From Sphagnum compactum (taxonomy: Eukaryota), in assembly GCA_965153455.1 (NCBI GenBank), contig OZ234493.1:20512213-20576212 (forward strand): DNA of 64,000 nucleotides, written 5' to 3'. Shown here piece by piece: positions 1 through 64,000 of the stretch. Position 1 is the first letter of the stretch, and the number at the start of each line of letters is the position of its first letter. Below the pieces are notes generated by a model. That model was given only the letters and a program-made list of their open reading frames with translations, was not told where the DNA came from and searched no databases. Both the position numbers and the translations under genes were made by a program.

Positions 1-1982
1 GATCCCGGTGGGTACCTGCTGGGTATCATGGTTAAAAAATAACAAGGGCATTAATTTCAAAATGCCCACTCGTTGCTAACACCCAATTACGGCATATAAT
101 GTGCCCTCTATTTATGCCACTACAAAGTGTGGAGGGTTTTACCCTAAGGAACACCTTCAGATTAGCCTCAGAGCGGCCTTGACCATTGAAATACAAAATG
201 CCTGATTGAAATGGTCATAGTGGTACTAGTTCAAGTTACAAGCCCATGCAAAGAAATGTCAGTGTAAGAAAGCTGCCTGCCTAGCTCTTCCATGGGGTTC
301 CCATGTAAGGATGTGTAATAAGGCCAGTGTACGGGAAGAAAGAATTTTCACTACTTCCATGCTTGACAAAAAAAGACTGGTCAAGAGATCACAAGTGACG
401 TGCCACCTACCTTCTTGATTCAGAAGCCCAGAAGGGAGAGTAAGAGTAACTCTGGGCTTGAATTTTGGTGTGAGTATTTTTTTTTATGCAGTAAAAGAGA
501 AAGGAACAACAGGACACACATGGAGAGTTATTGACCAAGATGATGAAAAGAACACAAGCTTGAAATTCCTCCTGGAATCATCATTTGGTTGTTGATGTGA
601 ACATTCTTTGTGTGCAGCAAGCCTGGTTAGTCACATCACAGGAGCCCTCAATTGCAACAATGCACCAACACTCATAAGATCTGCTCCAAAATGTCAAAGG
701 TAAACTTCTCTATCTAGTGAGGAAAACTTCTTTTGAAGAATGTAATATGACGATAAATTTGGAACATAAACCTCATTATTACATTCTTGTGTTTTTGGGA
801 GAAGAACATGTGGCCAAAAAATTTGCAAGGGTGATGTACATGCTATGCACTATGCTCTAACACACACCTCTCCAAGCACACACTAGAAACCTGCACAAAG
901 AAGGCTGGTACCAACAAGAAGACCCTTAAGGCAAGCAGTCTGCCATGCCCAATACATTGTGACCAACCTTGTTTCTACAACATTCAAATTGCCACATAGT
1001 GTGCTTACTACACAATTCGCACAATTTGCTGCAAGTTAACCAATCATGTGAAATTTACGAAATCCATTTAACACCCATTGTGCACTGCAGCAACCATGAA
1101 TCCTACTCACATGGCAAAGAGTTTTTTTTTTAAGAAAATGAGAAATGAGCAACATTGAGGACTACCCACAATAGGGTGCGGGTGAAAAGATCATAGAGTT
1201 GTGCAACAGAAGTTCATGGCTTCAGTATGTTTCACCAACGTACACACATGAACATATTCCAAAGGAAAATTTGTTGAAAACCAAAGCTCATTCCAATCTA
1301 AACAACAAAAAGCTCAGTGAGCTTGTGAGAGCTTTTTAGAGTCCAACTGCTTTAAGATATTACTACCTCACATTATTATTATCTCCATGTGTTCTTGTCT
1401 GTTCTAACAACCTGCACACATATGACCAATTGCCATCCTCAAAACAATAATTTAAACCTTCGTTCTCTACATATTACCATTTAGAGCTTCTCTTTTCCTA
1501 CTGTTCCAGAACTTTTTCCATTATCATGCAGCATCAGGCTTCTAAAATCTTTACTGGTCACAAATTTCCCTACCCTTTTGGCCATCAGCACTTCAAAACT
1601 TTTCTCTCCATCAATGTCACATTCAAATAAGATTCATCTTCAAGTGCTTAAATCCAGCTCTCAGTAAGTAGCCTCCCACCTCTAATTGTAGCCTTACTAG
1701 CCTAAACCAACTACCCATTGATTCAAGTACTCTAACTCCATTTTGATGTCATTCATGCGGCCACTCCCTCATTAAAATTTTGTGTCCCTGCAAAAATCAA
1801 CTGATGAAATTGTAGCCTTTGAACACTTGCATCTCACAGCCTGGGGCCTTTCCCATTCCTCTCCATCACCATCAAGTGCACCACACATACTCAACTTCAT
1901 TCATCAATGCTCTGATTGCCTTGCTCATCCTTGGAACCCAAGAAATTGTAATGGCCTTCCTAGTAAAGATCCAGACCCTTGT

Positions 1983-2145
1983 TTTTCACTGGCTTGTCCA
2001 TTTTCACCCAACATCTGAAGCTCAAATTACTTACAAACAATCGCTTATCCTTTTATGAATTTTTTCACTGGCTTCTGCATTTTCACCCAACATCCTAGAG
2101 GCTCAAATTACTTACAAACAATTGTTTATCCTTTTATGAATTTTC
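1983..2145. repeat. Tandem duplication, ~80 bp x2
   Basis: tttcactggct...cattttcacccaacatc...gctcaaattacttacaaacaat...tatccttttatgaattttt occurs at ~1984 and again at ~2063. Confidence 0.9.
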
Positions 2146-2469
2146 ATAGCATATGCTGTCTTTATTTCTGATGTGCTTCTCCCACATTGTTCTCCAAAAT
2201 TGATTCATGGTGCTTAACCACTAATTGTGTTTTCTGAATCATATGGATGGTTATTTGTGCACTAGACCATGATTCCTTTAATGTATCACAAATGAATCCA
2301 GCCACTTGTCCACCTTAAGTTTGCCCAATTACACCATGCCATCAACACCATATAGAGGGAGAACTTTATACTTTCTCTAGAATCCCACATATGGGCCTGG
2401 AAAGAGAACACTAGACAATTACAAGTCCCATTCATCTGCATGCTCTACCATGGTAGACATGATTGTCAA

Positions 2470-2820
2470 ACTATGGCTAATTAATTGACAATGTTTTGAT
2501 CAACCTCTCTACCATGCCATTCCATTGCGGATGGGTGTGGTGTTGTATGTTGACAAATGATGCCAGTGTTGTGACACGTCTCTGCAAACTCCTCACTTTG
2601 GTTTGTTCCATTGTCAATTTACACAAATCTAGGCACACCAAACCGGCAAATGATCTCATCTTCAAAGAAATTGCAACTATAAAAGCTCCCCATGGTTCGA
2701 TTATACTATTCTAGCTTCTGCTCATCCCAAGCAATGGTCCACTGCAACTAGAATGTACTTGTTTTCCATTTTTATTTTCTAGCAAAGCTTCTGCATGAGT
2801 CAAGAGCCACCCTATTGAAA
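2470..2820 (-). mobile_element. Degenerate Ty3/Gypsy-like integrase fragment
   Basis: Broken minus-strand frames give YILVAVDH..(W)AEA and HPQWNGMVERLIKTL, matching rve motifs YILVAIDxxSKWVEA and HPQxNGxVERxxKT. Stops and frameshifts are present. Confidence 0.75.
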
Positions 2821-2880
2821 AGCTCAATTATGGAAATGCTTTTGAGCTCGTTTCATTCTTGATTTCATTAACCTACTTCT

Positions 2881-3630
2881 TGTTAAATATTAAGTTAGTA
2901 CAAGTTTAGCTAGATCTTAACAAACACTTAGTGAGTAAGAAACAAATATGTTCCTGAGAGATATGTTTCTTGAACATGTCTCTTCAACAAGTTAAATGGG
3001 CATGGTGGGTGAACACTTAACAACATTCTATCTTTCTTGGTTGGGAGGATCTGTTCAATAAAAGTTTTCTTTCTTTTAGTTCTTTTTCGTGTGTCTCAAT
3101 TTTTGTTTATGGTATCAAAGCAAGGTGAATGCTACGAGACCCAAAAAAGAATGTTTCTTTAGCACTTATTAGCTATGGCTAGTATTGAGCATGAATGTTT
3201 ATTTGATACATTTGATGATAGTAACTATCAAACATGGTTTAATTGCTGCATGGAGATGTTTCTCCATTGAAAAGAACAATATTATGGTCGTGTAAACAAT
3301 TTTATTGTTAGACCTACCAACCCCATAAATTAGGCCACTTGGGATATTAAAGAGGCAAAAGTAAGAGTTCAATTTTTTTGTATATGAAAAATAATCAAAT
3401 GGTTCATGTCAAATCCTTAGAAACATCAAAAAAAATACGGGATCGAATTAAAACTTGATTTCAAAAAACTAACATTGTCAATAAAAATTAACACGAGAAA
3501 TTATATGTATTAAAAATCAATGAGCAAGAAATTATTCAAGTGCATTTTGATCAATTTAACTATGTGTTAGGTGAATTGATTATAGTCAAAAATTAAGTGT
3601 CCAATGTTGATGTTGTTGCATGACATAGAA
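2881..3630 (+). mobile_element. Truncated Ty1/Copia element: putative 5' LTR, PBS and gag remnant
   Basis: TGTT start at 2881. tRNA-iMet PBS-like TGGTATCAAAGC at 3110-3121. Decayed gag follows (FDDSNYQTW..MEMF; WDIKEAKVRVQFFLYMKNNQMVHVKSLETSKKIRDRIK; RKLYVLKINE). Confidence 0.75.
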
Positions 3631-5492
3631 AATGTCGTTTCTCACATGCTTGGAAGTACCATGATTTAGTGATGGTATGCTTGAAAAGAAAACTATTAAT
3701 TCTTTAGGAAAACATGAAGGTAGTTGTGTAAATAGTAAGGAAACCCATGAAAATTGATTTAAAAAAACAAGAGAAAAATTGAACTATTATTTGGTCAAAT
3801 AAAGAGGTAAAGAAATGACAATTAAGTTGAAAGTCACCAAAGCCTAGGGAAGTCACTATTTGTATATTTTATGAAACACATAAAATAAAGGGATATTTTT
3901 AGGCATGTTATGAAACAATAAAATATTTTTTAAATATTTCATTAAAATTGAAAATCGTATAGGTGTATTTTAGGTATTTTTTGTAATCAATTTTAAACAC
4001 TCTATTTACATTTAAGAAAATTGTAGAAATTGAATTAGTTGCACCTTTTTTTTGTACATTACTTCGAAAAAAAATGGAAATATTTTTTCCTAGCACCAAA
4101 GACATCAAGATAAATCCATTGATTTCAATGCAAAAAATAGTGAAGACCCTAGAGGATAGATTATAGAAATTTGATTCATTTTTTGTTACAATTAATGTGA
4201 GTCACATTATTCAGGTTATTTTATAAAGACTCATTATATGATATATTAAAGAAAAAAACATAGATGCAAAATGTTTGCTAGGAAAAAATAAATATTATGT
4301 TGTAAATACTATAATATAACATAAAAATCAAATTTGCATTCTAAACATTCAAATTCATGTGTCATATTCATTTGATACATGTATCATGGTGAGAAAATGC
4401 ATTGATATTTATAATTTTCTTTTTCTTTTCATTCCATACTTTTTTTTACTTTTTTTTTTAATTGGGTGCAAATGAGATCAAACAAGCCAATGGCATTACT
4501 TTAAAAAAAGATTGGATGTATGTTTGTCCAAAAATAACTTTTTCATACAAATGAATTTTTGAACAATTCTTTTTGCAAATTGTTACAATATTTTTTTATA
4601 AATTTTTCAAGTACATGACATTTTTTTGAATTATTTTGAAGAAATATGATTTTTTGAAATTGTTCTAACTCCTTGTAAATTTAGTGTTTCATTTTTAAAA
4701 TGATGACAATTTCAAATTGTAACCAAAAATTATTTTTAAATTTTTTATGTTTTCTTGTATAATAAGCTACAACTTTTTTTAACACATCATGTACATTATC
4801 CCCATTTATATGTGGTAAAGGACTTTTGAAGTTCTAAAATTTTGGATCAATTTTGGAAAGTTCTTTGAATTTTGTAAGTCTAGATTTTCACATATTTTAA
4901 AATATGAGTGTTTTTTGAATGTGGCTAATAGGTCTTTATCTTCTTAAATTTTTCCCATCAATTTTGTTTTATTACATGAGTCCTTTTGATAGTCTTTTAC
5001 AAAATTGATTCCTTTTGACACAATAGGTATTCATTTTCAATGGTCCTAAATCGAAACTAAAACTTAAAATTTTATTAAATGGATTTTTTTTTTGAATTCC
5101 TTGACATTCATATGAATGAAAAAAAACAACTTACCATGATTGCCATGGTTTTAAAGGATAAAACATAAATATTTCTCCAATTTTGACTGTTTTTCTTTGT
5201 CATTTGGCATTTTTTTTGGCTCATTTGATTATGACTGCACCCAATTATTTAGTTATTTTCCCATCAACTTTTAATATTTTTTGGCAATTTCATGTGTATA
5301 TCCTAGGAGAAAAGAAAATAGGAGCTATAGTATTTGGATGCATTGGTCCTAATCAACAACATGATTATGTAAATTAAAATGTAATGGAAAACTTCTTTGA
5401 ATTCGGAAGGATAGAATTTTAGGTAATGGTGGCTCATTTAAGGGGTCTTTTGGGCTATCATTAAGTTGAATGTAGTATCGAAAACTACCCAA

Positions 5493-5796
5493 TCTTATAT
5501 ATAATTACAAACATGGTGTCTGTGCGTCTGTCTGTCCGTTTTTACCTTTTCGAAGTTACCTTCCTTTACCTAATTTACCTAAGTTACTTTTTACTGAGCG
5601 GCAGTTAGGAAGTTACTGAGCGGTAGCAAGGGGGGGGGGGCAGCACAGGTGGGGGGGGGGCCAGCAGGGGGGGGACGGGCAGGAAAGGACCGGACGGGGG
5701 AGTGAAGGGAGGTGTTTTTTTTTTTTCGTTTTTTTGGTCCTCCCTCCTTTTCTTGGGGGTGGCTGGAGTGGCGTAGCCACGGGTTACCAACACTCG
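5493..5796 (+). mobile_element. Short non-autonomous Helitron-like element (~304 bp)
   Basis: A|TCTTATATATAA 5' end, then TCTGTCTGTCCG. Subterminal hairpin GTGGC-GTA-GCCAC at 5768-5780. Ends CTCG|T (variant of CTRR). Sits in an AT dinucleotide and is GC/CpG-rich relative to its flanks. Confidence 0.65.
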
Positions 5797-6688
5797 TTAT
5801 AATAACACTCTAGATGAACTTTTGGTGAAACGAAAAATTGTAATGAACCTAACACTTAAAATATCTTTGAAGGTTTTTAATATGTGTTTCAAAAGCCAAA
5901 TTTTTTAAAAAACCTTTAAAGATGTTAATATATGTGCAAGATCCATGTTGAAATCCTTTATTCTCAACAATAATTCCATATCTTTTCCAAATACACATGT
6001 TTTATCCAAATTTGTGGATGAAAACATCATTTTCCATGTATTAAGAAAATGGAAAATGGATATTTATCCCAAAATGGATCATTCTATGGTTGTAATTAAG
6101 GATTTGTGATTTGTTGCAATTAAAAAGATTGTTTAATGTTCTACATCATTCCACCAAAAGGGAACATTGATGACTTGGACACTTTATAAGAATTCATAAA
6201 TTAATTGACTAGAAAATCTAGTCAAAAAATACCAAAATGTTATCCTTGCCAACTTGACTAGTTATCATTTTGGACAAGTCATTTTGAACATGGGACAATT
6301 TGATTGGTGATCTTTTTTATTGATGTAATTATGGATATTTTGATTGGTCATCATGTGTACCAGTCAATTTGATTGATAGTGATGTGATAATCAAATTGTA
6401 AATAGGTGTTACATGGCATAAATCCCTTAGGTTATCAATGTAATGTGTAACAATCCAATGGTGCACTCCGCACCACATGCCATCATCTTCTTGTGCCTCT
6501 AGCTTGCCATGTGTCCTCATCTTGTCGCATCCTTAAAATGCCACGTGTTTTCATTTTGTTGGATCTACTAATGTCACATGTCATTATTTTGTTGGGTCCC
6601 TGTATTGTCATGTGTCATTGTTTAAATTGCATGTTTCAAAAAGTGACTTATTTGACAAAGATTTGGGTCTAAAATTAATCTAGATATA

Positions 6689-6704
<16 letters not shown>

Positions 6705-6734
<30 letters not shown>
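6705..6734. repeat. (TA)15 microsatellite preceded by (AACT)n
   Basis: Directly visible. Confidence 0.95.
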
Positions 6735-6737
<3 letters not shown>

Positions 6738-8289
6738 TTGGGTTTTTCTTTAGTTTTGAACCATAGAACAAATGTTATATCTACATGTGTCATCCTACAC
6801 AATTGGCAAGATCACATTTGTTGGCTCATTTTGTAAGGCAATCATAATGGCTAAACATGCATTGACAATAGTGCATTCAAGTAAAAATGTCATAACATGT
6901 ATGCAAAATTGGCACTCAATTAACAATTTCAAATTTTGAATCCATTTTCAATTGTCCTAGCTATTGTTAACTTTCCTTCCTTTAATTGAAACTATTTGCT
7001 ATAAATTACAATAAATGGACTATTCAATACAACATCCTTTTCCCACCACATAACAACATTTTTTACGATTTTTTTCATCTTTGAACCAACTACATTTGGA
7101 AATGATGTTTTGACTAAACCTTTTTTCACACATGTCACAATTACAATATAAAGCCCCAATGCAATTGTGACCCCATGGGATGTCATCCCTACCACATTGC
7201 AAATTTCCCTTGATGTGCATGCCACTTTGTTAACATGGTCAAGGAGGTCAACCTTCATCCTTGGTTTTTATATCTACAACATGCCACATTAAGCCCAAAT
7301 GTCATGGTTTTCATTTGTCCAACATGTTAATACAAATGACATTGTAGTAAACTAGTAATGTATTAGTACATGTTGAGGTTTTGATGATCTCAATTTTTGA
7401 CTAGGAGATAGATGGGGGGCATCATCCCACTTTTGTTACCTTACACCACTCCAATCCAAATACTTGAATGCCATTGGAAGACCATGGAAACATCAAAAAA
7501 TGAGTTCACAAACAAGAAAAAAATGTACTACAAGTCATCCTAGCATTGGTAACCAATGAATCGCATGGAAACATTTTACAAATGTTGTAATAAAACACAT
7601 CTCTAACCACGATGTGGTGTTTTTAGTAGGAGATGAATTTTTGCACCTTTGTTATGGTTTTATTTTTTCAACTTAGTTATGTTCATGATTCATTTATGAT
7701 TTGTTGATCTAGGCTTCTTGTTGCTTTCATATTTTCCTTCTATGTGCCTTCTATAGTAAGTTGATTGTGGGTACAACATTTTAACCACCCAATGGATTCG
7801 CATGGAACCTGCACATATCCACATCATGGCATGTTAATGTTCAAACATGAATTTGTTTGGAGATTTTTAATTTTATTTGTTTCTTTGTCAATTTAAAATT
7901 GACTTGTTCATACAAAAGAAGGTGAAAAAAGGAAAAACACCCAACAAGGAAACGAGAGAAGAAAAAAAATCAAAGTCCAAACAAAAAACCACACTTGAAA
8001 ATGCAAAACACACAATGGGACTTTGACCCATCATGAAACTTAAACTTAAACCCATCATCAGTAGCACGAAACAAGTTGTGCAAGTAGATGGGCGAAAAAC
8101 ATGGAAGGACACCAAGCCTAAAAGAGGCCTTTCTTGCTAGCACAACTACTCAACATGATACACAAGATAGTGGTGACTTGAACTTTCTAAAAAGCCACTA
8201 ACACCCTTTGCCTATAAAATGAACGTATAATCGAAAAAAAAAGGACTTCTAGCACCCTTCATTAACCATGCCATGTTGGCACATCGAGG

Positions 8290-10620
8290 AAGGAAATTGT
8301 CCACATGCTAGTGTAAACACTTAAATATTTCTATTGTTATAGGGATGAAATCATCCTTAGGGTGTTGGTCGCAATATGACATAATCTTTGCCTGAACTAT
8401 AATCATTGCAACCATTCCCTAGGAAGAAGCGGCTTGCGGAACTAAATTTGCACGAATCAAGTCAATAATGACTACATTTGTCAAAGTGTAAGTACCATCT
8501 GCTGTAAACACAATATCCACTCATCACTATGATGATTGGAGAGAAGGTGTTCGGAGAACATGTGTTTGCTCACACAAAACATGGAACTCGGCATCCCTAA
8601 CAATGAAGGCAAAAGAATCTTGAAGTGCATCATGTGTGGTCGTGCATTTTCCCCCATGAACTCAACAGAGCAGGTGTATCCTTGTCGAATCTATGGCTTG
8701 GCTGCATATGCATTGATAAAGACCACGAGTCGTGGAATGGGGGAAGCTTAATTTAGTGCGTAATGCTGAAGAGAAAATTTTAGAAACCATTTTCAAATAT
8801 GGGATAATTGGGTGGGCATAAAGCCCAATACTTAAACTTGGGCTTGCACAAGATCTCAGTCGAACGTGATGAAAATTTAAAGACAACTCTGAAATGATTT
8901 TGGAAAATGAGTGCTCGTGCACACTTTCTAAGATTTTTTCTTGAAAACAATTCATCTTTTTTTCTGATAGTTGTTCAAATGGTGGCATGGAAGCTTGAAT
9001 AGTTGGAAGTAGAAGGTCACGAACCCACCTAAGGTGAACTTGGAATGGAAGTGGACCTAAACTGCTCACCCCTATAGTCCCCAATAAAAATGAGTGGTTG
9101 TTTCGTAAAAATTTGGATGCAATGATTGGGGCGAAGAGCCCTTAACCCCCCAAGTATGTTACTTGGGCAATAACCTCTAAAGAGACAAGATTTATCCCAC
9201 CTCTAGAGATGGGGAAAGAAGTTTGTCAATGAACTAGGGGAGTTTTTGGACACTTCAAATAACCTAGCCTTAAGAGTCTCTCAAATATGCAAATGAAGGA
9301 CGAATCAAAGGAGGCTAATTGGCGCTGAAAATCTAGGAGTGGGGGGAAGAATGAAGAAGGTAATAAGGCCTTTGTGCAAAACAATGAGTGATAATCCCAA
9401 ATACCACCTACACATCCCCAACTTAAGAAAGGCATTTACGTGCTGAACATCATCATCCAAAGCATCTTGGAGAAAATTAAAAATTGAAGGAAAGGGACCC
9501 CAAAGGAACACCCACAACCCTAATGCCACCAATAGGGGTTTGGAAACTTGATGGAAGCAAAAACCTTAAAGAAAACTCTGAAGGAGACCAAGGACCACAT
9601 TTGTTGGGCTAAAACACAAGGTTTACAAAATCTAGTTAGGAAAAAAATGATGAAAAACTTGAGAAACAACTTAAGCAAACTTAATGACGTGGGTGTTATT
9701 TATGACAAAAAGAAACAAACAAGATGGGAAAAGGGCCACTGAATTACAACATGCGTAGAAATGAGCTAAGGTAAAAAGAGGACCACCCAAAGGATCCCCT
9801 TGACATGTAACAATGGAAGACTAAATAACAAACAGATCACCCTGAAGGGAGTGATAACTAAATAAAAGAGGGAGCTAGGGAGCATAAAAGGAACGGATGA
9901 AATGTATGAATTGAGACAATTGCCTACCTACAACATGCATCTCCTAGAATATAACCCTATGGGAAATAATGTTGAAGGCATTTGCATGTTTATTTGCAAC
10001 ACCACCCAATCCGGGTGAACATATAAAATTGCTTGAATACGGTGCACCATTGCCTCTAGCCCCCCCTAACTACGACCCCAAACTAGTGGGGGGATAAGTG
10101 AGTGACAAATGCATCGTAAAACTAAACTAGAGGCAAAGGGTCCTATTCACCAATTGATAAAAAACCTTGCTTACTACTATTGACCGAATGCCACCAAAAG
10201 GCTTGGCCAAAGTTAACAACTTGGTAGGACCAAGGGCCCTGATTATACTCCCAAGGATACGCCCTACATCAACATAAAAACACATTATAAATAATTGGGA
10301 AAAGCCGTAACTAAGTCCTTTGGGTTAAACAAGTCTCGAAGGTGTTCGAATAACATACTTGAAGGCTCTCTAATTGAAAGGTGAGTTGAATGGACAAATG
10401 TTGACCTAAACGTGTATAAGGAAAACTCCAAATTTGCATTTGGCTGGAACTCCATCAAAAAATCTAAGCATGATAAAAATGAATCTGGAGGATAAAGAGC
10501 TTGTAAAGTAGAAATGATCTCTAAAGAGACCGAAGTTGGTGCCAAAGGGGCAAGAGCTCTCACAACTCGAGCATATTCCCCTGCTTGCCTTAAGGCTAGA
10601 CCCCAATGAAAATGATGGGC
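8290..10620 (-). mobile_element. Degenerate non-LTR retrotransposon, RT plus restriction-like endonuclease (CRE-like clade)
   Basis: RT remnants: LTLAKPFGGIRSIVV, ANMxNAFNII, CQGDPLGG. C-terminal region RLRSCA...FSSALRTKLSFPH...CICSQAIDSTRIHLLC (zinc knuckle). RLE-like VDIVFTADGTYTLTNVVIID and AQAKIMSY...FIPITIEIF. Many stops and frameshifts. Confidence 0.8.
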
Positions 10621-11124
10621 CCTGATGGGGAAGAGAGGAATGAAAGATCTAGGGGAAGGGCACCATCTGAAAAGGGGAGACTGAAGATAAAATAGCCACT
10701 AAGGCATGTGTGCGTTTACCCAGTTAAGTATGTAGTTTCAGATGGAAATAGCATGGTTTGCTCCTAGGTTAGGTCAAGGTGGAAGCTAAGTACCTGAGTT
10801 GCAGCTATCACAACTGAGTCATAACATGTAGGGTAAGTTCTGAGGACCAAGAAGGGGACTGTTCTGGGAGTGAGGGCCCCAGTGCGGCAGGAGACAAGCA
10901 CAAGACCTGAAATCTCAGAAGAGCCCTATTCAAGTTCATTACACAATGGAAAGAAACGGTACAATTTTGCTTTCATAAACAGACCAATGTGGCTCATTTT
11001 TTATGAAAAGAGGCACCTTATGTGTAAGGTTCCTCAAAAAATGAGGAACCTTACCCTTGGTGGAAATTTTACTCAGGGCCTTCCACATACACTAAAAGAA
11101 GTTCTACTGGGTCTTTACGGGTTC

Positions 11125-11976
11125 CTAAGGGATGGTGCACTGCTGGGTGCTGGCTTACATAATTCCATTGGAAACCTATCATCACAACTGAGTTACCAAG
11201 GTTCCTTGATAACCTATTGTATAAGCGTGCTTAACTACCTAGATAAGCTGGGGTAGGTAATGTAAGTGTTTACTGGTAGGTAAGACGCTGAGTGGTTACT
11301 AGGTAGGTAGATACCAGTGTTGTGCGGTTCTTATTTTTGAAGAGAACCTCCAGTCTCAATTTCAAAAAGGTTTGGAGGTTTTATGGGTGTGGTTTGAGCT
11401 TGGTTCTTTTCATTTTAAAACATTACGGTTTCAGTTTTGACATATGTTTTCAAATTCAAGAATCTCCAGGATCAGTTTGATTTCATGTAAACATTACACA
11501 TTCACCTATGCTAGATATTGTATAGATAAAAAGTTTAATATCAAATTAAATATGTGGTCTGTATAGATATGAGATTTAACAATTAATAAAAATAAATATT
11601 TAGTTGTGAAGTTGAGCTCAATTGTCAACATTTCAAAAGAAAATCAACTTGCAAACTTAAAAAACCTGTCTCTTTTTTCAAGAATGTTTTTTCATGATTT
11701 TGATTTCGAGTCTGGATCTAGCAAAAGACTAGTTCCAATGTCCAGTTTGTGTGCCAGTTCTACCGAAAAGATGTGAGCTTGGGTTCAGGTCACAGAAACC
11801 TGACCCTGAACCTCTGATTTTAACACTGAAAACCAGATACAGTCACAACATTGCTAGATACATGTGGATGGTCAGTACATAGCTAAACACAGTGGTTGGA
11901 TATTGGACAGGAGTAGAATGAAAAAGTGTGTCCTGTCCACATATCATCCATCCTGCATGGTGCGCTGGTGGCTCAC
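11125..11976. mobile_element. Dispersed non-coding repeat, interrupted by a hAT MITE
   Basis: Motifs GGATGGTGCACTG(C/G)TGGGTGCTGG, ACAACTGAGTTACC and TAGATACATGTGGATGG recur at ~32470-32560, ~41630-41880 and ~54390-54780. Confidence 0.65.
11315..11853. mobile_element. hAT-type MITE with 10-bp TIR and 8-bp TSD
   Basis: TIR CAGTGTTGTG...CACAACATTG. Flanks GTAGATAC / CTAGATAC (8 bp, 1 mismatch). The related repeat at ~54560 has a single TAGATAC (empty site). Confidence 0.8.
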
Positions 11977-12370
11977 AGACCTAATCCACGAATAAGAAGA
12001 CAGAGTAGAGTGCAGTAACGTAGAGAGGGTTAAAAAGGGCAACAGGAAGGAGACAGACTGCCACCTAAGCCACTCAAAAGAATTGATCAACGGACAAAGG
12101 GATGGGAGATTCTTCTTTTACTTCGATTTGGGTATGTGAAGTTAGCCGGCTTTCTGTCGGTTACAGTTGGGAGTCAAAGAAGTCGGTTTGCCCAAATTCC
12201 GAGTTTCGTGTCCCCAATTGGGTGAATGCGAGGGAGCTGCCATGGCAAAGGAAAAGGTCCCGAGTGATTTTGCCAGAAGCCCAAAAGGTGGGACGCAACC
12301 AAGAGTCGCTTGCTTGCACCAGGGTGGCTGAAATTGTAGACAAGTCTTTGTGAGCGGAACCCATGTGCCA

Positions 12371-12405
12371 ATGGGCCCCGCCCCACCCCCTGCCCGTTGG
12401 GGCCT
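12371..12405 (+). promoter_or_regulatory. Site II-like (TGGGCC) GC-rich promoter elements of NTF2
   Basis: ATGGGCCCC and GGGGCC about 300 bp upstream of the NTF2 ATG, in a CpG-rich island. Confidence 0.4.
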
Positions 12406-12654
12406 TCACACATCTCTCTCTTTCTTTTCTGTATGGAAACAGTCGCAGCACAAGAGACAGCGTCGATCTCACGCACAGACAAAAGGGATATCGTATCGCG
12501 CACAAATGCCAAGGGCGTGAATATCACGCACAAGATTCAAGCTCATTTGAGCTCACGCCTGAAATGATTAAAGGGAGAAGGAGAAAGTGCGAGTTCAGCG
12601 CACTACGTGATCTGTAGCAGTTAGTTACCACACGGAAGAGGAGACAAGACGTAA

Positions 12655-13065
12655 ATGACGCCGGAGCAGCAGCAGCAGGGGATTCTGGGGATGATGGATC
12701 CGGATAGCTTGTCCAAGGCATTCGTGGAGCACTACTACACGCAGTTCGACACCAACAGAATCGCACTGGTGAGCTTGTACGATGAGGCATCTATGCTGTC
12801 GTTTGAAGGTCAGCAGATCCAAGGCGCACACAACATTGGAGCCAAGCTCAACGGTTTGCCTTTCGAGCAGTGCAAGCACATCATTTCCACAGTCGACTGC
12901 CAGCCTTCGGGTCCCCCCGGCGGCATGTTGGTGTTCGTAAGCGGCAGTCTCCAGCTTCCGGGAGAAGAGCATTCTCTCAAGTTCAGTCAGATGTTCCACC
13001 TGCTTCCAACTCCACAGGGAAGCTTCTACATCTTCAACGATATTTTCCGCCTCAATTACGCGTGA
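12655..13065 (+). CDS. NTF2: Nuclear transport factor 2, intronless; conserved start is probably MDPD at 12694
   Basis: MDPDSLSKAFVEHYYTQFD...SMLSFEGQQIQG...STVDCQPSGPPGGMLVFVSGSLQL...KFSQMFHL...FYIFNDIFRLNYA is a full-length plant NTF2. Confidence 0.97.
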   Translation: MTPEQQQQGILGMMDPDSLSKAFVEHYYTQFDTNRIALVSLYDEASMLSFEGQQIQGAHNIGAKLNGLPFEQCKHIISTVDCQPSGPPGGMLVFVSGSLQLPGEEHSLKFSQMFHLLPTPQGSFYIFNDIFRLNYA

Positions 13066-14074
13066 AAAAAACAGCCCTACCCTTCTTGGTAGCAAAACAA
13101 AACAAAGCAAAGCAAAGCCTCGTAAGTCATGTTAAGCTGCTACTGCTTCTTCTTCAATGTGTTGGAAGTTGGTTGTCGCATTCGCCATCGCCGTTACACT
13201 CCGCGAGCCATGGCGGGCAGGCAACAGCTACCTATATACCTAGTACTACAACTTTCCAGTTTGGAAAAATCGTCGATGGCGGTGGGTTTCTGTCATTTCT
13301 AGTCTCTTGTGTATTTGTAAACGTGTGGTGTCAATTAAATCAATGTGTTGTAATCTTCCGACAGACAATTTTTATTACTTTGCAGGCAAAAATTTCAGTC
13401 AAGAAGGGCTTCAAGTTTCAACGCATAATACAGACCAATTGTGTTCTCTTGGGTTGCACTAGGAATTTTTGAGTTTGAAATTTTCATGTGCTCATTCTTG
13501 GGTGGGAACTTGATTTTCCAATGTTGCCTGTCAGCTTCTTCTTCATGGTTTCATGTCTTTTTTAAGAATCTTTTCGGATGGGCCTTGCGTTGTTGCATCC
13601 TACCTCTACCCCCCCCCACATGTGGGTAGTTAGAAGAAAGGCTTGCTGAGAAGATTTTGTTAGCATGGCAAAGCAGAGTACTGTTTTCCTCAACTGCAAT
13701 GATTGCTTGGGTCTTAAGGAGAGAATCGTACTCTTTGAACAACAGCCCATGAATGACTTGGCACAAAGTTTTGAATGTCAGCTTATTGGAAGAACTTCAG
13801 TGACCAGTTACTGTCCATAGTGCAGGGCAGATCTGAGCAACAAGCTGTTGAAATTTTCCTGCTACAAAGAGTTCTGTTTCTGAGAAGTGATCAGTATGGA
13901 GCATAGAACCAAAATTGGCAGGTTGAAATTGTTGTTGTTCTGCTTTTCAGGAGGTAAGGTGTTCTCCACTGTGTGCTTTTCCCTTCTTGTTTGCAGTAGC
14001 CCAGCTCAGAGCACTCCCCAGTCGTTTCTTCAGTCTTCTTCCCTGCATAGCTCTCTCTTACTCAGGACTCATAT

Positions 14075-16352
14075 TCATGCATTCCACTGGCTATACAGGG
14101 TATTGCTTTTCAAAGTTCCCAAAGAAACAGACTGGTGCCAACTAACACCCCAGTCCAAATGCATTTGCATGGAAATGATATTTACTATTGACATCCAGCT
14201 TCTCCATAAGTCACATTCATTAGAAAATGTCCTGACCAAAGTAATCAGTGCTGTAGGATTTACCCCTGCTTTGTTGTTGGCAACCTCCCTTGCATTTGGG
14301 AAGCACTCCAGGAATTTGCTGCAAGCAGACAAACAGAACCTGAGGCCTTAGATGGAATCATATTGTCATGTGTATGATATGTGACAACTGGATAACTACC
14401 ATCACTATAATTCTTCACACAGAATCTGTGTATCTTGGACTCTAGGTCCTAAAAGGTTCTACAAATGTTCTTAGACTGTCCGAGCAACATTGTGGATTGC
14501 AAGAGATTGGTTGTTTGATTCAACTTGTCTTCACAGCATATGAACTCCCTCAAATTCAATCAGTATGGCCTGCAGATATTGAAGAATGCAAACCTGTATT
14601 GCCAGCTAAAAGCCATTTGTGGTGAATCAAAAGAATCTTGGCAGGGAACTTTAATGCTGTAGCAGAGGAATGATGGATGCTCCTTGAGGATCACCTCACC
14701 TTGTGACCACTTCACAGTCGTGATATCTTTAACACTGTTGAGGGACCAAAATGAGAGCCCAGTTACACCAATTCGGTGGCAACTGTGGTTTATTAGTCCA
14801 AAAATAACATTCCAGTATGGTTCCATGATCCCCTTTGCACACAACTTCGCTCTTGTTGTCATCTCCACCTCCAGAGGTCGGTTGACAATTGAGGATGGTT
14901 GCTGCAGCAACAATGCATCTGAACCTTGGCTGACCTCATCAGCCACAAATGGCAATTGGAGGTCAGATGCTTTGCCAATCAAAACTGGTTCAACAGGCAG
15001 CTTCCTATTTGCAGCAGTGCTTGACACTTGCCTGTTCTTCATCTTTGTTGACTGTCCTTCTTCAGCTTGCATGAAAGGCACTTGTTGGGAGCCAACAGTG
15101 TCACAAGTCCTGGCAGTGTTATTCTTGTGCTCATACTGGAACTCAGTGGTGCAACCATTGAGTCTGTTGTCCTCATACACCAAAGACTGAAGTTGGTTGT
15201 GTCCATCCAAATTCCCCCCTTGTTCAGTACTGTCTGCTTCCCTGTCAACTTGCATAGCTCCAGCTGACTGGTCAATATAAGCTTGAGTAAACAGCTCTTG
15301 TTTGAAGGAATGGCATCCTGCAGAACTAAAAGCATTGGCATTGTTGCTCATTATGTTATCCTCATGGACCTCAGTGTTGCCATTAGACAGGGAATTCTGG
15401 TCCTCATACCCCAGGGACTCAACATGATGGGGTTGATTGATACTTTCCCCTTGTTGAGTACCTTTCTCTTCTTGATTATCCTCTTCTGCTATAGCTGACT
15501 GCTCATCTTTGGGTTCAAAGAGTGTTTTGTCTCCCACCAAATCCTGTTTCTGTGGAGAGGAATCCAAAGAGTTGAGAATTTTTGAGTTGTTAACCTCATT
15601 GCTTGCCTCAGTGTTGCAGAAGGCAAGAAACTTTTGGTCTTCATATTCTAACTGTTGCACAAACTCTTCTTGTCCTTTGCTCCCCACCTGCTCTCCATCC
15701 CCCTCATTGTCTGCATGTAAGGACCCTAATTCTGGATCTGGGGCCTGAAAAATACATTCCTCAATACCAGAATCAGACTCTAGGCCTACTGCAGAGGCTT
15801 GCTTGATACAACATTCCTGGAAATCAACAGACAGAAATATGAGCATTCTGCAGTTTAGGGATTTTACTAATGTCAAAAATGCCATATGGTTGCTTCGTAG
15901 TCATAGGAGTTTTTTACCTTCAGAACATCAAAATGAGCATGTTGTTCCTCTCCAGGAGCAGATTTCCACGGCCCATCGGTCACTCTGGCATTCTCATTGT
16001 CCACAGTAACACATTCTGGCTGCAGACCAATTTGCTTCTCCTTCTGGCCAAAGTTTTCACTGACTTCCAGAATGCCAAATCTATTTTGGAGTTTCTCTTC
16101 AGTGCCATCAAATACTGCTCCATCATTGTCCACAGGACTAAAATCTGACTGAGGACCTTCTGATTGATCCTGATCAAAGTTCCTTATGAGAGTCACACAG
16201 CCCAGTGTGGCCTCCTGTTCCTCACTTGGAATGACTTCTGGCTGTGGAATATTCTCTTTCTTCACATGATTAGCTCCTGCCTGAGGATCATACAATTGGA
16301 AACACTTCTTCACATTGGCATCCAAGGCTTCAATGTCTATATGTGTAGTCAT
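14075..16352 (-). CDS. Uncharacterised acidic protein, ~633 aa; predicted exons 16352-15918, 15816-14594, 14318-14075; start uncertain
   Basis: Three ORFs join in frame through canonical GT-AG introns: AAG|gtaaaa..ttccag|GAA (phase 0) and AG|gtttgc..ttgcag|C (phase 2). A CpG-rich 5' region lies at ~17600-18900. Confidence 0.65.
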
Positions 16353-17000
16353 CTCAGCTTTGAAATCCAAGGGGTCATTGCCCACCTTTCCCCTGTTAGT
16401 CAAAGCCAAGCCCAGCAATTGTTGTTTAGCATAACAGCGAGAGTTAAAACTACTTGCAATATTGACACACAATCCTTTCCTTATCTCTAAGCTCTTATCA
16501 GATGTGAGATAACTTCAGCATATAGGAGACCAGAAATAGCATCACCAGGCCATTTCAATGTGCCTCACGATGGTGTCATCCACCATCATCTCCAGATTGA
16601 CAATTGCATCTGTATTCGAATCAAGTATCGAATGTCATCAGTTCAAGCTTTACCTTATAAGAAATATTTTGACCTTAAAACATGAAGATGAAGTGTTTCT
16701 CTTTGCACCAATGCTTTTCAGCTGCAATTTCATCTTCTCTTACATTAATAGCTAGGCATGCTGCAAAAGATAGATCAATAAATCATCAACAACATTTGAC
16801 ATGCACACAAATGCATCACTGTGAACTCACCTCTGAGGAAAGGCAGATGCTGAATGGATGCTAGAATCTTGCAATAAGAGTGGCGGAGGTCTATTAGTGT
16901 TCGTGTGTCAGCATCCAGAATGGAACCAAAGTTATCTATTATCACTTGGACATTGTGCAGAGAAGAATTCTTGAAGAGGTCTCGGAACCTCTTCAAACTT

Positions 17001-17218
17001 ACTATGATCCTGCACACAAGAACACTCAAAGTTTCTCGTTGAAAGTTCAGAAACTTCATCTAGTCTCAATCAACACTCATACTTGAAAAAATTAGAAAGG
17101 ATTCTTTAAAAGGTCTTGAGCAACTGATCTTCAAACTCGGTATGATCCTGCAAACACAAAACACTCGAAGGTCCTCGAAAGGGCTAAACATTTTACATCC
17201 TCAATCAACAACATATGA
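17001..17218. repeat. Diverged duplication of ~80 bp containing a minus-strand splice acceptor
   Basis: tatgatcctgca(c/a)ac...aacactc...ctcaatcaaca..cata at ~17003 and ~17141; reads tgcag|gatcata on the minus strand. Confidence 0.65.
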
Positions 17219-18854
17219 ATCGTCAATGGCTCCTCCGTATTCAGTTAGTGATCATGTTAGAGAGCCTGCAAAGCTAGTGCGTTCTGGTAGTCTAAAGGCC
17301 AAGTTCTCCATTTGCCTTCTCTTACAACATAGGTCACAGAGATAAATCTCCATCATGGATAAGTGTATGGGCTACACAGAGGTTAGGTGCACACTTGTCA
17401 CTGCAACGGGGAAAGGGATTCTTGTGTGGAGGTGACCAGATGAGTTCCTGTATGCTGCAAACAAGTGACAAAGATCGTCTGAGAGTTTATTCCAAGTGAT
17501 AGATTCTTACTCATATTTGACTACGAAAGTGTCGACAGCAAAAGAAATAGAAGATCATGTCACAAATATGCAAATTGATAATAAATATTTGGCCACAAAT
17601 ACTCTTCATCTTATTGTCTCTTTACGATTATGAAGGGGTGTATAGACAAGTTTGGAACAGGAATCTGCTGCGGTGGCTCAGAGTCGACAGGGAACAACCT
17701 CGCCATTACCAAGACCAAGATCGAAAGAGGAAAATGTCAGCAAATTCTTGTTTCAAAATCATTTCCCCTCGATCACCGGAGAAGGATCTCTACAAACAGG
17801 ACGCAATACACCGTATCCAGAACAGTGTCGAGTTACAAAGATTGATTGCAGAGTGAGCGATTCTCCCTTCAATAGCATCTGTTACAGAAAATGATGCCAA
17901 AATGCACTTGATGGCTAAATTGGATAAAGATCGCAGCAGTTTTTGCCACTATGAGAACCTCCGTCCGACGATCTGCCGTTGAGGATGCTGCTAGTAAATA
18001 TTTCTCCCACGAAATAACAAATTGAACAAGACGAGGATAATACCGGAACCGAAAGAATAACTTATTACTGTTGTAGCGCATTGCGCAATTTCCTCCTCAG
18101 CAGCAAATTTTCTCGCATAGCAATTGTGAGCAGCGGTAAGGAATCGATCCAAAAATGCGCAAGGAACTCGACGCGCAATAGTCACAACTTAGAAACCAGC
18201 TAGACGTCCACCACGAACGCTCCCTAACGACCACCGACAGAACGAAACAAATAAAAGGAAAAAAGAGGAAGAAGCCACCTCAAATCCAAGACTCTCTAAG
18301 AACCAGATCGTATGAAAAACAGCAGCGGAACAAACAAGGATAATATCACAAACAGCACTCCTCTTCCACATGAGCCGGGAGTAGTAATTGCTGAACAAGA
18401 TACGAAGAGGACTCTGATCAGCAGGAGCTCCATGATTAATTCGTCACACCTCTAAAAAAAACAAGGGAGAAAAGAAATGCAAGATGTGGGGCTCGGGGAC
18501 TGACAAGGAAAACTCCCGCGTGATTTGCGCATCCAGGATGACAGCTGCAGCCATGGTACTCCTCCTCTTATTACCGTCTTCCCTGATCTGCCAGAGCACA
18601 AAACGTACTTACACGAAAACAAATTGCGGGTTCAGAATTTGCAAATCGATTAGCAATGCGTTCTATGAGACCGATTACAAAGGAAATTTGTTCTTGCGCC
18701 TTTGCTCTCTTCGTTGTGTTGATGCTCTTCAGTTCCGCCTTCGTTGCTGCGTCCTCGTTCTTTCTGGAACGCTGTCCTGCGCTGAACGGCAGCAAACCCT
18801 TCAAATGTGTGAGGTTGCTGGTCCCTACCAGAGTGGGGCGGGTATTAGAAATTG

Positions 18855-18905
18855 CGCCAAACCCCTCGGGGTATAAAGGGTGATAACCGTGGTTATATAA
18901 AAAAA
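18855..18905 (-). promoter_or_regulatory. Putative core promoter (TATA) at the edge of the CpG island
   Basis: TTATATAA at 18893-18900 with AAACCCT telo-box-like motifs nearby, at the boundary between gene-like and TE-derived sequence. Confidence 0.35.
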
Positions 18906-20169
18906 GAAATACCCCATTGGTATGTATACTTGCGGTTCTCGAATCGACGCGTTCCCTCCCAAGGTTAGGGGGTCTTGCTTTGGGAACACCACGCTCCCCT
19001 CCCCAGCATTACCATGCATGTAAAGACATGGCGAGAAGTTTATAGTGCATTTGAAGGGTACGTTATTTTTGCATATTAAATCATCCAAAAAAGGAGGGTA
19101 CATTTCGAACTGAAATTGCCTGCCCTCACACAACACGAACAATTTCATTTCAAAATGTTTTTTCGTTTTTTCATTTCTTTCATCTATAAGTAAAGACCTG
19201 GACCCCTTTTTCAATCCTAAAAGGATTAAACCCTAAACCCAAAGCATGGGAGGGTAATTCTACTTTTCATAGGGCACTTATGTTTTGATTAGGAATTATA
19301 GACTAGGTGAGGGTTGTCGGTTTAGGGTTTCATGGTTGTAATAGAGGTCGATTACAACCACAAATCCCCCCCCCACCCATCAAAGATTGTAAACAAATTT
19401 TTATGTTGGTTCCATTTTTGCACGACTCTTTACTTCTTTCGCCTTTGTCATCGTTTTCACCATTCTTTGTGTCCTTTCTATTTGAATTTTCTTATTTCAA
19501 CAAGCATGCATGTTTTCCTTATGACAAGCTTGTTTTTGGAATGCAATGAGAAGGACTAACCCTAACAAGCTCCTCTAAGTTTAGATTGGTGGTGGAATTA
19601 CACATCGCATTGCAAAAACACATTTTCAAGTATTAGTTTATGATGGTTGTTGTTTTTTGTAAGGCCTTACAATGAGTTTAACATCAATTTTCAATAAGAT
19701 GTATTGACCACATAGATTGTGGTGGAAGGGGAGTTGCTTATCCTCTTTGTTATTTGATTATTGCTTGTTTTAATTTCTAGTTTTGGATGTTGATGTTGTT
19801 GAAAATCTTTGACATTGAAGTTTCAAGTTTAGCAAAATTTTGGTAATTTCTAATGTTGATGAAACCTTTGAATTGTATAGGTTCTTACACTTGAATTAAC
19901 CAATGAAACTTTGGTTTCATTAGATCATGTTTATTGGAACAGTCTTATTATTATTCCTTTGTTTGATTATCCTTTTAGTACTGATTTTGAGGAATGTTTT
20001 AATTGTGGCAAAGATTACAGGGAATTATGGAGTTAGTTAATTCCATTGTATTTGTTAATAAGAACACCAACATTCAAATCATGAACAATGAGGAGACTCC
20101 TTCATAATATAATGTTGTTGAAGATGAGGATTTATTTTTTCCAATAAATAATGAAGAGCTTAAAATCAT

Positions 20170-22110
20170 TAATGAAGGTGGGAGGAATAGGAGCAAAACC
20201 TTTGATCGGTGGCTTTTAACGCATTTCAAAAAGTGACAAGTTGTAACATCTTTTCACCATTCTATTGAACCGCAAGATTTGCCACTCAATGTTCTTGGTG
20301 AAGGTTTGGTTCTCTTTGTATTATCTTTGAAGAAAGTGAATGGCAATTACCATCCTAATGTCATTTTTTGTGCACACATGTTTCATGCTTGTGATTGTGT
20401 GATTTGTCGTGCTCAAACGAAGAAGGTTTGTGATATAGGTGTTGATGAACCAACTATGTTCATACAAAACCATAGTTACTTTGAGAAAATTTGTCATGCA
20501 TTACTATGGATATAAGTATCAAAGTTGGAACTAACAAACATAGAATGAAATCTAAACCTACCAAGTGGAAAGATGTTGAAATATGTTTAGTAAATCCAAA
20601 TCATTTAACCCATCATCTTGTTAGTCTTCAAAAACAATGGGCATTCTATTGTTTTGGGAGGATATTCATTTGTTGTTGTTAAGAAAAGGAAAATAGAGTA
20701 GTAAACATATAGGCAAGTCGATAAACAAATACAAGTCAAGATAGGCAAACACAATGATAAAGTAAACAAAATGGTATGATAGTATAAACAAATCAGTATG
20801 GTAGCATGATCACACAATGTATTGATTTGTGGCAAGTCGATTTGCCAAACAATTAGGCAGTTATATCCGTTTTGTGGGGAGTATAAAAGACATTTCAATT
20901 GACTTACAAGGAATTTGAATGCTTGTTGTTTGTATGTTATTGTTGTTCTTTTAGGAGAAGGCAAGCAGGGAATTATGAGAGGAAGGAAGGGAGCAAAACA
21001 TTGTAGAGCTTCATGGTTTATGGAAATATAAAAGATGTTTTTTCTTTCATACTTGTGGTGTAGCATTGTATGTGGTATTAATTGAATGTATTTCCAAACT
21101 TAAAAAACATTGAACATTATCCTAGTTAGTATGTTTACGTTATACTCATTATGATGGAGTATGACAAGAACCCAGTAGTGATATGAAGGTATTTAATTTA
21201 TTTGTGGAAAATCATAATTAATACTTGCAAAATTATATCATTAACAGTTTTGGAATTGAACCTTTTAAGCTTTTTGATATCAATTTCAACCTCAACAAAG
21301 ATTTTCATGAAAATTTTGTTTAATAATGATTAGTCTTGGGTTCATAGTTGTGAACATTTTTTATGTTTATGTTGCAATCAACTTGGATATATTATTAAGC
21401 AAAAAATTATAAATTCACAGTGATTAAGTGTTTATTGTAGACATGATTGTTTTGAAATTTATGCTAATTATGTGTTTAACATTGCAAGTATTTTGAGTGT
21501 GATTTTTAAAATCACAATAATGTGACAAAATATCAAGAAGAACATTTTTGAAACTTTGTTTCTTGTCATGATCTAGATGCGATCATAACATACAAACAAC
21601 TTACTTGACATTTGCCTTTTAAAAAGAACCCTAATATTAGTCAACATTTTTTTAATAAGCAATCCAAAAAAAATCACAAACAATGTATATGAATTTTGAT
21701 GTTCTATTGTTTCATGTGTTTTGTTCTTGAGATTTTGGTTTCTTGAGGTTTTGGTTTTTTTTTTAAAAATCCTTCATTGTTCCTTGAAAACAAATACATA
21801 AATAATTTATACTAGTTTTTTTGTCATATTTTAAACAATTTGGTCGCTATGAACTTCAAGCTTTGGCATAATATGAACAATGTGGGAGTGACAAAACTCT
21901 ATTTGGATGAAGAATATGTTCAAGACCCAATTGGTTTTGAAAGGTCTTACACCAATAAAAATCTTAGATATTCTAACATTCAAAACATGATACAAGGAAG
22001 GGTGCCCACAATTGTCGGAATTAATGCACATTTTGTGACACAAGAATGGAGAATCATATAAGAGATATGACTAAACCTTGGAGATTCATAAACATGCAAT
22101 GATGGAGATT
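20170..22110 (+). mobile_element. Degenerate tyrosine recombinase gene, Crypton/DUF3504-like
   Basis: LVLFVLSLKKVNG, KSKP...LQKQWAFYC, LWHNMNNVG...SYTNKNLRYSNIQNMIQGRVP (HxLR-box-like), then HKNGESYKRYD in a shifted frame at 22039-22071 (His and catalytic Tyr box). Confidence 0.65.
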
Positions 22111-24085
22111 ATTGTAAACCTTTTCACAAAAATTGATGGATGTAAAAAATACAAAAACATCTTGTTTAATAAAAGTAAGGAGATTTTTTGTTTCAAATTG
22201 TCTAGGTCCAATTTTCAAAACAATCCTTTAAAAAAAAAATCATCTTCCATTCAACTAGAAGATGACCAACATGCAATTGATCCATGTTCAAACAACATGG
22301 AAGTTCAAGATTTTGGAATTGTAAATACTTCTAAGGTTGAGTCCAACACTACCATTGTTATCTTTTGATGTTCAACATTATTTTGTTATTCCTCCAATTA
22401 ATGAGGTTTTAGCCATGTTTCATGTTGATAATTTCAAATAGTAGACAAAATCAAACAACATTATTATTCTAGAAGTTACTAATTGTATCCCTCAAGTTGT
22501 ATCTACCTAGGGTGAACTTGATTTGTCCCAAATGTTTCAATGCAAAAATCTAGTGGTGCCAATGGACAACTTCTTGAATAAGATTACATCAACTTCAACA
22601 TTGATGAGATTTTGAAGAAATATTGGCTAGAGGGTTCAATGTACATGGGTTGTACGATTCATCCAATGAATATTACTCATAATATTGAGTAACAATTTAC
22701 AAGCAACTTCAATAATTGCATAATTATTTTTTGTGTTGATCCTATGTTACTTGAAAACTTCATTGCAAAGAAACACGCTTTAGGATTGACTTGATTAAAG
22801 ACCAAAGACATAAGAAATTGACATAATATATCCATATATATATAAATAAATACTTGAATAATTTTTAAAACAAATATAATTGAATTGTAATCTTGTAGTT
22901 GTTTTCAACTAGTTAGTTTATAAAACTTGATCTATTGATGTTGGAGAATAATAGTCATTTTACTTTTTGCATTCACTTATAATGATCAACATTGTTCACC
23001 TACAAGCCTCAAGCTATATACCATGGTCTTACTTTGATTTCCATACATTTGATTTTGATTATGTTTATGTAAAAAATGTTTTGCAATTTAATGTTAGAAA
23101 AAAATTATTATTCTAGAAACATTAGAGAAAAAACATCTTCCTTACGTTGTCATCAGATGTCAATGAAATAATAGTCAAAGGTTCATAAAAAGGGGGTTTG
23201 ATTTTGGGTTGTAAATACCCCCACAAAAAATCCCATAAAATGGAGCTAGTGAAAATTATGCCTTTTGTAATTCCCATCCTTCCACTTGTTTCTACTTTCT
23301 TTTACTCCCATGGCATGTTGCTACTAACTATGCATTCACCTGCATTTTTTCACCTTTCCATTTACCTTGCCGTTAATCCACCTAAATCATTGAAAGAACT
23401 AAAAGAAACCATAGAGACAAGTTTAATTTTTACACCATCTAACACCCTTGAATTGAGTTGTTTCCTAAAATAAAGGCCCATTGGTTCTATCTTAAATGGG
23501 TCCTTATTTGGGGAAATGTTATAATCCTCAAGTGTTATCTTACACCTATATTAGACTTAGCTTGGATTTTCCTTCTTATTAGTGTGTTTCATCAATGTTA
23601 TCCATCCAATGTGCAAATTTAGACTTATTTTGGTTAATTATACTATGATTGGAGCATGACTTGATTTCTTTCAACACAAAATGTATCAAATAATAACCAT
23701 TGGGAAGATCAACCATTGGGAGGAATTGGTTGAGTGGTAGATGTTCATGAGTCGAGTTTGACCAATGGCCATTATTTTATATAATTAGTAGTTGGGAGAA
23801 ATGTTGCACATCATTAGGAACTTTGTAGACTATTTGTTAGACATGTCAATGTATTATATCACATGCATTTGAAAGGTGGAATATTTCTTACATGTGACAA
23901 GTACATAAATTAATTAAAGGCATAGAATATCTAAAGATTGCAATGCATGACTTGCTAAACAAGGATTAGGTAACCAACAAGAGGTTAAACATAACTTACC
24001 ATTCAAAAGTTTGAAAGCAACAACATAACCTTCATGTCAATGGATGAAAAGTTGCGTGACCTTTTCTTCAATGGACGAAAATTCA

Positions 24086-27000
24086 TATATGAAATCCATA
24101 TGCATAAGAATGATTTTGTATTTACTATGTCAACAAAAATGTTTCACACACATATTAAAAATGGTTTCTATTGATCATAGAATTGACAAGTCACTAAAAT
24201 TTGTTTTGTCTGAGAATATTATTATGACATATGTATTCATGTACTATATAGTATGTGTATAATACTATGACACTCCCACTAATACATTAGCAAAGTCCAA
24301 AAATAACCATCTAAGAGTAGTAAGCTTTAATCCACTTTTGTATCACTTATTTTTGTCACTTTTTATCTTTTCTAACTTCCATCGTTTCTTCTTTGGTTCT
24401 CACTACCTTTGTATTTTTGGCTCCCACTTCTTTTTGTAGGTCCATTGTTTTTTATTGTGAATAAAAACTTTTTGTCTTCACAATAGGTTTGCTATAATGG
24501 ACAATTTTTTTGTTGTAGAACATGCGCCATTGATGAGCTTGTGAACATGGCCCATTCAATGATGATGCATTATACAACATTGAATCATTTGTGATGGATG
24601 AACTAGGTGAACAAGGTCCTTCTTGTGATGATTTGGCCAATTATATATTGATAAGTTAAATTGCCATTCCTAGACATTTTTTGCTTCATCATGTTTTCCA
24701 TTTTTGGGTTGTGTAAATGTAAAACCTTCAAACATAAATATGAACACTCACTTCAAGGATTTGCTATTTTATTTATATAACTTGGAATAATGTGGTTGTA
24801 AGATCATATTACAAAATGTCAAGAGCGTGTTTGAGCTTAGCTATTTGCTCAAGTAGTCTTCACATTCTTGCAAATGACAATAATAACACAACTTTCTTGT
24901 TTCAATGGAAAATTGAGGAATTTCTCACACACAAATGATAAGAGCATGAGGATTCAAATGAATAGACAACAAGTTAAGTGCCTTTGAATAAACCAAGTGA
25001 TGTCATACATTTTATATTGCTTCTTTTTAGACAAACTTTAGTAAATATATCAACTACTAAGGTTGAAATATTTTCACATTCCAATCTAACTTGCTGAACT
25101 TGAATTTGTTCTTTGGTAAAATGATATTGTGCGTGTGATATTTAAGGTTTTAAATGAAGGTAGTTTAACACTTTGGTTGTTAGTATAAATCAATGTTGGA
25201 TGTGGTTGAGGAAAATCAATTTAGCTAATAGTTTTCTAAACCAAATGGCTTGTATTGTAAAGCCATGCATTCATATTTAATGCTTGAAAGAACAATTGAA
25301 GGTTTTTAATGATTTGCCTAAGATTTAATTGGGCCAACTAATAGAAAACAAATCCAAAAGTTGAATAGTGTGTGTTTCTATCACTTGCTTAATCAACATC
25401 AGAAAACCCATGTTATAACATGTGGCCATCATTTTGCCTTTGCTATTGGATGCCTATTGATAAAATACTTTTGATGTAATGTAATATATGTTTGGCAATT
25501 GTTAATGTACTTCCCCATAATTGGAAAAACCCACCACTTGAACTGAGGAATTTGCATTGGGTTTGTATATCTTATGGACTATCATATTTAGATAATTTCA
25601 CATTAGATTCCATAGGTGTAAAAAGTAAATTACAATTCATCATTTTGAATTTATGTAGGACTCGACTTAACTATTTTTCTTGTAATAACATCAACCAACT
25701 TGTTTTTTGTTGTGAATGATTTGTATGCCCATTGTCAAGACAATAATTAATATCCTCTTCATGAGACATTTCAAACTCTTCCAATTGATCTTTCAAGTCA
25801 AATAAAGACATAGGTAATTTTCTCACAACAATGCAATCATGAACATATAGAATAATAAAGTGGCCTTCATAATGTATCTTAATGCAAATATTACAATCAA
25901 CTTTTATCCTTGAAAAATTATGACTTTTTAAATAGGTATTTAACCTTTGATACCATGTTGTACGGATTGTCATAGTCCATATGGCGATTTATATAACTTG
26001 CATACAAGATTTTGGGACTTTTGGCATGTAAAAGTTTTCATCCAAAACCCCATTTAAAAATCTAGTTTCAAAATCAAATTGATGAACTTCTAAATCAAAT
26101 TGGGCTATTAGTGTTAACAAAATATTTATGGAAGTGATACAACAAGGGAATTTTTTTTTCCAAAATCAATCTAAGGAACCTAACTAAAACTTCATGCAAC
26201 TAGACATGCTTTATTTTGTTCACACATCCATCTATGTTGTATTTTATTTTGAAGTTCCAATTACAAGTGAAAGGTTTTCCATGTTTTAGCAATGTAACAA
26301 ATGTCCATGTATTGTTTTTCTTTAAAGTTGTTATTTCAAAATATGTAATTTTGTTCCAATGTAGAAATTCACTACTTTTCAAAACTTTTGACATGGATTG
26401 AGTTTTTATAATATGTTTTTGTGCAACAAATGTTATAGGATTTACCTTTTTCTTGAGGTTTGAAGTGACTTTTCTATTTTTTATAATCTTTATAAATTTA
26501 ATAAGTGCTTGCATTTTTCTATGTGATATAGCATGTGTTATTTCACTCGAAGAACTCTCAAATGTAGGTGTAATAATTGTATTACAAGACCATTGGATTG
26601 ACATTTTTTTGATTAATTACACTTAATCTTGAAATTTTTGAATTATACTTTGAAAGTTGTGGTGATCCACCTTTTTCATTACATGAATAATTCACATTTG
26701 ATACATTATCTCAATTGGTTGTTGTTTAGAGCTAATCTGGGATTAATTTTCAAATTTGTTGTTGTGTAAATGGTAAATTTGGTTGAAGATTATTCATGGA
26801 GTTGTAGGTGCTTCAAAGTTTCATGGTATTATAGTGATTATATTAAAAAATAATGATTTAATTCTTCTTGAGGTTGTTTTTAATTAGATTGAATGAAGAT
26901 TTGGACTTAAGGTGCGACATTTCATCAAAAACTACATCCGTCAATATAATAATTTGATTAGACCCCTTCTTCATCAATCGATAAGGTTTTGATTTTTCAC

Positions 27001-27692
27001 TATAATTTAAATATTTACACAAGCTATAGAATGTGAGTCAATTTTCTGTTTGTTGTCTTGATGAACTAATGCATATGCAATACACCTAAAAACTATGAGG
27101 TGTGGTATATTAGGTTCTTCTAAAGATTTTGTAGGTGATTGACAATAGCTTTTCTTGTTTGAATATCAATAGTAATTTATGTTTCCATACATGAAAATAA
27201 GAACCATCAATTTTTTGAACGACTTATGTCCACTTTGTTCAATGCCATTCATAATTTTGCAATATGAACCTCAAATAACATGAAACTTGCAAAATTTATT
27301 TTTCATAGCAACAATTTGTCCAAGTCAAGCAATTAAGAGAAAGTCTAAATTCTTTTGTTAGATGTTTCATGCTTATCATAACTTATATGATCAATTAACA
27401 TTCTTAAAACTTGATCTTGACATGATGTTCTCTCATTTCAAAAGTTCAAACATGGTAACAATTTATGACAAAATTGAGTGTGGCCAAATTGCACTCTGAT
27501 ACCATATTGAAATTACATAGATAAACATAATAATGATTTCGTAAATATTATGTCATCAAGAATGTTCATACACACATCTATAAAGCCAAATGTCTCTGGT
27601 GATCATAGATCTGAGGAGTCACCGAAATTAGCTATATCTAAGAGTATTACTATGATATAATATTCATGTACTATACAATATGTGTACAATAA
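24086..27692 (-). mobile_element. Old, internally deleted Ty1/Copia LTR retrotransposon retaining both LTRs
   Basis: Diverged ~190-bp direct repeats at ~24086-24272 and ~27505-27692. Minus-strand PBS TGGTATCAGAG at ~27494-27504 and PPT AGTGGGAG at 24273-24280. RT remnants LKKNNTWTFVTL..KPFTCNWNFKIKYNIDG and IILYVHD; post-integrase FRCIAYALV. Confidence 0.85.
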
Positions 27693-27949
27693 TGGGTACC
27701 CATGGTTCATTGATTCTTTTAAAAAAGAAAAGAAAACAGAACCGGAGGTTCTCTGATTCTGAAGTATTTAAGGAATTAGACACTGATGGTTATTAACAAA
27801 ATCAAATACCCACCCAACACTAGAAATTACCGGACAGGTTTCAGGAACTTTTAGCCCAAGACAGTATGTATCTGTGCAATTTGCTGGTCTGGAATTGGTC
27901 AGAGAACAAATTAAATCTGTCATTACAAGAGCACACTCCCTTTCGAATG

Positions 27950-28125
27950 GCTACAGCAGCAACAGTCATATTACAATATTTCTGCTTTAGAACACTGGTG
28001 GCAATCCCTAAATGCTGCTAGTGCATGCACTCTTTAGAATGAATCTGGCAGCAACAGTCATAGTACAACATCTCTGCTTGAGAACAATGGTAGAAATCCC
28101 AAAATGCTGCTACTTGGTGTGTGCA
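27950..28125. repeat. Diverged tandem duplication (~90 bp x2) downstream of the CAT gene
   Basis: gcagcaacagtcata.tacaa.at.tctgctt.agaaca.tggt...aatccc.aaatgctgcta occurs twice. Confidence 0.8.
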
Positions 28126-28385
28126 GTGCAGCTAAAATTGAACAACATAAATCATTTGGATAACTGTAGGTAAACTGGCCATCCTTGTGGATTCCCATGA
28201 GACCATTAAATAAGTTGAAACCTTTCTTGCTCAGACCAATGAGCCACCCAACTGCATGATTCAACCTCTTGTTGAGTCATATGCTCCATGTGAAAGCTAT
28301 CAGTGGCATGCCAAGTTGAGCATAGAGCCACCACTAGAATAAGTTGAAAGGGTAGAATTACTACTCCACATTACTGTGAAAGCAC

Positions 28386-30991
28386 TCACACTTGTGTATC
28401 TGGCAACAGCTTAGAAGTCGTGGTTTGCTCCTCCTTTGGCAACTCCCCTGCCAGCTTACTGTGGCTCATCCCATAGAACAGATACACCACTACTCCCAAA
28501 ACCATCCAGACTGAAACACGCAACCATGTAGGGAGCCCAAGACTCACGAGCAAGTATACATTCACAAGAATGCTCCCCAATGGTAATGCTGGTACCCATG
28601 GACAATGGAAGCCTCCTGCTTGCCCAAACTTGTGATGGCCTTCATCTTGCTCAATCAAGAACAAAACAGTCGATGCAGCCACAAATGATGGAGTTCCCAG
28701 CAACCCCAACAGCCATCGGATAGAGATTGGAAGGTCATTTGCAGCAGCAGCCAGGCTGATGAGGACAACACCAACACAAACTCCAGTTATGGCAAACACT
28801 GCTGCCCATCGCCTCAAGTCCTCATTTGACTCCAGTGTATCAGTCTCCTGTGCATATAGCAAAGATTCATGAAGCACTGGTCTGGAACTGCTAGGGGACT
28901 CTGGGGCTGCATTCACCTCCTGGTCACCTGCCTCATCCTGGAGTAGAAGAGACTCACTGCTGCTCACTGATGATGCACAATCGTCTTCAATTCCACGGCC
29001 AGGCAGTGTTTGCAAGGATGCATCTGACAAAATTGACAATACAGGTGAGAACATGGTGGCTTTGGTGAAAACTGGCCTTGATGATGAAATGTGCACAGAT
29101 GGAGGACCCTTGTCAGGTACTGTAGCTTGGATGACTACCTTTGCAACCTCTGGAGGTGGTACATATCTCAGGATTAGAAGGCATACAGCAACAACTGTGA
29201 AGGCTGACAATGTCCCCACACTCACCATGCCCGAAAGCTGGTCCACATTCATAGAGAATGCCATGAGTGATGCAACCATACCAGTAATCAAGGTACCATT
29301 GACAGGCACAGCTGTGATGGGGTGGAGGATGGAGAAGAAGGGTGGGATCAAGCCATCCCGTGCCATTGCCATCAAAATTCTGGGTTGAGGCAGAATTGAA
29401 CCCATAAGGGTAGTGGACAATGCAGCAATTGCACCTGCTGCTACAACAAACGTTGCCCAGGGCATGCCATGGTTATCGAAGGCAGAGGACAGAGGTGTGT
29501 CTGGGTCTATCAGATTGAAGGGGACAAGGCCCACAATCACAGTAGAGAGCAACATGTACAGGCCTCCACAGATGAGCAGAGCAAATCCAATGCCCAGAGG
29601 GAGGTCTCGCTGGGGATTCTTCACCTCCTCTGCTGTACTGGCAACAGTGTCAAAACCAATGTATGCAAAGAAAAGAGTTGCTGCACCTCCAAGCATCCCA
29701 TTGACTCCATAGGGCAGGTACCCTTGAGACTGGTGGTAGCCCTCCCACCCACTGGTAAAGCCTGCCCATGAACCTGCTAACACCACAAATACCAACACTA
29801 GAATGTTGAGAACTACCATAACAGACTGCACCCTTGCACTCTCCCGAATGCCCATACATAGGAGTCCTGTGACCACCAACACCAACAGCCCAGCGCAGGG
29901 GTCAACTACAATGTCAATCCCAGGAATGGTTCGGCGTACTATCCAGCTTGGCAAATTCTGTTCCCCTCCAAAAAAGACTCCCAAGTTTGGCGAGATACCC
30001 CGTGCAACAGTGGCGCCACCCACTGTGTATTCCAATATAAGACCCCAGCCAATGATCCAAGCCACCCTGCACACAAACAAATCATAACTGTGTTGATTTT
30101 ACTGCCACCTACCTTCAGTTGCTCACACCCCACAGTGAAAATTGTGACAACTCCAAGTTGAAAATGACAAATGTGTGTGTTTCCTCTTTCCACCCCACTC
30201 CAGCTTGGAACAAGAATTGTGGGGGATGAGGGTTTCCCTTCATTATCAAGCTTGCTCTTGCAAGTAGCTGTGCATTTGCATCAAACAAAACAGAAAACAA
30301 ACAGCAGAAAAAATAACAAGTATTGGCTGTTACATACCCCTCACCCACACATGTGTAGGCATAATGGTAAGCACTACCAGCAGAAGGGAGGCGGCTTGAA
30401 AGCTCTGCATAGCACAAAGCTGCAAGAGCTGCAGCTATCCCAGCAATGAGGAATGACAACGTGAGTGCTGGCCCTGCTCGCTCCCTGGCAACTGTCCCCA
30501 CCAGCACATACACCCCTGCTCCTATGGTTGATCCTATCCCTGCAATTTCACACATCTATGTCTGTCAGTAAGTCAGTCAGTCAGTGGTGCAAGCCAGTAT
30601 CTATTCTATCTGCCATAGAAAAATGCAGATGTCCAAGTGCAACTGTGGTTACCATGGCAACAGACAACACAAATTCCAAAGATTCCAGGACTCTTCACAT
30701 GTGAACTGCATTACTAGCCTAGAGCCTGAAGGAATTCAAAACAGTCTCAACTGCAATTCTTATCAGATACTAGAGTTCCAAGTCCACCACTCCTGAAATG
30801 ATGTACCAAAATTCACACATCCTGCACACATGAGCAGTCTCGGGAAATCAAACAAGGCAGAGAGGGGGGGATTGCAAACCTATGGAGACGAGGTCCATGA
30901 CACGGAGCCTCCTGGCCAGTTCCATGTGACCGGCATGGCGATGCTGCCGCACCGCCTTCCTCCGCCATAGCGCCAGTATAGTCGTCTTCAT
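28386..30991 (-). CDS. CAT2: Cationic amino acid transporter (APC superfamily, CAT2/3/4-like), 664 aa; exons 30991-30880, 30539-30338, 30066-28386
   Basis: MKTT...[29 protein letters not shown]...[38 protein letters not shown]...[25 protein letters not shown]...[10 protein letters not shown]...[10 protein letters not shown]. Both introns are GT-AG and phase-consistent. The exact paralog is uncertain. Confidence 0.95.
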
Positions 30992-31146
30992 GTCAAAAAT
31001 GCCCAAAATACCAAAAATGCGTTGGGAAAGTGTTCAAAAGCTGTCTCAATATCATCACATCTGAAAAAACAACTACTCCTTCTACTAAGTCCTACCCACT
31101 CCCTCTATCGCTCCCATCATCAACTCCAAGGTTCAGATTCGCTCTA

Positions 31147-31215
31147 CTACAGTCTCCTTTCGACAGTAGTTTCCCTTCTCCCCCTCCTATTCCTCGTCCT
31201 CGTTCTCTTCACCAT
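31147..31215 (-). promoter_or_regulatory. Candidate Arg-rich uORF (22 aa) upstream of the CAT gene
   Basis: Context AACATGG. Peptide MVKRTRTRNRRGRRETTVERRL, followed by TAG TAG. Confidence 0.45.
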
Positions 31216-31762
31216 GTTCTAATCCTTTTTCAAGTAGTGTGCACGCTATGTACTAGTACATAATATTCTAGTGCTCCAAGTCTTCACACGACGACGACGA
31301 TGACGACGAAGCCGATTTCACCTCCTTGTTTTTTCCCCTCTTCTTCTTCCTTCTATCTTACTCCTTACTCATCTTCACACACACTCTTGTGTGCAAAAGA
31401 TTCTTCAATTGTAGTCCAAATTCTCTGCCCCGGGGAGACGCGTGCAACAACAGCCGACTAACCCTTTCTTCGTCCCAGACGGCTGTGAACCGACCTCTAG
31501 AGGGAGACTCAAACCACTACACACGCACAACGCCAAAAACGTGAGATCTGTAAAATACAAAACAAAAAACAAAACCCAAAAAAATAAAAATTCTTCCAAG
31601 ACTCGAGTTTTTTACTCCTGAAGTCAGAATCTACCAAACCCCAGAGAATCCCCCCCCCCAAACAATTGGGAGCCAATTCATTAGCTTACAACTCATTGAC
31701 TGAACAATCCACCCATTTCAAGTTGATTTGACCATCCGATCAATGGCTAGATTACAACTATA

Positions 31763-31853
31763 GACTGTTCAATTGCTCGATTACAAGATTGAATTGACTG
31801 TTCAATTGCTCGATTACAAGATTAGATTGAGTGTTCAATTGCTCGATTGTAAG
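31763..31853. repeat. 33-bp tandem repeat, ~2.8 copies, upstream of the CAT gene
   Basis: gactgttcaattgctcgattacaagatt... starts at 31763, 31796 and 31829. Confidence 0.92.
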
Positions 31854-33400
31854 TTCATGACAGATTGGTCGATTGATTAAAATTTTGCCGCAAGCTTTCT
31901 TTGGGAATATGAGTTAATTTATGTTTTAATTTACTGCACCACAACAGATGCACCACAACAGATGCGTGTGGTTGTGGAATCTGGTGAAGAGGGGTTTCAT
32001 CGACTTTTTGGGGAGACAAGCTTTTTTTTTTTTTTGCCTTTTTCTTTTGTGCCCCTTCTGCTTCTATTTGTGGGGTCCTTTGGGAAAGGTGGGTTTCCAT
32101 ACTTTGCGTGCCAGCAGCAATGGGACACCTTCCTTGAGCTTGGAATGGCGTGTAAACCAGAGCTTCAAGGAAAGAAGAAAGGTGGCCACAGTGAAAGATG
32201 TATGATAAGTGGTCAGGAAACAGTTTTCTGTTGGGTTTCAGTTCATTAGTTAACCAAGGTAATTAGCTCAAGTTACTTTTCTTAACTACCTATTCACTAA
32301 CAACCCACAAGCAGGTTGTTAGTAAGGTAGTAAAAACAGCTCCTTCCTTACCTGTGTATAAACCATCTACTTACTCAGTAGTTACCTATTTTCCTACCTA
32401 TCTACCTATACATGAGAGAGCTATTTCCTACAGAATTGGTTACCAAGGTGAAAACAAATATGAACTCAGTTGAGGTTCATCCACAGCTGAGTAACAACGG
32501 GCATCCAGTGGATGGATGGTGCACTGGTGGGTGCTGGTTCACTGTGGCCGTGTGACCTGCCTAATAAGTAACTAATAATAGAATGGGGAGCTTGGGGGGG
32601 GGGGGAGGGGGGGTGGACAGACCGACAGATGGGGGGTGAAGATGACAATTCCTTGTATATTTCAACACAAAGGTTTCCCAGGTGAGTTTCATACAAGTTT
32701 GTTAAGATACCAGACAGCCTGTTTCCGTGTCTTCTTCGGGTATAAGAAGAATTGGGGTGCAACATTGACACTTTCACACAGAGAGTGCAAAGCGGTGCCA
32801 AAAGTAAGTGAACCCAGCACCTACTCTTGTTGGTTACCTTCACCTTCTGGAGTGAGACCTGACCTCTTATTAGTGGCTATATTCAACCTCTAAAGTGTTA
32901 AATTGGAACTCTGAGACCTTCATCTAGAGTCTTCTTAGGCCCGCATTAGGAGTCACGGCTGAAAAAACTTGAGGTCAACTTTGATCATTTTTGGCTTGTT
33001 GTTTGGTCCAACTTACCAATAAAATGTTAGAACATTGATGTCAGGATATTAATAAATGCTGAAACCTTGGCCTCAAGGGTTGCAAATTGGCTTCCCAATT
33101 TGGATGATATCCTTTTTTCAGGCTTGGGTCCAATACAAAGGCCATGAAGTTCGGCATCTACCTATTAGTAACTTGGGGGCAAATTGAAAATATTCTTTTT
33201 CTATTTCAGCCTTGACTCCTAGTGTAAAGGCCTTGGGGGTGATTTCAACTTTTGCACCAATAGAAATGCTTGATTTTGAGTTGAATATTGGCCTTGACTC
33301 CTTAGAATGGAATATTTCTCACAATGTTTCACAGAAGCAACCAAAATTAATTTTGGAGTTTTTCCCATTGTACAAGTGGTAAGTGCTGGTTCACCCAAGG

Positions 33401-33663
33401 CAGAGATTTTTTTGGTGGCGAATTTTCTCCATGTGGTAAAACATATTATGGCAAAAGAAAAAAAATTGTCAAGAATTTCCCATTAAAAAAATTGCCATTT
33501 TTTTTTTAAATTGGAAAAATCATCACAATTGCCTGCAATTTGAAAGGGTGCTTAAGATTGTTTACTTTCATATTTTGAATATTGTCAAATTTGGCTAAAT
33601 ATACTTATGAGTGATCACCACTTGAGCAACATCACAAAATTGACCCAAAAAGAAAAAACATTG
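33401..33663. mobile_element. Short MITE-like repeat; related copies at ~46940-47295 and ~51375-51620
   Basis: Ends CAGAGATTTTTTT...AAAAAACATTG. Internal ggcgaattt and ttggctaaat motifs are shared in reverse with the copy near 47000-47290. Confidence 0.5.
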
Positions 33664-34302
33664 AACCACGTGAGTGTAATGCAATGCAAGCCTGGGTGAT
33701 AAAGATATTTCAGATATTGTAAAAACCAATCAAATTTTGTTTATTGTGTACAATTGTATCAGGTAAATTCGCTTAGTATTTTATAGATTTTGTAAGATCT
33801 CTGCAAGAGTAATATAGTTTTTACACATTCTCGCCAAATTATTATACAAAAAACAAATGGCTTTTTAAATTTAAGAGAGAACAAATGCCTAGCAATGTTA
33901 GATTTTCTAGCCTAAAATAATAATTTTGTGAACTCCCCTCGATATCCTAGTTGATTATTTTTAGATATACCTCGAATGTCAATATTGCAATAAGATCGCA
34001 AATAATAGAAAATTTTGCATTTCGATATCTTTTCCAACACTTACATTTCAAGTTCATCATCGTATATTATCATTGGAGATCAAAAGTAGCCAATTTCAAG
34101 GATGACAAAGCTTTTGAATCACCTACATGTTTTAGCACTAACATTGGGTCTCTTTTGACATGGTTAGGTCTAGTTCATTCTTAGAATATAAGAACCAATA
34201 GTAGGTAGGTAGCTGGGGACAAGTAAGTGTATTTACTTGTTGTTCATGCAATATTATCATTCTATTGATTTATTGGCTTTGTCTTGCAAAGGCATTGCGA
34301 GA

Positions 34303-34419
34303 ACACCTTTTGAGCACTAATAAGGGTCGGACAATCAAAAGTATGCTGACTAGAGAAGGTTGCAAGTTCACCTTTTGAGCACTAATAAGGGTTGGACAAT
34401 CAAAAGTATGCTGACTAGA
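34303..34419. repeat. Tandem duplication, 66-bp period
   Basis: caccttttgagcactaataagggt(c/t)ggacaatcaaaagtatgctgactaga occurs twice. Confidence 0.92.
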
Positions 34420-37186
34420 TAAGGAAGTTCCCTTTTTTTGTCTCATAATATGATGACGACTTAACAAAGGTTTTTTCTCAAGAAAATGCTTTTTAGAAAT
34501 CAATGTCATTTTTTGGGGGCACCAAAGATGGCAAAATTTCACCAACAAAATAAATTTTCATTTAAAAAATTTAAGAAAAAGATTTTTTGATTTTTTTTTT
34601 TGAAATCAAACACTTAATACATTCAACCAAAAATTGAAAACAATCCAATTTAAGCTTTTCGTGTGGCCAAAATTTTCATGCAAATGACCAAAACCTTGAT
34701 GTTTACCAAATACATATATATTGAAATGGAAATGAAAAAAATGGTTTAAACAATGGAAAAACATTTAGAATTAAAGTGTTGTATTTCAAATTCGAATTGA
34801 AACAATGAAGGTTCTGATGTACCCATGAGTTGCATAATTAAAATTCATTGGATGCCTTGTTCATTAATAAATCATAATTTAATTGCTGAACCATGATGAA
34901 GATTTTTAGTTGGTAATTTGCAGTCAACTATGTAATCAAAATTAATTAAAGTCAAAAAAATAATAAAAGTTTAGGGTTTTGATAAAGTTTTTTGTTTCAT
35001 ACTAAAGGTAATGTTGTATGTTTGTTATTTTTCCTTCTCACTAAAATGAACATTGTGTTTGATTTAAGCTTTCATTTTGTATTGTTGTTTTTTCAAAAGC
35101 ATGAGTTTTTGCAAATGTGTGTTTGTTAAATGTCTTTTTTTTACTACTTCACTTGTTTGTTGTCAATTCATTTAAATAAGTTACTACTTCTTTTTTTTCA
35201 CAATGTTGTTATTTTAATGAAAAAAGTTCGATTAATTATTACAATGGATGATTTGGATTTTTGAGTTTAAAATGTTATGTTTAAAGCAAAGGTGTTCAAT
35301 AGGTATGGCACCTTCGATCAAATTGTAAATAGAAGCATGTAAGATCCAAAGCTATGCATATTTGCATTATGATTTGTTGAACAAAGTGATTCTAACTACA
35401 ATCATTCTTAAAATGAAATCACCTTAGACAAATATGTATGAGTAGTATTTACAAAAAAACATGTTTATGAGGGTCGAAAATTTCAACATTGAGGCAAAGT
35501 TCAAAAAGGATTTGAAAAAGGTGACATGCATGTTGTCTTTACAATTGAATCGATGACCATTTTATCATCAATCATTGTTTTTGAACTTAAAATCATTCCT
35601 ATGTTTTTCACATGGATTCTATAAGAGAATTCAAAAGTCCTCTTCAAAGTTGAAAATTTATTATCATTTTTGTCGTCATTGATGGTGTAAGGGGAAGAGG
35701 GGATGATAAAGGTGAAAGATAGTTGTTGATTGCAAATGGAGAAGATGAATTTGAACATGATGTTTTTGGCAACAATTTCAAAACAAAGTATGAACAACTT
35801 TTTGAGACATACAATGGTGGCCAATGTGTTATGGTTTTGATAAAAAATGAGACAACATCTAAAGGAGAACAATATTTGAAGGCACATTTTTATTTGAATT
35901 TTTGAATTCCCTTTAAACCATTTTTGCAAAAGTTCATTTAAGATTTTTAATTCATTCATGAAAATATCACATGCATTTTCATTTAATCTATTTTTATTTT
36001 TGAAAATAGTTCCATGTTTCATTTTCATTTAGATGTACCCGATGAATATATTAAAAAATTATTTAGTCCAAATCTTGCACAAAGAAAAACAAACCAATTT
36101 TTTTTTAAGCTTTATAAACCACAAGCTGTACTAATTTTAAGATAATAACAAAACTTAAGCTCTATGAGTTTTTTAAAAAACTAATCAACTACATGAATTT
36201 TTTATAATAAAAACCCCTTTCATGAAAAATTCTAAAATCAAAATATGACAACAAAATTACAAAAAAAAAATCAAATTTTAAAACTTTAAGAAAAATGAAA
36301 CTAAAAATTAAGTGAAAAATGTTCTTTAATTTTTTCACTAAATTATATCCATTCATTACTATTGTTTGTTTCAAACATGTAAGTACTTAGTTTTAGATTA
36401 TGCACATTACGAAAAATTGTTTACACTTCTTTTGGAAAAACTTGGATTGAATTTTCATACAATATTATTGTTATTTACGTTTAAAGAAACGTTTGAACCG
36501 GTTTAGGTTTAGATTCCAAGAGGGTTCAACATTGCAAAAGAACCTAAACCCTAATCCCTCAACCCAAAAGCCAAGACCCATAAGCTTCATTAAGAATTCA
36601 GAGAATTCTTCATTTTGTGACCAGTTCTTGTTTCTCCAACAGTTCTCATGCAGCTTCACTCTCTATATTGTAGTTTTGGGTCATTGAAAGGTGATGGAAA
36701 ATAGAATGCTGCAGCAATCTGTAGCTCTGCTGTTGGATTTTGGTATGAATGATGCTCTTAGGTTTTCAATCTGTGTAATGGGGGATCATCCTTTGATATT
36801 CAGAGCCTTTCACATTGTGTAGCGTTCATCTCTGTAGTTGCAGAGCTTTGAGCTTGGGGGTACTAGGAATGAAGAAATGACTGGAAGATGCACCATCTGA
36901 GCTGTTGGGTTTGCTGCTTGAGGTTCCGTTTTGGTTTGCTGCAAGAAGACCTTTGGACTATTAGTAGGTCATCTTTCAGCTGCAGTATTAAATTTGGAGT
37001 GCATGAGCTTTCTCAGCAAGGACACATGCAATTGTTCTTATTGTTTTGGGGTGCTAGCATGTAATGAAGGTAAACAATTGTCCATGGAGGGTTTGGCAGA
37101 TGTCATATTGACCAGCCTTGCAGATGCGTCCCAGATTTCTTTTTACCAAACATGCTTCATTTCCATGATGGGTAGGAGGGATATGA

Positions 37187-38398
37187 CAGGCACAAAGTTA
37201 TGTAGAAGAATTGAAGATCCAGCTTGAAGAGGCAAAGATTGAAAGGTAACACAAAGAAGAGTGCAAGGCCATCAGAAGATTGATAGCAGCTCAGCCACCT
37301 CGTGTTGAGACCCAGCAGCATCTGAATGATCTTGAGAAAGAACTTGTTGAGATGGAAGTTGAGAATTTTGCAACATCCCGCTCACTGGAGCTGCACAAGA
37401 AGCAATTTGGCCTGCTTCTACATGTGGTAAGTGCCATTAGCTTCAGGGGGATGTTTGTCACAGCTAAGTTTCCTACTTTCTGATCAACCTCATGCAAATA
37501 TAATCTTGCATTGACGGTCAAACTGAAATTTAGGTTTGTGTATGCAGAAGGAAGAGCAGTACTGCATAAATGCAGCACTTTCCTTCACTCAGTACCTATT
37601 ATAGCAATTTGTGACCAATGCAGCAAACAGACTTATAGACCTATTAGTGTACACATCCAATAGATGCACATATGACTTACCCTCACAATCTTGTTGCGGC
37701 TTGAATGAGGATAAAATTGACTTGTTTTCATGAGTGCTGTCTTGTGATTGGTAACCAACATTATGACCAAGCCATCCAGTTGGTCCCAGAAATGTGACAG
37801 AAACTGAAGACACGGATTTTGTATAATGATTTGCCCAAAATTTTGGGTGGATAATTATATACTTTAGCTAATGAAGCCAGTGGGTAGTCATGGCAGCTTG
37901 TCACTGCTGTTCCTGGTGAAAGTGATGGCCTGACACTTTGTGAGTGACTCTCATAATGTTATTACTGCACTCATTGTTCATGTAACCTTCCAATTGTTGT
38001 TGTGGAGATTGTAACTGTGCAGTTTCAATTGATATATATGATCTGGAAATGTAGACTTTAATATGTCACTTGTAACCTGAAGTACAAATTGTGTCGTTAG
38101 TTGCTTGAATAAGTACTGATATATCCCTTTTAGTACATCATGGTATCTGTCTTCAACTTGTGACTACCGTAGGCACAATGTACACAGCATGGGGTCACAT
38201 GAACAATAATTAAACACTTTTGTTGGCACTTTGGATCTGGCCTTATCCCACTCACTCACAGATGAATACTTGGAGGTGACAGGTGGATGAGTTACAGAGT
38301 ACACTCAAGGAGGAGCAGAAAAATCCTGTGGATTTTGATGAACAGCCTTAGTGGAAGCTGAGGGCAGGACTGCAGAGCTGATGTCTGTTGATACATGA
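37187..38398 (+). pseudogene. THO7: THO complex subunit 7 pseudogene (3' half; exons ~37187-37426 and 38283-38398)
   Basis: [36 protein letters not shown]...[27 protein letters not shown] matches the THOC7 C-terminal half. TAA at 37247 lies where Gln is expected, and a frameshift near 38350 displaces the ...ELMSVDT* tail. No N-terminal exons were recognised. Confidence 0.85.
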
Positions 38399-39214
38399 TA
38401 TTTGTAAGCTCATCCTCGTTGAAAGGTGCCAAAAATTGCCAATACCTTCTTCTGACACAAGAGAAGTTCTCATTGTGGTATGGAGAATCACAAGGACAGC
38501 ATCCCTTCTCAAGATGTTTGCTAGAGCAATTGTCAGGTACATTGCCAGGTGTGACTGAGGCTTGATTTTAGTTGAACTCGCTTAGATATCATCTTTGATT
38601 CTCATGTCTACACTGGCAAAAGAGGAGCAAGTGAATGGGAAGTCTCCTGTTGACAATGAATTTAGTTCAGCTATTTCAGGTTTTGAAAATCTTACATTCT
38701 GGAGACTAGGTCTCAGATGAGAAAGCATGGGACTACTGCATTGTTCAAAATTTGCAGAACAGCTTGTTTGTTCCCCAATGTCAATGTGTTGGAGTTTGTA
38801 ACTTTCAGCATGGTGTGATTGATTCCTTTTTATGATCGCCAAACAATTTATTTGGTAATGAGCACACATCTCCCTCTCAATGTTAGACTAGGACATATCA
38901 ATTCCAAAACAGTCAGTAGGACTCACATATATTGCAGCTGGAAGATGATTTGAATGCAAGATGAATGCACCATTGATTGTTTTGCAAAGAGTTTGCATAA
39001 CATGCCTGCTTTTTTCCTTTACAGACAATTGCATGGGTTGCACTACTAGTGACATGAAGCGTCAACAACAAATGTCACACAAGTGTATATACTAGTGTTT
39101 GAGCTTGGTACCGGTGTTGGACATGTTTGAAATTTTTGTGCAAGCCTGTCCTGGTATTGGGTCCTTTTTAAGACTTTCAGGCCAACCTGTTATTGGGTGC
39201 AAGGCTGATTTTTG

Positions 39215-39383
39215 GTTGGTATTAGCTCGTCCTAGAAAGATATGTAGTTGGGTGGAAATAACTTTACCTAATGGAGAAGAAGTTGGATGATGAGTGATCA
39301 TACCTTGTACTCTACATTATAAAATGCAGAAGCCTGAAAAAGATGGATTGATCTACCAAAGAATCTTTGGACCTGTGGAAAGT
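39215..39383 (+). pseudogene. rpoC1: Nuclear plastid DNA (NUPT): rpoC1 5' fragment
   Basis: [52 protein letters not shown] resembles the plastid RpoC1 N-terminus (LASPEQIRxWAERILPNGExVGxVTKPYTxHYKTxKPEKDGLFCERIFGPIKS). Two in-frame TGA at 39288-39293. Confidence 0.9.
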
Positions 39384-42300
39384 ATCAAGGGATTGAAAAT
39401 CGGAAGCAATATTTTAGATTGCATGTATCATGAGCCAAGCCTTACTGATATAGGAAAGACCATGTTCTGTTGTACTGATAAAATGGTTAGCCATGGTTAG
39501 CATACAAAAATTACAAATGGCATTGAAGACAAGCAACAAGGCAGCCTAGAAATAGGGAATCCATAACTTTTCTCAAATCATTAAGGAAAAAAAAAAGCAT
39601 GTCACGACTTGAGGTGAGACATAAGACCAAAGAAATGGGATCTTTTTCTTTTAAAACATTAGTCCTTCTATACATAAGTAAAACATTAAACCTGTTTCAT
39701 AAAAATGAAAATATTTAAATTCGAGTTCACGGCATGTTGGAACTAAAACCTTGTTCACACTATAAAGTGTAGAACCAAAATTTTGAGATTTCTCTATATG
39801 CATCCTAACTAGTTATCAACCTTATAGTTATGGCACATATGACTAGCCATGTTAGGCATACAAACACAAATTGCCCCAATTCGGTAACTTAGGTTTTTAA
39901 AAAAGACATAAAACAAGATACAATTTATTGACATAGATTTGATAAGATAATTAATCTATCAGAATATTATGCAAAATCCAACAAGTCCAACATGAGCTTC
40001 ATTACTATTCACAAATTGTACAGATCTGTTATAAAAGTTTGGGTAACAACAACCTTGGCACGCAAGAGAAATTGGAGTACCTTGAACTTCATTCATAGTA
40101 CCTAAAAAAATAGGATAATTTTTGAAAAGCCATACATTCAGTTTTTGTCTTTAGTATCTTACAATTTAAGGAGAAGATGATTGGCCATGAGTAAAAAAGT
40201 ATAGGAGTCCAACATTAAATGGTTAAGTGATGTTCAAGAATGATAAATTAAACATGTAGTCGTGCGTCAACAAATCAGGTATCAACACCAATTGTAACCT
40301 CCAATTAAACCCTAAGGTTATTTAAATCTCAATTGCGCAACTTTTTACTTGTGTGACTATATTGATGGAGTTTCTAATCCATCCTTTAGATTCCTATGCA
40401 CTTCTAAGTACCACCTAATTGATTTCACATTTTGTCATAAAACCAATAGAATTTGCATACTTTTGTTTAAATGGGGCCTAGAATTGGTCAACTAAGTTGG
40501 TTTAGTTTTGTGCTCATTAATTAAATCCCCATTTGAACATTGAGCTTGACAACATGTAGCAATGTGGAGCTTTTAATTATCATCCCACAAGTGTGCATGT
40601 AAATGAGTCACATGCAAACTAAGTAGATTATCTGGATTCATGCTGCACAACCAAAGACATTGTCTAGAATGCCAAGTCCGACTTTCTATGTGGAATTTGT
40701 CACCAAAAATTGATTTCTAAATTGTCACCAATGCTTTTACAGATTCATTTTCTAGTTGACCAACATTTGATATTCAATGCATGATGCTCCCTGAGATGAT
40801 TTCGACAATACATTGTGAACAAATAAATTTTGAAACAACAAGAACCATAGATAGTTATATTTATAACTTGTTTCCATTTGCTCTTGACCCATCTAGGAAT
40901 TCACAAACATTATGGATCAGGCTCTCATAGGAGCCAATCGAAGAACAACCACAAAGTGCCCCTTTCTTTAACCAATTTGTCTCAATCTTGAGGTCCTGAA
41001 GAAGCCGTTCCCCTCCCACTTTTTGGTACAAGGGTTTACTACAACATTGGGCAGTTTTTTAATTTCTATGAAGAACCTCTGGTTTTCGGTCCTGAAAAAT
41101 AACTTGGAATAATTGTCTGGGTTCTAGTTCTTCAGGGAAAAAAAACACTTTCAGTTCCAGTTTTGGATCCAGTATTTACTAACTGAGACCAGAATCCACA
41201 GTTAACTAACTGGTTCTTACTCACCACAGCTAGTACCCAATCAATACTGGTTAACTACTACTTTCCCTTGAGTCTTTTTAACAGTTTTGGGAGATTTTCT
41301 GGCCATAGTGAACAAGCACTCAACAGCACAACATACAGGTTGGATGGTATGAGGAGAGGACAACACCTTTTCATTGTTTTCTTCTTTTCACATAGCTAAC
41401 CAGGGTGGTTTGTTTTGTACTAACCATTCACATTTATCTAGCTAACTAGGTAGTAATCCCCAAGGTCTTGAGTGAACCAGCACCCAGTTGGTACCATGAT
41501 AAAGATCACAAAATCCATTTAAATTATTTCTAATGCTTAGACTAAATCAGGGGTTTCATGTTCAAATCAAACATTTTGGGGGCTTAATACGGCCACTAAG
41601 AGGCCCCGCTCCAAAAGGTGAAGGTACCAATTTGGGTGCTGGTTCCCCCTGGCTGTCACCAAGTGTGTGACCTCTTCACCTACCTATTTAATAACCACTT
41701 ACATCGCATACCTGCTTACCTATGATACTTGCCCACTTACATAGGTGATTATGTAAGTAGTGTCGGGTGGAAGTAGGAGGGTTCACACGGTAGATTCCAC
41801 CTTAGTTGTGATTAAAATCCACAATTGAGTGGTAACAGGTTCCAATGGATGGAGCACTGGTGGCCGCTGGGTCACACACTCCTCTCTGGCCATGAACTCT
41901 TAGATTACATATCACTGTTTGGCGATTATTTGAATTAAAACATGTACCAGTGGTTTAAAAATTATTCCAGAATCAGAAAAGTTTTGGTTCTTGGAAAATA
42001 AATCTGAATGGAAGAAGTGCCAGTCTCAGTTATTTCAGAGACCTTAAAAAGCCAGTGGCTTTCACTAAGGATCCGGCATTGGACTAGTGGTTTGAAGGTC
42101 AGTTGTTTGATAATTTTCAGCAAATTTGAGAAACTTATTATATACCAGTCTCACCTCTTTGATTGTTTTGAGAGTTGTGATTATGAATACTAAGAACCAC
42201 CCTGATAACCTGGGGGGGAGCCAGTTCCTCTTTGATATTGCCCCAAGCTAATGGATGCACATGTGTAAATTTTGGGTGCACCCATCGAATTGATGGGTTG

Positions 42301-42584
42301 TTTTGAAATCTTACCATCTACTTGTTGAGTTTCTTCTCAAAATATGAATGTTGGGTAACTGATTTAATCATGCCTCTATAGCATTTTATTTTCTTGAGTT
42401 GTCACTTTCCTTTTTGTATCATAATTGTTATCACTGGTAAATGTATACATTAGGCCGTATCTAGGGTTTTGTCTTGCAGTTCACAATTCCAAGAGGATTT
42501 AGTGTGTAACCATTCACAAGATAAAGTACTTTATTGGCTCTGCCTGTAATGGAGAGCCCAGATTAAGTACTTTATTGGCAGAGC

Positions 42585-43362
42585 CATTTGGGCCACACAC
42601 TTTGAGGAATGCTCATTAGGTGTTACTACAAACTGTAAGTTCATTTTTTGAGAAACTTGATGGAAACAGTTCTTATTTTTAACTGTTGCTGGAGGCCACT
42701 TCTAAGTCTGAGCTCTGGTTCTCTTTTTCTCAAAATGTAGATCCTAAGGTGTAGGGACGTGGAACCCGCTGTAGGGAACTGGACCCAGAACTGGCCCAGA
42801 AGTTGGCGGAGCTATTTGGTCCCAAATTTTGAGGAATGTTCAATAGGTGTTGCTACAAACTGTAATATTGCTTTCAAAAACTTGATGGAAATGTTCATAT
42901 TTTAACCCTAGATGGAGTCGGCTTCTAAGTCCAGTTTTCGTTCTCTTTCTCTCTTTTTTTCAAAATTCAGATCGTAGGGTTGGGGACCCAAAACCAGCTC
43001 TCAAGAATGGGACCCAGAACCAGAAGCTGGAGGTCAATTCTAAGTCCAGTTCCAGTTCTCTTTCTTTCAAAATTTAGATCCTAGGATTGGGAACCCCAAA
43101 CCGGCTGTCAAGAATTGGACCCAGAACCAGCTGCTGGAGGCCACTTCTAAATCCAGTTATGGTTCTCTTTCTTTCAAAATTAGGATCCTAGGGCCCTAAT
43201 GGGACCCTAAACCACATCTCAAGAAGCAGACCCAGAACCGGCTGCTGGAGGCCACTTGTAAGTCCAGTTCCAGTTCTCTTTCTTTAAAAATTTAGATCCT
43301 AGGGACCCCCATGGCGACCCAAAACAGGCTCTCAAGAACCGGACCCAGAACCAGACAACATT
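42585..43362. repeat. Tandem array of a ~105-115-bp unit, 5 copies; first two within a ~225-bp higher-order duplication
   Basis: gctggaggccacttctaagtccagtt...tcaaaatttagatcctagg...tcaagaa..ggacccagaacc at ~42688, 42911, 43027, 43133 and 43244. Confidence 0.9.
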
Positions 43363-43477
43363 GGTTTGAAGGTTGAACTTGCCATGAGGAGCAGAGCTGC
43401 ACTATGAGCGGCTCGATACTGCCGAAGCTTTGAACTGGTCACAAGTACGGAGGATTGGTGATCCTCTGCAGTCAACA

Positions 43478-43628
43478 AGTGTCGAGGATCGATCGATCGA
43501 TCCAGTGCTAGACTCGTCTTAAACTAACGTCAAGGATCAGCGGATCGATCGACTGGAGGAAATTCTAGTGTCGAGAATCAGAGCAAACTAGCTAGTACTG
43601 TCGAGGGATCGATCAATCGACTGGATGA
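43478..43628. repeat. GATC-rich short repeats downstream of the ERF stop
   Basis: gtcgaggatcgatcgatcga, ggatcgatcgactgga and gtcgagggatcgatcaatcgactgga. Confidence 0.6.
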
Positions 43629-43999
43629 GACTTGAAGAACAGATACAGTACCATGGTACAAGCGCAACATAAATTTTGGTTTTTGTTTTTCTCCCATATG
43701 GAAGCCGGCCGCTAGCTAACTGGAACTTAATACAAATTTGTTCTTCTAGCAGCAGCAGCAGCAGCAGCTTCGTGATGAAAATGACTTTGGTGGGTGGGTT
43801 ATTTGACTAACAGACTGTAGTGTGTGACTGATGCTGAGTCGACGCGAAAACAGGTTTGGAAGATTGCACAAAGAGACTGCACCACTCTTTGTAAATAGAG
43901 AAGTTTGGAGAATCTTATAATCAGATTAAGACATAGTATAAGTTGTTATGGCGGATGACGACGAGTGTGTGAAAGTACTCTACAAAACTAGAGCAAGCC

Positions 44000-45508
44000 T
44001 CAAGGGCGCTTGGAGCTGCTCCTGCGAAACCCTAGTTTGAGTTCCAGCTCTAATATTGCACTGTCCCGGTCATGGCCGCCAGCAACAAAGTCAGTGGAAT
44101 GTTGATTAGCTGCAAGTCGCTGCAAATGCCCTCCGCTGCCACCAGTTGCCCTAGCAGCTGGTGCGTAAATAAGAACAGGATCAGTAGCTTTCGCTCGTCT
44201 GGTTTCTTCGCTGATCGGCTTTGATCTAGAGCATGGCTGTAGCAAACCTGTACTAGCGTGCCAGGTATTACTACTACTGTTTTGGGTCGTCAGCGGTTGG
44301 ATCCTTAGAACCTGATCTGACAAGACTTCACTCATGATGCAGTCGGCACGAGGACGTCGTCCATGAAAGAAAAGCTCTATGTGTGAGGAGGAGCTGGAAG
44401 ATGGCGATGGTGCACTAGAGCTGCATGCCGCCAGTGGGAGTGGGAAATTGGTTCTCGCCTTGGCTCCGCGTAGCCTCCTAGCAGCAGCGTCGTAGGCGCG
44501 AGCCGCGTCTACTGCTGTGTCAAAAGTCCCTAGCCAATGTCTGCATCTTCCGATGCGGTCGCGGATCTCGGCCGACCACCTTCCCCATGGTCGCTTCCTC
44601 ACACCTCTGTACACTGGCGCGCTCGTCCCTAGTGTGTCATCGCCATCCACGGTAGTACTAGTGCCTGATCTCGACTTGCTATGACTGCTCTCTGCGGGAG
44701 TGAACGCCCTGAGACTCTCCAGAAAGGGAAACAATGCATCTGAGTTTTTCTCGCGCCCACCTTCAGCTTGGGGGGCGTTAGTACAGACTCCCACGCTTAT
44801 ACTCGACCTCAAGCTGCTGCTTTCCGGAGTGAAGGTCGCGGAGTTCGCTGTTTCCGGTGATCGAAGTTTCAAATTTAGGAAGGACTTGCCTGTCATCATC
44901 TGATACGGTTGCTCATGAGCTTCTCCTGCTGGAGTTGTATGCCAAGCCGCATCCTGGACAAGCTTTGGAGGACTGGAAGATGCACAGGAGGAATGGCCAG
45001 CTGGGCGCCAACACTGGACCTGATCACCAGCAGCTGAGCTTCCAAACAACGCACGCTGCCCAACAACCGCAGCGATGCCATCCAAGCCCTGATCACCATC
45101 TGCGACCGCCGCGCTTGTCGACCCTGGGCATTTATGATCGAGTACGGGATCGCGCACTTCGACGTCGAGTGTTCTCTGCAGTACTTGAGTCTGGTCTCCA
45201 AAGCTGTGCACGGAGAAGTCCTGTTCACGCAAAGACGGAATATCGTTCCAGCTACTGAAATCTAAGCTGCAAGCCTCATGGCTTGGTTGCAGCGGCAGCG
45301 GGGAAGAAGCTGGGCTGCAGCACTCAGTAACAGCCTGAGCCGACGAGCACATGGTACAAAAGGGATAGAGAGAGGGGCCCGCACAACGCACGCACGCACC
45401 CCATAGAACTTGCTCGGACTGGTCGTCATCTGCTTCCAGCTCCATGTTGTCACGCCACTTCCGCTTCGAAGACATGGAGGTGCTGAGGAGCATGTCATGC
45501 AGAGCCAT
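44000..45508 (-). CDS. AP2/ERF transcription factor, group VIII ERF084-like, 502 aa, intronless CDS with C-terminal EAR motif
   Basis: AP2 domain [56 protein letters not shown] (~44611-44444). Also [15 protein letters not shown], an NLS-like KRKWR and C-terminal LELELKL. Confidence 0.95.
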
Positions 45509-45681
45509 TGGGCCGGCCGTGATTCAACCAGCTCGTGGAAGCTGATCAGTGCTGCTGAACTGGAATATCAAACCTCCTACTCGCTATTGAACCACTGATC
45601 AATTATATCGTGGAAGACCCAAGACGCGGGTGTCCACCTATTTTGAGGAAATCAAGGCCGACGGCACTATTACAGAAGCAG

Positions 45682-45769
45682 CTGTAAAACAAAGGAATGC
45701 TGTACTCGACCTCAAGAACGTCTGGAGTCCATTCTCAGCACTCATTTTGTAAAGAGATATTGATCTCAC
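45682..45769 (-). other. Predicted 88-bp 5'-UTR intron of the ERF gene
   Basis: Minus strand AAG|GTGAGA ... TTTGTTTTACAG|. Confidence 0.55.
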
Positions 45770-48284
45770 CTTAGCAGATAGTTAAACTTCCCGGGACAAC
45801 CCGATGGCAGCACACGCACGTCGTCATGAACAAGCACAGAAATCTCCACAAGGAACTGAAACTGAATACTACTTCCCACTTCAATGTCCAGTGTGCAGAA
45901 AGAATCCTGCGAATTAAATGGCTCAAATTATACTACTCTGAACTCCATCAGATATCGATATCAACTAGAAGACACAATTGCAGAAGTAATTTTCATAGCA
46001 CCACCAAATGAGGTAGCTAGCTAGCCAAAAGAGTTGTCCATAGCGAGGGACCTCAGAAGTAATTTCCAAAGACTATATGTGGGATCAATAAGCTGCTTCA
46101 TCAGTTAGCACCAGCTTATACCAACCTTGAGCCAAGCTCCTGCAATATAAACGATTCCAGTGTTGCAGGTGGTGCCAAGACTGACACTAGTAGCTAGGTA
46201 GTAGTACGTGCTAGTAGCAGTCAAGAAGTAGTAGCAGCTAGGAGGAGGAGCCAAGAAGTCTTAAACAAGAAGCTGCTGGAAAAGAAGAGGACTAGAGGAA
46301 GTGGCAAGAGAAGTGGAGGAGGAGGAGGAGGAGGAGAGCTCGATATGGAAGCGAGTGGGCAAGCAAGCAGTCCCCCGCCGTCACTTGTGAGTAAGTACAG
46401 CACTCCATCATTTTATTCTTCCATTAAGGAAAAGCAAAAAGAAGAAAGAAAGAAAGAAAGAAAGAAAGAAGCTAGCTGCTGCTCAGTGGTGTTGATGTGT
46501 CCTAGCTGTGTCCCTGGCCTCCTAATTCCGTGTCTCTCGCTCCCTTGCAGCTTCGCAGCTCTCCTCTCCCAGAGGCTGCTGTAATATATGTGGTGTCAGC
46601 CTTTTTCTCCAGCGCCTCGTAAATGAACCACATGAGCCATTAATAATCAAAGGCTCATAATTATCAATTAACTAATTAATAAATAAAAACAACACCCAAA
46701 TCTTCTTTTCTCTAGAATCAGTGACACACTGCAGCAGCTAATTTGCCTGCAGGACTCATCAGAAGAGTTCTGTTCCACAAAATCTGTAACCCAGAAAAAA
46801 CAAAAAAGCAAAAGCAAAAAACAAAAAAAAGAACAAAATTCATTCTTTCTTAAGAAGTTCTCCACTTTTCAGAACATGGGTCTCCCTCCACAGAATGCAT
46901 ACATTTGGCCAACTTTTTCCAGAAAATGATCAAGGCCTTCAGAAAATCCCAGAAAATAAAAATTGTAGAAATCTTTTTTGAAGGCTGCTAGTATGTATAA
47001 GTGTATGTGAGAGTGGCAATTTTATTTTCCCCCAATTTTGTGATGTAGCTGAACCTTTGAAGTGCTGATCATCTACTATAAGAGGATTTAGCCAACAAAA
47101 TATGGCTATAAACATAATATATGAAAGTGACAAAAAGTTAAGGATCCTTTTGTATTTCTGGCTACCTATTCGAACTCTCTATCTATTTTTCTATCTGTCT
47201 ATCTATATATTTGAAAAGGAGTTTGTGACAGAATATTTCTTTTTATTTTTGAGGTCAAAACCTTTGCAAAATTTCGCCAGGAAAAAATCTACTGTTAATA
47301 ATAATGAATATGGATGGACAACAGAATATTGTTGTTGGATAGTAGCTAGTCAAATGTTTGGCAGCTTGCTCAAATCTTGAATGATGGCTGCTATTCTAAG
47401 AGAACTCAGAACAGGGACAAAAAGCCTCAAGGGCAGATCAGCCCTGCCCAGTATAGAGGAACGAACGGCCGATTGAATGCCGGTCAAACTTCCTTTTGCT
47501 ACCTCCACTTGCACGCAGGAGATTTCTGACGTCACCGGCCTCTTTCCCGGTCTTTGTCTATTGACCGACAAAACGCAAACACGCTCTGTAATAATAGTCA
47601 TAATACTACAACTACCACAATAGTCCACTACTACTACTACTAGTAGGCGGCTACTACTACGTCAGACAAAACAACACGAAACAAGCCTTGCCAGAAGCAT
47701 TGTCTGGACGTCTGGAGTCTGGTCTGGTCTCACTTGTGTTTGCAGTTCTTCCAAATGACAGTAGTAGGAAGTAGGCTAGTAGGAGTCCGGACAGTGTCCT
47801 GTAGTTGGAATGACACCAGAGATATTTTGGGACGTCTTTTACATATCAGATTAATAAATATCTAAACTCTAAACCTAGTTCTGCCTGGTTGATCTTCTTG
47901 ATCTCTGGCAGTAGTTAGATCAGATCAGGGTCTAGCCAGAACAGTAGTGGGCCAGCAGTAGCTAAAAGCTATTACGTAGAGCAACTCCACCAGTGCTCGG
48001 TATGTGACCCTGCAAATTAAAATTGGATGAAGAAAAGTCAAAATGTGCCAGTTGGGCTCAGCAAAATGGTTGGTTTTGGCGCAGCATTTTGGCACACTTT
48101 GCTGAGATCGTCTCCACCAATGATGAGTATGTGACCCTGCACTGGACATCTTGGATGAGGTTCATTAGTCAAATCCAGTGAATCCACTGCACACCTGCTG
48201 GGACCCTGAAAAAATACACCGCTTTCAGAGTCCTGGACGAGCTCTGCACAGTCTAATCAACAGAGTCAAATCGTATTTATTGAC

Positions 48285-48726
48285 TGCTCCCTATTTTTGA
48301 TTGGTTAGATTGTTTCATTGGTCCAAGTGGGTTGGTATTAGTAGTCTCCGACCTACTTGCAGGCCCTGTTTCAGTTTTATGGGTGGGTTTGGAAAAAAGT
48401 TAGTAACTAAAACTTGGATGTGACAAATATTTTTTGCAGGGTCCCATAGAGAGCATTGCTAGAGATACTCTGAGGCTGGTAAAAGGCACAGCCCAGATTA
48501 ACACTTGCTAGAGAAGAGTGTAATAAATATGATCTGGGTGCTCCTCCCTGTTTCTGATTGGTCGATCGTATCGATCTAGGTCCCAGTGCTTTGCAATTAG
48601 AAGTCTCCTACCTATTTGCAGTCCCAGTTTTCATTATATGGGTGGGGTTGGAAAAAAGTAAATTCTAAATTTCTAGGTGAGAAATACTTTTGCAGGGACA
48701 CATACTGAGCACCGCTAGAGATGCTT
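48285..48726. repeat. Two diverged tandem MITE-like copies (~255-bp period) upstream of the ERF gene
   Basis: gattggt...agtctcc.accta.ttgcag...tatgggtggg.ttggaaaaaagt...ttttgcaggg...gctagagat(a/g)ct occurs twice. Confidence 0.75.
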
Positions 48727-51700
48727 TATTACTTTGGATGCTTGCTGATCAATTGTTTTGATCTCTAGACATTCTATGAAAACTACCACGTAGCAGGCCA
48801 GCACCACCCAGCAGGAATATAATAATACGAAATTATTAGAATTGTTGAAGTAATTTAAGATAAAATGCGCAACATGATTGATTGAAGAAGCATGCAATAA
48901 ACTCAATCCGCATAGCTATCCAGCAGTAAATTTGCCTTGGATCAAACACCAGGGGTTGGGGAGGGCAGGGGGGTTTGTAATAAACAACCCCAATCATCAG
49001 AAAACAGAAATTTGAAACTGGATGGATTAATTTCTCAATAGCTGTATCAATTAGTTCGTGCCCACTAATCTCATAAAAGCTTCATAATTAGCGTATGTCA
49101 CTATTTTCGCAATTAAAACACTAATGGTGGGGGAGGGGAGCGGTACTCAGCTTCAAGATGCAACTGAATCAGGTTAATCTTCACACTAAACCATGGTGTA
49201 GCCTATCATGACATGGAAATATGCGTACCCAATAGAAGAAGACATGGCAATGATTATTGTGTGATGATGACATAGAATGTTGGGGAGCGGAGACAGTCGC
49301 CAATCGCAGGAATTGTACCGTAAATGCTAACTTTGAATGTGGAATAAATTATGCCTCAAACTCCTCACATTCACTGTTGTGAAGTATCTGGCTCTAATGC
49401 AAGAATTGGCTCCATTCATGATATGTGTCCTTCACATTCAATGAGATCAAAGCTGGGATGGCCCACAGGCTCTAAAGAGCAACGGTTCCATAGGTGACCT
49501 TTGGGAGTGGCTGCAGAACAACTGTTATTAGAGAGCTTCTAGAGAGCTTAAAGGGTTTCATGTTTCATCATATGGGTGTCATGAAGTAAATTAAAGGAGC
49601 TCATCCAAAACAGAACACTAGAGTGGAAGAAGAATGTTGGGCCAATGTTGGGTACCATACCAATTTCCATGTACCCTAGACACCAGAGACCATTTGGATA
49701 GCAGTACCACCTACCTGGTCACAAAGGAAAGACATAGATGGATTGGTCATTCACAGCAAGGACACAAAATCCTGAACCCCTCTGCAACTTGAGAGGCATA
49801 CTGGCCTAAACTTCAGAAATTAATCCCTAAAGTCATGTTGAGTTTTTCATGCATAAATTGAATGTTAAGTATAATAAAATAACCATATGGATGTAAAGTC
49901 AGATAAGCCATGATGAGACACAAAAAATTCACCCCTATTGGATGTATAGCTAGTTAGGTGTATGCATGTACTAGTGATTGTATAGACAACTAATACATAT
50001 ATAAACCTAGCTAGCTATGCTCTTAGGTACCCAAAACACACTCCTCAAAGTTTGCAGGAGCCAAGAGTGCACACAGAGTAGATCGAATACATGGCAAACA
50101 AATGCCTGCCTGAAGTTAGAAGAATTATGTTCCACTCCAGGAAATTTTGTTTTATTTACGAATCTCCTTTGCCCCTACTCTACTGGCCAACTGTTGCAAA
50201 TCACATGGCATAGTTAAAAAGTTATGCATAAAAGATAAATCTTGTGAAAACGGTGCAAAAATAACCAACAAAAGTTTGTTCAAATTTGAACAGTAGCTGC
50301 AAACAGCTCCAAGGACAAACAAGTTAAAATCTTTTTTGATTATTTGGAACGGAGTCGCATAACATTCATGGACTTTATCCATAATTTTGACCTCATATCC
50401 TGAAGCATCATAGGATTCCCTTGGGCAATGGGTGGAGATTGTAAACAAGGTTGTCAAGTATACAGTCCCAAGAAAACCCCCAACAGTATATGTGCACATA
50501 GTTGTAATTGCAAGCAGCACAACAGTACTGCTTGCTTCTTTTTTCACTGACTGCCCCTTTGTCCATCGGGTCTGGTGGTGCGCAGACACATCTTGGTGGT
50601 GCCCATAGACACTTTGAGTCCTGTTATGCAGGTTTTGGGCATGCAATGCACAACCTAGTGGCCATTACAAGCCCAAACCATGCATAACATGCTTCCAAAG
50701 TGCCAAGGGCAAAACAAGGAGAAAAAAAGAAAAGCAGGCAGTACAAAAGTACAGCCCTGCAATCTGTGTGCACATATAATGTTGGGCCAAAACTTGCCCT
50801 GACTCCTTGAATCAAGAGCTTCCCAAAGTGGTGGAAAGGTTTGGCCTTCCTGATCTGATGAGGAATCTGCCTTTACTATTGAGGGGTCCATGTCCCCACC
50901 AAAATTGGGCTGCCCCTTAATATCCATAGCCTTCCCCTGCATGCCCAAGACATGAAGCTGCTAGACATGACACTGTGAGGGTTTGGGCAGTTTCTCCCAC
51001 CCTCCAGAATCCAAATGTCATGGTTTCAAGTTTCAAGTTTAAACCCAATTTTAAAAAGAGTTCTCAGTAACTGCATTCAACATTATAGCACTTTAAAATT
51101 GTAGAAATGGATGAAAATGTATGCCTCATCTTTTAGGTGTTAAAAGTAGACTGCATGTGATGGAACACTGGTTAAGTTTGACAGAATTGTTAGCACCAGA
51201 GGCAACTACATGAACTAACAACTTGTACTGGAAATTCTGCATGTTAAGCTTCATGGCAGATGGAAATTAAAAAAGAAAGTGAGAAAGAAGTGTCAGTAAG
51301 TGTTTTTGTGTGTGATTGAAGGGCGCCTTACTTAGAAGTTACAAGCAGCGTTGTCCGTGTCCAAGTTTTGGATCAATGTTGTCATTGATTTTTCTCTTGC
51401 AAATGGCCAATTGTACAACCAGCCTTTTGTTTTTGTGGTCAAAAAATGGACAAAGTTATCATATTTTGACGAAGAAAAGTTAAAATTTCCATATTTACAC
51501 CATAGCTTATTGCATGTTGCCAGTATATAGAGGGTTTTGAAAGGAATTGACTTTTCTCTCTGGTTGATCACCAGTCCACCGACCTCACAAAATGGAAAAA
51601 AAGAAACTTCAATTACAACCAATGTTGGGCACTCCTATACTTTTATGAAGAACCTTTGGTTCCAATTCTAAAGAATAAATTAAGAACTTAACTTTGGTTC

Positions 51701-51843
51701 TGGTATTGTTCTGGGTAACTCAGACTAAAAACAGTGTTTAATAACCTCCACTTAGCCCTCAATTCTATTTCTTTTGCTTCAATAACTTTTTTCTTTAAAA
51801 ATCCCAGTTCTGGTTCCACAAAGAAATAGAATCAAGAACCTAA

Positions 51844-52540
51844 GGGCCACTTTAGACAAGGGTCCAAAAAGCAGGGTTCAATGAAATTGAGTATTTCTAT
51901 TGGTTAAGAACTTCAAATTGGTCCCAAGGCTTTTAGACAAGGATCCAGGACCAAGACAAATCAAATTGTGATTCAACTTACAGGACATCATTTTGGAGGG
52001 AAAATCAATTGGTCCAGACAAAAAAAAATAGTTTAAATAAGAGCTCATGGTTTGCAGAACCAAAGTGTAACTTAGGGTCAAAGATTGCTCATTTCTTGGT
52101 TTTTTGTTTTTTTTCACTGTTTTTTTTTACCTTTGTTGTTCAAATTCTGTGAGAATAGAAGACATATTATGAATTGAGGACATTGTTAAGAACACACTAA
52201 TTCCCCTATTTTTTTATCAATTCTAGAGTTGACATGGATGATTTTGTGGATCCTCACAAGGTGATTACTAGAATGAGTGCATTTTCAGCCTTTTCAAGTG
52301 TGCAAAATGGAAGCAAAAACAGAAAATAGAAAAAACCAAAAGTTAATCTAATCCTCTTACATGTCAAATCACACATTTTTTATATTGGACCTTTGAATTG
52401 GACCCCACACTTTTAGACACATTCATAATACCTTAAGGAAAATTGTTTTTTTAATGTGAAGAAGGGTCCAATTCAAGGTCCAATTTGCTTCAAATTGGTC
52501 CCTGAGCTTTTGATCCCTAGACCCTTGTTTAAAGAGGCCC
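51844..52540. mobile_element. PIF/Harbinger (Tourist-like) MITE
   Basis: TIR GGGCCACTTTAGACAAGGGTC ... GACCCTTGTTTAAAGAGGCCC, flanked by TAA on both sides. Confidence 0.85.
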
Positions 52541-52651
52541 TAATTCTTAAAATAATCCAATTCCAATTTTGGTTCACAAAATTAAACCCGGGTTCGACCT
52601 ACTAACCAAATCCAAAATTGGTGATTCTTACTCACCAAACTAGGTACACAC

Positions 52652-53382
52652 TAGTGTTTTGCCAGGTACTTAGATTGCCGGGTACGAATCCACAATTGCG
52701 AATCCAGATATCTAGAACTTACCCAAACTGAGGTTCACTTTTGGGAACCGGGTAGAATTGGAACCAGAAGGTTTAATTGAGAGTCTAAAACCAGGGTGAG
52801 AACCAACCACCAGTTCTAAAAGGTTTAAAACTGAACCTGGATCTGTGGTCAAATTCCAAATTGTGATTTTAATCAAAACTAGATTGGGTTTTTGATTTTT
52901 TGAAAAATTGGTTCCGAAATCACGATTTACTTGCGAGCTCACAAATGTGCAATATTTTATTTTCTTTCACCTATGTGAATAAAAAAAAGTTCATTTGCAA
53001 GCCTGCAAATACATAATATCATATTCTTGTGTGAGTTGAAAAAATCACTTACAAGCTTGCAAATATGCAATATCATTTAGGGTTTCACTTGTGTGAATGT
53101 CAAATTTGAAAATTTCTAAGGTCTTGGATTGTTTTGCATAATTGGGACCCAAACCGAAGGTTACCCAAAACCAAAGGTTATAAACCGATATTCAAAACTG
53201 ATCCAATCTAACTAAGTTCTAAAACCGAGACTTGAAACCACCCTAAACAAAAATTTGAAACCAAGTTCCAATTCCTTAAAAAAAAGAACAGGAATTGGAT
53301 GGAAACCAATCCCTTGAAATTGGTAAGAACTAAGAACCAGAACCCACTATTGTTCTTAGAACCTAGGAACCGGCCAACACTG
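52652..53382. mobile_element. hAT-like MITE rich in GAACC/GGTTC subterminal motifs
   Basis: TAGTGTTTTGCCAG...CGGCCAACACTG ends, similar in style to the element at 11315-11853. No clear TSD. Confidence 0.5.
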
Positions 53383-54536
53383 GTATGCACCCAACAATGC
53401 TTACAACTTACAACCAAGCAGATCGAGAGAACTCCATGGATGAGAACCACAACATTCATGTTGGAACTGGACTCTAAACTTCTATGTACTGACCTGTGGC
53501 CCTGATCTGCAGTACCATTACTTAATGACAAACGTCCAGGTGTAGTAACACAGTTCCAGTAAAGAGTTGCTGAAGATCTTCACACGCTAGAAAAGCTCAT
53601 AGTAGTGGCGCCATGCCAGTGTACTGGGGGCCAGAGGCAAAGGAAGGCTCTTCCTTAAAGTTTAGATTGAGTGGAAGGGGAAGATGTTTACGTAATTAAT
53701 AAAAAGCTATCAGGGAAGTGGCAATTAAGGCTTCTTTATCGCATGCTTATCTCGGGGGCCGCGATCTGCGCTTGCGCTAGTAGTTGAAGTCCCGCAAACC
53801 GCTGAAAGACACAACCGACAACACACGCCTACTACAACACTTGGATGTTCACTCTTAGCTTGGATACCAGACCCCCAGTTTCGCCAAGACTGGGGGTGAA
53901 ATGAGAAGTCAGGATGAAAATAGTACACAGGAGGAAACAAATAGGGGATTGAACTAATTCTGTCACCTCAATTTTGGCCCTCAATAGAGTTTCACCCACC
54001 GCGTTTTTTTATTTGCCTTACCAGCACCTTGACTACTACTGTCAGATTTCTTCATTTAAATCAAAGCCTTGTCAAAAATAAGATCCTGGAAATCTTCTAA
54101 AACTGATACCCAGTTTCATGAACAGATACTCAATTTTGCTCACATTACGCATACACTGAAATTGAGGATGAAACAGGGGTTTAGAGGGTCAAACCAGGGC
54201 CAAAAGACAAAGTGACTTTACGTATTATAACTCTTTGAAATCAAAATTGGTTCTATTGGGTCTTGAGACTTAAAAATGGAAGTGCAGATGGTTCTTGAAC
54301 TTGTGTTCCTCGAGTTCAAATCTCGGTCCAACATCATGGATAATGTGATCTGTGTACATTGGAACCCCATTATGACTCAGTTGTCGATGAACAACAACTG
54401 AGTTACCTCGGTTCCACCTTGGGTAACCTATCCGGTAGACCCTCCTACTTCCACATCACACATATACCTAGGTGCGTACCATAAGTAAGAGCGAAGTGAA
54501 CGGAGGTGGTTAGTGGTTACTATGTCCATAAGTTGG

Positions 54537-54690
54537 GAAGGTAAGGGCACTTGGTGACTATTAGATACATGTGGATGGATAGTAGTTAGTACATAGCTAA
54601 CCACTATTTCCATAAGTGGGAAGGAAGGTAAGGCACTTGGTGACTACTAGATACATGTGGATGGATAGTAGTTAGTACATATCTAACTAT
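54537..54690. repeat. Tandem duplication (~88-bp period) inside the dispersed repeat
   Basis: gaaggtaagg(g)cacttggtgacta..tagatacatgtggatggatagtagttagtacata.ctaac occurs twice. Confidence 0.88.
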
Positions 54691-57600
54691 TGTGGTTAGC
54701 TATAGGACAAGGATACAATGAAAAGTGTTTCCTATCCACATACCTTCCATCCTTCATGGTGTGCTTGTTCAGTCTGGCCCAACATTGTGTTTCAACTGCT
54801 TCAAACATCTCCATGTTGCACACACTTGAAGGTAGCCTGAAAACAGCACCCACATTAATCAGTGCTATGGAAACCATTTGTAAAGAATAATACCACTGTT
54901 TTCTTTTTTTTCATCTGCCACCCAATTTTATTATGTTCCACACCATTTTGCCCATAAACATGGGCAAGCTCAAACTTCAAGCTCACCAAGTGACAATCAC
55001 CAGTTTCAAATTTGTTCCTTTGATGTATCATTCCAGTAAGTAAACAGTTAGCCTCCCAATTTGATGCCTTCACTGCATAGTCATGTTAATAATGGGCACC
55101 ATATCTCATTTTGGATCTTGTGGTGGAAATTTATTTTTAAGACCCGTGCTAGATTTAAAATAATGTAGTAGGTAATCTAGAAGAATTGGATATAATTGTT
55201 TAGTTGAAGCTTTCCCATTTTGTTTTACTCTATGGAACAATGGTGATCAGATGATAGTGGTTATGAAACTTGCAAGTTTTCCACTATTAGCTTCCCGTTG
55301 TGTTTTTATTGGCCACATTTCATGGCCAATATGCACCACCTAAATGAAATCTAGTAGGTGATTAATCTTCTTTCAAAACTATGTTTACCCAAAAAAAATG
55401 AATTGACAAAGCACATGTTAATTTGACTTCTCACCCACCCCATAAAAAGCACCCTCAAAATCCAGTTGCAATTGTTTAAATCATAGCATTCACCAGACAC
55501 CTGAAAAGAAATCAAGTTTGTTTTCATTTTTGATTCGGAAGTTGTCCTTCATTACTTGTTGGCCAACATGTCTTCACAAAATCCCTAATTTAAAGAAATA
55601 TATTAATTGTGCAATGTTGAGAAAACTAACATAATCAATTGTTGTTCACATATTGACACAACATATTTCAATTCTATGGTAGTATATTATTCTTTCTATT
55701 AATTAGTTCATGAATGTACTCACAATTTTTATTTTAAAAGAGCCACGTTGATTGGCCCATCATCAACTTTTCTAGAACTGGGGCAGTTCCCAATAGAAGC
55801 ACCACTTTGGATTCCCACTCCTCAAAATAGAAGCCCTTCCATGTGACCACTTCATACATATACACGCGAGTTGAATTGTGCCCAAACAATATGGGACAAA
55901 TAGAGATGCTTGGGGAAGAGAAGGACTAAGGAGGACTAGGAAAGAAAACTATGGTTCCCTTCACTAATGTAGTAATGAGGTGGTTGCATGCTTCACCTTC
56001 TCTAATGGGAAGGAATCCAAAAATCCTCAGAGGCTTTCTCTCTCCCCCCTGCCTTTTTCCAAAAGACTAAAATATTAGCCCTTCCAACTTCATGTTCATA
56101 AATTTCTATTCTTGACATTATTTGTGACCATTTTTTACTTGGGCTAATAGGAAGAGCCAAGAATATGGGTGTATATTTGGGTGCATTGTTCTGATAAGTG
56201 GCTTCATTGATTCACATCATTGGTTGTCCCCTTACATAAATATGTCTAAAAATTTTTGCACATTCCCTACAGAGAAGGATGCAAGCCCCAAACACTCCCA
56301 AATCAAAGATTACAGCTTTGTTTGCCCTAAAGATGGCGTTTTTAATATAGTTGTTGTTTTTTTTTTTTTTTTTTGGTGTTGATATTTTGGAGATAAACGA
56401 TCACTTCTACCAAAGCTTGACTCTATCCATTATGATTTTTTTGGGGTTTTTTTTTTTTTTGAAAATAGATGATCTTAACCTTACTTTTTATTATTTTTCT
56501 TCATTTTATTTTTTCATTGGTTCTACAAAGCCTTTCAGTTTTGCCCAAATTCGTAGGTCAAAAGACGAAATGTTTGAGCAGAGTATTATGGGATAAAAGG
56601 TGGGGCTATTGCCAACAATATGGAAAGCACACTTCAATTAAAGGAACATCTTGCATAAGGAGAAACACATGTGGTAAAACATCAAAGCACTCTGCCTATG
56701 AATTGCATGCCTAAAACTTAAGTTATCCAAGGAATAAATTTACAAACTTTTCTTGACTTCAATTTTTCTAGTTCAAAAAGTGGCCGTTTCTGAGCATGTT
56801 TGCCATCACTCACTTGCCACCTCAAAAAATTTATCTTCCCCTAGGGCATGTTGTACTCATAGTGTTTCCACCACCATAGTCACAATCAAGGTACCCCGCT
56901 GGAACCATGATTAATGTCTTTGCAATCCTAAAAATGGAATAAAATCAATTTATGCTAGTTTAAGTTGTGTGTGACACATGCAACTTCATTTACATGCACT
57001 TAAAACATTTCAATCTATTTTTTTTAATTTACATTTATCACTAGTTTACATTTAGATGTTTGATATGTGCCATACAACACTTTAAATAATGTTCATTTAG
57101 TAGTCCTTATGCTTGTAATTGACAACTTTTAAAATTTGAATTTTTTGAACACTTTATTAAGAATTTGTAAATTTTAGATGGTATAATGTTCATGGCATTT
57201 AATATCTAACAACAATGTTTGTTTATGATTTAAATTTGGTGCAATTTAACATTATTTTATTAGTTCTATTGATTCATATATTTTATTGTAAGATTAAATT
57301 TTTCTTTTCAAGAATCTTTAGAACATTAAATTGTGCACCAAATTTTAAATACTTAAATATTCTTGTATTTATTGCAACTTACAAAACTTGTTGGTCATTC
57401 CATGCTAAAGTTATCCTCTAAAGGAGAACATAATTCATATTGATTTTTTTGAATTGGAGTCCTTTTGCAATATGAAGTTTCCTTTAAGTGCCTTGATTTT
57501 GATTAAATCCCTCCTTCATTATAGCCCAAACAATAGAAAAATGATCTTAAAATCATTTTGCTCATTTTTTGTTTTCTATGTAGACAAATGCACTAGGTGA

Positions 57601-57914
57601 AGTTGTAGAGGACAAAGTAAAGTTATTTCACTACAAAGAATCATGTCTATACCAAGTCATGTGTTTGTGACTTGTGTACAAATCAAAAAAAAAAACTATT
57701 GTTTAATTGTCCTCTATGGCACATATTAAAAACTATTTATAGTTGCATATACAATTACAAAATGATTTTAAGTTGTATATGTTACTATGATTGTGACTAA
57801 TGTTGGTTTGGACAAAAATGAAGATGAAAAGTGTATTCATATCATTAACAATTGGTGACAACCAACAATATAGATGAAAACTATAGAGGCATGTGCATTT
57901 ACAACTAAAACATA

Positions 57915-58325
57915 GCCCCTAAATGCTTTAGCTGCCCTAAAGAACCCTTAGATGTCCTAGGTAGCCTAGGCAAGCCTTAGATAACCTTTAGGCACCCTAG
58001 ATAACCTAAATAACCCCTAGGTAGGCCTTTAGATACCCTAGTTAGTTTAAGAAACCCCTAGGTAACCCATGTAACCTAGGCAACCCCTAGTATGTTAATA
58101 AATACTTTAATTAATTTAGGCATCCCCTAAATGAACCTTTAGGAACCCTAGTTAATCTAAGTAGCTCCTAGGTACCCCACATAACTTAAACAACCCTCTT
58201 GTAACCCCTAGGTAGCTTAACAACCCTTAGCTTATCTTTAAATAACTTACTTGTAATATTAGGTAAGCCTTTAATTAATCTTTAAATAACATAAGGTAGG
58301 CTGAATAAATCATTTAGGTAGGTTA
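57915..58325. repeat. Degenerate ~10-bp minisatellite (CCCTAGGTAA-like)
   Basis: Dozens of variants such as ccctaggtaa, ccttagataa and cccctaggta. Confidence 0.8.
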
Positions 58326-60479
58326 GTAAAAATGTTTATTAATATGTGATTCCATTTCATATTAAGTAATAAAAAGTTACTGCAATGGTAAGTATTTTGC
58401 CTTTCAATGTAAAGGTGAAGGGATCAAATCAAATGCAATTGCACTAATACATACCATTAGCAATTGTAACCATTATTTAAATTTGTGTACTTCAAATTGT
58501 AAAAACAATAATAATTACAAATGAATTTGTTTTTATACAATGTTATTTTCAACATTTTGGTATACATATCCCAAAAAAATAAATTCAATCTAATGAATTA
58601 AAAAATACATAAAAATAATTCTATGTTATGTAATAGGTGTTTTTTAAATGGCAATTATGTAATAAAAACACAAAAAACACAATTTGAATTTTTTGAAATG
58701 ACATATTTTTGGAAATTTTTTAATATAAAACTTAACATTATAATGCCAACAAAACTTGGGCTCCGCGCTGCTTCACATTACTAGTGATGATAAATAAATA
58801 ATTTAAAAATTAATTAATTATTGAATTTGAATAATACATTATCATATATATTGTCCATGAAATTATTTCAATTTCCATTGATTTTGAAAAATATCATATT
58901 TAATTTCACCTATTAAAACTTTAATATTTCTAACACCCATGATGTATAAGTTCAATTTTTAATTGTTCTTGTTGCTTTTTGGGCTTATTCACGGTTGTGG
59001 TTCCAAAAAAGAAAAAAAACAAGGATTCAAGGATTTTTGTGGGGCTACTTTTTGCAAATAACATTTACTTGAAACAAATTTAAGTGAGAAAATTTGAATA
59101 ATTCAATTTAAGATAATTCATGTGGTGGTGATGAGTTTTCACATTCATACATAATTGCGTATGAATATTTTGGTGTATAGCCAGAAATACAGAAATTCCC
59201 AAACATTCCAAAAATGAGTTTCAATGGATAACCAAACATGTTTTTTGGCAAGATTTTTTCTTACACATGTGACCTGCATTTCAAACTAAACATTTTGAAT
59301 GCATTGAGCACAATTTTTTATCAAATGGTTAAAAACAAAATCCTTTTCCATGCAACCCTTTCCTTCAAAATTTAAAAACTTTGAATTTTTGTATAATTTG
59401 GTTTTTCATCAAGTTCATATAATGAACATATGTTTTCATAGAAAGGGGCATGTTTTTGTTGTACAAAAATTTTGAAATCAATTGTATGATTTTACGCATT
59501 CCTTTTGATTCCTTTTTTTAAAAGTATAGTTTAAACATTTGATATAGTTAGTATACATGACTCAAAATGACATTTACATAGTATCCAAATTATTTTTAAA
59601 TATTTTTATTAATTTAAAAAGACATCATTTTATCTATTGGCATACAATAATTCACTACAACTATAATAATGTAAAATAAACAAAAATCCAAAGTTGTCCT
59701 TTGCTGTCTTTTAAATACAAGTCATTCCTTTTGGGGACCCCAATTGTGAATACACCCTTCATGATAACATTATAAGAGGGATTCCCTTTGATGGTAGTTG
59801 ACTTCAGGGAGAGGCTGAAAAACTTCAAAAGTTCTAAACAGCCCCTTGAAGCCTAAACCATTTAAGCCTCTCCTTTGGAAAATAAAGGGCAAGTAAACAA
59901 AGAGACTCCATGTTGTAGGCTACAACAAAATTCATATTCATTCATGATCCTTTCATATTCATTCATGGTCACAAAATGATATGGTCATGTAAATAAGTTG
60001 TTAGCTTTCAACCCTCTCCTTTGGTGCTTAAATGTTCATCCCCCTTAGATATGTCCATTATTGGCAGAACTAATTGGTACCCACATCACAACGCATCTGG
60101 TGAACATACACACACATAGCTACAAGAATTTTTAAAACTATTGGGAGTGGGGGGTGTGGATTTTGAACTTTCTAAAAGTAATTTTATTTGTTAGAAGAAT
60201 CTACACAAATTAGGTCCATGATGGGAAAAACAACATACTTCACAATATGGAGTAGGTAATCCAACATGGTATATATGAGACTTTCACCTTTTAAACATCA
60301 ACACTATGTTATATACATAACCACAATAGTGTGAATCAACACAAAATACAAATAATCCATTCTTGTAGTGACCCCAACTCCAAGGGTTTAGTAGTGGCAG
60401 GCCGGGTATGGAATATCAAAATTTCACTAATATAGGCTACTAGAATAAGAATGCCCTTATTCACAAATGTAGTTTTACA

Positions 60480-62750
60480 TCTTGTTATACAAAAATCAAT
60501 GATTGGACAAACCATCCAATAAGGAAAGCTTCAAACAACTACAAGATAGATTCGTTATTCTTGTGGAAACATTATATCTATTCATCAGAAACTCGGATAT
60601 GTACTCAAGGTTCAAATACCTGTTTTTTGTCCAATGCAAATCTATTAGCACCCACTTGGATTTGGACAATGACAAAGGTACCCAACAAACTTTCCCATTC
60701 ATTAGTGAACAACAAAATTCCACCATTAATGAATGTTTGTTGTTTTCATATGAGGAGGCACCCACTTGTGAAGATTTTGCTTCCAGATTCTTTTATGATT
60801 GCTCTGCACACATGCTCTAGATTGATGAACGCACTTGTTAGCTTGATGGAGCACACAAAAAAGTTTCTTTGTGGGGTTTCCAATCCCTTGGGAGTCAAGG
60901 TTTATCGTCTTTCTATAACAGAAAATTCCCACCATTTTATTGAACCCTTTTTTGACTTGATGAAGTGTTCATTGGGATCAATGTAGTTCTTTCATGGAGT
61001 CAAGGTTTTCAACTTAAGCCTTTTCAGAATGTTAATAGGTTAGCAAGATATCCCTATGTTTTTAGTGGAATATTTGCTACAAGTGAATGACAAGATGTCT
61101 CCAACAACCTTGTGAAGCTTTGTGAGATTTTGAATCTAGACAACAAAAAGCTTGATTATAATTGTATGCATGGAAACAAATAAGTTTAGTGAAAGTTCCT
61201 TGTTTTGGTGTTGGTTATGTGGAACACAAAACACATTGTGATGTGTTTCAGTGACCCCATGCATGGAAGCACCATCAAGGCCGCATCAAGTTTGAAGACT
61301 CAAAGATCTAATGCCATCCTAGTGAACTTAGCAATCTTAACACCCTTTTCCATATTGTGATGTGTGGATGAAGCTTGCTTGGTTTATTGGGGCTATTTTT
61401 GAACAAACTCATGGATATATTTCTTTCCACAAAATGCTGATAACCAAACTCATACTCATGTACATTCATTAAAGTAAAATACCATAGTGCATGCACAATT
61501 GTGTATTAGTGACATTTTCTTTGTGTGTGATTTCCAAACTTATAATGTGCATGTCAAGGTCTGTATGTTTAGTTTCTAACATCTTAATGAAAGCCTCGAT
61601 ATGTGCAATAATCATATCATTTGAACACATTTGTTGCCGTGCTCCAGGATCCTTGTAACTAGATATTCAAAAGGATTACTGAGAATCAACATTTACCCAT
61701 CAATTACTCAAACCGCATATAACAAAAGCTCCATCACACTTATAATGAATGTAACTATAGACACAAATGTGCAATTGTTGCCACCACCATCTGATGTCAA
61801 TGTGACAAAAGAGCACAATTCTTCTATAATTCATTTGCAAGGAATAAGTTAGTTCCTTGTGTCAAATCTTTCTTAATCCCACAAATTGGTCTCCATAACA
61901 GTTGTGGGGCAAAGCATCATTTGTATGGTCTCAATGTGGGAGGCAAGTCCTCTTTAAATTAGTAGCTTATAAGTCTATTTTTGTGAAATCCCTATGGTCA
62001 CTTTGTCTACATAGGATTGTTTGCTTCAAAAAAAAAAAGACTCCAAAACTATGCATAGTTAAACCATGTAAAAGCAAAAACCACTTGCAAACTGCACTTG
62101 TTCATCCCATGTTATAACCTGCAGATGATAGTAGATGGAATTTCCTTCATGAACATTCAATAATATGTGATTATGCATGACCTCTGTGAAATTTTGCAAC
62201 TTGGGTCTATCAAAACTTAAGTAGAGTTAGGGAAATCTATGAGTATGACTAGAACCAGTACTTTTGATAATGGTTTTGAATGAGTTTTGTCCTCCCTCAA
62301 CTTAAGATTCCGTGTAACGTGACCTAGAATTTGCACCATCCACACTTGATTCTTCTTTCAAGACTGCTTCAACGACATCCTCTTCCTTGGCAACAAAATG
62401 CATGATTAGAAATTGCTTTTGAAACTCTTACATGATTTCAAACCCCAAATGCCACAACTTGAGTTCACACATAGTCTGACCATGAATCTTAACCATCCAT
62501 GGGTGCATTATCCTCCAAAGTAGTTTTCACCACTAAGTCCTCTTGGGGAGCCAACAAAAGCTCAAAATTGGCTTCTAAACCTTTTACAAAAGTTACCCTA
62601 GAGAACAAATTTACCTACACCACATGAGTTGTTCCAAAATCGTTCAAACCAATATTTGCATCATCTGCACACACTACTTCAACTATTCTATAACCTTTCA
62701 AATATATTTCTAAATCTTTTAAACCAACCACTTCTACTGATTGAGAACGT
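60480..62750 (-). mobile_element. Highly decayed TE-like coding relic, Cys-rich, possibly with protease motifs
   Basis: Broken minus-strand frames contain DGGGNNCTFVSI, WYFTLMNV and DGAS(C)-like segments plus Cys clusters. No intact ORF. Confidence 0.3.
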
Positions 62751-64000
62751 TTCAAATCCATGTGACATTTTTTCCTTCGTTAATTTCTTGAAATAATCTC
62801 AACATATTCAAAGGAAATAACACATGTTTACATTTGTATGGAACTACATGTTTACAATGTACATGTGTATGAAATTGGAAGCACACGAAAATTCCAAAAA
62901 ACAACAAAACAAAAACAAAGACATTGAATTATAATTGCTTTGACATACTAAATGCAAAAACATGATTATGTACTCACCTTTTGCATTGACATGTTTGCTC
63001 CTTTATTAATCTCTTGAAATAACCAAGTAGCATATTTACATTTGTATCAAATTACATGTTTACATGTGTATGAAATTGGAAAGACCCAAAGATTCCCAAA
63101 AAAAACTGAAAGGACACAAAGATTTCAAAAGACATTGAAAAAAATAAAGAGATTTGTTTCTCTTTTGATATCTTGAGATCGATATAAGGACATTTTGAAA
63201 CATTACTTCTTGTAAAATGTTTATTTTTTAAAGATTCCGGTTTGGAATCGACCTTTAATAAATCTGTAGTTTAGAACCATATTTTTGTACAACCCACGAG
63301 TATAGCCCATCCCACCTAAACCAGCTCTGATGAAATCATCGTCGTTGGAATTTTGAAGATTTGTTTCCTAAAAATGATGTATTGAAAAGACTTCAAGAAT
63401 ATGCTTGAAAAATCAATGAAAGAGCACAAGTTTAAAGGGGTGCTCCTATTAATGTGGTTGGAACCAATTTTTATTATCAAAACCTATCTATTGGAGTTTA
63501 AGGTTGAATAGTTTAAATACATACTTTTAGCTAAGGTGTCTAATTTAAACAACCTAGGTTTCCTAATTATCCATGTTTTTGGTTTAAGTGACATAGGTTA
63601 AATAGGCTAAACAACCCAACCTAGGGACTCTATGCTAACTAAGATGGGTGGCCATGTGGTGCCATTTGTTCAACTTGGAGCTTACCACATGTCAACATTT
63701 CAATGGTCAAAGAACTTCAATGTCTCTACATTTTTGTTATAAAATTAGTTGCAAATGACCATGCCACATAGGCATAAGTGATTGCATATTTTAGTCACAA
63801 AAACCAATTGTAAATGGATGTGTTATGTTGGCTAAATGTGAATTCAATGAAAATTTTGCGTTAATCCCACCTTGATACAATTTTCATTTTGATTAGATGC
63901 CATGTCATGTCTTTTCTAACTAAAATTTCATGTGACTTATCGAAGGCGACTAGAAGAATTAATAGTCACATAAAGCATTTACAGTTGAAAAATAGTCATT

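Follow-up and report, generated by a model that had tools for sequence, protein, structure and literature searches.

DUF3504 (PF12012) is a protein domain derived from Crypton recombinases (Kojima & Jurka 2011, PMC3212892). In that paper, domesticated animal DUF3504 genes are described as having lost most of the catalytic tetrad and as encoding proteins much longer than the domain, and the recombinases of DIRS and Ngaro elements are stated not to match DUF3504 (PMC3212892). The domain is called 'widespread in Opisthokonta' in the 2026 Glomhopper paper (PMC13465315), and active Cryptons in the green alga Chlamydomonas integrate at a 5-bp target matching their terminus (PMC9977147). For land plants, the accessible text of a 2022 transposon review makes no mention of Crypton and excludes DIRS, elements of which are known from green algae (PMC9033089). 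The corresponding text of PMC4438587 includes Crypton among the superfamilies reported from all pooled groups, land plants among them, at the level of an annotation table only, and that of PMC11630846 merely names Crypton as a class. We found no characterised land-plant Crypton in the open-access library searched. In land plants, mobile elements of the tyrosine-recombinase kind are regarded as missing or of little account, and the Crypton type is hardly documented.

Here we analysed a stretch of 64,000 nucleotides from Sphagnum compactum, referred to as the window, and we lean towards reading its + strand between 20126 and 22758 as a dead copy of a Crypton-type (DUF3504-like) recombinase gene, belonging to a divergent lineage that is missed by current Pfam. 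The host context of this relic is plant-type nuclear DNA, as judged by the following flanking domains, all identified by Pfam scans of ORFs.

12655-13062, + strand, NTF2 domain
25674-27165, − strand, decayed Ty1/copia element with RVT_2 and an integrase SH3-like domain
28389-30555, − strand, cationic amino-acid permease
44003-45523, − strand, AP2 domain in a 507-aa frame

The Pfam scans covered 150 of the 154 ORFs of ≥70 aa in the whole window and 100 of the 105 ORFs of 38-69 aa between 17000 and 28300. Nine ORFs fell outside both sets, eight of which were covered by another Pfam scan, the exception being 63055-63270 (−). No RNA genes turned up in the window, either with Rfam or in a tRNA scan. 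The relic sits in an AT-rich intergenic block at about 19.2-28 kb (GC 0.27-0.34). An earlier note on this DNA had proposed a decayed coding relic in plant nuclear DNA, and both parts of that proposal are borne out, the first by homology to an intact protein (P0004, see below) and the second by the plant-type genes and the copia relic on both sides.

Several additional features of the window were recorded. Of the copia element, two RVT_2 fragments remain (25674-25988 and 25992-26165) together with the integrase SH3-like domain (26861-27165); two direct repeats around it, at 24164-24264 and 27592-27691 (75% and 90% identity), are separated by 3.4 kb and may be LTR remnants. Within 19218-19368, plant telomere-like motifs form an inverted pair, AAACCCTAAACC and GGTTTAGGGTTT, 79 nt apart. 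Next come a 21-nt hairpin and a C-run, in the GC-to-AT transition that precedes the relic; either a small inverted-repeat element or a set of promoter telo-boxes could account for this region. Just past the low-coordinate end of the permease ORF, a 92-bp unit is tandemly duplicated (27928-28111, 79% identity). Two − strand ORFs of 446 and 213 aa (14563-15900 and 15876-16514) matched no Pfam family at E ≤ 0.001 and probably belong, as exons, to an unannotated gene without a known domain. Lastly, 60503-60817 (+) gave a class-II DAHP synthase match below threshold (E 1.5e-4, 20.8 bits vs a cut-off of 27) and could be an exon or the fragment of a gene.

The translation of 20108-20512, with its single TGA read as X (P0001), was searched with HMMER against 1.84e9 representative proteins, which yielded 11 proteins at E ≤ 1e-3, including 4 at E ≤ 1e-10. 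The best match was P0004, an uncharacterised protein of 819 aa (E 8.6e-23, 41% identity). When P0004 was compared with the whole window by tblastn, six collinear HSPs were obtained on the + strand, and one short piece was added by Smith-Waterman, bringing the total to seven, all of them within 20126-22758 (+) and in the same order as in P0004. Elsewhere in the window, tblastn gave no further match to P0004, and the window thus holds one copy. Coordinates of the pieces were taken from tblastn and BLASTP, because MAFFT misplaced short window pieces.

20126-20506, + strand, piece 1, matching P0004 213-338 (tblastn 41% identity, joint E 3.7e-32 with piece 2)
20506-20670, + strand, piece 2, matching P0004 341-395 (tblastn 42% identity over 55 aa, joint E 3.7e-32)
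21258-21320, + strand, piece 3, matching P0004 400-420 (Smith-Waterman score 39; BLASTP 9/21 identical, E 0.008 in a single comparison)
21486-21674, + strand, piece 4, matching P0004 421-484 (tblastn 41% identity, E 8e-10)
21864-22022, + strand, piece 5, matching P0004 490-542 (tblastn joint E 1.9e-8 with piece 6)
22024-22164, + strand, piece 6, matching P0004 542-587 after a +1 frameshift (tblastn joint E 1.9e-8)
22600-22758, + strand, piece 7, matching P0004 759-812 (tblastn E 0.077 window-wide; pairwise BLASTP E 4e-5)

The pieces share homology and order with a single intact protein, P0004, as well as with several fragments. The coding relic at 20126-22758 (+) is real, its match to P0004 being far above chance, and the collinear matches also make it longer than had been stated: the earlier note let it end at 22110, and the match continues to about 22758. 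Three blocks had been described, of which the first and the third lie about where they had been placed; the middle one (21130-21490) holds only a 63-bp piece, and the largest middle piece, 21486-21674, is found in the stretch that had been taken for the spacer behind it. Both peptides quoted from the last block are present, as 21816-22058 (frame 0) reads ...LWHNMNNVGVTKLYLDEEYVQDPIGFERSYTNKNLRYSNIQNMIQGRVPTIVGINA... and 22039-22071, after a +1 shift, reads HKNGESYKRYD.

Piece 1 corresponds to the N-terminal helical (core-binding-like) domain and contains an in-frame TGA at 20234-20236 opposite a W of P0004. Piece 2 precedes the first catalytic Arg box and lies in a different frame from piece 1, with a frameshift near 20506, and piece 3 starts directly after the RGASE box, the first Arg not being recognisable in the window copy. 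Piece 4 has in-frame stops at 21507, 21549, and 21606, the first of which occupies the Lys position of the DSKN motif in P0004. The KxxR box is carried by piece 5 (K 21957-21959, R 21966-21968), which is also 42% identical to the short protein P0016 (BLASTP, E 6e-9). Piece 6 contains a His (22039-22041) and a candidate nucleophile Tyr (22066-22068), together with stops at 22036 (G in P0004) and 22072. Piece 7 represents the C-terminal tail with one stop at 22690, and the 435 bp ahead of it are the counterpart of the Q-rich region of P0004, which is poorly conserved. Altogether, the aligned pieces contain seven in-frame stops (20234, 21507, 21549, 21606, 22036, 22072, and 22690) and the relic at least two frame changes (~20506 and ~22023), and the copy is therefore dead, a pseudogene. 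Today it is intergenic filler with no evident function.

Three stretches between the pieces, all without an HSP, have to be considered as possible introns.

20671-21257, + strand, gap 1, 587 bp, GC 0.31
21321-21485, + strand, gap 2, 165 bp, GC 0.24
21675-21863, + strand, gap 3, 189 bp, GC 0.25

All three gaps in the alignment with P0004 are compatible with introns, in agreement with the possibly intron-split gene suggested earlier, and the gene of the element probably had introns at these three places; gap 1 may be intron-like or an old insertion. The spacers had been described as AT-rich, which applies to the gaps as such (GC 0.24-0.31), but their contrast with the pieces is weak (GC 0.25-0.35) and the composition of the two is hardly different. 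In the interior of gap 1 there is one inverted-repeat pair with 13-nt arms (21143-21155 and 21211-21223, 85% complementary). No inverted repeats were found at the edges of gaps 1-3, and the 164-aa ORF running across gap 1 on the − strand (20608-21099) matched no Pfam family. Inspection by eye revealed no phase-consistent GT...AG pair across gap 1: the three GT donors found at 20672-20679 have phase 1, and the only good acceptor, at 21245-21247, has phase 2. As donor and acceptor phases disagree, the intron borders are beyond reconstruction in this decayed copy. Four fragment proteins (P0006, P0007, P0009, and P0012) share one alignment point after a conserved NG..YPS..L, at which three of them end and one begins, and this common breakpoint suggests an intron there in other copies. 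The window copy runs uninterrupted past the same site.

Relatives of the relic are few. Among 5.8e9 proteins, the only full-length relative of P0004 was P0004 itself, and one shorter relative was found, P0016 (97 aa, 70% identity). Including the latter, eight short fragments (P0005-P0009, P0011, P0012, and P0016) show 33-95% identity to P0001 or P0004, and the HMMER search with P0001 additionally identified P0013 as an N-terminal relative (E 2.7e-4). Two of the fragments, P0005 (51 aa, 95% identity) and P0008 (40 aa, 85%), are nearly identical to the window but differ from it by small indels, and their source must therefore be other copies or alleles, or else close relatives. P0008 begins with a Met that equals the window ATG at 20088 and is in frame with the conserved domain, and the window copy needs a 1-nt shift within 20088-20125 to join this ATG to that domain; a third frameshift is accordingly possible, as is a short N-terminus in this sub-lineage. 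A 1633-aa repeat protein (P0010, E 3.7e-6, seven stretches) was dropped from all alignments as unrelated; Pfam assigns it CBM9 and Avidin fragments. A word-indexed search with P0002, an 81-aa block, returned no longer proteins, and of 45 pattern matches in bacterial and archaeal genomes, none was confirmed by tblastn.

In P0004, residues occur in the order known from recombinases, namely R396 (in RGASE), K428, K521-x-x-R524, H547, and Y556, which were assigned by eye and would together form the active site. The relatives P0004 and P0016 both preserve the order of the C-terminal motifs pointed out in the earlier note, and KxxR and GH...Y are present in all three members that cover the region (P0004, P0016, and the window). 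The window copy retains KxxR, H, and Y, with the first Arg unrecognisable. In the same three members, a Lys replaces the first His of most tyrosine recombinases. Type IB topoisomerases have a Lys at the first-His position, and the replacement thus need not abolish catalysis. From K521 to Y556, P0004 spans 35 residues, the same distance as between H289 and Y324 of Cre, two residues that are named in PMC13465315. The ancestral protein would have combined an N-terminal helical DNA-binding domain with a C-terminal catalytic domain. Its reaction would have proceeded via a covalent 3'-phosphotyrosine intermediate, a route requiring neither a reverse transcriptase nor terminal inverted repeats.

The same protein features bear on the strongest alternative, in which the window copy is the pseudogene (a duplicate) of a host gene that was anciently domesticated from a Crypton recombinase, like animal QRICH1, ZMYM, and KCTD1, and not of a transposon. 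We consider this serious rival unlikely, as P0004 and P0016 still have the candidate catalytic residues, whereas domesticated animal DUF3504 genes have lost most of the tetrad (PMC3212892), and as the eight short fragment proteins, with their 33-95% identity, resemble scattered decayed copies. A domesticated gene would nevertheless agree with the architecture of P0004, which is extended by 212 residues at the N-terminus and contains a long Q-rich helix (622-697, pLDDT >90 in the AlphaFold model); domesticated DUF3504 proteins likewise greatly exceed the length of the domain (PMC3212892). It would also agree with the very small size of the P0004 family in databases, and with a window copy that has intron-like gaps and lacks recognisable ends.

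Whether the family belongs to the tyrosine recombinases at all was addressed by sequence, feature and structure searches. The earlier note had named profile searches against DUF3504 and Phage_integrase as a check, and these came back empty: at E ≤ 10, neither PF12012 nor PF00589 matched any window piece or P0004, the result for PF00589 applying to P0001, P0002, P0003, P0004, P0015, P0016, P0017, and P0019, and no Pfam family was found for any window piece, P0004 or P0016. Myticin-prepro and DUF3911 matches on pieces were below the Pfam cut-off and were ignored. P0004 had no match in NCBIfam, and PDB sequence and profile searches gave no recombinase, all matches having E ≥ 0.43. AlphaFold models reached a mean pLDDT of 48.7 for full-length P0004 and 52.9 for a 389-aa core, with the catalytic core <50; a Foldseek search of both low-confidence models against the PDB returned no match at E ≤ 0.001, with Cre chains on ranks 32-35 at E 1.6, a value too weak to count as evidence.

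The recombinase link comes from a protein-language-model feature search (Atlas) with residues 205-610 of P0004. The top three clusters, from Mollusca and Cnidaria, scored 0.98 with 195-205 of 256 shared features, and contain DUF3504 at 49-74%, Phage_integrase at 42-53%, and QRICH1 at 11-31%; the best of them (205/256) has PF12012 DUF3504 at 74%, PF00589 Phage_integrase at 42%, and PF25561 QRICH1 at 31%. Lower rows comprise ALOG+Phage_integrase and NDC10_II, both recombinase-derived, and the ten best family-bearing matches all fall in one family or clan. On the Atlas scale, shuffled proteins reach 0.95 in about 1 of 100 cases and 0.8 in a third, a calibration made on whole proteins, to which the partial P0004 query is compared. 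As a lead, and by features rather than by alignment, the nearest relatives of P0004 are DUF3504/QRICH1-domain proteins. For P0002, hAT-related clusters (ZBED1 RNase-like, DUF659) scored ≤0.82 and were taken as chance, because a third of shuffled proteins score 0.8. Furthermore, P0013 gave a sub-threshold match to the Pfam QRICH1 domain (E 9e-4, 19.7 bits vs a cut-off of 30.8), and the PHROGs family phrog_1 'integrase' matched P0004 530-724 weakly (E 0.0015), a match that extends into the Q-rich tail and may thus be partly compositional.

Against this background, a real family of unrelated helical proteins that resemble the recombinase boxes by chance is, in our judgement, quite improbable. It would account for the missing support from Pfam, NCBIfam, PDB sequences and Foldseek, and the recombinase link does depend mainly on one language-model search; however, first-match scores of ≥0.95 arise in only about 1/100 shuffled proteins, the families matched are exactly those that had been predicted beforehand from the motifs, the weak matches to the QRICH1 domain and to the PHROGs integrase are independent of that search, and the K521-Y556 spacing equals that of Cre H289-Y324. 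We are fairly confident in the assignment of the family to the tyrosine recombinases. The core idea of the Crypton identity put forward earlier is probably right as well, but the evidence in its favour, including the Atlas score of 0.98 and the motifs, is indirect, and no recombinase match came from Pfam, PDB sequences or Foldseek.

The short inverted 8-mer motifs CCCCTTTT and AAAAGGGG, which had been suggested as the ends of the element, could not be upheld. CCCCTTTT occurs three times in the window against an expectation of 3.88, and 79 of 100 shuffles reach three; at this chance level, the two flanking copies are no evidence of ends. Nor were terminal repeats found, the best flank-to-flank local alignment scoring 28 in direct and 25 in inverted orientation, compared to 25.2 ± 3.2 for shuffles. 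Cryptons are not expected to carry terminal inverted or direct repeats. The absence of long terminal repeats fits a Crypton, as weak evidence from a single decayed copy.

Among the ORFs covered by the Pfam scans, no reverse transcriptase or RNase H was found on the strand of the relic, which argues against DIRS/Ngaro. The only reverse transcriptase nearby is the copia-type RVT_2 on the − strand, 3 kb off, and the earlier observation that neither activity adjoins the relic therefore stands. A very improbable reading is that a DIRS/Ngaro/PAT-type retrotransposon lost its reverse transcriptase part and left the relic as what remains of its recombinase, since the + strand of the AT-rich block has no RVT_1, RNase H or methyltransferase match, the 819-aa P0004 lacks a reverse transcriptase domain, no terminal or split repeats were found, and DIRS/Ngaro recombinases fail to match DUF3504 (PMC3212892). 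In favour of that reading are the DIRS-like type of one of the nearest Atlas clusters (ALOG+Phage_integrase) and the DIRS elements known from green algae (PMC9033089). We have moderate confidence that the element was a transposon.

The preferred reading, a decayed Crypton-type recombinase gene, can be extended to a tentative and rather doubtful proposal, according to which land plants would have a Crypton-type lineage of their own, with at least one intact Lys-x-x-Arg member, P0004, that would be either still mobile or a Q-rich nuclear regulator, and with a fossil of it in the window. The relic itself is ordinary junk, and its interest lies in the lineage that it indicates. If such a plant lineage were verified, it would extend the host range of Cryptons and give recombinase biochemists a naturally occurring active site in which His is replaced by Lys. 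It would also be a candidate source of domesticated plant DNA-binding or recombinase genes, beside ALOG (PMC3537659).

Compared to known systems, the order and spacing of the candidate active site of P0004 appear, as judged by eye, to match those of Cre/XerD recombinases and type IB topoisomerases, with no detectable sequence match between them and P0004 in the PDB searches. The candidate Lys-x-x-Arg of P0004, as in type IB topoisomerases, would take the place of His-x-x-Arg. Within the green lineage, the best available mechanistic model is CryptonF-1_cRei from Chlamydomonas reinhardtii (PMC9977147), an active element of Crypton group F; the window copy is dead and of another group, a comparison made by description only. 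By language-model features, the clusters nearest to P0004 are CryptonA/DUF3504 (PF12012) proteins of animals and Glomeromycota. These share with the P0004 family a probable organisation in two domains, the N-terminal one helical and of QRICH1 type, a recombinase as the only recognisable enzyme, introns, which in the relic are probable ones, and the absence of terminal inverted repeats. Unlike them, the P0004 family escapes the Pfam models for DUF3504 and Phage_integrase and has the KxxR Lys in place of the first His in 3/3 members, and P0004 bears a long Q-rich C-terminal tail. The host differs as well, being a plant here, in contrast to a domain described as 'widespread in Opisthokonta' (PMC13465315). 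If P0004 were a recruited Q-rich nuclear regulator, it would parallel QRICH1 and ZMYM of animals.
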